A stretch of DNA of 64,000 bases from Bugula neritina (lineage: Eukaryota; Animalia; Bryozoa). A model generated the notes under the pieces. The model was not told where the DNA came from, ran no database searches, and saw nothing but the letters and a program-made list of their open reading frames with translations. Both the position numbers and the translations under genes were made by a program. The stretch is from the NCBI GenBank assembly GCA_964035545.1, contig OZ037768.1:13401675-13465674 (forward strand), given 5' to 3'. This document shows positions 1 through 64,000 of the stretch, one piece after another (position 1 is the stretch's first letter; every line of letters begins with the position of its first letter).

Positions 1-119
1 AATATACAGCATCGGGTAATGCACAATTTCAAGTGAAAAGAGCAGAAACAATACTGACAGCTTTATTCTGATAAAACATAGCAACTGTTAACCATGAGCT
101 ACTCAATATGACACATTAC

Positions 120-3100
120 CTGCTGAATCATATAAATGATAGCTGCCGGTGATATCCACTCTCTAGAATGTTGGGTGCCTTCAATGAACACCCTCACTCC
201 AGACTTCCCTGCCAGACCATGAAGCTAAAAAATGTAACATCAATACATTTTCTCTTTTATGAAAATTGCTCTTAGTAGCAACTCATTATTTTGAGTGCTT
301 TTGGTTTAGGCTGAACATTTGCTTTAAGCTGATTATGAAAACTGAGGTGGTCAATTAGTATTATAATAATGACCTAATTTGTAATTTTGATACATAATAA
401 AAATTGTGAAACTAATTACTACAAATTCTTAAAGTAAACAAACTAATAAAGACCAACACTTCAAAATATTTAACTGGTTTATTTATTTATAATACAGAGC
501 TACTGTTGAGAGGTAACGTGGGTCAAGCAGTGCACTACTGAAGAATAATAATATGAAGCTTCATCACAACAACTGGTATAATTACATTTCAGTGATGTTA
601 CAGTGCTCATAGCTACTATACAAATAGCTAACTTATTTTGGGTTACAAATCATTATGAAGCCCATCCTTCTACTCTGGCATATATTGCTTAGCTTAGGGC
701 CACACTGTGCGTATTTTCGCATGCGAAAATTAAAATCACAAGTAGCAAAGGTGTCCACTGTAGCGTCAGTGATGCGTGATAAATAAAGCTTTCATTTTTA
801 AATCGCACTCGCTTTCAATAAAACGCAATTTACTGGAATATAGCACTAAATAAAGAAATTGGGCTCGCTGATTAACTACTAGCCAATTAGGTGACGACGA
901 CAGAGACGATTCGCACTTGCGTTGAAAATGCAGAGCGACAAGTGCGAATGTTTTCTCAACGCGCACAGTGGACACCTTTGCTACTTGTGATTTCAATTTT
1001 CGCATGCGAAAATACGCACCGTGTGGCCCTAGGCTTAGTCTGCATGCATCCCTGCATAGTGAGCAGGAGTTATGCATGAGAACTTTGCACATCCCTTCTG
1101 ATTTTAATCTTTTAAATCAAAAGCCATTCATAAATCAATAGGTTGCAGGGTAGTCCACCTTTGAATGACTTTCTTTAGAATTACAAGAATATAATTTCAA
1201 AGCAATTGCCCAGCCAATAATATTTTTTGTAACAAATACTAAAATGATTAGAGAAAACACAAGCAGTATCTACTGTAGCTGTAGGCTAAGATAGTGTAAT
1301 GTCTTTGATGCTTTTGTAATACCACTACGTAACCAAAATCATATTTCGATAGTTGAGATTACTGGCAGTCAAAACATCTACTTGAAAGTTAAGTATGAAA
1401 GAGGTTGGTGCAATAATAGAGAAATTGAGAAAAGCCTGTATTCTTGATTAGAAATGTAGCAAGAGAAGTTATGTTCCCGCAAGAATTTCAACCCGTCCCA
1501 ATCTAAAATTTAATAATAAAATTAAAGAATTTAGGCTATCTCAATTTCTCCACTACTGCTCCTAAATGGTATGGAAATATCCAACAGATTGGTTAGTGTC
1601 AGCAGTACCTTAATTACTTTGATGTCTCTTCCTTCATAAGATGATCCAATAACTTCAGTCTGACAGAGTTGGGGGTGAGACACAGCGAGTTCGTCTAGAT
1701 ACTCCATTATCTAATGAAAATAAGCATTATAATTCCCTGTAATGCAATAACTGTTTGCATACAAATAGAGAGTTGTTAGCTGACACAAACTGCATTTAGT
1801 TTCTGTACTACAGTCAGTATATTAAATTAATTTTCTTCTTATAGTCATTACTCTGTTTTCAGAATCTTAACCTATAACTATCCCACTCTGCTGCAGCTTT
1901 CTTATAACGATGGCTATATAAGGAACAGAATTTGGTATGTTATTTACACAGAGAAGACCTGTTGGAGGCAAGAAGTTCTTGTGAAAAAAAGCAATTGAAG
2001 CAGCATTTTGGGGGGAAGGGGGGACAAATAGCAAAGTATGATAGACTGTAAATTGTATGCTATAGTATACAATTTACACTTTACAGTTTATCATAGCATA
2101 ATGCAGCTGTGTACACATTTCATAACAGCTTGTTTCATGTTTTTGAATCTCATAACAAGTTCTGTCATCCTATTTTAATTCTCAAAATGTGTCTGATGTG
2201 AGTTTTGTTTATGTAACCAAATATAAATAAGAGACACAAGTCTATGGATGCAGACACCATCATCTGTCCTGACTTGAGTGACATTTGCAGGCCCCTTTTT
2301 TCTAAACTGATTATCTTGCAGCTCTACTGCTAATTTATACAATTATCTAAAATTTCTGTTCTCAGAATTCTGTGTGCAGCTTATAGCTTGTCCAGTTATA
2401 CTATAACTACATAATAAATTCTATCAATTATGACTATAGCATAGTCTCATTAGGCATCGTAGATAGCGTTCTCTACTCACACTGTCGTATGTGTTGTAAG
2501 ATTCCAATCGAAAGTCATGTAAGGACCGTCTCTTTCTTGCCTGGTGAGGCCACCCATCCGTTATTGGTATATCTGGTACCCTTGAAAATCAAATTACATA
2601 CTTATTAAATTATGTCAAAGTGTTGATGATAAGACTGGCAACATTGAGCTTAAACTGGTGAAAAAATAAGTGTGTTAAGAGTATGCAGTTGAAATGGCAT
2701 TGTGTTTTTTTATGGCCGATTAGTTTTCATTGAAATAACATTTTGCTTGCCAAATTTTATTATATGATTAGTAAATATTATTGATCATATTGTCATCCAA
2801 CAGTTTGAATGAGCTAGCTATCAATTAATATTCAAGATTTCTATAAATAGCTTTACAAATAATCTAATTATCAAAATTATCATCAGCTCAACTCAACATT
2901 GAGATTATATCAATAAATGACTACCAAAGTATAATTTAAATCTTTGTAATAGTGTACTTTTTAGCTTGAAAGATTTTCCCTATGAAACAAATGCAATGTC
3001 TACATAATAGGTACTAGCAGTTTACTGTGTGCACATAGCTTATAGGACTTGCATACCAAACCTCTACACTAACTACACAGATTTAGCAACATGATTACAC

Positions 3101-6100
3101 TGTATAACTACATATAACACAATAAATCTTTCAGTACTTCTCAATAAAAACATTTTTAAATATTATTTTATTTGTGACTAAAATGACACATTGTGATTAT
3201 TGAGGTAGTAGACAAAATGTTATACATACTTTTATTGTAAACTTAGTTGCAATGTTTTCTCTGTCAACTAAAAGGTGTTTGCTGAAAGCTTTATCAAAAT
3301 AACTGACACAAAAACCACAGCAGCTTTTAGTGCAGTTCTCAGACAAGCTGTAAGTTCTTCCAGTTTAAACATAATATAGCATGAGCTATTTAAGCATTTG
3401 TCTTTCTGTTTAATAACATAATTATAAACAATTGCTAGATATTCAAGTGATTTAAGTTTAACATAACTATTTACGTGGCAGAGTTTTTAGGTTTTATGTT
3501 ATTAAACTCTGATCAGGAGTTTTTCTTGTTTGTCGGTATATACCTCAACTATATCAGCAATTTTCATCCAGTAAAGTATTTTTGAAGAGTTAAATAAGGT
3601 TTACCAACCAACTGCACTGCCTATATATATAATAAATGTGTGTGTGTATGTATATGTATATATGTATATATATATATATATGTATGTATATATATATATA
3701 TGTATATGTATATATGTATATATGTATATATATATGTATATATATACATATATATATACATATATGTATATGTATATATATGTAGGACCATGGTTTATTA
3801 GTAGAAAGGCGCCAAAGTTTCACTAACAAAAATAACTTCTATTATATTTTACAACTGTTTATTTGATTCTATTGTTACTGTGCTACTGAGCCCCTTACAT
3901 TATTGTTTTTAGATGCTAAACTAATAAGTAGCTTTCTTTTAGATTATAGTTTAGTATAAAATACAATACAGATTAGTTACAGATTGGCATATTAATTCAA
4001 AACAATCAAACACCAAATCAATTTAAGATGACTTTGCAATTTAGTTGATAACTAGTGAAACAAAAGATATGCAGAAGGACTGATCTTATCTTAGTTTTAA
4101 AGCCGCAGTGTGTATGTTTAGCATTGAACACATAGAAATGAATACAGAAAACATTAGCTGTAGATAGTACGGTTGGTAAGATATCATTGTATTGCTGGAA
4201 TATAGTTTTGACTAATTGTATCTAAATTTTATTTTGTTAACAAAATTTTGTTTCACTTGTGTTCAGCAGAAACTTTAAATAATAAAAAATAACTTCTATT
4301 TTATTAACATTTACAGGAAGATTGACTTTTGCAAAAAAAACAATTCTTATGCTTTATGAAACTAAAGGCCTTCATATTACTTGGAGCAGAATTATGGTCA
4401 TTTTTTTAGTTTAATTGAGTATTGCAGTAGAATGTGTCACAAAATTGATAAAAATTGACAACTGAATGTTGCTACTGTTAGTTATTATTATATACATATA
4501 GCACTTTTATTGTTATAGGAAACAGTTTACTAGTCAATCATACACATAAAGTCATATGCTGCCTAAGATGTAAATGATTTAGTTGAATTTTGGGCTATGA
4601 AAAAATTTCATGATCCTCATTATTACACATTTAGCAAAATATTCTCCCAGGATGTATAATAAAATACACTATTAAAATAATGATAGATATCTAGAAGCTC
4701 AAGTATTGGAAAGCTTGTCACATAGATTAATTCTATCAGTAATTAATAGAACAAACGTACCTGGTTATCGTGATGTTATTTAGACTGGAAGAATACTGTT
4801 GAATAACATCAAGTGTCTTGTCCATTATGCTATCCTTGACTACTAGAGCTACTGTAAGGTTTTTCAACACACTTAGTATGTGAATCTATAAAAATTCAAA
4901 CAATATAATGTTTAAAAGAAAAATTATTTATTTAGTCTTGTATTAATAAAATGAGAATGCTACAAAAGAAAGTAACAAAAACACAAAATGAGATTCTTTG
5001 GAGACAGCAGGTATTGTGTGTACCTATAAACAGGTAAACGGATTAGGGAGAGTAGCATAGGGACCTAAAGAATAAGGAGGAGATAAAATATTACTAGAAG
5101 GAATAGAATATATTTTATATTTCAATGAAAATATATTGGAGCTTGTGCCAATATTCTACAAGTGAAGGAGTTCGTATGTCTATTCACTAGTGAGTACAGC
5201 TACGGCAGAAGGGGAGACAAATAGTGAGAGTAATGGAAGAAGAAAGGTATTAGAAAAGAATGCCTCAAATCTTATATGATAAGGAGGCAATAGCATGGGT
5301 GAAAAGAAAGATACACTGTCGCATGCATAGACCAAGGAAATAAGCTTGTGGTAAAAGGAAATGAAATGAGCAGATGAACATTTGATTATACAATATACAA
5401 TAAAACCAGTACTAAAAGGGTCAGTTAGAGATACAGTGAATTAGGACAGAAATACTGTGAAAAACAGAAAAGAACAGCAGTTATCAACAACCGGTGTACA
5501 CAACAGACCTTGAAAAGAGGGCAACCAGAAAGAGGGTGGACAACATGCATAGGGATATGAACAGTATTATGCTGACAGCTAGTGGGAACCTCACAGCTAA
5601 TGGAAGATGTAAAAGAGACCACTTGAAAGATTCCAAAGGTAAAGAGTTCAAAAGTTGCAAGTGACTAAAGGATTTGGAACTGTATTCTGAAGAGTGGAAT
5701 ATCTACGATAAGACTGTGCAGATAATGGGATGCCATTCAACATAACAAATAATATAATAGCATGCTGAGATAGAGATTGACTTTTTGCCCTTTTAGATAA
5801 GCTACACTACACAATGCTGCACAGTGAAATACAGAATAATATAATCAGTAGCAGCTATTATGCTGATTTATCCATATAAGTAGGTATGCAGTGTATGGAA
5901 ACATATGTATGTAGGTATGTGAAAACAATCAAGTTTACTAGTTGGCAGAAATTTCACTAAAAAACAAAACTAAATAATATAACATAACCTCTTCGGTGTC
6001 ATGTCTCATATTTGGTTGCTGAGTTATGTTTCTCAGCAAGTCCTTCTGGGCATAGATTGAGGGTAGATTAACTGATACGACATTCATATCTGACACATCT

Positions 6101-6664
6101 TTTCTAGAAAGTAACATTGAAAAATATGCATACACCATTTCATTCTCTAGAAACTGAATATTACAGAGAAAGCTATGCAATCTATTCACAGTTGAGGTCT
6201 GAGCAACAATCTTGTAATGCTAAATCAACATGTTTTATGAATAGCTGCATTTGATAAGCAAACAATTTAAAACCCTATTACTTGAAATAAAAAGAATGTT
6301 AACAAGTCCAGTGTAATATGATGTAGACGTGATTTTGAATGAGACAATAAGGACAAATTACTGTAAGTTGTTCAAGCAATGTATGAAAGTGTAAAACCCA
6401 CAAAGCTATAGCCTCTCTCATATTTACTACATCAGCTGTTTAGCCTTATGCAGTAATTGCTATAATTAAAAACTTCAATTTAACTGAGCTCTAGGCATAT
6501 AATTTGATGTAACTTTGCTATACTGAAATTTAACCAACATTGCAAAACATTCAATAAGAAAGTAATTTGCTTACATACCTTTGAACATCTTCATATGCTG
6601 TACTGGTATAAAGAATGCCAGATAGATAAAATAATAATTTAAGCACCTGAGCATAAACTTCCAT
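120..6664 (-). CDS. Secreted zinc carboxypeptidase, M14A (carboxypeptidase A/B-like), 5' portion; continues off the left edge
   Basis: Phase-consistent GT-AG exons 6664-6579 ([28 protein letters not shown], signal-peptide-like), 6103-5989, 4885-4761, 2580-2481 (..[20 protein letters not shown]), 1710-1609 ([34 protein letters not shown]), 224-120 ([18 protein letters not shown] = HxxE zinc motif, cf. GIHAREWISPA). Confidence 0.88.
697..1029. mobile_element. MITE, about 333 bp, with about 70-bp terminal inverted repeats (GGGCCACAC...GTGTGGCCC)
   Basis: 697-765 GGGCCACACTGTGCGTATTTTCGCATGCGAAAATTAAAATCACAAGTAGCAAAGGTGTCCACTGT is the near-perfect reverse complement of about 963-1029; flanked by TA on both sides; no transposase ORF. 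Confidence 0.88.
1402..1564 (+). mobile_element. Dispersed ~160-bp MITE-like repeat family, copy 1
   Basis: Imperfect TIRs (GGTGCAATAATAGAGAAATTGAGA ... TCTCAATTTCTCCACTACTGCTCC); core GATTAGAAATGTAGCAA.AGAAGTTATGT recurs at about 24219, 41174 and inverted at 55919. Confidence 0.75.
3621..3782. repeat. (TA)n/(TG)n compound microsatellite
   Basis: Directly visible; explains spurious ORFs 3590-3829 and 3638-3826. Confidence 0.95.
5030..5620 (+). mobile_element. Probable decayed RTE-clade non-LTR retrotransposon fragment
   Basis: Purine-rich tract; about 5146-5195 translates [16 protein letters not shown] (cf. RTE reverse-transcriptase C-terminal LPQVEEFKYLGVLFTSE); about 5505-5560 gives RP*K.GQPERGW (cf. 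RGRP..W); many stops. Confidence 0.4.
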
Positions 6665-8591
6665 TTCTAAAAAAATGTTAGGGTGAAGCTGCTGTTAACC
6701 CTTAGAAAAGTTTAATATATAACAACATTAACTAGACGCTATTCTTAAGGAAAAATAAGTTCACATTTTCAGCATCTTACTACTTTTTTCTTAAAGATAA
6801 TATAGTCTTTGTTCTGATGTAAGTGCCACAGTGACTAGTAGTCACCTCAATCATAGCGTAATTCAGATATCAAACAAGTGCAGTATTATCATTGCCATTT
6901 ATGAAGTCCACATGCTTTAGTGCAGCATTGTTTTAGGCTCCTCCCACAATGAAAAAAAGGCCGCGCAGCTTACTATAGTATAAGACAACTTGCACCGCCT
7001 CCAAGATAGAAAGCAGAAGAGCATGCAGGCCATTAATTTTTATAATGTTATTAGGGCAAGTAGTTGGGCAACTAGATACTCGGAATATAACACGTTCAGT
7101 CTATGGTCTACACTTTGCTAGAAAAATGAGTTAATATTGATCAATGCTTATAATAGATGCTCGTACAGGAATTGGCCTATTTCCAGAAAACACTCGTATA
7201 GCTTTTATGAAGGCTATGCTTCGGATCAAATGGAACATGAGGAGTAACATACATAAATGCTTATATTAAATATCTTGTGATTATCATAATTTCTGATTTC
7301 ATAAAACAATCTTACTAGTATACACTTGCAATTTATGTAAGAAAAAATAATGGCAAGAATTGAAACATTATATACTCCTAGCTTTCAGTGAATCAAAATA
7401 CCTTACATCTAAATTTGGTTTTATGAATGCATATGATTTTAGTCTCAATATCATAGGCTCTAGTTGAAAATGAAGAAATCTTTCAATTCATAGCGTTTCT
7501 TTTTTGTAGTAAAATAGGTCAACCAACATTATTATAGAAGACATAGAATGTGCACAACAGCTTCGTAACTAAAGACATAATGGAGAAAGTGAACACAAGA
7601 AAATACACCAAAAACGAAGTGTAATGATAAAAATATGCACTCTCATGGAAAGAACTTTAGAATTTTAGATTTATCATTGTGGACATAGTACTCCAGCCTA
7701 AACTATGCAAACTTTGCACATCTTTTCTTTTTGTATTATAGTAATCGTAGGGTTGAAAAATTATCAGTCGAATGAAACAGAAGAGAATAACTCCCACCAA
7801 AAAGGAGTAATCCAGTTGTAAGGTATTGTGCAGAAAGTTGGTTATACAATATTATATTGTGTTATATAGCATTTATTGTTAATATGAAGAAGTAATTGCC
7901 TAATGCTGTATAACCTCTCAGGACCTAGGCTATTTCTGAAAATGAGACTATTTACCGGTAATTAGGTGTATAAACAAATTAAATTACAAATTAACATTAA
8001 TTAAAACAATCTTATGAACTTTTGCAATTACACCCAGAAAAATATGTAATATAGCGCATGTAGCTGAACCATTTATTTATTTTATATAAAGCTGATATTT
8101 ATATTCTGCACAAGCGAATAAATAACTGTAACTTGCAACAAAACTAAATAACTTAAATTATAAGAGTTCCAACATAACATTAACAAAAATATATTGCCAC
8201 TATGTAAACCAACAAGCATAATTCATTAAACTATGCCTTAAACACTAAAATATATAGTATAATGCAAATTTTTGTTATTTAATTCATTCAACGAAATACA
8301 CTCAAGTTTAGTTACCAGCAAGGCAAGAGTATGAAAAAATAGATGTTTAAGTAAAGATGTAGGAGTGACTATTAGCCATACAAGAGCTATAATACTTCCA
8401 GCACAGCATACTATATATAAATCATGTCACTAAAACAGTGTATCAATGAGAGTATATCAGGTAATGCTTTTATAAAATATAATAAAGTTGTAGAGATCCA
8501 AGCACATTGGTCAACATTACTCTGCACCGGCCAATTAGCAGTAGGTTTCTAGTGCTCACCTAATAACCAATTTATTAGTGTGCTAAAAAGT

Positions 8592-11500
8592 TCAACTGAT
8601 TTCCTCCACATAAGTTTCGGGTATCAACCCAGTGCAGCCTCTAATTTCTGCTTTCCACCACCCATCATCATGCTTCTCTAAGATATTCACTTCATTGCCT
8701 ACAGTAAACAATATTTTAAAAGCATTCCGAAAGAAAATAGGGGGCATCTCAATGCTGATGTCTACCAAACTCTATATTTTAGTTATTGTTTCGTCTGAAA
8801 GCAAATATGATTGAGTAATTGTAGAATTTGCTGGAGCTATTTTGGCTGCAATATTTCCTAGTTATCATAATAAAAAAAGTTGAAGATTTAGTTGAATACA
8901 CAGCATCCAAAATAATTTGGAGTTGTCAAACCTTTTAATCAAGCAGCAATTGCTGACAATAGCAGTGTGCAACCAGACAAGGGCTGCTAATAGCTTGGTA
9001 AGTCCTATTAACTATAGATAAGATGTTTGACCAACGGTTTTAAGTTCAGAAGCTGCAGTGTTCAGCTGGTAAGACAACTCCTAAGATAGTATTGATAAAT
9101 ATTTGTGGTATAAACAAGTCAACTGTTGGGCACAAGATCTTTGCTTATCTCACTGTGCATATTATCTGATGCAGCAAATCTTTGTGACAGAAGTACCAAA
9201 AATGATTCCTTATTGAAATTTATTTGTTACAATGTCTAGCATTGCAATCAGATAGTTAAGAGTCCTAAAAATTATTAAAACAGTGAACAGCTTGGGAGGA
9301 AACTTGCAACTGGTTCATTATGAGAAATACTAACCTTCCTTGACTGTGAGCTCAGTAGACTGTGTCCCACTGAAGTCATACAACACCCTACATCTACAGA
9401 TTACGGGCTGATGGTTGCTCAGATCAGGGCTATCGCCGTAACCATGGCGAGGAGGAATGTCATAATTATCTTCAAACTCATCATCCACGTCGTTATCAGA
9501 GTAATAGTCATCATGCTCTATACTCTCATAAGGAGCTGCAGATGCACAAAATCATTAAAGTCAAACTTACAACAAAACTATACAAAAAGGGAAACATATT
9601 CTAGAACGGAGAACTACTTATAGCTATGATATACATTTAAACATCTGTAAGAATTATCCAATCAAATCAACTGATACATACTTCCATCAGTAGGTGAGTC
9701 ATGGCTGCCGTCTGCTCTCCCTCTAGAAGAGAAGTCTGCTGCATTAAATCCTTCTGCTATGAGATGGGTGGGCACTCTGAGCACAGTTGTTGGCAGCCCC
9801 TAAGATATAGAACAAGTTAGTAATATCAAACAGAGTACTAGCTATGTATAGTACTAGATAGTAATACACTACAGAGTACTAGCTATGTATAGTACTAGTT
9901 AGTAATCTCACAGGAAGAACTAAACAATTCATAGCAATACTGTAGATGAACTTTATGAATGCTGCGGTAACTGCAAATTATGAGTTCAGTTGTGCAAGTT
10001 TGTTGAAAGATAATTTAAGTTGTTTATTTCTTGTTTTTCCTCCTAAGACATGCAGTACACACGTATGCTAGCAAATGTTAGTTTCAGAAAGGTCATTACT
10101 ATAATTTATGTTGAACAAATAGCCAGTTACACCCTAATGTACATGCTCACAGTAACTAGAATTAGAACATGCTATGCATCATGAGCTGTGTGTAAGGCAA
10201 CACACTACATGCTTCAGAGCTGGTAACGAGAGTAAATATTGAGTATTAGGAGACTGTGAAAATGCTATGCTGCTGTATCATAATATTATTTATAGCTTTA
10301 AGCTAATGCCAAATCCACAGGATGTAGATATTGGCAGCAAACAGTAGTTGGCGAATAACGAGTAATATTTTTATTAGAGGCACAGCGGCATCCCGAGGAT
10401 GTACTGCTTCAACACTGCTTCATATACCACCTGCGCGTATTGTTTAATATCAGAGGATGACCTACAGGAAAGAGGTTTTTTCACAACTACCTTAGACTAT
10501 TTACAGTAGTAGCTCAATAAAGTGACTTTGTAATGCACTCAATAACAAAGTTATAACTCTATCCAGTATTATTTAAACCTAATGACTGTGCCATACTTAA
10601 GTCAGAAACTATCAGCAAAATATTGCAATTTTGAATAATTTTTTTAGCAGACACTTTTTATAGCTAATATGTTTTGAATGGGTATATTATAATGTTGTAC
10701 TGTTGCAGGTTTATTGACTTCTGTTCCATTTTGATGTATAGCAGACCTCTGGCAAGTAAAGGCTCACAATTATATAGTCTAGTCATTGCCTTACAAGGCA
10801 ATACTTATATTTAATATTAATCAGACAACTCCTAACCTTTGCACAGTGGTTGATTAAAAAAGCTTACACATACTTTCTATGACATATATCTTGTTAGAGA
10901 CTTACATATGCACTTATAATGTTACTTATATGCTTCCTATACTTACAGTCTTATCGATTGACGTTTCCATATACGTTGAGAATTTATATTGCAGATTTTC
11001 TTGACTACCACTGGTTTGATTTAAAGTTTTTGATAACTTATAGTGACTAGCATCTAAGAAGTTGAGCATTGCATGTACCTATAAAAGGTTGGATGGACAT
11101 TTAATGACACAATATAAATATATCTGAGGAAACATTGCCTTGAAATAATACTGTGCAGCAAAAAATAAAGTCTTCTGCTACCAACACCATGTTGCATCAT
11201 AAGAATTCATGCTTTGTACAATGTGACCAAACAGGAATATAGAATGCCCTGAAAAAGAGTAACTAAAACACGGTTAATGCTTCTACAAAACACTAGTGAA
11301 CTCTTGCATATTTAAATGCCAAGAAGATTTATTAAATCGAAAGACCTCCTATTATACGAAAAAGTACAAGTGCACCACCTACAGTCGTTTAATGTTAGAC
11401 GAAACAACCGAATTCGATACCAAAATTAAATAACTAATAATTAAAGATTTTTGGCATGTCTTAAAAAATAGATCAAGCTTCACCAGCCCAGCCTACCTGA

Positions 11501-13666
11501 CGAGCTTGCCGTTTTGTTTCCTCTACGGCTTCATAGTCTGCGTAGTCAGGTTGATTCTTATAAATATCCATCAGTTTCTGTACTCCGTCCACGCCTTTCC
11601 TTTCTATCTCAATATCCTGAGCTAGGTAGTAAATAAACAGAGTAAGAGCTTGCCTTCTCCTTTCCTTGTCCATCTCGTGATTCATATCTTCAGCCTATTA
11701 CAACAAAGGTTACAAAATACTTTCATGTGGCGGCACAGTATCAATTTTATAAACAAAGAACAAATATAAACATTCAATTATTCAGAGTAAAAAATTTGTC
11801 ATTAAAACAGTATAAATATTCTGCAAGTTTTAAGCAACAATTACATAATCAAGATACCATTTCTGGTGTACATCATGCATTGTAAAACACAGAATGACTT
11901 ACATAGATCTCAAACAGTATCTGCTCAGGCTGGGCAATAGCCTTGTTTCTACTGTCCACTATCTTTCTTAAATCCTTTTCAAAGTCAATACATACTGCAG
12001 CATCTCCAAGCCTTTGACACGTCTGAAATTAATTTGACCTGCTTATAACTTCACACACGTAATAAAAGTTAAAATCAATAGAAGCTGATTGAAATACAAA
12101 CAAACTTCAAAACAAAAAGGAATGTGAGGTCAATTAGCAGTAAAAACATGAATTACACGCCATAGAAAATATTTCAAGCAACTGTTAGCAGTTTATATTG
12201 TCAGCAAGACCGAGTATATTATGTGTTGGGGAGAGAGTATACTAACTGTACAGTAAAACCAAGCAAAGCTTTTCAGTAAGAAAGGGTTTCAGTTTAAAGT
12301 GTGTATGTGTCAGTTCCAGGTAGATACTTCACATACATTAGATGTGCATTACTTACTTTGCTTACATTAGACATACAGTACTTACATTAGACATACAGTA
12401 CTTACATTAGACATACACTACTTACATTAGACATGCACTACTTACATTAGACATACACTACTTACATTAGACATACACTACTTACATTAGACATACACTA
12501 CTTACATTAGACATACACTACTTATATTAGACATACAGTACTTACATTAGACATACACTACATACATTAGACATACACTACATACATTAGACATACACTA
12601 CATACATTGGACATACACTACTTACATTAGACATGCACTACTTACATTAGACATACACTACTTACATTAGACATACACTACTTACATTAGACATACACTA
12701 CTTACATTAGACATACACTACTTACATTAGACACACACTACATACATTAGATATACACTACTTACATTAGATATACACTACTTACATTAGACATACACTA
12801 CATACATTAGACATACACTACTTACATTGGACATACACTACTTACATTAGACATACACTACTTACATTAGACATACAGTACTTACATTAGACATACACTA
12901 CTTACATTAGACATACACTACTTACATTAGATATACACTACTTACATTAGACATACACTACTTACATTAGACATACACTACTTACATTAGACATACACTA
13001 CTTACATTAGATATACACTACTTACATTAGACATACACTACTTACATTAGACATTTGTGGAGCAACACTTTCCAGAGTCTGTCTGTACATAGTCAAACAC
13101 CTGTGTAACTCCCGTAGCCTTTCCTCCTCTAGCTGCTGAAGTTGTGACATGCTCTGAAACACAGAGGTTAGTGGATATCACAATTTTATTAGTAGAACCC
13201 AGACTATAAGCTACAGTAATGTAATAAATAATCCGGTAGTGAAGTCGGCTGTACTAGTGGTAGCTGGGATTTCAAATACTAGAGTTGTGCTCTCGCTGGT
13301 AATACTGATGTATAAACAACACCGAAGAGAATTTTATAACATGTAAACATCTACAGGTTAGAGAATATCTCCATCACTTGATTAAAATATGAATTCCCAG
13401 TAAATCTCCAGTAAAATTTTTATAAAACATTTATGCATCAGGGAGGTGGTGCGAACTTCTCCCATGCCACACACCTTGATTGACGTGCATTCCCATTCCT
13501 GCCTCGATCGTTCTGATCCGAGAGAAGATGAGTAATATTTCCTGCCACTCTTTCTTATGGATTCCTTAAGGGCTGCCAACTTTTTGTCTAGCTGCAAGTA
13601 TAACTCACATTATATTTATATGCATATGAATACTATATTATTTATGTATATGTACATATTATAAGT

Positions 13667-13748
<82 letters not shown>

Positions 13749-16700
13749 GACAAGTTCATTATACACATATACAAGGAAATCATGTGGTCTAGGGGTAGAG
13801 CGTTTGCTTTGTAAGCACAAAGTCTTGGGTTCGAGCCCAACAAAGGCCACTGCTGATGTTTGGAAGTGCATTCAGTCATAGTTGCTCCTGTGCCCCATCT
13901 GAATAAGTCCTTAGCCTGATTTAACAAAAAAAAACCTTTTCATCAGGAGCTTTCTCACAGGAATGGTGACTATAAACTTGCGTGAGTACCATTACCATAC
14001 AAGGAAATCACAAGCACCAAACTAACATTTCCAAGTAAAAAGTCATGGTACATGATTGAGCTACTACAGGTAAGCTTTTGACTGCTAACTATACACGCAG
14101 AATATGTATATATTTATAGTCATCAGTTTAACTCTTTGCTGCACAGTTACTTGGACTAAAAGTTGTACGAACATCTGCAGAATTTATTCCAAGCAACATG
14201 TATTAGAAAACACGAAACCTGTAAGAGAGAAAGTCAAGTCATACTTAGCAATGCTATCAACACTACACAAGTTAGTTTCATAGACTTACTTTCAACAACT
14301 CTTTCTCCGGAGTCTTTTTAGCTGAAGTCCTCTTGTCTATGATGAGAGAATGCAGTCTCTCAGCCTCTTCTGTGCTATTGAACGACTTTAGTTTGTACTG
14401 CAAAAATAGAATACAAGGTAAAGATACATAAAAAGGGTCCCAACTACACATCAACTAACTGCTGTTGCAGAAATTATACATGCACTAGAGTTTAATAGCC
14501 GATATATTTCTCCTCATAGCTGTTTATCCAGAGTTGAATAAAACTTTGAATTATCTAGCCATGATTTCTCTGATGAAAGGGGATTATTAAAATATATATC
14601 ACATTATATCAAGTGACACTTAAACATTCACAGAACAAAGTCATTAAAATAATATAATCCCTCATTTAACCAGAGTATATGTCTCAACTGCGGGTGTGCT
14701 ATGAAGACAGCCTACCTTCTGCTCCTCTAGCCTTCGGTCTGCCAGGGTTCTTGTAGCTTTTTCTACAGCCAACTCGATCTGTAAGGTGTACAGGGGAACA
14801 TCAATCATTACAATTTAGTAGTTAATCATTATTATAATCATAGCTTATAATAACAATACAATATACTCCACCAGGCATGACCTTGCACTACATACCCATT
14901 TCACACTAGACTAACTAGTAGGGTTTGCTAGTAGCAACTACTACTAAATACTAGTACATGTAGGTGGAATATTATAGTCACACTGTATACTGTACACAGT
15001 CTACACACTATAATATATGTTTACTAGTAGGTGGAATACTATAGCTACACTGTAAACACTATAATATAGGTTTAGTAGTAGGTGGAATATTATAGTTACA
15101 CTGTATACTGTATATACTAAGATAAGTGTGTATAATGAGCTTTGGTAGAAGCACAAACTAACTTACTAGATATAAACACAGATAAAACAAACCACATAAT
15201 AGAAGATGGACATGCATTTGTATATATCTACAATAATCTGTGATGCCTGTAGTGGAAGACCAGTTAACATGTGGGAACATAACTGTTTATATATAAGAAA
15301 GGTAAATGAAAGAATTGGAAATTTCACATCCCGTATGGTAGCTAAAGCAGTGTATTTATAGCAGCAAATTCTATGGATGACAACCTTTTATATGCAAGAT
15401 GTAGGTAGAGTGTTTCATGTTTATTCAATTATAAGTATTTAAAGACATTGTGATTCAACCACTGCATGCAGCTGTACCTTAAAATAACATACAACAGTAT
15501 AAAACACACTGCAGCTAATTTAAAGTGACAGCCTGCCTGCATAAAATGGACCATGTCATGTCACAGACATCCTTTGACAGCAAATTAATTAAATTCATCT
15601 ACTCAACATATAAAAGGTCTAAATGCCTAATATACTTCTTATTCCACAGTATATAGTTGAACAGTACAGTATATAGTTGAACAGTACAGTATAGTAATTG
15701 AACATCTTTTCACTAATTGTGGCAGCATCTGATTAGCAGTGTTATGACATCCCTCCCTGCTGCTCTACTATTCCTATAAAGTGCTCCCTCTATATCTCAC
15801 GGTTTCATTTCTCACTAAATTCCACAGGTTACAAGAAGGGCTTGCATTCCCTTCCCCTTTATATGTGTATAGGGACAAAATGGCCAAATTTAACCAATTT
15901 GTGAGGTAAATCTAGTATCCTACTATGTAGCAAATAGAGGCTTCGACCCTTAGTGAGATACGGAGGGAGCTCTGTACTACAACTCTAGCATAGGCAGCAG
16001 TCAAGATTCATTCTATCAATGTTGATCCACATTTAGCTGTTCTTCATATTTTTACAGAAACACCCAATGTGCGCAGTTACAGTAACCAACTGTAGGTCAT
16101 ATTGTAAACTCACCGGCTTTTTCACCTTGATGTGATTTTCACACATATTCCTCAGAGGCTTGCATATGTCTTCCATCAAACTTTCACCTATTTTTCTGCA
16201 AAAAGTATTTGAAGCTGGTGTAAGATGGTGGTATACAAATATATACTTACTTAAAACTGTTGGGATAACAAGACCATACTGAATAACAGGCAAGAGAGTA
16301 AATAAACAAGAAATATCTTATCTAAAGAGTTACCAAATAGTCACATTATCTTTATAATGAAATAATCATATTGTAAATAATTTAACCTGTGGAGTGCCAA
16401 GTCACAAATGTAAGATTAAAGTCATGATTAATATTGAAATATCTCAGGAATACAGCATGTTGACTGAAGCAAATCATCAAGAGACTTAACATATTAATTA
16501 TAGATGTGCTAATATGACCCTAAGGTAGCCTACACTGCAGTATATTTCAAAGTGGTAAGATAACATCTTTACTCTGACCCAGTGAAACACCAACACTGCT
16601 AACACTACAGTTTCCATAACGAAATATGAAATAAGCGAAAACTGCTACTACACCAGTGTATCACATGATATATAAGCTATTATGACTATTACTTATAACT

Positions 16701-19700
16701 ATTACTCATGACTATTACTTATGACTTTTAGTTATGGCTATTACTTATTACTATTACCTTTGACTATTACTTACAACTACTACCTTTGACTATTACTTAT
16801 AACTACTACTTAAAACTATTACTCACTGATGGGTTTCAGATTCTGAGTTCATCTCCTCACCCACCGTTTCCCATGCTGCCGCAGTAGTCCTACAGAACAC
16901 ACGCAGCACAGGTATGTTACATGTGAACAAACAGAAGGTCAGCTAAGGCATGTTTACACAAACTTCATAGCAGCTACTAGTTTTGTATAACAAACTATAA
17001 ATAATTGACGTCATCAACTGTTAAACACATACTCTATCAGTAATCATTGACTGCAGATTTGATGCTGAAACCTTAATTTATTTATTCTGATGACTAGAAA
17101 TGCTAATCTCAAATAAAGTGAAACATTTTCTAATCTATAGGCTTGTAATACACAGTGTTTCACATATTTCTCTTGGCTAGGTAATCATAATATTATACAA
17201 GAGGTGATCAAATCTGAGGCAGCATAACAAATATTAGGTCAGTGAATAACTAATCTGTATTTCAAGAGACAAGCAGTGTTACTTGAACTTTGAAGCTGTG
17301 CCAAGCTGATTTGTATCTATGAGCCACACCATGTCTATATTGTGTTCAGTTAGATCCACAAAATGCAATATAAAAAAACTGGTGTTTATACGTACTTTTC
17401 TCACACAAATTAATCACGAGTAGCCATAATTTTCTTACCCTTGGCGAGTTGAACAAGCTTTAATTAGTCTAGAACTTAGTTTCTGTAAGCTTTTAGCATA
17501 ACTAATTTCTAGTGCAGCTCTACAAAACATGCAATGGTAAGATAAAGTATAAAGAAAGTACACAACATTCACTAAAACTCTGATAGCAGACATATTGATA
17601 GTAACCTGACTTATATAACTGATAGTAACTGTAGGCTACTACAGTAGAGAGTGCCATATTACAGAATATCTGATGCCCTTAGTGATGTAACCAACTCACC
17701 TGTCTGCTATAATTGATGCAATTTCTCTGCTGACATCAGATCCTGTCTTCAGTACCTGCCGAAGCTCATCAAAGCCTTCAATGCCCTGTATAACATTATA
17801 TAAAACATAAGAAGAGTGTCATCTACATACCAGAAAGTACTCTTAATTTTCTAGAAAATGGCAAGGGTCTGATTATTATTCTTTTACAAGGAGAAAATCC
17901 AATATAACTTCTGTAAAATTGTCGAGAATCTACTGAAATTAATTACCAAATGTTTAATACATGAGACAGAGTCTAGTCTCAGGGGGGATAATCTCAGTGA
18001 AGACATAAGATGAGCTCTAACAACACTATGGGTTGGAGTATATAAAATGCTGGGTTACTGGAGTGACAGTAGATCAATCAAGTGTAACTTGACCTGTCAC
18101 TCCTACTAAATAATCACCTTCCTTAGGATAGCAGAAATATACCAAGTGAGTGCAGAGGCCATAGATGAGCTGTGTTAAAGTAGGGGAGGAAATAACAGAG
18201 ACATTTTTGCTAAAAATTATTCATGTACTAAATGGTATTTGTCTTGCTATCCCAGAACTGTATCGACTAGTTTTGAGAACATGTACAAAACAGATGCATA
18301 GGAAGTGTCTATTACTGTAGAGAGTGAATAAATCTGTAAATAAGAAAGTAAACGGTAGAAAGATATTGGGGAAACATGGTGGGTTTTTGTTTTAGTCATG
18401 CAAGAATAATCATGCTGGTAATGAACAATATCTTCTTTGTTATGTTGTTCATGGTCAAGTATAATACAACTGGATAGTGTTCTAAGTTGCTATTCCATAA
18501 TTACTTGTTTGATATTACTACAATGCAGCCAATATGTAACAAAACAGAACAATTCATTGTTGATTCATGTTTATATCAACTAGTTCCTTAGCCAAAGGCA
18601 TACCTAACATGGTGCACACTGACCCAGCAAACTGCAAAACTAATATCCAAGTTACTGAAAATGTAGGACTGGCTAGTTCACCCAGAATGGTTCAAAACGA
18701 TTATTCAAAAATCTAGAAATAAATGTCTATAAAATGTTACTAATTTTATATAGAAATTTACCTTCAGAGTATAACATATAAATATATATCCAACTATAAA
18801 CATAAAAGTGAGAAAATACCACCAGCATAAACACAAATACAGCAAAGCAGCCTGCCTCTGATGCTAATATTAATGACCCAACGAGTGTAAAGTAATATGG
18901 GCATTGCACCTGTTATCAAGGTAGATTTCTGAGTTTACATTTTTTAGTTTTATTTCAGTTTAACTTCACAACTATATTTCAGATAATGTGTAACCTTAGT
19001 GTTGCTAATACTATATAATATAATGAGCATGAAAGAGCTGCTAAAGACCACACATAGGCTCAGTTACCCAACAAGTCAGTAAATTAGTATAATTTGCAGA
19101 GTTGCCAAAACAAACAAGTTTTAGTGTTAAAAGTTTACAAAGGCAGTTTACTATTGCTGAGACTACCAATTCAGCTACTCTATACAATTATTATAATCAT
19201 TAAATTGCACTTTATACAGCGGAAATATTTACATAGTTTCTGGAAGTATTGGAATACATCAGTAGTAATAGCTGTAGTAGTAATAGTAGTAACAGCAATA
19301 ACTGTAGTAGTAATAGTAGTAATAGCTGTAGTAGTAATAGTAGTAACAGCAATAACTGTAGTAGGAATAGTAGTAATAGCTGAGCAATAATAGCGGGTAA
19401 TATAGCTGTATTAGTAATATTAGTAATAGATGTAGTAGGAAAAGTAATAGCTGTAACAGTAGTAGTAGTAGTAGTAATAGCTGTAACAGTAGTAGTAGTA
19501 GCAGTAGTAGTAGTAGTAGTAGCTATAGAAGTAATAGTAGTAATAGCCGTGGTAATCATTAAGCTGGTAGTAATGTTATCAGACCTAGCAACACACATTT
19601 AGTAATCATACTAGGCAGCTTGGTAGCTGATTGGTGGCCACAGCCACACCAGAAGTAGTGAGACAGAGAGGAAAACAAAGGGTGAACATATTCAGCTGTA

Positions 19701-20680
19701 ACCTGAAGGTAGCTGAGGTCAACAGAACTTAATAACTAGTGACAACTCAATATTACAGGTTACCTACGATTCCCTGGACATAATTACAGTTTATAAACTG
19801 GGGAACTTGCAGTGTAGCCCTCAACAACTAAGTATAGTCATAACTATAATCTTATTTAATACTGCTGTTAGATAAAAATTTGTGCCAGATTGGAGTAAAT
19901 AAAAAAACTTTAAAAATGTGAGCATAATTATAGTATAGTAAGAAACTAAAGTTTATTGCATTTGTTTCCCCAGATAAAAGCTCTTTCCTCAGTAAGTTCC
20001 TTCCCTTCTTGCACTTCAACTTACACTGATAAGCTTATAGTAATTGCTGAGTTAGTAACCATCAACTATCCTGTCTATTCTACTCAACTACATAACCTCG
20101 CTATAAAGTATAGAGTACATTGATTTCCTACCATTGCCAAAGTAGAATAAAATGATGAGAGATCAATATTTCACAATCAATTTAATAACTCCTAATCAAA
20201 AGCTGGAATAGAGATAGACATGTGTTTGTGACGTTTAATATATAACCTTTATCTATACTATAGCTAGCCAGTGGTTGTTGGAAGAATGACGAACAGAATC
20301 ACTAGTAAATACCACAGTGATATGTATGTACCAGCAGAAGTTGAGAATGTTTCCATGTAATATTTGAACCTTGTAGTTTCATAACTTTGGGAATTAGTTT
20401 CCTCATCAGCATGTAGCATTGCATAACAAATCAACATCTACCCTAGAAGACATTTATAAACCCAACATACATCAAGAAGCTGTGATCTCCTGTTACTTTG
20501 ATAGGTTAGATCAGGATGACTAGAAGATGTAGAGGCAGAATTACTAGGCGCCCCGCTGACATGGTACGTCCTTCTGCGATTACGGCTCCTGCTACGATCC
20601 CGAAATGATCCAATACCAGCCGATACATACCGCCTTATCCTCATAGACATAATGTGTGTGTCCACCAAAGCATTCGGCAT
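8592..20680 (-). CDS. NOSTRIN: Nostrin-like F-BAR / HR1 / SH3 protein, 15 coding exons, about 597 aa
   Basis: Exons 20680-20471, 17785-17700 (GIEGFDELRQVLKTGSDVSREIASIIADR), 17519-17439 (AALEISYAKSLQKLS, F-BAR), 16889-16827, 16195-16114, 14778-14716, 14397-14290, 13591-13475, 13153-13046 (LQQLEEERL), 12022-11903, 11694-11497 (HR1-like DIEIERKGVDGVQKLMDIYKNQPDY), 11078-10947, 9799-9682, 9535-9335 (SH3 CRVLYDFSGTQSTELTVKEG), 8698-8592 (DDGWWKAEIRGCTGLIPETYVEEIS*). All phases consistent; first exon least certain. Confidence 0.87.
12361..13054. repeat. 20-bp minisatellite (CTTACATTAGACATACACTA)x~35 spanning a nostrin exon/intron donor junction
   Basis: On the minus strand the unit is ATGTCTAAT|GTAAGTAGTGT: the last 9 coding nt of exon 13153-13046 plus its splice donor. 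Confidence 0.95.
13671..13743. repeat. (AT)n microsatellite
   Basis: Pure AT dinucleotide run. Confidence 0.97.
13783..13996 (+). mobile_element. tRNA-derived SINE with 14-bp target-site duplication
   Basis: A box TGGTCTAGGGG, anticodon-like arm TTTGC-TTTGTAA-GCACA, B box GGTTCGAGCCC (13828-13838), non-tRNA body, short (TACCAT) tail; ATACAAGGAAATCA duplicated at 13769-13782 and 13997-14010. Confidence 0.88.
14940..15120. repeat. Degenerate tandem repeat, about 3 copies of TAGTAGGTGGAATATTATAGTTACACTGTA..
   Basis: GTAGGTGGAATA(T/C)TATAG recurs three times at about 50-65 bp spacing. Confidence 0.75.
16680..16826. repeat. 13-bp minisatellite (minus TAAGTAATAGTCA)x~11 starting at a nostrin splice donor
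   Basis: The first unit is the donor itself (GTGAGTAATAGTTT) right after exon 16889-16827. Confidence 0.85.
18682..18712 (-). CDS. Probable alternative 31-nt nostrin microexon (FLNNRFEPFW)
   Basis: TTTCTAG|ATTTTTGAATAATCGTTTTGAACCATTCTGG|GTGAAC; joins in frame to GIEGFDEL to give the F-BAR N-terminal F..FWG..GF motif. Confidence 0.55.
19259..19575. repeat. Degenerate (GTA/TAG)n trinucleotide repeat
   Basis: Visible GTAGTAATA(GCT) arrays; explains poly-T/L/V ORFs. Confidence 0.9.
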
Positions 20681-23600
20681 TCGGCAAAAGTGATTATTCG
20701 AAATGAGCTCTAATATATTTTAAGTTAAGAATTACTCCTGAATACTTCAAGCTGTAGAGTTGAATCTATAGCTTACAAAATAAAGCTACAACTAAACTCT
20801 TCAGTGTAATTAAGCAGCGCAACTAGCTACTATGAATGAAGGTACCTTATCCTAATACAATACGCTTGAACTAGTACAGCCAATCAGAGAAGAGCAGGGG
20901 AAAGTAGACAACTTCTCAAAAGAAACCCAGCTTGTACAGTTGTGCAACTATTAGATAATTAGAAGAACCCGGAATCTAACGAAGTGTGGAGTCATTAGTA
21001 GTAACTGAATGAATACAAGAGTTGGGAAAAGCAAAACTTTGCGTTGCAGCATGACAAGCAGCTGTGAGTATGAACTATTGCAAAAGTATATATAGTTAAA
21101 TAAATAATCCATAACTTTTATTAAAGGCACTAAGAAAACTACATAACGTTACGATGTAATTTAAAAAAATAATCACATGAACTATTTGTTTAGATGCTTT
21201 ACAGTGAGTTTATGGTGCCCACAACCAACTGGCATCAATTAAATATACTCTTGCTGGGTAACGTAGTGGAATTAAAACTACTTCTTACGATGTAAGTTTT
21301 GTTCAGGCTAATTTAGTTGAGCTTGCTTCCTTATAAATTACTGATAGCCTTAAACCTACTGGTAGCAAGTAGCAACACTTATAATCTTTTAACCTGCAAC
21401 CTGCCATTAAGTAATTATAGAATATAATTATCAGAGAGAATAACAAGTTTATGTATCAATTACTTATAATATTTTCAGTGAGATTTACATTTGTAGGCTT
21501 ATCAGAAGGCAGTTGAAAAATTATAGTATATCTATGGAAGAATAATTATTAAGCAATTTCAAATAGAAGATTAGGCCATTTTTCAAGTTTACTTATTTTT
21601 TAGAGTTATTATGCTTTTGCTAAAAAACAAACTTTTCAGCCAAAAAGTAATTTGGCTTGCGTAAAATTGTATCAATTTTTCTTGAATTATCAGCTGTCAA
21701 ACATTAGTGTTATCGGATCATTATGCAGTTTTGTGATCACTTTATCAGTATACTTTATAGTCAACAGGATTAAGTAATTCTTTCAGTTTTCCTACTTCCT
21801 GTATTCTATATATAAATATAAAGTTTCAGCATTTGAATAAATGTTTCAAATATCCTAATTCTATATTAGTTATGGTAAGTTTATTGGTTTTATGTAACAG
21901 ACTTTGCATGTACACTCCCCTTTCAAGGAACATCATGTATCTATGATTTCAAAGAGCTTTCACTGGGTTGCCACATAAACCAAACACATAGCTTTACAAA
22001 TCATATAGAGTTCTGTAAAGGCTGGGTTTCACTTTACTCAACATATTCTATTCACAAGTAATTTCTACTTACGTTCAACCCTATAACATAAATCATATTA
22101 ATTACAATAGCTAAAATAGTCATTCATCAACAGGGAATAACTATATTATTGCTAAAACACCATAGCAGTAACGTAGTCACGGTCAACTTTAAACATGGTC
22201 AATAAAACTGACAAAAAAAAAAAAAATTAAATTAGAAGAAAGTAACTCCAAATACAATGCAACAACCTTGAAAGAGAGCATAACTACCACACAAATTCAT
22301 CATTACAGCTACATAGCATATATTATGTGTATGAGAAGTCTTAAACGAAAGAAAATTAACAGATTTACTAATAAATATAAGAGTTTTATGCGAATATTTC
22401 ATAGAAGAGCCAAAACAGCTATACTATAGAAATGTTATTAAAAAACCTTAGTAAGTTATAGCCAGTACATTTCAGGTCAACAATAAACACGAAAACCTTG
22501 ATGTATAAAGACTTACAAAGCATGATAGTCTGGAACCCAAGCTAGTAATGTGTAATAGTGTGAATGCTTCATAAAATTTTAAAGTCAAGTTGAAAAGGCT
22601 GCTACGTGATGGTCTTTGCCGTATTGATTGCTGCATATATAAATTTTTAAAACAAAAGTATGTGCATAAATCTATGAATAAATACATGACTTTGACATTA
22701 GAATAATACCGGAGAGACTATTGCAGACTATTATATTACCAGAAGTCGATTAAAATAATATTAATGTGGCTGTATAATAGCTCAAGGACTGCTTTGAGAG
22801 AGTTTTAATAAGATTAGATAGTAGGTTATATTAGAAAGGTTTTATAGCATTATAGCATTGAAAGGCTAAAAAGGAATGAAAAGTTCAGTAATAATTTTTA
22901 TACCTTAGGATCTGGCTCTTAAAACTTTCCTATCTCTTAAAAGCCCTACTCCAAGGGTAATATTTCACTCAACAATACAACTTTGCAAAACATGTCAACA
23001 TATTTCACTCCACTTCAGTGATGATTAGAACTACAGAGTTTTAACATACATTAATAGGTCATAGAGACAATGGTACAGCGTATTCACAATGATGCACACA
23101 TAGCTGCATGTATTCCACAATACGTGCATTGCTGTAAGTAACAATACTGCCTTATTAAACAGTTCGTGACTAGAGTGGAGTGAGATCTAACAAGGCTCAT
23201 CTCACAACGTATCCTGCCTAGGGCAAGTCTGGTGACAGTAAATAAGTGTGCATTCTTATAGACACAGGGTTGGCACGGCAATAAGAGGTTTAAACCCTAC
23301 TAATGATGCAAGTAAATTTATCTCAACACTTTCATGAGGCGCACAAATGATAGGCTCAGTTTTCTTCAAGTTTTTGTTTGATAACATCTAACCAATCACA
23401 CATGTGAGAAAAATCACTTGGGTAAGCTGCAGGTCAACAGCATTTTGAAACTTGTTTTTAGAAACCAAAACAGAGTGAACACACTTCTACATTAACAACA
23501 GCTTTTTTAATTATAACCACTCAAAGGCATTACAGTATAATTAACACAAATATTTATTACAATTTTGAAATGATACCCCACAATTTGAATAACAAGGTCA

Positions 23601-24218
23601 CCAAGTCAAAAGCTTGAATAAACTCATTAGCAAGACCATGCTAAACTCACATATAATAATACTATATTGCTATGGATTAGATATTCAGCAGATAAAATGT
23701 TAGTTGTGTGCCACTGAGAGTTGGGGGTAACTGGTGACCTAATAAGGCGTATAGTGATTCACACTATCAAATAATAAATAGCACCACCACAGTTGATAAC
23801 TGTAATATTTCATCACTAGTTTATAACTGCATGATTCGGAGTCAAAGGGTGAAAATCTAATATACCTAGAAATTCTAAAGGAGTTTAAAACTTAAAAATA
23901 TTTAGTGAACTATTTTAAACTTTTAGTAACTTATATATAGTATGTGCAAAAAGTTTTTAAATTAATAGTTCAAACCAGTGCTGTTAAAGCATCCGAATAA
24001 AGTTGCGGTTTGATTTGTAATGAATAAATTACACAATTCAAAAGCAGCAGAACTGGGTTATACATTTCAAATCAGTATACAAATTCATGGCAGTAGATTC
24101 TTTCAGAATTGATCATTTAAATGAGCGCAAAAGTGAGACTTCAGTGTTGACAATGTTTTTTATTTGAGTTACAAGTTACAACTACACTCTTCTAGTGCAT
24201 TCAATTGAAATAATTTAC

Positions 24219-24290
24219 AATAATAAAAATGGAGAAATTGAGAAGAGCCTGTGTTCTAGATTAGAAATGCAACAAAAGAAGTTATGTCCT
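24219..24290 (+). mobile_element. Partial copy 2 of the ~160-bp MITE-like family
   Basis: GGAGAAATTGAGAAGAGCCTGTGTTCTAGATTAGAAATGCAACAAAAGAAGTTATGT matches about 1418-1476. Confidence 0.7.
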
Positions 24291-25510
24291 AAATCAATGA
24301 TGAATTCATATGTTACCAAGCATAGAGTTTGTCAACTTGTGCTTCAATGTATCTTTCACTGATCTAGTATAAACGCACTGTGTAGTGTGTAGTTCAAGTC
24401 AAGATGTATTACGTAACTATATTACTAATCTGTTTGCAGTTTCGATGCAATAAACTGTTACAGTTTATAAGCAGCTACTAGCTACAGCATATCACAACTG
24501 AATGTGTTAACATATTATTATACAGCAGCCATGTTTCCATTTGTGATAAGCTGCCAGAGGTTGCTGTAGAATTTAGATGATGAAAAAACCACCTAACTTA
24601 ATATAATGTAGCAGCACATATGAGCTTACCAACTTCGAAGCATGATAAAATTATCAATTCATATTACAGTATTAGATAACAACAAGGAAGATGTTCCAGG
24701 AAAATAATGCAGAGACTAACAATGCAAATAAGCTACTTCCTTCTATGAACAATGGTATCTTTAATAAGTAAACTTAACAGTCAACAGATAAGGTAGTTAA
24801 ATGGAAATATTTGCATTACTCCTATTGGGCTACATATAATTCACAAGGTTTTAACTTGAAGTTGATATTAGAAATATTCTCTCAACGTTACGATATCATT
24901 GCACAGAGCACTCTAAGGTCTCTTCACTACCCACAGAATGCTGATTCACTTGGATTACCAACTCCATTTAGATGTTAAAAAGCTGCAGCTTAACTGAAAT
25001 ATCTCTTGATAAAACTAATATATAGTAAACTAGCTTAGTGTTAAACTACTAGATTATAATGTCTACATTTGCAGTAGCATAATAATCCCATAGTGACTCT
25101 ATGTGACTACTTGCAGAAATATCTATGCTACATTTGCTGTAACAGCTATTATATACATTATACTCACGTAGAAATAAGTGACAAAAAGTGAAGAGCTAGT
25201 AGTCGATGGGTAACTCATCCTCTATGTCATTGATTCAGACATGTACTATCTCTTTAATCTCTGCTATGCTACAATTCATATGAGGCAATCAATCACATTC
25301 AACAATCTCTTGTTATTTAAATATTTCACAGTTGAATGGGTAAAAGGAACATTCAGTGCTAATGGCTGCAAGCTGTATTATGTATCTGTGTACAAGTTGA
25401 GCATATATCTCGTATTATATAATACTAGCAGCCCTACATTTACAGTTCAACTTTTAAAAGCAATGAATAAATGCTGTGCAGTATTTAGACGATGCTAAAA
25501 ATTTCAGTTT

Positions 25511-26011
25511 AACATACACATAGTCACATACATACACATAGTCACATACACAACACGTACACACATACACAACACGTACACACATACACAACACGTACAC
25601 ACATACACAACACGTACACACATACACAACACGTACACACATACACAACACGTACACACATACACAACACGTACACACATACACAACACGTTCACACATA
25701 CACAACACGTACACACATACACAACACGTACACACATACACAACACACACACACATACACAACACGTACACACATACACAACACGTACACACATACACAA
25801 CACGTACACACATACACAACACGTACACACATACACAACACGTACACACATACACAACACGTACACACATACACAACACGTACACACATACATACACGTA
25901 CACACATACACAACACGTACACACATACACAACACGTACACACATACACAACACGTACACACATACATACACGTACACACATACACAACACGTACACACA
26001 TACACAACACG
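25511..26011. repeat. 19-bp minisatellite (CACATACACAACACGTACA)x~25
   Basis: Directly visible; source of the Cys/Val-rich spurious ORFs. Confidence 0.95.
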
Positions 26012-26679
26012 TTCTATTTAGGCAAAATTTGTTTTTGTTCTATTTAATATAATGTACAACCACAATTACGATTTGGTGTCAACTAGTACGTGATCAAAAC
26101 AAAACTGGAAAATTAGTAAATCCCTTTAGACTTCAGTGATAATAGCATATGACTCCATTGAACAAAATGAAAAATGTTTTACAGCAATTTATTAGTATAA
26201 CGGAACACATGATTTTATGGCCAAGTATTATTGAGTAGCTCACTCAACTTTAATTTGGTTCACATAAAAGACGGTTGTTAAAAAAAGAAAAGCAATTGCT
26301 GAGAAGGCTACAAGTCTTGTTTCTCTACGCATATAACTAAGATAAATTTTATAGTGGCTGAAAGCTAAATAATATTACTAATTATTAAACTAATTACTTA
26401 ACAACTTTTACATCTGATTATTAAGGCATGCCAATTGGGGCTCACTTTTACAAATTATTTACTGTCGAGAGATGAAGCAGTTGAAATAAAAAAAACTTGG
26501 TAAACATGATTTATAAGCTAACAATTTAACAAATACTCCACACTGATAGGATTATACGGTTGAATGTAGCTCAGACCTAGTATAATCAAACTTTTAGCAT
26601 TAAATACCGAATAAAGCCAAACTGTTATTAAATTTATAGCCCATGTAGTCCACAAGCAAACCTAAATACATTAAAAGAC

Positions 26680-27420
26680 ACAACAACCCTATTAATTAGG
26701 TTTTAGTCCCAAACATTATAATGCAAAAGTCTACTAAGACAAAATTGCAAAGAAAATGCACAATAACTGTAAGAAGCCAAAAGCGTATTAAAATTAAAAT
26801 TAAAATTGAATAAAAAAGACCAAGCCTTTGAGTTTGATCGCAGAATCAAAATGAAAATGACTCTAAATCTTTGAGCTCAACTTTTAAGACTTAGTACACT
26901 TGCACTTTAGTTTTAATTTTATTATTAAAACTTGAAGGTAATTTTCTAACATAAATATATATCATCATCATAACGATAAAGTTAAACCTGCTCTCTGTGA
27001 AACAACCTCCATTCAACTTCATTCAATTTTCATTGAATTGCATTTAGTATTCACATTCAAAAGCCCTAAACTTAAAGGATAAGTCTAAAGTAAAAAAAAG
27101 AGTTAAAGTAGGCCTATTATTAAAAGTAGTACTAGCATTACTATTACTATTACTATTAGTATTAGTGTATTATTATTAGTATAACTATTATTAGTAGTAT
27201 TAGTTATAACTGATTTAGTTATTAGTTATTACCAACACTAACAGTAAGTCATTAAGTGTAACACTAGCATCAAGCATGTAACACTAAGTTAGTGACTAAC
27301 ACAGTAAGTGTAACTCAAACTGTAAGTGTAACACTAACACTAACACAGTAAAGCTAAATCAACCACAAGTACAATGTATTCAATAGCTATTAATTACCTA
27401 GTAATAAACTTTTCTAGTAG
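26680..27420. repeat. Cryptic hexamer/trimer-periodic low-complexity tract
   Basis: Drifting 6-nt period (AAAATT, TTCAAT, TAACAC, GTAAGT/GTAACA units) with no single consensus. Confidence 0.65.
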
Positions 27421-29199
27421 CTTCCAATCACCATAAATACTAAATTGACTAGTGCCTGCTGATAACTATCCTATCTACAGTGAGTGAAGAGAACCAGTGT
27501 CATCGAAATTTCAAATGACCCTAACTGCTAACAAGAACCAATTCAGCTATCAAAAATAGTGTTTTATTATAAAAGCTATGTTTTAGTAGTAAGCACGCGT
27601 ATTAAAATATCGATAAACCTAAGCGTTTATAGTTATTCGTTTTACCTACTACCATAATATCGGCACTAAAGCTGCTTTACTGTGGCGTTGTTATAGGAAG
27701 ATAACTTCAATATGGTAATTTGCATTATTAAACATATTTGAATAATGTTTTTGGAGTGCTAATTCTAATTCTAAAGCTAATTCCAATTGTAGAAAAATTT
27801 AAAAATAATATTTGAAAGAATTACCATATACACATGTAAATAACTTTTCTCAAAATGGGCTAACTTGGTGACTGCAAGCATGTTATAGCTACTGATTGTG
27901 ATAAAATAAAATAGGAACAATGCTTACTTTTACACTTTATACTGTTACCGTAAGGTAAGGTATATTACAAACAGAGAAAGCAGAAGTGATAAAGTTATAA
28001 TATATAGTTAAGATTTTACTCTCAATATGTGTGAGGTTTGAGGGTCATAAATGTTGTTTGAATTGAAACATTAAAGTAAAGGTGTGTATATCAGATATAT
28101 GAATAAATGGGCCAATGTTAATTAAAGAATTTAGTGATGCTATAAAAATACAGCTTAGTAATGAATATAACACATATAAGATAATATGATATATAAAGGG
28201 GATAATAGAAAATTATTTCATTGCTATACAACAATGATATTCAACTGGAGAATCAAAAATATTATTCCCATGAATATATTATAGCATAATAAAAGCTGTG
28301 TGCATAATAAAATATGAAGTGTAAGTGTTTCTGAATAAATAATATTATATGCTCTGGTTAAAATCTGCTTCATATGCAGCCTAGACAGGATATGTACTTC
28401 AGTGAGAGGAACTTTTGTTCTCGTTGATAATGCATCTATATTTATGGTAACTTGCCCCTTTCAATAACATGCCTCACCTGATTCATGAGGTCTGAAATGT
28501 CTGGTTGTGTTTTCTCTCAGAGTTTCAAGTAATTCCTGCCACCTAAGCAAAAAATGAGCTGCCCATAATTCCTTTACTCTGCAAGTAAATATTGTATTGT
28601 ATAGACGGTATATTGGGGTTGTATAAGTGTTTATGTAAATTACAATGACTATTCAAAAGGCTGCATTCATTCTGCTATTGTTATTTTTTGTGTAAGAACA
28701 TTTGTAAATGTTACATTGTTGAAGGTGGATTGTCCACGTTGAACTTTTTGTTATTGTGATCAACCTTTTTATTGAATTGTCTTAAGGAATGCATGCATAG
28801 CTGTGATCTAGTATTCTCAAACATACACGAGGCCACTACAAAAATATGTTGAGGAGTGGATGTTTCTAATTCAAATGATTTCTTGTTGTAGAAAGCCTGT
28901 GTATTCAATAATATAACAGAAAAACATTTTGAAAATGCACTTGCTAAATTGTTTTCATGTAAATATTATCTAGATTTTTAAACTTCTCAACCAATCAGAG
29001 TATGCAGCTTTTGAAAATAAATATTTGATTATTCAGATTCTTTTTAGCATAAAGGGTTTTAAAAACAGTAAAAACATAAAATAGCCATACTTTTTATGGA
29101 AACAATCAAATGTGGACTGGGTCTTTGCTGTAGAGTGTAGTGAATGTTCCCAAGGTCAATAATTACACGCAAGAAATTAAGAGTTGTCTCTCTATTCCA

Positions 29200-29352
29200 T
29201 CCATTAGGCCGTACTTGTTGGGTGAACCCCCATAACTGCGAGTGGCGAATAATTTTCAGTACAACTAATCCGGAAATTGAACTTCTTTTCTCTTAGCAAA
29301 TGAGGTTACATCTTTAAAGTGTCATCCAATAAGCCGCATAAACTGAGTGAGT
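29200..29352 (+). promoter_or_regulatory. Putative SBF promoter and non-coding first exon
   Basis: Local CpG enrichment, ETS-like CCGGAAAT at 29270, donor-like A|GTGAGT at 29347; next acceptor TTGGCAG at 32620 precedes the ATG exon. Inference only. Confidence 0.4.
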
Positions 29353-29539
29353 AAAATTTTCTTGTAGCTATCTAGTTTTACAATAGTCAGTGAGTCAATT
29401 ACAAAGTTAGGTTTGTAGTATTACTGTGATAATTATAGAAAAGGTTGCTAGTAGTAGACGTAGTTACCATTGTAACTTTTGTGTGTATGACAATCTGTAT
29501 GATAATGATGAGTTTTGCTATTGAAGACTTCAAGTTTTT

Positions 29540-30990
29540 CTATCTCGTGAAGTATCACTATCAGTATCAAACTCAATGACTAGGAAATCAGTATCAGTAT
29601 GACCTGTACGGTGTATGAGACTGAGTATCACTATCAGTATCAGTATGAGTATCACTATATTTAGAATTACCGATTACTAATCCAATGTAGATGAGTATCA
29701 CTATCAGTATCACTGATAGTATCAGTATGAGTATAAGTTTGACTATGAGACAGTTATCAGTTATGACTTATGAGTATCATTAAGTTTAACTTCATAGTTC
29801 AAGTTGGGTATTATATTTTGATTTAGTTTTGCTATCACATTCACTATCAGTATCACTATGCCTATGACTTGTGAGTATCAGTATGGTCTAACACTAACAG
29901 TAACTGTATGAGATTATCATTATGGGTATCAGTATGCCTATGCTATAGCATAGGTCTAGAACTGAGTACTAGGAGTAGAAGTACTACCAGTACCACTAGT
30001 AGTGTGAAACACTACTTAGCGTAACTGGTATGTTACACTTACTAAGACTGTACACTTACAGTAAATGTAACAGTTATTACAACTATTAGTATTACTAGAA
30101 GTTTAGTCGTAAGACTAGGAGTCAAATGACATTGTACTTGCAGGTGATACTCATAGTCATGCTGATTACTGATTACAGATTAGTTATTACTCATTAGGCT
30201 TAGCCGTATTCATAAGGCATAAGCACAAGGCATAAGCGTAAATATTAACAGTAGATGCGCATCTTAATCTTGACTTACTGCTGGTGAACTACTTAAGTAC
30301 TTGCAGTACTAGTACTACTACTATAGCATAGTAATCGCTATTACTACTTAATTGCTATTGGTTAATAACTGTAGCTTTAATTGTTTTAATCTTCTACTTT
30401 AACTTCTGGTAGTACTCATTAATACTAATAGTTGTACTCGTGTTTTTATCATTGCTACTGGTACTGTACTACTAGTGGAGTAATAGTGCTAGACAGTTTG
30501 AGTTTGAGTTATTTTCAAAGCAAGTGTGAAGCACTGACAAAATAATCAAACTTACTCTAAGTCATTAAGACTAAATCTAACCCTTACCCCAGCATTAGGC
30601 ATATTCATTTTCAACTTCACTACCAACATTAAACATAAAGTCTATAGAGTATAAAGCCCATAGTCACTATTAGCTATGATAGTGATAATTTAAGTTATAG
30701 TTTTACTTAATCTACAATACAAGTAAATCAAGTCTGTTTACTTTTAATTTGAATGATTTCAACTCTGGTACTTGCACTAACCCTCACATGTTGTATGAAT
30801 AGAAGTAGGATTGTCAGCTTGAGATTTGTAGTGTAACTTCAAAACTAAGAGTAAAGACATAAACACACTCACAGTGACTGTGATCAGTGACATCTAGTAG
30901 CATAGTGATTAACAAATATGACCTAATCTCACTGCAATTGGGTTAAATTCACTTACACTCAGAATTAGTCATTGTTGCTCACATTGACTG
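29540..30990. repeat. Cryptic hexamer-periodic tract (A[GC]TAT[CG] units grading into other hexamers)
   Basis: AGTATCACTATCAGTATCAGTATG arrays, then GGCATAAGCACAAGGCATAAGCGT, AGTTTGAGTTTGAGTT etc.; 6-nt phase retained while the consensus changes. Confidence 0.7.
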
Positions 30991-32673
30991 TGTAGGACTG
31001 TCAAAACTGTCACTCACAAAGTTACTGTGTTTATCTATAATAATAATAATTATTATAAATCTATCAAAATTATAATTTCCTAAGACATACAGTAACAGGT
31101 TCAGCTGTTAGAGACAAGATCAGTTAGAACGAAACTTTGTTTCCACTAAATGCCAATTACTTTATATAAGCAGGTCTTGTAGAATTGAGCATTAATTATT
31201 TCCCATTTGATATGCAGTATTATTATTTGAACAGTTATTTTTATTGCAATTATATGTTTTTTGTTATTGATATTAAAAATTAGCAAGTTAGTGTGAGCAG
31301 CAAATGTGAATGTTTTTCCTCTCTAATTTAAATAGGGGTTTCTCCCTATAATGATCAAATTGTAGTATTGTTGAATACCTTTTGTGACAGTTATGCCGAT
31401 GCTACTATTACTTATATTAATAGTGACATAAATTTTGTTAGACTGTGATATTTCGTGGCACTTACTGTTGGTGCCAGGTCAAGATTTTAGCAGGGATGCA
31501 GTTTTATCTTATGATTCTAATAATATTGATATGTCCCATTTGAATCGTTTGCTACACGTAATTCGATACATCACTAGCACTTTTTGGACTGTTGTATTAG
31601 TTTATATTGTTCATGGCTAATGTGAAATGGGAAAACCTCAAATATCCAAATGATACCAAAATATGCATCTTTAAAGATATGTACTAACTGTGGCTTATTT
31701 TCACAAATTTCTTGCAAAATTATCAATTATTGGTCAATTGTAAATTAGTGCAATAGCTATAACATCAATTGCAAAACTTTATTTGAATTCATTTAGTGTA
31801 AACTGTAACTGAACTCATAGATTTTTATTTATGCTCAATAACAATAGGCTATTTTACTATGAACTTACTTTTTAGTGGCTATAGCTGCACTCAAGTCTCC
31901 AACACGCAACAGTTATTAACTTTTCTAAAAAGTAACATCTATGCAGAATATAAACTGCTTTGTTGCAATACTCATTTTTATTCCTTCAATAAAATTAGAG
32001 AGCATGAGATAACCAAGTTGTTATCTTGAGTTTTTTATTGGAAGAATTATTCAATTATTCTTAATTTTTACAATATTAGCAATATTCAGACACCTAGACT
32101 TGATTTTTGCCTTTTTTAATTGCTTGCATTTAAATTATGATTCAAAACTATTTTATCTGTTTATATGCATAATGTTATTTAGCCATAATGGTTTTTATAG
32201 TTCAGACTTTTTTATATTCATTAATCAACTGCAATCTGTAAGTCAAGCAATTAATTATCTTTGATTTGTGGCTTTTTGGTTGTATTGATAGAATTATTGA
32301 TTAATTTGATGGTATTTTAGCTGAGAAATTGGTGACTGGTTTTACAGTTTCATGTAAATGTGCTGAAGTCAAGTTTCTCCCTGCATATAATAGCACAAGC
32401 TGTAGTTTCCTGTGAAACTACTATAATTTTTGTAGGCATAAAAATTGTAGTTAATTTTCAGAACAATAAAATTAATTTCATAGCCTGAATTTAAAAAACT
32501 TCCATATAGCGGTGATTAAATAAAAGGGTGCTGGATGCTAATAAACTTTTTAAAAAAGTTAAAATGTTCTGTGATTGGAGAAGTTTTACATGCATGTTTT
32601 AAATTGTTTCTATTGGCAGGTTGAACTTCTGTGAAGATGATAAGAGTAAAGCATTTGATTGGATTATTATAAT

Positions 32674-35600
32674 ATGATGGCAGCGTGGAAGCGGCTTGCT
32701 GACTATTTTATTGTTGTTGGTTACCAACAAGATAAAGATGGTAAGAAAACATAACTAAGATGACCCATCCTGATACTAAACTCTGAACTCTGACATGTAG
32801 TTATTCTGAGAGTTTGCAAGCCATATTCTCCTCTTTGCTATCAAGCAAATTCTGAAGCACCTCCCGGCTTCAATCTACTGCATGTTTTATAACCTACTTG
32901 CAAAAATATTATTATAAACTGTTGTACTTATGTCAATAGCTGAAAGTATCAAAAGTTGGATGTAGAAATGTTCATGTGGCGTGACTCTATGCATTTATTA
33001 TTTGCCTAAGGTGAAACTGGAGGTGGAAAAGTTGTACAAAGGTTCCCAGAAAAAGATTGGCCTGATGTGCCATTCACCCCTGGAATAGAAATGGTAATGT
33101 TTCCATTGTATGTTTGACTGATAAGTATTACAATGTACACAGTCACAATGCAGTAATTCAGAGCCATACTTTTATCAAATAATAACTTTCATTGAGCAGC
33201 TGTGGGCTATATCAAATTTTGTCAACTATTTTTCACTTGCAATACATAACATTTTAGTTTTGTCAACCCGGTGGCTGGGAGCTGACTGAAAGGCGCCAAG
33301 AGCCTACTTTCTTTGTCAGCGTTTTGACGGACATAGACGCTGAGAGACACTATTGCGCCTGTCTGACGTTTCATGAGCCGTATGATGACCAGAGAGGAGA
33401 CTCTGGAGAGGGGAATACTATTGGCAGCGACAGCGAGGATGTTATTAATCACTCGACCATGTTTGCTCCCAAGAGTATTGTGCTTATCTCTCAACTCAAC
33501 TACTTTGACACATTCAAGGTTAGGTCCAGTCAATACTCCATATACACTGCGTTTCCAAGCTTCACATTATGCGAATGAATTTTTCATTCCGATGTTTGAA
33601 AACAGTTGCATCAAATGAAATTTATCCATTCGCATAAATCAAAGTAATGGAAACGAAGTGATATATTAATACTGCACATCAATACTGATTATCAATACTG
33701 CACATCAATAAGTTCCAAGACTCAAGCCTTTTAGTCTCAATCAGTAATTTGCTCCAAGCCAAACTGTACAAGGACATTTAAATTTAATTCCTCTCTCAAA
33801 AAGCCTGTATTCATCAACTGAGTGTAAATCTTACTACAGTATAATCAGTTTTTTTGATGAACATACAATATTATTGAAATTAAATGCAGTTTATTCCTAG
33901 TGAATAGTATACTTGGGCAGAAGCAAGTTTGAAGCAAGCTAACCTAATAATAAAGATTTAGTCTGTTTCACTCTGTAGCTTGGATGTATTTTTTGCTTCT
34001 AAAAACTTACTTTTACTGAACTATAGATATATTTTCATCTGAACTTTAAAGCTTGTTTTTTTTTTCTCATCTGTCCCATTATGAGGATTTAGAGTTAAAT
34101 ATAGTCACTCAGCTCAGCTCATACCTCTTGACCTCTAATGATATCACAAGTTGAAAAGAAGCAAAGCATTTGAAAAGTAACAGCCATTTAATATTTGAAT
34201 AACATGAAGATGGTAGGTCTTATGCAGGTCTATCAGTTATCCTTTTCCTTTGAAGCAGAGATATGACTCGGTGGTCAGCTAGTAGTAATATGTCAATTCA
34301 ATACCGATGAAGTAGTAATACTAAGTGAAGGACTAAACCATCTGCTGGCATATCACTTATTGGCTACTTACTAGAAATCCTTATTCAACTAGTAAATGCC
34401 AAAACACATAAAATAACAATTAACATTACTTAATGCTATTTATGGCAATTGTGTTTATAGAAGAAAAAGCATACATCAAACATAGATTATTGAAGTGAAA
34501 TTCTGGCTGCATTCTGGAAACCGGCTAAACTAGTGTGTAAACTATCCTGGCAATAATAATGCAGTAGCCGCACATTCCTAGTAGATGTATAGGCATAGAT
34601 GCTGTTATCTTTGCTGTAATGTTTAACCTCACTATTTTGCTATTATTCAGTACTCAAGTGCCAGTTTTGTTATTTTAGCTCATATTCTATACTCTGCCCC
34701 CAAATCATGCATCTTTCACATTCCACTCTTACACACAGCTGTATTAATATCTAGTTGTGCTCTGATGTTGTTTTCTGTTTATAGAACTGCCTAGGTGTGA
34801 TATACACAGTGTATGTTGAAGGAAACTACAACTGCCATATTGAAGAGCTTGTGGGGAATATTATTGGGACTGTTATGATCCCTCCTGCAGGTATCAGCTA
34901 TAGCCCTGTATCTGTGCACAATCTCACTTGCATGTTTATAGTCCTGGATGTTTGAAACTTGCATTCTAATAGCAAAGTCATTGTCCAAATTTTCATAGCT
35001 AGATTTGTTTTTCGTAGCTATTTATAAAACATATTCTTGGAGTTATGGAGTGTTATGATTTCTAACGAATAATACTTTATAGTGTATTTTCTGCTGTTCT
35101 CTATAGTATAATATAATGGATATAAGGTGTTTTCGCTTTGCTATTTACCATTTTGCTATTTACCACTAATGATATTTTACTGTTAATTGCAATCCGCATG
35201 TTATCTCATATACATATTTCAGTGTTATTAAGCTGTATCATGAGATGTGTTTAAATGTAGCTTTCTCTCTAACTGTAAACTGTAGTGACATGTTGTGTGA
35301 AGCTCAACCTATAATTATGATTAGTCAAGTCAAGTGGGTGCATCACCTGATAATTTTGTTATTTCCAAAATTTTCTGCATATCTCACCTGGATAATAAAG
35401 TTAGTGTGATGGGTTGGCTAGTGTTATTATAACTGCTCATTCTTATGGTAGTTACATCACTAAACTATTTCTTGCACCAGGGTGCCGTTATAATTATGCC
35501 AGCACACTTGTGTTTGTGAAGTGAATAGCCTGTAATTTCTTTCCTTAGACATTTTATTTAAGGGTATATGAAGGGAGCCCCCATATGTAAATATCAGACA

Positions 35601-38600
35601 GCCTGAGCACTTGAGGCTATTTCAGTTCATTGTCCAGGCACTCGCCAACTTTCCATACTAACTCAATACAACTGATATTAAAATACATGAAATATGGAGA
35701 TTATACATGAATTGTTTTAGTGTTTAATATATGTATGAGCTGTATTAATAAGATGTAGATTTTTATTAATGAATATTTATTAATTTAAGTGTTTAATATA
35801 TGTATGAGCTGTATTAATAAGATGTAGATTTTTATTAATGAATATTTATTAATTTAATGCTATTTATAGTTCATTGCTTTGTCTATAGGTGGACCAATAG
35901 TTAGATTTACTATTGGAGCTGGAGATAAGCAGGCCTTACAGCCTGTCACCAACAACATGATACCTCAGACTCGTAGAACTGTGGCTATTCTCTTCCAGGA
36001 ACTTGGTAAGTGGGTGGGGGGGGGGTAAAGTACAAAGTGGATTATGCTGGGCAAAGGCATGACAGTTTACTTTGAATTCTACTGTTGGTCTTTACTAACT
36101 GTAAATGTGAATTGTCATAACGCAGGTTTTTATCCTGCTGTTTGAGTTCAGCCTGTTTTTACTCTTTCACATATTGAGAAAAGACCCAGTATTGACTTTA
36201 ATACAAAATAAAACATTGAAGATACTTAATGAGGCACACACTTATTGATTAGATAATCCAATGGCTTACAGAACCAACTGGCAATACTGAACTACATTAG
36301 TATTTCCATTTAGATTTCACTGTGAATATCTGTAATAAGCCTTTTAGTTCCTGCTATCTAATTGATTGATCTAAATTTTCATGAAGTCCTGTTAATATAG
36401 TATAGTATGTTTGAAAGCATTGAATTAATTTGATGCAATGACTGTAGCTGTTACAGCAGCAGTCATTTTCTGGTTGACTGTGCCATGGCATTGTTGTATA
36501 CTCTAATATCTATGCAGTACTGAATACTATTATTAATTTACTGATTGACTGAAATATTGGATCATCTTATTCAGTTATACATAATTAGGGCCCTAATTTA
36601 TCCAGCTAATGAGCAATCTAGCCATATTGCATTAGGAATGTCTACCTAACTTCGTGAGTAGGGAATTAAGATATTAATGCACTTGAATGCACAATAATCT
36701 ACTACCAATATACCAATAGGTACAGTTTATATTGCTCTACACTAGTGTTTATCTTACTCCTACTTCCCCCAGTCTAGCGAGTGTTGAGCTAGGCAATGCT
36801 GTATTAGACTAACATATATCTGGTAGCGTTGATGAGGGCCACTGCTGGTCAGAGTTGTTAGATGCTAGACAGACAGATATCTTGAGAGCAGACAGTAGAT
36901 ACCAGCATGTAGACAACCTTGCGCTGCTTCACAAGTATGTTGTGTTGCTGTTGTTGCTGCCTCAACTGTCTGTCTGTCTGTAATCCAACAGCTAAGATAC
37001 AACAGAGGCTGTATAACCAATGGTTGCTGCTACCAATCTTACCTATCAAATGGAGGCCATTTTGAAATATCCAACTTTTTCACTTGCAGTTGAAAAAAGT
37101 GCAATTCAAAATTTCTATGTGGCTATTTTGGACTTCTAGTGACTTCAAAGCTGTTTATATAGGAAGTAACTATTATGTGTTTGTAACTGTAAGCAACATG
37201 GAATCCTCATAATTTATATAATTTCAAGTTGAAATCTCCTTCCCTGGGTTTATATGTTAACTTCTACCCTAATATTTCTCAGTGACTTTATATACATACT
37301 CAGCTCTGTCATTAGCTTCAATGTTGAAATTCTTATCTAATAGGATGTTTATGAATCAGTTAAGAGGTCAAATTTATAGCACAGGATATGCTAATACAAT
37401 TATAAGCCGTGTGAAATAATTGCCTATTTTCCAACTAATGTGACAGTTGTATTGTGTTGAATCTATGCTGAAGTATCTCTGCCAAGTAGTAAACAGCTCT
37501 GTGAGGAATAGCTGTGCAGTGGTAATGGACCAGTTAGTTGATAATTCATTGGCAGGCTGCTATGCCACTACCCACCACCTTGTCACCCAATGTTCCACAT
37601 AATATAAATTCTGGCAAACTGTAGAGATTGTGTGCACCAGATGCTTCATGTTGTAGGAATACACAGCGTTGTGCTACTAGTGTGTGCGGCTCTCACAGAT
37701 CACAAAATTCTCTTCACATCTAGAAGTTACAGTCGGCTAGCTGATGCCAGCAATGCTCTCTCCGCTCTTCTCTACCCACTAAAATACAGGTAAAGACTGG
37801 CCATACTATAATAGATGTCAAGTTAAACTGAATGGGACATTTTTCCCTTCCATGCTCATGATATGTACCATTAACCTTGTCAACCTGTCACCATATGCTA
37901 TGTGAAGAACTCAGCTATAGATCAATGGTTATTATAGTTCTTCGCTCATTCGTCTTAATTTTCAGTTATTTTAAACTTCACCTTTGGCTGCTGTCAAGCC
38001 ATAGAAAATGATATATTCTACTGTCCGTATTTCTGTCTAATTTTACCAACCACCTCCCCCAAGCTACCTCCCTCCTCCCTGTTCTTCTCACCCTCCTTCT
38101 ATCCACCTCTCCCATCCTTCTCCCCCTCTCTTCCACCTTCTCTCCAACATGCAGATGCACGCACTGGTCTTAGCTCACAAAAATTTACTCTCTGCACATC
38201 AATCAGTTGGTCAGTTGTGTAACAGCCAACTGACCTGTAAGTCGATCCAAAAACTGCTTTAACCTCCAAATTAAATCTTCTATTGTCTTAGTAATGTGGG
38301 TATCTTCAGGGTTAAAACTCTATATAGTGAAAGTCTTGTAATTGATGTTTGTTAATGCTAAAGAAGGCTGTGTAGTGTTTAGCACACGCACTCAGTATAC
38401 ATGACCTAATATATACAAGTGTGATCCTTTGATAATTGCTTTTGATTTGTATAATAGGTATAACACTTCTCATTCACTATTATATCAGGGAGTTATGGCA
38501 TGTCCAGAACTCATCTATCTCTTTACTCATAAACTTAACATGACATATTGTTGTTTTCATTGCTTTTTTTCCTCATAGTAATTTATTCAGTTCTTTATTT

Positions 38601-41600
38601 TAGCCTTGATAGACCTTTAGCTCACCAACAACTCTTACTAGCACTTTAGTTATAATAGTATGTAGTTATAGCAGTGTATAGTTATAATAGTATGTAGTTA
38701 TAACAGTATGTAGTTTGGTGACTGCTGAATGAGTCAAATGCTAATAAATAACTACTTGGTTATGATTAGCCTATTTACATACATATCTACACTTGGTAAT
38801 TCTTCCACTCCCTGTCCTGTCATACTTTGCTCCTGTGATACTGTTATGTACCACAGGCTAGTCCAACAGGTTAGTCCAACAGGTTAGTCCAACAGGCTAG
38901 TCCAACAGGCTAGTCCAACAGGCTAGTCCAACAGGCTAGTCCAACAGGCTAGTCCAACAGGCTAGTCCAACAGGCTAGTCGGGCTCTGTATTCCCTATAC
39001 AAGAGTCAGTTGCTTGGAGGGAACCAGAAAAGCTTCTACTAAACTTGTGTTCTTCAGAACATGTTTACCATGAAAATATAGCCACGGAGCCTTTTTGTAC
39101 TTATGAAACTCATACAATATATTTTACAGTTATGTGTACATCCCTGTGCTGCCGGCAGCGTTGGTGGAGGTGCTGAACACGCCCACGCCTTTCATTGCCG
39201 GAGTCCACTCAGCAGTGAGGAACCAGACTCTAGAGCTGCTAGATGTGATCATAGTGGACTGTGACAGTGGCTGTGTAATCATACCGGAGTGTGTGCACAT
39301 ACCCAGTATGCCTGAGCACATGAACACTAGGCTACTCAATGACCTTAGCTCAGTAAGTAACCACCTCTCCTTACTCACTCAGTCTTGTGACAGCACACCA
39401 TGACATCACCTGTAACTACCTGCAGTAATGACTAGCCAAATGATCGCTTATCCTTTCTGTAAGAGTGGAGAGTTCAACTACTGCCTTCAGCCGCTGCCCA
39501 ATTGTTGCTGATTCTTTATACAGATTTATTGTACTCCAGTCAGCAAACTTACTTTAATAAGTCTTATGTGTGAATAAGACAATAAGTTGCTAAGATTAAA
39601 ATGCTCAACCCTGGGTGTTAACTGTTGTGTTTTAATGTGTTAAGAGTAAAGACACTTTGCCTAATTCTGGAAGTTCGTAGTGGAAGAGTGGAGATTCCTC
39701 ACGACACCCACTCAGTCATGTGATCCCACCTGCAGGTTCATTCATCCAAGTGTTACAGCCTACTAACACAGCATTATAACTACCTCTATTATAAGTTTAT
39801 AGTCACCATTCCTTTATGACCATCTCCATTATACCAGGAATAATTCTCCACAGTATAATTTATGTGTGTAATACAATGATAGGTTAGCTGTTATCTGACA
39901 AGGTGGGAATAAAGCTCAGTGACTACACCTGCTGCAGCATTCACTTTGATTACGTACTTGCCCATTGCAGTTGATGAGTTTTAGATTTATTTTGTAATAT
40001 GCTTGCTGTAAGATATAGAAAAGGTATTTGGCCAAACTTATAGCTACAGCTTACTACCAGTGTTGATTCCATTGACCTGTATTACAGTATGCCTCATGTA
40101 GGCTTATACCACATTACTATGATGGCTTACTATCTCTGGCTTTCCATAAGATATAGTAGTTAGTGGGCGTAGATTTGGTGTGCTAAAAGTTTAAGTTGTG
40201 ATTTAGGTGCTCAACCCTGACTTGTCGCATGCTGATTTCGCCTTTCCTAAAGATGTTAGCAAGACGTCTAACCTGGAGAGGCTAGACAAGGAGATTAGGG
40301 CTGTGTTTATCAGGTTCTTTGCTGAGCTGTTCAGTGGCTACAGAGCGTGTCTGCAGATTGTGAGAATTCACTCTCCCCCAGTCATCCAGTTCCACAAGGT
40401 GGGTGGTCTCTTGTATAATGAGAGTGTAGCCTATACTCTACTAGTCTGCATTACTTTACCTGTATATACAGTACTTACTGTATATATGGTAAATGTACTT
40501 ACTGTATATACAGCATATATAGTAAGTACTGTGTGTGCTGTAAATGTGGTGTATGCTGTATATACAGTACTTACTATATATGCTGTATGCACTGTAAGTA
40601 CTGTATGTACTATAAGTACTGTTTGTAAGTAAATATGGTGTGTGCTGTATGTACTGTAAGACCTGTATGTGCTGTAAGAGATTTGCCTCAGTAGGAATGT
40701 TCTGTTGCTCCACAGTATTTATACTAGTGACATATGATTGTAAGTACCGTTATATAAGTCTACCACTTGCAAATCTAATTTAAGCTATAGATGGTTGGGA
40801 GTCAAAATATTGTTACAATTTTGTTTTCCAGCAAAAACATCTTTTAGACTTTTAGCCAGGCATGTGTTGCCAATAATTGGTTTTTCACAGAGCTTGGTTT
40901 CTATATAACATTTCTATTTTGGTTGCCTTGATTATTACTAAATCATCTAAATAGGCAAAACCTAATATAGCATCTATAATAAATGACTGCAGTTATGTTT
41001 TATAATACGAAAGTTTCATTTCATATGATAGAAGTGTTTTGGCAATGCTGTAAAGCTTAATTTATGTATACTGGTGAGTTATTGCATAGTTAATCAAAGT
41101 GAATGTTCTTACATTTCTATATACAAGAAAGGTTTATAGAGCTGATCATAGCTAAACTGACTCTAAAATTTAGAGGTAGGTGCAATAATGGAGATTAGAA
41201 ATGTAGCAAAAAAGTTATGTTATGCCCAAACCAAAATTTATTTAGAAAATTTAATAACTTGGCTATTAAAATCTCTCCACTACTGTACCTAAATGAACAT
41301 TCAGTAGCTATAGCTAGCTGATTGTTGTTATTCTTGAATGAAATAATACAGGAAATATTATGCTCCTACTACAAGTTGTGTATAAATTGTAGCTTTTGTT
41401 TCCTGACTCATGCCTATCTTTTGTATCATCACGTTCAATCACCAACAGCTGTTTGGGCATTTGTTCACCATATTGTGCAAGGTTAGGGGTGTCTTACTAC
41501 TGTTTGTGTTTAACTTATTCAATTTAATTTGTTTTTATTTTTGCCTGTAAAGCTGTTGGGTGTATGGCGGTAGGATGTTTTATATTGGGTATTGCTGGCC

Positions 41601-44600
41601 TACATATTTTATTAGTAAGAGATTATGCAGGTTTGGAATTCCTTAATCAATACAACAGCAGTGGGTTGATGATAGCAGCAGTTGCAGCCTCTGTATGCCA
41701 ATTGTTGATTGACATTACAAGGCAGATCTGTGATGGGTGAACGTTTTGTATGAGTGTTGAATTTGTCTTGCTTATGTCAGAGTAACGTTGGTTATTATTC
41801 TCTTTTTCACAATCCTTCACTTTGATATCTTCAACTGTTCTAGAATATAGTGAATTGTACTCAATTAATTGTAGAAATCATATTCCAAAATCTACTCAAA
41901 ATTAACTAAAGTTTATAATAAAATGCCACGTTTAAATGTCAGCTTTGTTTTTATATTGAATTTTTCAGTTGTTTTCCATGTAGTTTTGTAGATAGAGGGG
42001 ACAATTCCTGTCATTCCTAGTAATGCATGATAATTAAGAAATTACTACCATATAAGTGAATGTAATTATAATGTCACCTATTTCTAATGCAGTCATTGCT
42101 GGAGTTGATTAATGTGGATTCGTTGTAGGCCAAGTTCTTGGGGATTCGAAACCTGGTCGAGTGCGAGTTTTCTAAAAAGTTGCTGGATAGCATGTGCTTT
42201 GCGTCTTTTGTACAATACAGAGGCCTGCCGTTTCGAGTTTGTGATATTTTTGATGAGGTAAGTATTAGTGCTTTTTTTCCCTTTATAAACAAAATGTTCG
42301 GATGAGATAGTGTATAATGCAATATATCCTTAAAATTTATTATGGGAGGTGCATTGTGAATTATACTGTCTTGTCAGTTAACTACTAGTCAACATGTAGC
42401 AATGCTATAGCAGTCAGTTCAGTACACAGTGTAAAACAACATTGTTTTGTTAATTTTAAAAATAGTTTTGTTTTCATTTACTTAAATTAAACAGAATGTG
42501 TAAATATTCTAGGTGTTCACCTCTTTGTCAACTTCGTTCCACGAAGAGCAGGTTGACCCTTCAATGGTGCTGCAACATATAAAAGAGATAGCTGATACCC
42601 TCTACCTGAATGTAAGTGTTGAGGGTTATAACTACTAGGTCAACATAATCTTAAGATTCTAGAAATGCAAGCATTTATCACCTGAAAGTGTAACAGATTA
42701 GGCTAAAAGCAATACCTTTTCAGTACTCAAATACATTACATGGGTAATGTGTTTAAAACTTATATTAAGGTCTTTTTTAATTATCTTTTCATAAAACTAC
42801 TTTCACAAAATAGTTTGTTGTAAAAATTATTGAGGGTTGTCTTCTTTTCCAGATATTTGAATTCGAATACTTGCTGGTGCTAAATATATTTTAATTTGTA
42901 CAACAATCAATAACAATAAGTTGTAATCTTTCATGTAGAAGCATTGCAAAATTAAAACTTCAATATGCGCTTTGGCAAGTTGAATTTTTTTTAACCTAGC
43001 ACAGTGTTTGATGCTTTTGAATTCTGTATGAATAGTAGTTTACTTGTGCCTGCAGTAGGGCTAATTCAAGCGCATTCAATTCTCTTATAGTTGAGCATGA
43101 CTTAGACACAATTTGGGATGTGTCACATAGCTATGCTGAAAGAAATAATATTGTTCTTTTTTTAGGTTTTAAGCATTTTTCTTCACCTTATAAAGAGGAA
43201 ATGTTTTATGGACCTGTTGTTTTAGAACTGAGTACCTAAAATTGAGCTTTAAGTTACTTTTTTGGTTAAAACTACAGTTACTCACCTTATATAAATCAAC
43301 TTAATTTATTAAAGAAGAAATCTAGAATCACTTTTAATGTGTATAAGATAATGTTGTGGCAAAGACATAAAGTTCATGCTATGCAGAACTCGCTTTTGAG
43401 AACATAAGATAATCATAACATTGTAAATGCTTTGAAAGTATGTAATAGCTAACGAATGCAAGAGCACTTCTGTTTGTTTTGCAGGAAAATCCAGCTGCGA
43501 CAATAACTGCGTTGAGTACCCAGCAATATATAGAGAAGATACCGAAACCGACGGCCGGTGCATTCTCCCGTATACATCTCCCCAAGTTCCCAATCATAGA
43601 CTGGTTGCATGTGCAAGAGATAGTGGACAAGGGCCAGAGCAAAAGAGATAGTTGTCAGAAGTTGGTGTTACATTTCTAGCATTTTGAATAAAATCTGGTG
43701 GTTGTTACTCTAGCATACTGCAGTCCATTTTTAGAGTTTCAATCTCTTTTTTCAGTTAGATTTTGATCATTAAACTGAGGATAAATATATTGGGGTCATT
43801 TTACCTAATTTTACACTGGCAAATTAGAGCTAAAATCAAAATTGGTTCAAAATCTATGAAAATATAACACTTGGTAGTGTTTTGCTCAGCTAGATTTTGA
43901 TAAATGTATTTTAATTTAAGTTGTTTGAGTTCATTGATTTTACTTAATAGTTGTATGTAAATGCAGGTTTTACCAAATTACTGATTGGTACTAGTTTATG
44001 TGGTGGGATGTTGTATCTGTTTCAGACATACACAACATTTACGAACTCCAACACCACGGATAGTGCAGATGGGCATGTTATACAATAAGCAGACAAATTT
44101 TTATGCTAATCAAAATAGGAGATTGGAGGTGCTACATAACTGTGTTAAATTTATTTTTGAAAACAAGATATCAGATGCTAGAAAAGTAAGTGCTTCTGAG
44201 TTCCATAGTTTTGAATTAATTTGCTAATATGTATTATTTAAAGTTTCTCATGTTTATTATAATATAGATAAAGGATTGCTTTGCTGGGTTTTTCAATTTT
44301 TATTGATATTAAATATTTGAGCATGCATAAACATGCATGAAAAATTAACACCCAAAAGATTTTTTAACATGCAGGAAAAAATAAATTCAACATGCAGAAA
44401 AAGTTGAACAAATCACAATTTTCAATTACTTTTGGTACATGCAGAGGAACTCTGTACAGTAGTAACTGGTATGAGCACTAGACTGTCACATCTATACACT
44501 GTGTGGGTTTTATCAGTCTAGCGTCGTTTAGAGGAGCTTTTTTTGCCTTTTCGGCTCCTCCTCCTCCTGCGCTTAACTTTTCTTGTGCGCTTGGATCCTC

Positions 44601-47600
44601 TGCGAGATCGTGATTTCCTCGATCTCCTGCGCTTGCTTCTCCTTCGGCTGCTTCTCCTCGATCTCCTTCTGGATCTCCTTCTGCCTTTTCGGCCCCTAAA
44701 TTTAGTGAATATTGTCGTTATTATCCACAGTTTGTTTAGTTTATACGGTGAACATGATGTGTAGTGAATGTAGCGCATTTAGCAATGACCAATGATTAGG
44801 TTCTCACCTTCTGGACCTGCTGCGCTTCTTGCTACCAGATCTCCTTCGTCTGCGTCGCCTGCGTCGGCTCATCTCCTGACTGTCGTCATGCATGGCAACA
44901 CGTTTCCTACTTGGTCCTCTTGCTGCTTTGCTAGGGGACCTTCGTCGGCGAGACATAACTTCAGTGGAGGCTGTGCTCACCATGGCATCTTGAAAAAATT
45001 CAACGATTTATTTAAAAATAGTCATTTTTTAAATAAAAATAAAATTATTAAAATATTTTTTCTTGATTAATTTTAAAAATGAATTTAATTTTACTTACCA
45101 GTCTCCTCCACTCTTGATCGAGATCTTGATTTGGCACCCATGTTGTCAGTTTTAAACTGAAGAACTTGTGGTCTATTCGCCTCCTTTTATACATGACGAT
45201 TTGTCTTTGATTGGCCAAAAAACAATGGCGTTTGTCTATTTTACATCGATTGTCTTTTACTGGTTGATTTTTTAACATTTGTTTTGAGGCTATTGGCTGT
45301 TACTAGTTGTGAAGCCATTTTATATTTTTTCTCAAAAAATACTCAAATAGTTATCACATCACCAATTCCGTTAATTCTCTAAAAGCAGAAAATGGCTTCA
45401 TTGTGTTGAAAAAGAATTTTACATTTTCTAAAAAATAATATTATGTATTTTATAATTTTTTTTCTCTTTTGCATTTTAAAGGTTTTTTTTAAGCATGTAA
45501 TGCTTAAAAAACTTTGGTGAAGAGCTACACTCGCAGTTGATCAAACTAATAACACTGAATAAAATTTCAATTTCAATTATTTTTGTAATATAAAACATTT
45601 TTTGTGCACTTGGTGATAATATTATGTTAAATTGAAGTCAAAGCAACCATTTATAAAAGTTGCCCTTTTACTATTTACAATTTTTCATGAAACATGATAA
45701 TACAAGTTTGCATCTGTAATGCCATATATATATCATTTGGTTGTCTTGCTGGAAAACCCAGAAACACAAGCTGTCCCAATAGTGTAAAAAATTGGAAATT
45801 TGAAAAATTGAGCATTACTTGTTCACAATAATTGTCGTAAAAATTTTTTTTCAAGAATTTAAAAGAAGACAATCTTTAAATTTATTATCTAAATATTTTA
45901 TTTTCTTCAAGACACTATTACATAGCTTTGTTACCTCTGTAGATATATCCCGCTGTTGTTCGTGCTCTCAAGAACAAAACAGCCCGTCATGCTCTCACTG
46001 AAGATTTGAAAAGACACGCAGCCCAAAACAAGTGCAATTTAGATCATCAGCAGTTTCTTATTGTGGTGAAACTGTTTAATTCTCTTCTTCAAAATGAGTC
46101 GCCACTAGATGAGAATGGCATTGCAGCTCAGTTACTTCCACTTGGTGACACGTTCTGTAGGGTGAGTGTCACATGTTTACTCAGCCTCACTAGTAGTTGA
46201 GAAGGGCCGTGTAGTTTATGAGATGTCAGTGCTAGCAGTTTATATCATAGTCCTAGTTACACATTACAGTTCTGATGTTAGCCTGCTCTGTGATATACTT
46301 ATATATAGGCCATGAAACAACTTCACTATTGAGGGGAGGGGTACATTTCATTTCACACTGATGGACAGTTTATTTATAAACCTTGTTTAGTATTATAAGT
46401 GATCATTATTACATGGTTCCCAGTTTAAGTCATGAATAAATTACAGAAACTAACATTTATCATATATGATGATGTTTAACTGTTACTCAAGAAAAGACCC
46501 TGTAAGCTACTGCAGTTGACTGGTGGTTATATCGTGGCTGGGTTGTGTTGTAGCGACTCTCTCCTGGTGTGATACAGTTTGCATACACTTGCATACAAGA
46601 ACATGCTGTGTGGAGTAACCAGCAGTTTTGGGAGGCTACTTTCTATGAGGAAGTCCAGAAGCAGATTAAAAACCTCTACCAGTCCATGTACAAGGAAAAG
46701 AGTGTACAGTCTAGTCAAGTATGGCTCTTCAGTATTTCTGCATGCATGTTGTCAGTCATTTGTTTTTATAAAAAAATTCTTTTTTTATTCACATTATTTA
46801 TTTATTTATTTAGTGTATGATTTGGTAGTTTTTCATTGTGGTGTATAACTCACAGGTTCCTGTGAATTCCAATGGTAGTAATGATCACCGGCACTCAGAT
46901 CTAGCATTCAAGAAAACTGAGTCACTTGTTACAGAAGATGTCAGCTGTTTGGAGATTGCTGCTGAAGAGGTGAATGAAATGTAGTCGTGTTGGTTGTCAG
47001 CTTTAGTAATGATGGTTTAGATTCATTTTTGTTATAATTATTTAGCAGCCATTAGGAGGTAGAGTAGAACAAATAACCTGCTAGCACTACTGCTGCTGCA
47101 ACAAGTATTTATGCTTTGCAAAAAGACATTCTAAAATATGGAACTGTGAAATGGTTTTCAAGTATTATTTGACCATAGATAATTAATTATTTGCGCTCCT
47201 ACAATATAATGGATTTTATAATTAACCTTATTCAGAGTAGATTCTGTGAAGCCAGGCTTTCTAATGGTGTAACTAGTATTTTATGATAAAATGAAGTTGG
47301 TTAATATAAATGTGTTTACAATTGATGACTTCATTGTTACCTAGTATGTCATAAAAGCCTTAGGTCCACAATATGATTAACATGCTGTCAGCTTTACTAT
47401 CACTTCTGATATAAATTTGTTGTTAAAATATTTAGTTGCGGAAAGTCAAGTACACCAAGAAAGAGGAGGTTGGGAGTCTCAGCACTCAGGAGGAAGGAAT
47501 CGTCTACTCACAAGCTTTGCACTTCTGTAACCGTATGGTTTATCTTAAAGTACCACTCGATACAAATCGGGGAATGCCTTTCTTACCTCGTGGAGAGGAG

Positions 47601-50600
47601 AGCTCCAGCAGTCATTTTACTCCCAGGTGAGCAAATCGTTGATTAGTTTTCAACATAGCCATCTCAGTATTTCAGTTGCCAATATATCATTTATATTTAT
47701 TTTGTGCCATTTCATTACCTACCTTTAGTTTTTGAAGTTTGAGATTTGAAGTGATTATATTAGCGTAAATATAGTGCTAGGATTGTATAGCATATATTAT
47801 AGTGTTACTGTTGGATGTTACTAACTTTTATATATTACAGTTCATAATACAAGATTAATGCTGATGTGTTACATTATAGAGCGTGTATTAAGGTGTTGTA
47901 AGCATAAAATAAAGCATGATCATTTCTATATTACAGTATATAGCAGGTAGCACTATTAATTATATATTACTATATAGCAAATAACACTATTATCTATATA
48001 TTACAGTATAGCAGATAACACTATTATTTATATATTACAGTATAGCAGAGAGTGTTAGTATTCATATATTACAGTATAGCAGATAGCGCTATTATCTATA
48101 TATTACAGTATAGCAGAGAGTGTTAGTATTGATGGAGAGTCTGGGTTTGAGGAGGCTGAAGTATCTGAAGTCAGTGTTGGAGTATCCAAGGTTATTACTC
48201 GCTTTATAGAGAAGGTAAGAATGGTATAATTAGACCAATCAATATAGTTTACGTCAGCTGCTATCATTCTGAAGTAAGTACCAAATCAACAGCTATTGTA
48301 TGATTATCTAATAAATTATTTATGTTAAATACAATTAAAGAAGAACCAGTCATTTAATGCACCAGTGTTACCTGGCAATTTCAACTTTTGAAAATCTATA
48401 GAAGTCTGTGATGTTTCTCGCGATTAATTCGAGTTGGTTTTTTTTATCAGGAGCTTCTTCAAGCTCATGATAATAATCCTAAAACTCACCTACCTGAGCA
48501 CCTACTTCATGGTTGTGTTATTTGTACATATGTACTGTAGGTGTGCAGAGAAAGTGGAGTTAGTGAGAGTCACATGAAAGCACTGCACCAGAATGTGCCT
48601 ACATTAGTGTCTATGCATGTGGAGACAATAGACAATGTGTGTAGAGAGAGTAAACGACTCCCACCTATACTAAAGGTAAGTTCATCATAATTATTTGTTA
48701 TAATGCTTTTGTGAAATAAATTTGTTGTGACATCTATTAAGATTTCTCACATGTGAGGTAATATATGATATAATCTGAGACTGTTTAACTATTGATATGA
48801 ATCTTTTTTATGGGTTGTATTGTTATTCTAAAAGTTATTATCTTATAGCCTAAAATCACGGAGCCATGCCTGTTACCGGGTGAGGTGATGGTGATAGACG
48901 GGCTGAGAGCCTACCTTCTCATGGATGGGAGAGACGAGTATCAGTCTATGGAACCCGGGCCTCAGTTCATGCCTGCAGAAGGCGCTCTCTTCTTGACCTC
49001 TTATCGTGTGGTATTTAAAGGGACGCCTTGTGACCAGTATGGTGAGTGTGCTCAGTTTTGTACTATCTTCTTGTTTAATATCTTTGTTTAAATATTGTTC
49101 AGGTAGTATAAATAATAGTTAATTTAAAGAATAAGAAAGGCCAAACTTGATGTCATTAGATGTTGATTGCTTATTTTTCATCTTATAATTTCCATTGATC
49201 TCTTGTTGATGCCTCTATATATCAGAATTAAAAATGCATTTGTTGTAAACATACACTATATTCTGTCAAGTGTTTACCAAAGTACACAGGCAATATACAT
49301 AAACAGTGGTTTTACATCATTAATTGGATTATATTCAACTAATTGCCCAGCTGTGTAACTGGTAGATGTAAAGTTCTTATTTCTGTAACATCACTTGTGA
49401 TTGGTTGCAGCTTGCGAACTAAATGTCATCAGATCTATTCCCGTCTCAGCTATCAACAAGGAGAAGAAAACTAGAAGTGAATATTTTCAGCACTTGGAAA
49501 TGTATCTGCAGCATATAATCCAGATTAGATCACACAACTTTCAGGTAATCCAAATTGAACTATTCTCTATTGATTTAATATTAGTATTACTATTAGCTTA
49601 ATATTATACTGTGTGTTGGTCAGGACTCTGAATATTTCACCAAGTTGTATATGGCGTGGGTTCTAACTAGAGGTGCTTAATGGTGCTGTTTGCTTTAGTT
49701 GATGAAGATAGGATTTGATGAAGAGGTGGGAGAAGAGAATGTGGATCAGTTTAGAAAGTCTCTACTCAAAGCCAGAGCGCCAGCTAGTGTCCTTGAAACA
49801 TTTGCTTTCAGTGGTGCATCACTTATCCCTGTTAGCGTTGATCAGAAGAGAAAAGAAAAGTATCACACATTGCGGTAACTGACTTATATTGTTACACATT
49901 ACAAGTGTATGTATGATTTTTACTTCATATTTACTGGATAGCTCATTTACCATGTAGTTTATCTGGATGGACTGCCTTGGTGGGGTACCTGGGCGGACTA
50001 GCTAGGTGAGCTATCTAGGTGAGCTAACTTGGTGAGCTAACGGGGTGGGCTATCTGGGTGAGCTATGTAGGTGAGCTAACTTGGTGAGCTACCGGGGTGG
50101 GCTATCTGGGTGAGCTATGTAGGTGAGCTACCTGGGTGCTAATTAAAATTGTCTTGCAGAGATTTTGGCAAGACTTTGAAGAAGACAGTTCGAAAGACAG
50201 CTGGTCTGAAACCGTCGAAGCCTTCGGACCGTAAGCCCAGGTTAATGCTGTCAGGGCGGGGTAGCATGAGAGGCATACCACCATCATTAGCAGAGGAGTT
50301 GGATGGCCGTCCTGAGAGTGTGTATGGTGATGAAGATAGCTGGTCAAGTAAGTTCTTTTACCTAGTTTATTAGTTCTGGCAAATCAGAGGTGATTTATGG
50401 TTAGTATAGTTGTAGCGAAGAAATTTCAAAACTTTCCAACAAGCAGATTCAACTTTTGACTGCTGACTTTGGTTTAGGTAAATTGTCAAAGCTGTCCATT
50501 ACATAATAATAACAACATCTAGGAGTAACAGATGCAGTATGTTGTAGCTTACTCCTTTACCATGAACAAATACTGTATCTTGGTATTTTTCATAGTGGCT

Positions 50601-53600
50601 AAACCTTTTGTATTTAGGGGGTAGGCAAACTGTTCGAACTTTACCCGCTTCTTGGCGAACTTTTGTGATAATGCCACGTAAGGGTCAGCATGGTGTGCTG
50701 TCTAATCAGGAAACTACTATACTGGGTTTTGTGCTTACAAGCTGTGCATCTGTCTCCACTATTGTATGCGACTATAGTATGCGTGTGTACTTATCATCAT
50801 GTTTTTAGGATAGTCTTTTAACTTTTCATTTAATTTTGCCAAATTCTCGTTTTGGGTGAGGGCGATAACACATGGACAGTTCTAGGAAATTGGTAGTTTA
50901 CTTGCTGCACGGTATAATTTCTACTAAATCTGTTACGATACACTTTTATAGGAAGAGCTTTTTGGTCTCTTCTTCATCCGGAACATGGTGAATATTTTTT
51001 GCCGTTGAGTTTACAGAGGTTGTGAGATGAGTGGCATGAAATAGCTGAATATTCCAATAGTAGTTTTGGTGTATAAACAAGTTTAGATTTCTCACTTTGT
51101 ATGCCACTGTAGTGCTGTAATCTTTGAGAATTTCTAGCAGATAATACTCTACAGCATACGGTATTTATTATATGGTGAGATGCACTGTACAGTGTGATGT
51201 GTTGTAGAGACCTTTGAGGAAGGTTTGTATAAAAGTGTGAATTTTAGTAGCTGATTTTAGCTTCACTGTAACAGCTACAGAATGTTGATAAATCAGACAT
51301 ATAACCTACCTGCCAATTGTTTTCTAGTTTGGGTTAACTGTTACCTCCCCATTATCTGTTCTAGGGTATTTAGGCTAGCAAATGTTATTTGTGTAGTTAG
51401 TGTCATTTAAAAGGTGCCTGCTAGTTCTATGTTTAGCTTATTATTAGCTCAAGTAATGTAGTTCATATATTTTGGCTTTTCTTATTTTTGTGGGTGAAAT
51501 TCTTTTACTGAATCAAATAACCATGCAGTGCTTTGCACATCTTTGCCTTGTGTGACTACAATTCTGTTTTTCACATTTTCCTAATTTCAAGGTTTGTCTA
51601 TACGTTTTGTGACCTAATCTTGCTTCTTCATCAAACTGTTTTTCTGATTACGATTGACAATGCTGTTTATTTCAATCTGGCGGCACTATTAGTAAATATA
51701 TATATTATTTAAGTTATGAGTCATGAAGACGTACACATGGGCTTCCAAACCGACCCCAAGACCCAGGAGAGACTCTCCGAGCTCTTGTGTTACAGAGATT
51801 TTGTTAGACTCAACCTGATTGGCTCACAGAGGAGTATTGGACAGAGGATCAGATCTGAAAGCTTCTTTATCAGTAATCTCAATTCTAGTTACAAAATGTG
51901 CCACAGGTAAAATTTATTGTTTCAATTCTCAGCGTTAATGTTTGTAATGTTTGTTATGTAGAAATATTTATGCAAGTGTTTGTGTGATTAGAATGAGTTT
52001 GAAATTTCAGTGTTTCTGATTTAGGGCTGATTTTAGCTTAGGCTGTCGGCAAAGTTGCATTATAATGAATTTATTCAGCTGTTCGAGTATGTAGATTTCA
52101 GGTTATTGAACAAAGTTTCAATTTATGTTGTGTTGCCATTTGTAGCTATTTTATTAACTAGTTGGCCAACATTTTTATATGTACTTATAATGCGCTGCAT
52201 AGTGGAATGGCTAGTGCTAAATAGGTATGGCTTAAGCAGGCTTGTACAGGCTACTATGTAAGCACTGATACTGTTAAACTTATTGGTTCCGTACATGTAA
52301 CTGGCTTTGTTAACAGATGTTAAATTGAGCTAAAACGCCATGTTATATTGATGTTTCTTTCTATGTGATACCAGTTACCCCGGTCTGATGATATTTCCTA
52401 CCAACATATCTGACGAAAGTATTATGAGGTTTGGCCGTAGTCACAGGCAGAGTAGATTTCCCGTGATAACATGGCGTCACCCTAGAACCAAGGCTCTGTT
52501 ACTTCGAGCTAGTGCATTTCATAGCAAGTCGATGATGGGCAAGTTCAAGGCGTCTCAAGGTATGTCTACTCTGTAGTAATTAGCTGACACTGTTTGGTTT
52601 AGTTGATAGGCAATTTTCCTGCAGCTTACAGTTCATTGGCTGTAACATACTGTGATACGTTTTAGGATCTGCGAATAACCGAGAATCTACCGGCAGTCTG
52701 TCCACATCCTATGAGATGGAGAAATACTTGACAGTGTTGTCTTCTCTAACACCTTCTGGTAATACTAAACATGGTGGTGCAGATACAACGGGTATGTCCA
52801 ACACCATGTCTATGACACTCACCCCTTCTTCATCATATGACACCTCAACTAGGGGGTCTCCATCTCGCGCAAACACCTCGGGAATTCTTGGTGGTATGTT
52901 TGATAAACGATCATCTCGGTTAGTAGGTCGTGGTGCAGCGGCTGACCATAACAAAGGGATGACACACTTCACTATGACTCATAGCTCTGGGCTAATGTTC
53001 TCTGCCAAGAGTCCAAGAGGTAACTAACGCCTCGCATTTCACTGCTGTTTTAGCTAATAGCTTCAAGGAATACTAACCTGCGTATGCTATGCATTCTCAC
53101 CAATGTGGTGGTCTGTGCATGTAATCCCAAGGCGCTGCTCTCTAGTATAACAAGTGGCTGATTGGTTTACAGTGATTATTTACAAAGCATGAATTGGTGA
53201 AGGTCTTTCTATAAAATAATAGTTTTAATTAATCTTCTTGTAAACGGCTAATCGTGAATCTTTGCTTGATTATGCATGGCTGAAAATTTAGTGCAGAAAA
53301 TTATGGCTCAGAGCAAACATACGTTTTCTTCTAATCCTCCACATAACTGGCTGAAAGTAGTGTCATTTCATCTTCCCGCCAACCAGCTAATACTCTTACT
53401 TACTCTGTAGGACTCTCTGTATGGTGTTGGACATACTCTTTATTGTATTCCTTTGACTCCTGTTCAATAGATCTTTGTAGAATACTAACATAACTGACAT
53501 TTTTTATATTCAAGTGCATAAAGTATTTTTTATAATAGTATTTATACTTGTATTTTGATTAAATTTCATTACAATATGAAACCATTTAGCAATGCTGCAG

Positions 53601-56600
53601 CTTAACCATCAGATCAACTTCATGGTGTCACAATAAAGTGGCAAGCTATTTGTGGTACCAGTTGACTTTATGATGGCACTTTTACAAACACGACATCGAT
53701 TAGCGTAGCCTGGTTGAGCTCGGTGGGTCATGCTCCAGCATTGCTAGTTGGCGAGTTGGTTGAAGCATTTTGGCACAGCAACTGTTTTGTTATACAAAGG
53801 CATGCAGTTTGGTACTCAGAGTGTACTGTTATTGTTACTAGTTGCTACTGAAGATTTCTCCAATGCCAACACCTCCCTGTCTAGTTATCACTCATTAGTG
53901 AGTAGCCAGGGCAGGTCAGGCATTTCCACTCCTCCATCACGGCCCCCAAGGCCACCGCGTACGTCTTGGTGTTGTGCTTGACTCGTTCCCGTTACACTGT
54001 TGAACAGTTTTACTTTTTTGTTGCTTCCACAAAGCGTTTTGATGTCATTTGTTTTTAAAAAAAAGTGTTGTATATTAATTTTCATCCAGAAAAATTAGTT
54101 TGCAGTTCCCAAGTTGGTGACATGATTTATTATAAATAATTATATCAACCTGATAATCTAATAGCGTTAGTAGCCTGTGCAAAACACACTACAGGAGAGA
54201 TAAATGGATAAAATGTGAGACTGGTAATAAGTTGTTCAGTTGACATCCTGTGATTCTAGAACGGAGAAACTCAGTGACCTCATATACTATTGGTGGCGCT
54301 GGCAGCAAGCCGGAGTTTTCTTCTCATTCATCTGCCAAAACCACAGCAACTGTTGATAGACGAGGCCAGGCAGAGCAAGAATTTGGTCAAGCCTCACTCT
54401 ATATTCTGTGTGAAAAAAATCAGTCAAAGGTAAGGCCATTATATTGCGAGACAGATTTAACAAAAATGTTTGTTATAACATCATTTATTAATAGAGCATT
54501 TATTAGTAACTAGCAGAAAATTAATCAATGTTGTTGATTACGCACCTGCTTGTAAAACACTCTCAAAATTTGTGCAAATGCTGTGTTCATGTTAAGCTGC
54601 CTCTGTAAACTAAAAGTATAACATCAGTACATATATTGTATATGTATATAACCAGGCGCTGCTTTATATCATATAATATAAACATTCCTTGTGGTCTGCA
54701 TGGCACTGCCATACAAGTATCTTTGTTCTGCTGATACAACTACTGTGTATCATGGCTTGTCAGACTCTACTTTCAATGTATACGTGTAGGGAATGAAGAC
54801 GGAGCACCTGCACAGGTGTGAGTTTGTGTCGGTAGACTTCAGAGACGTGGCCAGCGTGAAGCTGAGCTACAAGAAACTGATGAGAGCCTGTGTACCAGGC
54901 GTGCTGTCTAACCTTCCCGAACACTCCTTCAACAAACTAGTGGATGAGTCGGGGTGGCTGACGCAGGTATACTTTGTGTCTCAAAGAAAGTTCTGTTTTT
55001 TAACTCTTGTAGCTACATAAGCAATGCTTTTCTCTGTATAATTCTGGTATGAATCGTACTAAGATTTGACTACTAGTAGTAGCAGTTGTGTACTTTATGG
55101 TGTTCATACAGTTATATACATGGAGTTGTTATATCTTAAAACTTATATTTGTAGATTCAAAGTATACTGCAGTATGCTGGAGCTTGTGTTGACTTGCTGG
55201 ACACACAGGGTGCCTCTGTTATTCTGGCTCTAGAGGATGGGTGGGATATCACTTCTCAGGTGAATATATGGCTATGTGAATATATAACTGAGTGAATATA
55301 TAACTGAGTGAATATATAACTGAGTGAATATATAACTGAGTGAATATATAACTGAGTGAATATACGACTGTGTGAATGTATGCTGGCAACAAATAGTGTT
55401 TATTCTTTTTGCCAGGATTTAATGATATATTAATGGCAGTTGTGCATAGAATGGATAAAGTAATGGCATGCTAGCAATTCCAGTAACTCATCCTATAATC
55501 CCATGCGTTTTTCTAGATAATAAGTGTTGCTGAGCTGCTGTTAGACCCATACTACAGGACGTTTGAGGGTTTCCACACTCTCATTGAGAAAGAGTGGCTG
55601 TCCTTTGGTCACAGGTTTTCTCACCGCAGCTACCAGACAGTCAACAACCAGAGCAGTGGGTTTGCACCAGTGTTTCTGCAGTTCCTCGATGTGGTTCATC
55701 AGATCCACACGCAGTTCCCCATGTCCTTTGAGTTCAACCAGTTCTACCTCAAATTCCTTGCCTACCACCATCTTTCCAGCAGGTTCAGAACCTTCATGTT
55801 GGACTGTGAGTGTGATAGACTAGAAGCCGGCTGGCTGTTGGATGACCGACCTAGAATAGGTGAAACTTCTCTCACATGTACTCTGTGTGCACAGTTGGTT
55901 ATCTGTTGGTCTGTTACTTAGGAGCAGTAGTGGAGAAATTGAGATAGCCTAAATTCTTTGAATTTCCTTATACATTTTGGTTTGGGGTGCAAGTTGAAAT
56001 TCTTGCGAGAACATAACTGCTTTTGCTACATTTCTAATCTAGAACACAGGCTTTTCTCAATTTCTTCTTTACTGCACCTACCTCGTCTAGGAAATTCATG
56101 TAAAGAGCTAATAAATTAGATTCGAATTTATAGCTGTAATCAGCACTACATCTAATATATACAGTTATTTATTTATCTATATACATACATATATCTATAT
56201 ACATATATCTATATGCATATATAACTTGAATGGTAGTTTTTATTACATATTTACAGTATAATTGTATAGTAATTCATGTGTTGGCATATTGTTAGGAATG
56301 GCTGCTGCGGAGTTTACAGCTAACATGGGCAATAGCCTGTGGGACTACGTAGACCTGCATAGGGCTAAGTCTTCTGTGTTCCACAATTTCTTCTATCTCA
56401 ACGAAGAGCTTCAAGAGAATGTAAGAATATCTTTTTATATGGTTTGCTGCAGTACCATTGTTGTATTGAGTTAGCAGACATTGTGAAGTATTTCAGATAG
56501 CATAGGCTGGGATCCTACTTAATTATCTTGGTTTGGTGCAGGTGCTGAGGCCCCATTCAAACATGGCTAATTTGGAGGTTTGGGATTACTATTTGGAAGA

Positions 56601-59482
56601 GAACTTAGCCCACGGTCCACCGTATGATTTAGAGCTAGTCAATAAGGAGACGCAGCAACACTCTAGTGAGATGGCTTTTGGGGATGACAACTTGGAGCAT
56701 TCTGGCAGAGTTACCATCAATAATTGCTATGATAATGTTGGGCTGAAGATGCCTCATGCCTTCAGCTCCTACCTTCAAGTACTGTTATTACTATATTGTA
56801 TTATATGTAGTTCAAAAACACTTCAAACGTTTTTAACTTTCTGATCTAATCTTCATCTACAAATCAAATAAGAAAAATCTTACGTTATGTTAATCTAACA
56901 GGTAGCTAATTTTAGTATTCAACAGATAACACTTGTTCATCTCTTGCAGGAGATTTCTGGGATAGAGCAGGAGCTGAACCAGTTTCCTGGGAAGTGGAGT
57001 GACGTTGTGGACAGACTGCAACAGCCACAGAAGGATATTTTCCGCAGACAGTATTCTCTAAGTACCAGATACTCGAGGTCACACGGTAGAAATGTACACA
57101 AACGGTCTACCATTGAGTTTTTAGGTATTTTGATATAATTATAAGCTATTTTATACGGTGTTGGTAGAATATTTCAAAGTAGCTTATTGCCAAGGTGTAT
57201 AGCTGTTTTAGCTGTGAATGGGCAATTCCGATATAGTTCACTGTTCTGCTTCCATTAATTAGCAGCGCATGCACTACACTGGATGCAATAAGCCATGCTT
57301 TAAATTAGTTATCGTTAGTAGCTCATTTCGTTATCTTGAAATAGTATTGGAGTTAGTTGTCAATGGAGTTGTGAAAGTAGCTACAATATGTTTCTGGTTA
57401 ACTTTTTATTGACGCCGCTTAGACTAATTGTCATACATTGTGTTAATGCTGCTTTTGAACAGAATACCTGTTGACTGCAACTTGAGTTTGTATATCCTCT
57501 CTAGCTATGTAGATTGGGTGCAAAGCTTGGTAATCATGACTCTCTTTATGTTTTCCAGTGAAGGGGAAGATGCTGCCACAAGCTACAAAGATGTTTAGCC
57601 AACCCCATTCATTTGAAAAGTATTACTACAATACACCGCAAAGCTGTGACTATTGCTCACATATTCTGTGGGGCTTTATGAAAACCGGTTAGTGTCTCCT
57701 TAGTATGGGTTATTTGTACTTAATGTAGTTTATTTCATGAGTTACATGCATGGCGTTCAGAGGCAGTTAGAGTATTGTGTTCTTGCAGGACTAAAATGCT
57801 CTGGGTGTGGATACAACTGTCATGAGAAGTGCATGTCACATGTGCCTAAGAATTGTACCAGTAACAGACTAAAGGGTGAGGCTGGTGGAAGTGACGGTAC
57901 CAACAATGCTTCTGGTACTGAGTCTACCAACTCCGCTCTATCTCCTAGTGATGGTAAGTAACTCCTTCCTTCAACTATGTGCTCCAATCAAATTGTAGCA
58001 CATTGAGGTTTGTTTAGCCAAGCTCAATAATTCCTTCTAGTAATTATTCAATTATGTTTAATATTATATACGATATTTACCATTTATTTACTGAATTATT
58101 GTTACTTATTACTATTTACAGAAGAAAAAGCTATCGTTGATGTATCCAGTTCTAAATCAGAGCAAAGATCAAAAACCTTTGAGGGGTATCTTTATAAACA
58201 AGGAGCTCTACTCAAAGGCTGGAAGGCGAGATGGTTTGTTCTGGACTTCATGAAACATCAGGTTGGTAGTACTCTTGTGGAGTAGTGACTTTAGCTGCTG
58301 TATTCTTGATATCTCATATTGTATGTTGGATATCCCTTCCCCAGCTGTATTTAGTTAGCAAACTGGCGTGTGCGTGCGCACCTTGTACTTTGTAGTTCAT
58401 TGCTTTTAACTTATTTTGTAAAAAAATATTCTAGGGTTCTTAGGAATTAACGTTGAGTTCTGTACATAACAAAATGCTGTTTGGGTATAAAGTAAGCTAA
58501 CTGTCCAATATTATATATAAATAAATGATATCAAGTTTTCTCCTTTTTTCTGTTTATGTACTGTTTTTTTTTCTGTTTATGTACTGTAAGTACTGTTTAT
58601 GTACTGTAAGTACTGTATATATACTGTAAGTACTGTATTTATATTGTAAGTACTGTATATATACTGTAAGTACTGTATATGTAAACACTGTATATGCACT
58701 GTAAATATTGTATATTATGTACTGTACATGTGCTGTATGTGTAGGTCTAAAGCATTTTAATAATCTGCAAATGATTTCAAAGTCCTAGTAAGTTTACACC
58801 TATTGCTACTGGTAAGCTTTAGGTTTAATCTGCTACATCTAAATATTGGTAACAGACCCCAGTGTTTACCATTAGAATGTGCTCAACAATGACACTCACT
58901 TATGCATGTTATTTCAGTTGAGATATTACGACGAGAAGGATGACACACATTGTAGAGGATTCATTGAGCTAGCTGAGGTTGTCCATGTATCATCTACCAA
59001 ACCTGTACCAGGCGCACCTAAAAAAGCTGATGAAACTGCATTCTTTGAGGTAAAGGGATTTAGCATCACGATCAAACACCTCTGCTATAAACCTTTGCTT
59101 CTTACCTTGGAGGGACTTAATCCTGATCTATGTCATAGGATAGCACGTTGTATTATGCAGGCCACTGTATTATATGCCAAATCAACATTAATAATTATTG
59201 TAGCGTTTATTAACGGTTGCCAATGATTTGGTTTGAACTTGTTAACATTTTAAAGTTGCATGTATTCTTCACTGAAAACTAATTTTCTATTACTAAATTT
59301 CAAAATTTCTTGCATATAGATATTTCTTTTTAATCATGTTACATAAAATGTTGAAGTTTCCAATTATTATATTTTTTATTCTGTAGATGAGGACTGTTAA
59401 AAGACCCTATGTATTCCTAGCTGAAACATCGGAGATTGCTCATAAATGGGTAGACATTATACAAAACAGAATAACTAGCTAA
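32674..59482 (+). CDS. SBF2: SET-binding factor / myotubularin-related protein 13-like (SBF1/SBF2 orthologue): DENN-GRAM-pseudophosphatase-C1-PH, 38 coding exons, about 2069 aa
   Basis: Exons: 32674-32740 ([17 protein letters not shown]), 33011-33093 ([13 protein letters not shown]), 33258-33518, 34785-34890, 35889-36005, 37657-37789, 39130-39352 ([18 protein letters not shown]), 40207-40398, 42129-42257, 42513-42611, 43485-43660, 44026-44185, 45943-46161, 46554-46718, 46856-46969, 47436-47626, 48109-48214, 48541-48675, 48849-49041 ([21 protein letters not shown]), 49411-49544, 49699-49874, 50160-50347, 51714-51906, 52375-52559, 52666-53019, 53842-53958, 54260-54429, 54790-54966, 55155-55259 ([10 protein letters not shown]), 55517-55859 ([21 protein letters not shown]), 56296-56420, 56542-56778, 56950-57124, 57559-57687, 57789-57953 (C1), 58122-58261 ([23 protein letters not shown]), 58918-59049, 59387-59482. 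Phases consistent; total 6210 nt. Confidence 0.95.
33545..33660. mobile_element. Small (~116 bp) hairpin / MITE-like inverted-repeat element
   Basis: CACTGCGTTTCCA..TTATGCGAATG pairs with CATTCGCATAA..TGGAAACGAAGTG. Confidence 0.6.
35720..35857. repeat. Perfect ~69-bp tandem duplication just upstream of an SBF acceptor
   Basis: GTGTTTAATATATGTATGAGCTGTATTAATAAGATGTAGATTTTTATTAATGAATATTTATTAATTTAA occurs twice. Confidence 0.9.
38853..38980. repeat. 13-bp minisatellite (ACAGGCTAGTCCA)x~10
   Basis: Directly visible. Confidence 0.92.
40455..40690. repeat. Degenerate ACTGTAAGTACTGTATAT-type satellite, units in both orientations
   Basis: TACAGTACTTACTG and ACTGTAAGTACTGTA units; same family as 58550-58740. 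Confidence 0.7.
41174..41292 (+). mobile_element. Internally deleted copy 3 of the ~160-bp MITE-like family
   Basis: AGGTAGGTGCAATAATGGAGATTAGAAATGTAGCAAAAAAGTTATGT...TCTCTCCACTACTGTACCTAAATG matches both ends of copy 1. Confidence 0.7.
44518..45141 (-). CDS. Protamine-like sperm nuclear basic protein (precursor), 3 exons, 133 aa, nested antisense in SBF intron 44186-45942
   Basis: Exons 45141-45099, 44988-44808, 44695-44518 with canonical GTAAGT..TTTTCAAG and GTGAGA..TTTAG introns, phases 1 and 2 consistent. Product [133 protein letters not shown] (52 R, 15 K). AATAAA on the minus strand at 44304-44299. Confidence 0.85.
45155..45214 (-). promoter_or_regulatory. Core promoter of the nested protamine-like gene: CCAAT, half-CRE, TATA, Inr
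   Basis: Minus strand: CCAAT 45214-45210, CGTCA/TGACG 45198-45194, TATAAAAG 45191-45184, Inr TCAGTT 45160-45155 (about 30 nt downstream of TATA), ATG at 45141 in ACAACATGG context. Confidence 0.78.
47927..48130 (+). repeat. 34-bp tandem repeat (x6) spanning an SBF intron/exon acceptor junction
   Basis: TATATTACAG|TATAGCAG units with the AG ending at 47936, 48006, 48040, 48074 and 48108 (real acceptor). Confidence 0.9.
49976..50140 (+). repeat. 13-bp minisatellite (xGGTGAGCTAnnn) with 52-bp higher-order period
   Basis: AGGTGAGCTAACT TGGTGAGCTA(A/C)CG GGGTGGGCTATCT GGGTGAGCTATGT repeated; ends about 20 nt before acceptor 50159. Confidence 0.88.
55260..55387 (+). repeat. 16-bp minisatellite (GTGAATATATAACTGA)x8 starting at the donor GT of the SBF pseudo-active-site exon
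   Basis: Units start at 55260 (intron +1), 55276, 55292, 55308, 55324, 55340, 55356, 55372. Confidence 0.92.
55919..56083 (-). mobile_element. Full-length inverted copy 4 of the ~160-bp MITE-like family
   Basis: TAGGAGCAGTAGTGGAGAAATTGAGATAGCCTAAATTCTTT...TTTCTAATCTAGAACACAGGCTTTTCTCAATTTC..TGCACCTACCT is the reverse complement of 1402-1564. Confidence 0.8.
58550..58740. repeat. 20-bp degenerate minisatellite (TACTGTAAGTACTGTATATA)
   Basis: Directly visible in SBF intron 58262-58917. Confidence 0.8.
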
Positions 59483-60227
59483 ACCCAGCTGTGTGTTCTC
59501 AGTTGTGGAGTTGGAGTGGTTGCAGATGGCCACTAAGTAACTAGTGATTACTATGAATCTCATGAGATCTTGTTTCTTTCGAGGGCATTGCCAAATTATT
59601 CTTGTGCCAATGTTTTCCTGAAAATGAAATCATATTTTACACTTAGATGCTGCACAAGGTTAAGCTACAACCATACTGATATATTCAAACTCTCTATTGT
59701 ATGTGGTATTTGGCTGTTTGAGAACAGAAAAATTCAATAGTGCAAAGTTATATTCATCAAGTCATGTAGTTCAAATCGTGTTCTATTTTATTTTTCGCTC
59801 AATATAGTTGCAAATAATGTAGGCATTTGATACTCAAACTGGTGTTTTGCTCAGGATGTAGTCCTTCTAGAAATATTATTCTAGTTGTTGGTTACTAGCA
59901 GATTTATTAAAATAATTAATATCTTATAATATGGGTTCTATAGGAGTGGTGTATTATGTGAATTGTGTGGTGTTTACTAGGATTTATATTCTCCCAAGTC
60001 ATTTGTCTCTTCAATATTTAAATCATGCCATGCGCAACAATAGTATGGTTGGTTGCTATGTGTTCTTACTGCAGGCACCTACATATATTTAATTTCACAA
60101 AATGGGCTAGGTATACATATTTTATAGACTTTTATCACAACAGTCAGTCTAATACCATTACCTGAAATCTAATAGCTGATTGAATATGTAGGTCAATTCT
60201 TATTGTACAGTGTAAAATAGCAATATC

Positions 60228-60233
60228 AATAAA
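60228..60233 (+). terminator. Candidate polyadenylation signal of SBF
   Basis: AATAAA about 750 nt after the stop, followed by T-rich sequence; further AATAAA at about 60312 and 60349. Confidence 0.4.
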
Positions 60234-61254
60234 ATGATTTATTTACTTGTAAACCATATTTTAACTTGTCTATTTTTAATAAGACACCTTCTCTTTTTTG
60301 AATATTTTATTAATAAAATTATATTGAAAATTTTTGTGTGGCATTGAAAATAAATTTAGAATAGCTGCTGTTTATTACCATCAGCAGTTTCAGAAAAATA
60401 ATTACAAACCACAAAAAAGTGGAAACTACATTTTTTACTTTGTCAAACCAACACTCCTCAAAATACTTAGAAAGGTGATATAAAGTTATAAAACTAAGGC
60501 CTACAGTTATTCAGAAAATCATCTGGAAGTCTAAGATATGAAAGGTATTTGGTACAAATTGACTAAGTAGATTTGTGTAATTCTCTGCCCTTCACAAGCA
60601 ACTTCAAAATTCCTCTTTTCAACAAGGCCATCATGATAACACGCAAGTTTGCATTAGTTGAGCAGCTTGTCCTTCAATATAGTTGGCTAAAACATATAAG
60701 CGGGAGTTAATTGTAACTGTGTGCAATGTGTTCACTACTACCACCACATTACGTACAAAATACATTATAACTTGTAATCATTAGCTGCTATTAGACGCAC
60801 ACTGCTTGTGGCATTGTAATTAATGAGTAGGATTATGGTCATCCTAAGAATAAAAACATTTTTTACTCTGATGACCACAATGTTGAGCAAAAGATAATTG
60901 TTCCACTAGTCCAAATTATTTTACTGGTTGTAACAATATTTTAAACAATATTAGCTCTCATCAGATTTATTTTACCATTTATTATTGCTAGTAACTTAAT
61001 TTATTTTGCCTTATCAACCACACCACAGCTTGAGTAGACTTCATGTCCATGGACAAAACTAAATAGGACATGAAAGCTAATTTTAAACTATTAGCTGAAA
61101 AGAGAAATCTAGCTACATGCTAAGAGAAAGAAACTGAGCTGGCTAGAACTACATGTAGATAGTGCACAAACCTTACCCACAAAGCAAAAAGTGCTAACAG
61201 AAAGTTAGATTTAAAATCACAATTAGGTTTTGAAGCAAAGCTAATGCATACCTA

Positions 61255-63952
61255 TTAGGGTTTGGAGTATTTTTTATATACGAATAAAGCTGAAAGTATG
61301 CCAGCAAAAAACACACCTACAGCCTGGCCTGTTGACGAACCAAAGTACTCTTGGATTGCACTCTGTATAAAACAAACCACAACAACTTTAACAAAGCATA
61401 CATCATTCAAGAATAGAAATAAAAGTGCAAATTCTAAATGAAATAAAATTGGAAATCGTGCATTTAACATTCACAGCAAAGGCAGATAAATATACATAAA
61501 GTAATTATTGACATTATGGGGATTTGTAAATAAAATTAGCACATTGTAGAGGGGAATCATCCTGTTAGTAAGACAGGAGTATTTGCCACAGGTCAACAGA
61601 ATATAATCACAACACGGCACTAGAGGCAACCAATGATAGATCTATTAAAATAAAACAATTACCCAGCCGCCTCTTGATATGATCCAGCTGGCAACATAGT
61701 CTCTAATAAACTTTACAACCCATTCTATAATTGTGCGTATTATTGGAACATTTGATATCGCCTGAAACATCAATACACAATTTCTAAAGTTTTAGAGAAA
61801 CACTGTAAAAAAACAAAAAGGTAGTATGTAATTGTCAGCAGAAAATTTCTTTTAGTTATTGTTAGTACCTTTTTGGCCATTTTATATGCAAAATAAAATA
61901 ACATAACAACTCGTCCCCAATTGAACTGTCCGTCATCAAATATTTCTCTGGCAACACTTTGAAACGTTGACTGAGGAGATTCTATAGAGACGCCATCTAT
62001 CATGCTACAGTGTGAAAACAGCACATAACTTTAGTGAGACAAATCCATATGATATACAGACCTTGAAAACAGACTTCAATGCTACACTAGAATAATATAC
62101 GACTTTTGCATGCACATATATGAATAATAAAAATCCATTAGCGAGGGTTGTAAAGATCAAGAGTATTTCAAACCACTTGATTTTAAAATAAAGTTTTATG
62201 CAAGATACAAGTATCAGATGTAGAAATCTTGATGATGACAGGTGATAAAATTGATATTAGCTACATTACATTGTATGATAAGGTTTTATGCCATCAAATA
62301 TTTATGGAATAAAACACATGTTTAGTATACTAAGCATAATTATAGTTTATTTATACAACTTACAATTAATTACTACATGAACTTTAACCGTATATGACAC
62401 TAGTTTATATATCTAGATTATATTACATTACTATAACATAAGCTACTACACACATCATTAGCATAAGTAATACATCAAACAAATAAATATATTACAATTA
62501 TTATATAATTATATAGCAAATGATATTATAAAATGAATAATACTCTTGTAATCTGTAATCCATATCTAGCTCGTCTCCTATCTGCCTCAGAGCTGTCGCT
62601 ATTTCTCGAAAGTTTTCTCCAACAACTGGAGGGCCTAACAAACAAGCAGTTTAAAAGTTTTATCTTGTCATACAGCATAATGAAGAGATTAGGTAACCTG
62701 AAGTATCACCCAAAAGTTAGAGAAAATATATGCAGGCCGATGTCAGACACTTTGCAATGATTGAAAAAAGATGTGATGGACTTTTAGTAAATAATGTGAA
62801 GTTCAAATATCTGATTGAGCAGCACAAATAGCCAACCATTTCACCTACTCATGTTTTGTTTTCCTTCTGCTCCAATTTTACAATTATAATAAGTTTTCAG
62901 TTTTATTGTGAATATAACAAAAAGTTAAAATTAAATTTACGCCTTTCTTATTCAAATTTATACAAACACTATTACATTATTAAATTTATTAGATAAGTTA
63001 GTAAGTGATTTTCCAAGTTATAGTCAAACAGACAAACGAACCAATAATTTACTAGCTTAATCATTGCATAATAGCAAAACTATTCAATTTAATGTTATTG
63101 AATTTATCAACATGTCTCTTCAAAGTACAATGGCAAAAAACTTTGCAAAAACCATAGTAAATCTTTGAATAAAACATTTTACATCCAAATAGTGGCAAAA
63201 AATCATTTGAGTGTCGTTTCATTTCAAAATTATAAAAGAAATTTCTTCCCAGTTTATAAATTTCAAATTAGTAGTACCAGTAAAATTTGCTTTAATAATG
63301 TATCAAGCTCTTCATTTAAAACAAAACCATATAATATTATATTTTAACACAAATCATTCACATGGATAGGCTATGTGACCTGCTACTATGAAAATTCACT
63401 GGTCGCTTTAGTTACTAAATCAACATTAAACAAAGATATATTCAAGGTATGGTGTCGCAGCTATAGCTTAGTGTTATTTAAATAATTGATGAGTAGATTT
63501 TAATAACTGAAACTGCAAAATAAAACAAATTGAAATGTTTTTGAAAAGATATATTGTAATTGGTTCTTGGTAATACAAAAACTGATTAGAACAGTCAAGT
63601 AATTTTAGTGGTCTATGTATATTCGAATAATTACCAGACATTTTCATACAAACTTAGTTATTTCATTGAGTTGGTATTTAGAAATAATGTGAGGTTGTCA
63701 TATAAACAGAATAGGAAGAAGACATATTAGTAGATTTTCATAAGCTGCATGCGGTCCAATAGTAAAAGTAAGCTAGAATTAGCTCTAACAATGTACCTCG
63801 TGGTGTACCAGGCTCATATAGGTCTTCCTCTCTAATTTGATCACCTAACCCATCCTGCTGTATTCGATCTTGTATAAAATGGGTCATTAAAACTCTTGCT
63901 TGATCTCCAATTCTTTGCCTGCCACTGTCAGATTCATCTGCATCCGAATAAT
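61255..63952 (-). CDS. BAX: Apoptosis regulator Bax-like (Bcl-2 family), 3' five exons; 5' end off the right edge
   Basis: Exons 63952-63797 (ARVLMTHFIQDR, helix 1), 62634-62544 (BH3 LRQIGDELD), 62004-61869 (BH1 FDDGQFNWGRVVMLFYFA), 61761-61663 (BH2 WIISRGGW), 61362-61255 (TM VGVFFAGILSALFVYKK*). Phases consistent. Confidence 0.92.
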
Positions 63953-64000
63953 CTACAAAATAAAAACATATATTAAAGAAACTCTAATACGTTTAGGCCT

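Follow-up and report, generated by a model that had tools for sequence, protein, structure and literature searches.

The closest described systems are the protamines, such as salmine and clupeine, cuttlefish protamine and mouse protamine 2, and the PL-I to PL-IV proteins. Protamines are not one homologous family, and sperm nuclear proteins are typically fast-evolving. Cuttlefish protamine and mouse protamine 2 are made as precursors from which a leader is removed. For bryozoans, our literature search turned up no publication on sperm nuclear basic proteins. Here we describe, in a 64,000-nt stretch of the Bugula neritina genome (the window), an Arg-rich gene that lies antisense within an intron of an SBF/MTMR13 gene and that may encode a protein of the protamine type.

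A spliced antisense gene in an SBF/MTMR13 intron

The initial annotation had proposed a complete gene on the strand opposite to its SBF/MTMR13 host. Re-reading and re-translating the locus exon by exon, we obtained a minus-strand gene of three exons and two GT..AG introns encoding a protein of 133 aa, and the junctions first proposed (45099/44988 and 44808/44695) proved exact. The host and nested features are as follows:

44026-44185, plus strand: host SBF/MTMR13 exon upstream of the intron, in X1 and X2 contigs (joint 44185>45943, GT..AG)
45943-46161, plus strand: host exon downstream of the intron, reached by the same joint and encoding an SBF2 domain (Pfam PF12335, E 1.3e-23)
45141, minus strand: ATG, read from the sequence
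45099-45141, minus strand: coding part of exon 1, 14 residues plus 1 nt (phase 1)
44989-45098, minus strand: intron 1, 110 nt, GT..AG, with joint 44988>45099 in RNA contigs
44808-44988, minus strand: exon 2, the remainder of the head and the start of the tail (R9-SGSKKR)
44696-44807, minus strand: intron 2, 112 nt, GT..AG, phase 2, with its joint in RNA contigs
44518-44695, minus strand: coding part of exon 3, 58 codons plus stop, the Arg/Ser/Lys tail
44520-44518, minus strand: stop TAG, read from the sequence
44299-44517, minus strand: 3' UTR, with AATAAA at 44304-44299 and five UGCAUG motifs

The host has DENN, SBF2 and myotubularin-related domains, and an SBF/MTMR13-type gene is needed for spermatogenesis in mice.

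We searched RNA contigs for the spliced minus-strand transcripts on which the gene model had been staked, and found both joints, along with host joint 44185>45943, in contigs from one public sample (X1, X2), a coded sample of unspecified tissue that was not selected for male tissue. The intron 1 joint (44988>45099) reads CT..AC on the plus strand and has 182 letters on its shorter side; the intron 2 joint (44694>44807, CT..AC with the cut one place further right) has 27 letters on its shorter side and is accompanied by an unspliced contig spanning 44668-44836. Each is present in both X1 and X2. Host joints of the GT..AG type and nested joints of the CT..AC type thus occur in the same runs, placing the gene on the opposite strand of the SBF intron, as proposed. 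An RNA run from a second study (X3) yielded an identical 162-nt contig from the 3' UTR region, 44366-44527, and covers no host exon. We found no link between the coded runs and a published RNA-seq study of B. neritina colonies (PMC5009525). Contigs of the nested gene are no higher than those of the surrounding intron in X1 and X2, contig depth being a poor measure. Because colonies of B. neritina are hermaphrodite, RNA from whole colonies cannot discriminate expression in male germ cells.

Conservation of the gene and its promoter

Orthologues lie in the same SBF intron, again antisense, in two related species (L010 and L011). In one species the intron is 903 nt long, and about 610 nt of it is taken up by the nested unit. 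In a third relative the intron at the SBF site measures just 210 bp and lacks the gene. The B. neritina genome also contains one paralogue, on contig C9, between aftiphilin-like exons upstream and a bZIP gene downstream, and a metagenome contig carries an orthologue of this paralogue. Each of the five genes encodes a protein of 124-133 aa with 38-47% Arg and no Cys, and they share reading frame, start, stop region and intron phases (1 and 2) across two loci in at least three species. With both minus-strand introns spliced out in RNA and four other genes sharing the three-exon frame, the gene is more than chance, and its description as a complete, separate, spliced unit within the SBF intron stands. 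The locus offers a clear case of a nested antisense gene that has stayed within one intron through long evolutionary time.

Synonymous sites are saturated between these genes (pS 0.70-0.84), and pN values well below this (0.33-0.42) indicate that the protein is under selection. The window gene encodes Arg with 21 CGN and 31 AGR codons, and aligned Arg columns show 13-20 CGN/AGR switches per gene pair; together with the low pN, these switches bear out the earlier suggestion that selection on the protein maintains its Arg richness. An origin from a DNA repeat was rejected, the coding part holding only two-copy micro-repeats of 9-15 nt. Residues other than Arg are also conserved, in a 13-residue motif of the head and in an acidic patch followed by Met, and the orthologues and paralogue share an N-terminus of the form M-G-[AS]-x-SRSRSR. 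N-myristoylation of the MG start, judged against a PROSITE-type pattern, was likewise rejected, given an Arg at the fifth position after Gly and an orthologue that starts MV. At the amino-acid level the family evolves 3-6 times faster than the host exon.

All database searches were run exon by exon. Pfam returned no family at E values up to 10 for any exon, with no match to its protamine or linker-histone families and no RRM, and thus no histone fold. PDB sequences and the ESM Atlas gave no usable match, and Rfam gave none, the histone 3' stem-loop included. When a profile of exon 2 was compared with 1.84 billion representative proteins, its sole match was P0001, the one relative among them, and word-index protein searches with exon 3 (in its stop-free 86-aa frame) or with P0001 itself found nothing further. 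A scan of JGI metagenomes matched 599 poly-Arg stretches, 0 of them related. Relatives outside this group were thus not found in Pfam, PDB, the Atlas or the 1.84 billion representative proteins, in line with the initial annotation of a lineage-restricted, fast-evolving gene, which is absent from the protein collections searched.

Upstream of the coding region, the minus strand carries four candidate promoter elements:

45222-45226, minus strand: ATTGT element, 35 nt upstream of the TATA box
45210-45214, minus strand: proximal CCAAT box (GCCAATCA), 23 nt upstream of the TATA box
45184-45191, minus strand: TATA box TATAAAAG, 50 nt upstream of the ATG
45155-45160, minus strand: initiator-like TCAGTT, the transcription start predicted from sequence only

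That the gene has its own promoter, as first proposed, is supported by the fixed spacing of the TATA, CCAAT and ATTGT elements in three species, against a background of diverged surrounding sequence. ATTGT is invariant at 35-37 nt from the TATA box in the window, L010 and L011, between diverged flanks, and the CCAAT block is invariant at 22-23 nt in all three orthologues. Each of the five genes has a TATA box 38-50 nt ahead of its ATG. The C9-type genes have an inverted CCAAT box (GATTGGT), 27 nt from TATA, and their promoter contains a palindrome, AGACAAT-N5-ATTGTCT, with only three copies genome-wide; the other two sites adjoin nothing recognisable and so reveal no co-regulated gene set. RNA contigs are unable to show a transcription start, and both transcript ends given for the nested gene are predictions; the AATAAA reported at its 3' end is indeed present on the minus strand. 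We conclude that the nested gene is a genuine protein-coding gene with its own promoter, one compact and footprinted enough for its cis-elements to be directly testable.

Protein build and candidate functions

Counted over the three exon pieces and two split codons, the 133 residues include 39.1% Arg, 11.3% Lys, 21.1% Ser and 5.3% Gly (Arg+Lys 50.4%), and no Cys, Leu, Ile, Phe, Tyr or Trp. This count and the empty Pfam search agree with the composition first reported (39% Arg, 50% Arg+Lys, no Cys, no histone fold), and the lack of Leu, Ile, Phe, Tyr and Trp, combined with the lack of a Pfam domain, indicates that it has no globular fold. The protein is a 16-kDa polycation in two parts. All the acidic residues lie in its head (54 aa), as do an S-P-x-K site and the conserved SRSRSR N-terminus; the head finishes, after the 13-residue motif encoded by exon 2, in the acidic patch and Met, which exon 2 also encodes. 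Its tail (79 aa) is 53% Arg and free of acidic residues, with Arg blocks of 3-9 split by Ser, Gly or Lys. The same build recurs in all five genes: a head of 48-63 aa closes with the acidic patch and Met and is followed by a tail of 69-79 aa that has no acidic residues and 53-72% Arg. At 9.3-10.3 kDa, this tail has the size and grammar of a protamine, and four of the five genes retain the R9 block.

The best reading, which we hold tentatively and at somewhat less than an even chance, is that of a sperm nuclear basic protein of the protamine type, which may be synthesised as a precursor. Proteins of this type are small, with at least about 30 mol% Arg, have no globular domain or histone fold, and are made in spermatids to replace histones in mature sperm chromatin; the nested protein has 133 aa and 39.1% Arg, and neither Pfam, PDB nor its residue content points to such a domain. 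By Pfam it has no homology to a described protamine family, which does not exclude it from the class because protamines are not a single family by descent. Its 133 aa and 11% Lys count against the protamine reading, being long for a classical protamine unless the protein is processed. We infer a nuclear or sperm location, DNA condensation, phosphorylation and processing. The initial annotation further proposed strong transcription in spermatids, which would collide with the host gene. The protein would be synthesised in spermatids, where phosphorylation of Ser, perhaps with the help of the head, may keep it soluble and off DNA. Subsequently the tail, with its Arg blocks, would neutralise the phosphates of the DNA and condense the thread-like sperm nucleus. 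By analogy with known precursors, the head could be a leader that is cleaved behind the conserved Met.

Composition by itself does not separate protamines from RS-rich nuclear proteins, and a serious rival, possible but clearly short of probable, is a general small nuclear Arg/Ser-rich protein, such as an RNA-binding or chaperone polycation of splicing speckles or the nucleolus, present across many cell types and controlled by SR-protein kinases. The window protein has 28 RS/SR dipeptides (24-30 per protein across the family), which makes these proteins likely substrates of SR-protein kinases; the SRSRSR N-terminus is conserved, RNA is present in samples not chosen for male tissue, and promoters with CCAAT and TATA boxes are also common in proliferation genes. 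However, SR proteins combine an RRM with consecutive RS repeats, whereas this protein has no RRM or other domain, its longest alternating RS run is three repeats, and Arg blocks of 5-9 dominate. Moreover, a fast-evolving gene restricted to a few related species would be unusual for a core RNA-processing factor, and one relative lacks the gene at the SBF site.

The two-part build could also represent a pro-peptide and an active polycation with another job: packing or protecting nucleic acids in eggs, embryos or larvae, acting as an antimicrobial or cell-penetrating peptide, or partnering an acidic matrix. We regard this as improbable; the protein has a hydrophilic N-terminus, no signal peptide and none of Leu, Ile, Phe, Tyr or Trp, so the classical secretory route is not possible. 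Far less credible still is a non-coding transcript, antisense or intronic, with a frame that is open only as a side effect of purine-rich DNA of low complexity. Several frames do stay open in such sequence, and a spliced contig extends upstream of the predicted start, but five genes have retained frame, start, stop region and phases despite saturated synonymous sites, along with the 13-residue motif and the acidic patch with its Met.

A fuller version of the protamine-type reading, on balance doubtful as a whole, is that the two-gene family is the first protamine of Bryozoa: an independently evolved Arg-block condenser of sperm DNA, made as a precursor whose acidic-ended head is removed behind the conserved Met, with one copy lodged antisense in the SBF intron from a time before the divergence of lineages whose synonymous sites are saturated today, and possibly coupled in expression to its host. 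A conserved, apparently unannotated family of protamine composition is nevertheless a concrete candidate for a bryozoan sperm nuclear basic protein and, if confirmed, would represent a further independent origin of protamines, which have evolved repeatedly. The family also shows that small, very Arg-rich genes are missed by gene callers and protein collections.

Comparison with known systems

Like the RS domains of SR and SR-related proteins, the nested protein is strongly basic and disordered, with many RS/SR dipeptides; unlike those of SR proteins, it is lineage-restricted, is not joined to an RRM, has RS alternation of at most three repeats and contains long pure Arg runs. With the PL proteins of bivalves and tunicates, which are H1-derived, it shares a composition between those of histones and protamines, with an Arg+Lys content of about 50% and much Ser, and an occurrence in marine lophotrochozoans, but it has no H1 winged-helix and no detectable relation to H1, and its Arg far exceeds its Lys. 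It differs from protamines in having no sequence homology to them, 133 aa with 11% Lys and no Cys, and three exons. Like protamines, it is Arg-rich (39% overall, 53-72% in the family tails), with a fold-less, acid-free basic part in which Ser or Gly separates the Arg blocks, among them a GG-R6/7 block like that of salmine, and it is encoded by a small, fast-evolving, TATA-driven gene with a possible N-terminal leader.

The antisense gene and its host

Read directly on the minus strand, window positions 44186–45942 contain a compact three-exon gene with the following features.

45214–45210, minus strand: CCAAT box upstream of the ATG
45191–45184, minus strand: TATA-region block TATAAAAG upstream of the ATG
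45160–45155, minus strand: TCAGTT upstream of the ATG
45141, minus strand: ATG
45141–45099, minus strand: coding part of exon 1 (14 codons plus 1 nt)
45098–44989, minus strand: intron 1, GT..AG
44988–44808, minus strand: exon 2
44807–44696, minus strand: intron 2, GT..AG
44695–44518, minus strand: exon 3 to the stop (TAG at 44520–44518)
44304–44299, minus strand: AATAAA downstream of the coding part

Translated exon by exon, the pieces contain no internal stops, and together with the two split codons, GAT (D) and AGG (R), they sum to a product of 133 aa. This product has 39.1% Arg, 11.3% Lys, 21.1% Ser and 5.3% Gly (Arg+Lys 50.4%, Asp+Glu 5.3%), lacks Cys, Leu, Ile, Phe, Tyr and Trp, and has a mass of ~16.2 kDa and a net charge of +60. 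Arg is encoded by 21 CGN and 31 AGR codons, all six Ser codons are in use, and Tandem Repeats Finder detected only 2-copy micro-repeats of 9–15 nt in the coding part. The numbers and coordinates of the initial annotation were correct by direct reading, exon translation and composition count.

Host-gene exons on the plus strand end at 44185 and resume at 45943. Neighbouring exons match the DENN (E 1.7e-13), SBF2 (E 1.3e-23) and myotubularin-related phosphatase (E 6.8e-16) domains of Pfam, which identifies the host as an SBF1/SBF2 (MTMR5/13) gene. At 40431–40713, directly after a host exon, a tandem codon-periodic repeat yields long open frames, rich in Tyr, Thr and Val, on either strand.

RNA runs were compared as contigs, from which strand, transcript ends and level are not readable. 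Two of them, X1 and X2, represent a single sample ~5% diverged from the window, a divergence that points to another strain or a sibling species. Their contigs contain the host joint 44185>45943 (GT..AG) and join across both nested introns: 44988>45099 (shorter side 182 letters) is CT..AC on the plus strand, that is, GT..AG on the minus strand, and 44694>44807, shifted one place to the right, is again CT..AC (shorter side 27 letters). Splicing therefore excises both introns predicted on the minus strand. Thus the spliced minus-strand transcript that had been predicted was found, and the proposal of a whole gene antisense within an SBF intron held up. Another contig, 44668–44836, retains intron 2 unspliced. 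In the upstream direction the spliced contig extends beyond the predicted start, as far as 45367 in X1 and 45972 in X2; host pre-mRNA merged in the graph may explain this, or else an antisense RNA of greater length. X3, a run from another study, is identical to the window and gave one 162-nt contig (44366–44527) in the nested-gene 3′ UTR, with no coverage of the host exons, which speaks for a transcript from the nested gene itself.

Mean word depth on the host exons 44026–44185 and 45943–46161 was ~400 in X1 (100 M letters) and ~2000 in X2 (260 M letters), far higher than expected for such a gene; both runs are small.

Differences between the window and X1/X2, counted partly from differences listed and hence given as minima, numbered at least 12 in 112 nt of nested intron 2, at least ~16 in 330 nt of the 3′ UTR, at least 7 in 178 nt of exon 3, at least 4 in 181 nt of exon 2, and at least 2 in 160 nt and at least 3 in 219 nt of the host exons. 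With fewer differences than intron 2, the nested exons are under stronger constraint than the nested intron.

The 228-nt 3′ UTR carries five UGCAUG motifs, which are Rbfox-type sites, within ~120 nt (44322–44442, minus strand), and nowhere else in the 64-kb window does a stretch of 228 nt contain more. All five are unbroken in the X1/X2 allele, and none was found in the 3′ UTRs of the nested-gene orthologues or the second family copy.

Orthologues, a second copy and selection

Using the downstream host exon as query, we retrieved six SBF2-domain proteins (72–93% identity) and examined their contigs. Inspection of the orthologous intron in relatives, proposed in the initial annotation, revealed antisense orthologues in two contigs and none in a third. 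In L010 (host exon 93% identical), an orthologue lies on the minus strand of the corresponding intron (~1.65 kb); it is 132 aa long and 47% Arg. In L011 (82% identity over 73 aligned codons; 80% by BLASTP), the intron is only 903 nt, of which a 132-aa orthologue with promoter and poly(A) signal fills ~610 nt. At the orthologous position of L012 (83% over 72 aligned codons; 79% by BLASTP), 5776–5985 is a plain 210-bp intron from which the gene is absent; the nested gene is therefore lineage-restricted or was lost there. On that side the L013 contig does not reach far enough to show presence or absence.

Searching the B. neritina genome (216 Mb, 321 contigs) with exon 2, exon 3 and a five-sequence profile identified exactly two family loci, the nested gene and one on contig C9.

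G000:C9:3971213–3971787 (L002 1232–1806), minus strand: C9 paralogue, 133 aa

The C9 gene is built like the nested gene: its protein is 38.3% Arg and starts with MGSRSRSRS, a TATAAAT box is present, and its two introns are of phase 1 and phase 2. It is downstream of exons that resemble aftiphilin, with a Clathrin_bdg match (E 3e-4) weaker than Pfam's cut-off allows, and it is upstream of a bZIP gene on the minus strand. Among 1.84 billion representative proteins, the sole match to the exon-2 profile was P0001 (E 3.7e-5), an open reading frame of exon 2 in metagenome contigs from ENA. Its contig in full (L006) carries a three-exon gene of 124 aa, whose tail, SKKGG-R6-SRRGR, marks it as orthologous to the C9 copy and as coming from a different species. 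About 280 nt downstream, at L006 1490–1665, are approximately nine tandem copies of a 17–18-nt unit (aactacactataaataga).

Between species, the host exon has pS of 0.73–0.99 and pN of 0.06–0.14, and its saturated synonymous sites show that the species of the window, L010, L011 and L012 are deeply diverged. For every pair compared on the nested gene, pS is 0.70–0.84 and pN 0.33–0.42, and 19–30 of 34–42 aligned Arg–Arg columns use different codons (13–20 switched between CGN and AGR); these figures are rough because alignment is uncertain within low-complexity sequence. Both the pN and pS values and the codon switches bear out the earlier claim of protein-level selection on the Arg-rich frame. 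The nested-gene protein is thus under purifying selection, and it evolves 3–6 times faster than the host's. Across the family, the frame, the length (124–133 aa) and the phases of both introns are retained, and so are several motifs other than Arg itself: the N-terminal M-G-[AS]-x-SRSRSR; VMSRR[RH][RK]-S-P-[SA]-K-AA, in which S-P-x-K is a CDK-type site; an acidic patch, then Met; and, after these, R9-SG.

Each orthologous group has its own set of conserved promoter blocks. The SBF-nested genes, three in all, have diverged over the 120 nt that precede the ATG, apart from ATTGT, GCCAATCA and GTATA[AT]AAGG, with CCAAT 22–23 nt and ATTGT 35–37 nt upstream of the TATA box; the C9-type pair conserves the palindrome AGACAAT-N5-ATTGTCT, GATTGGT and AGTATAAA. 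These blocks support a promoter immediately before each gene, and the near-fixed spacing of ATTGT, CCAAT and TATA agrees with the nested gene having its own, as had been suggested. For the 19-bp palindrome, kept between species before the C9-type genes (L002 ~1895–1913, L006 ~515–533), the 216-Mb genome contains only three sites, versus zero for a reversed control. SOX-type sites have ACAAT as their core.

Candidate function and likeness to protamines

None of the nested-gene exons gave a Pfam domain, so that a histone fold, an H1 domain, an HMG box and an RRM are all lacking. Searches for a PDB relative of these exons, an Rfam element (histone 3′ stem-loop included), an Atlas neighbour and a relative in JGI metagenomes found none, and no signal peptide was seen by eye in the product.

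Because of its composition, Arg-block grammar, foldlessness, lineage restriction and fast evolution, the nested gene is best read, tentatively, as a candidate protamine-type sperm nuclear basic protein. A general RS-rich nuclear protein is a serious but less likely alternative, another polycation role seems improbable, and a non-coding transcript, beside the evidence for protein-level selection, very improbable. What defines a sperm nuclear basic protein is that it occurs in spermatids and in the chromatin of sperm. The condensed nuclei of bryozoan sperm are thread-like, and our literature search turned up no paper on the nuclear proteins of these sperm.

The protamine-type reading extends to the architecture shared by the nested gene, its L010 and L011 orthologues, the C9 gene and the L006 gene. 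No more than one acidic residue lies outside the heads, which are 48–63 aa long and terminate in [DE]-x(1-2)-M. The tails, of 69–79 aa and 9.3–10.3 kDa, comprise 53–72% Arg, in blocks of 3–9, and 17–23% Ser, with 0–1 acidic residue, and are like protamines in grammar and size. Protamine precursors carry leaders, which the heads resemble; by analogy, processing would remove the head from the tail as it does in those precursors.
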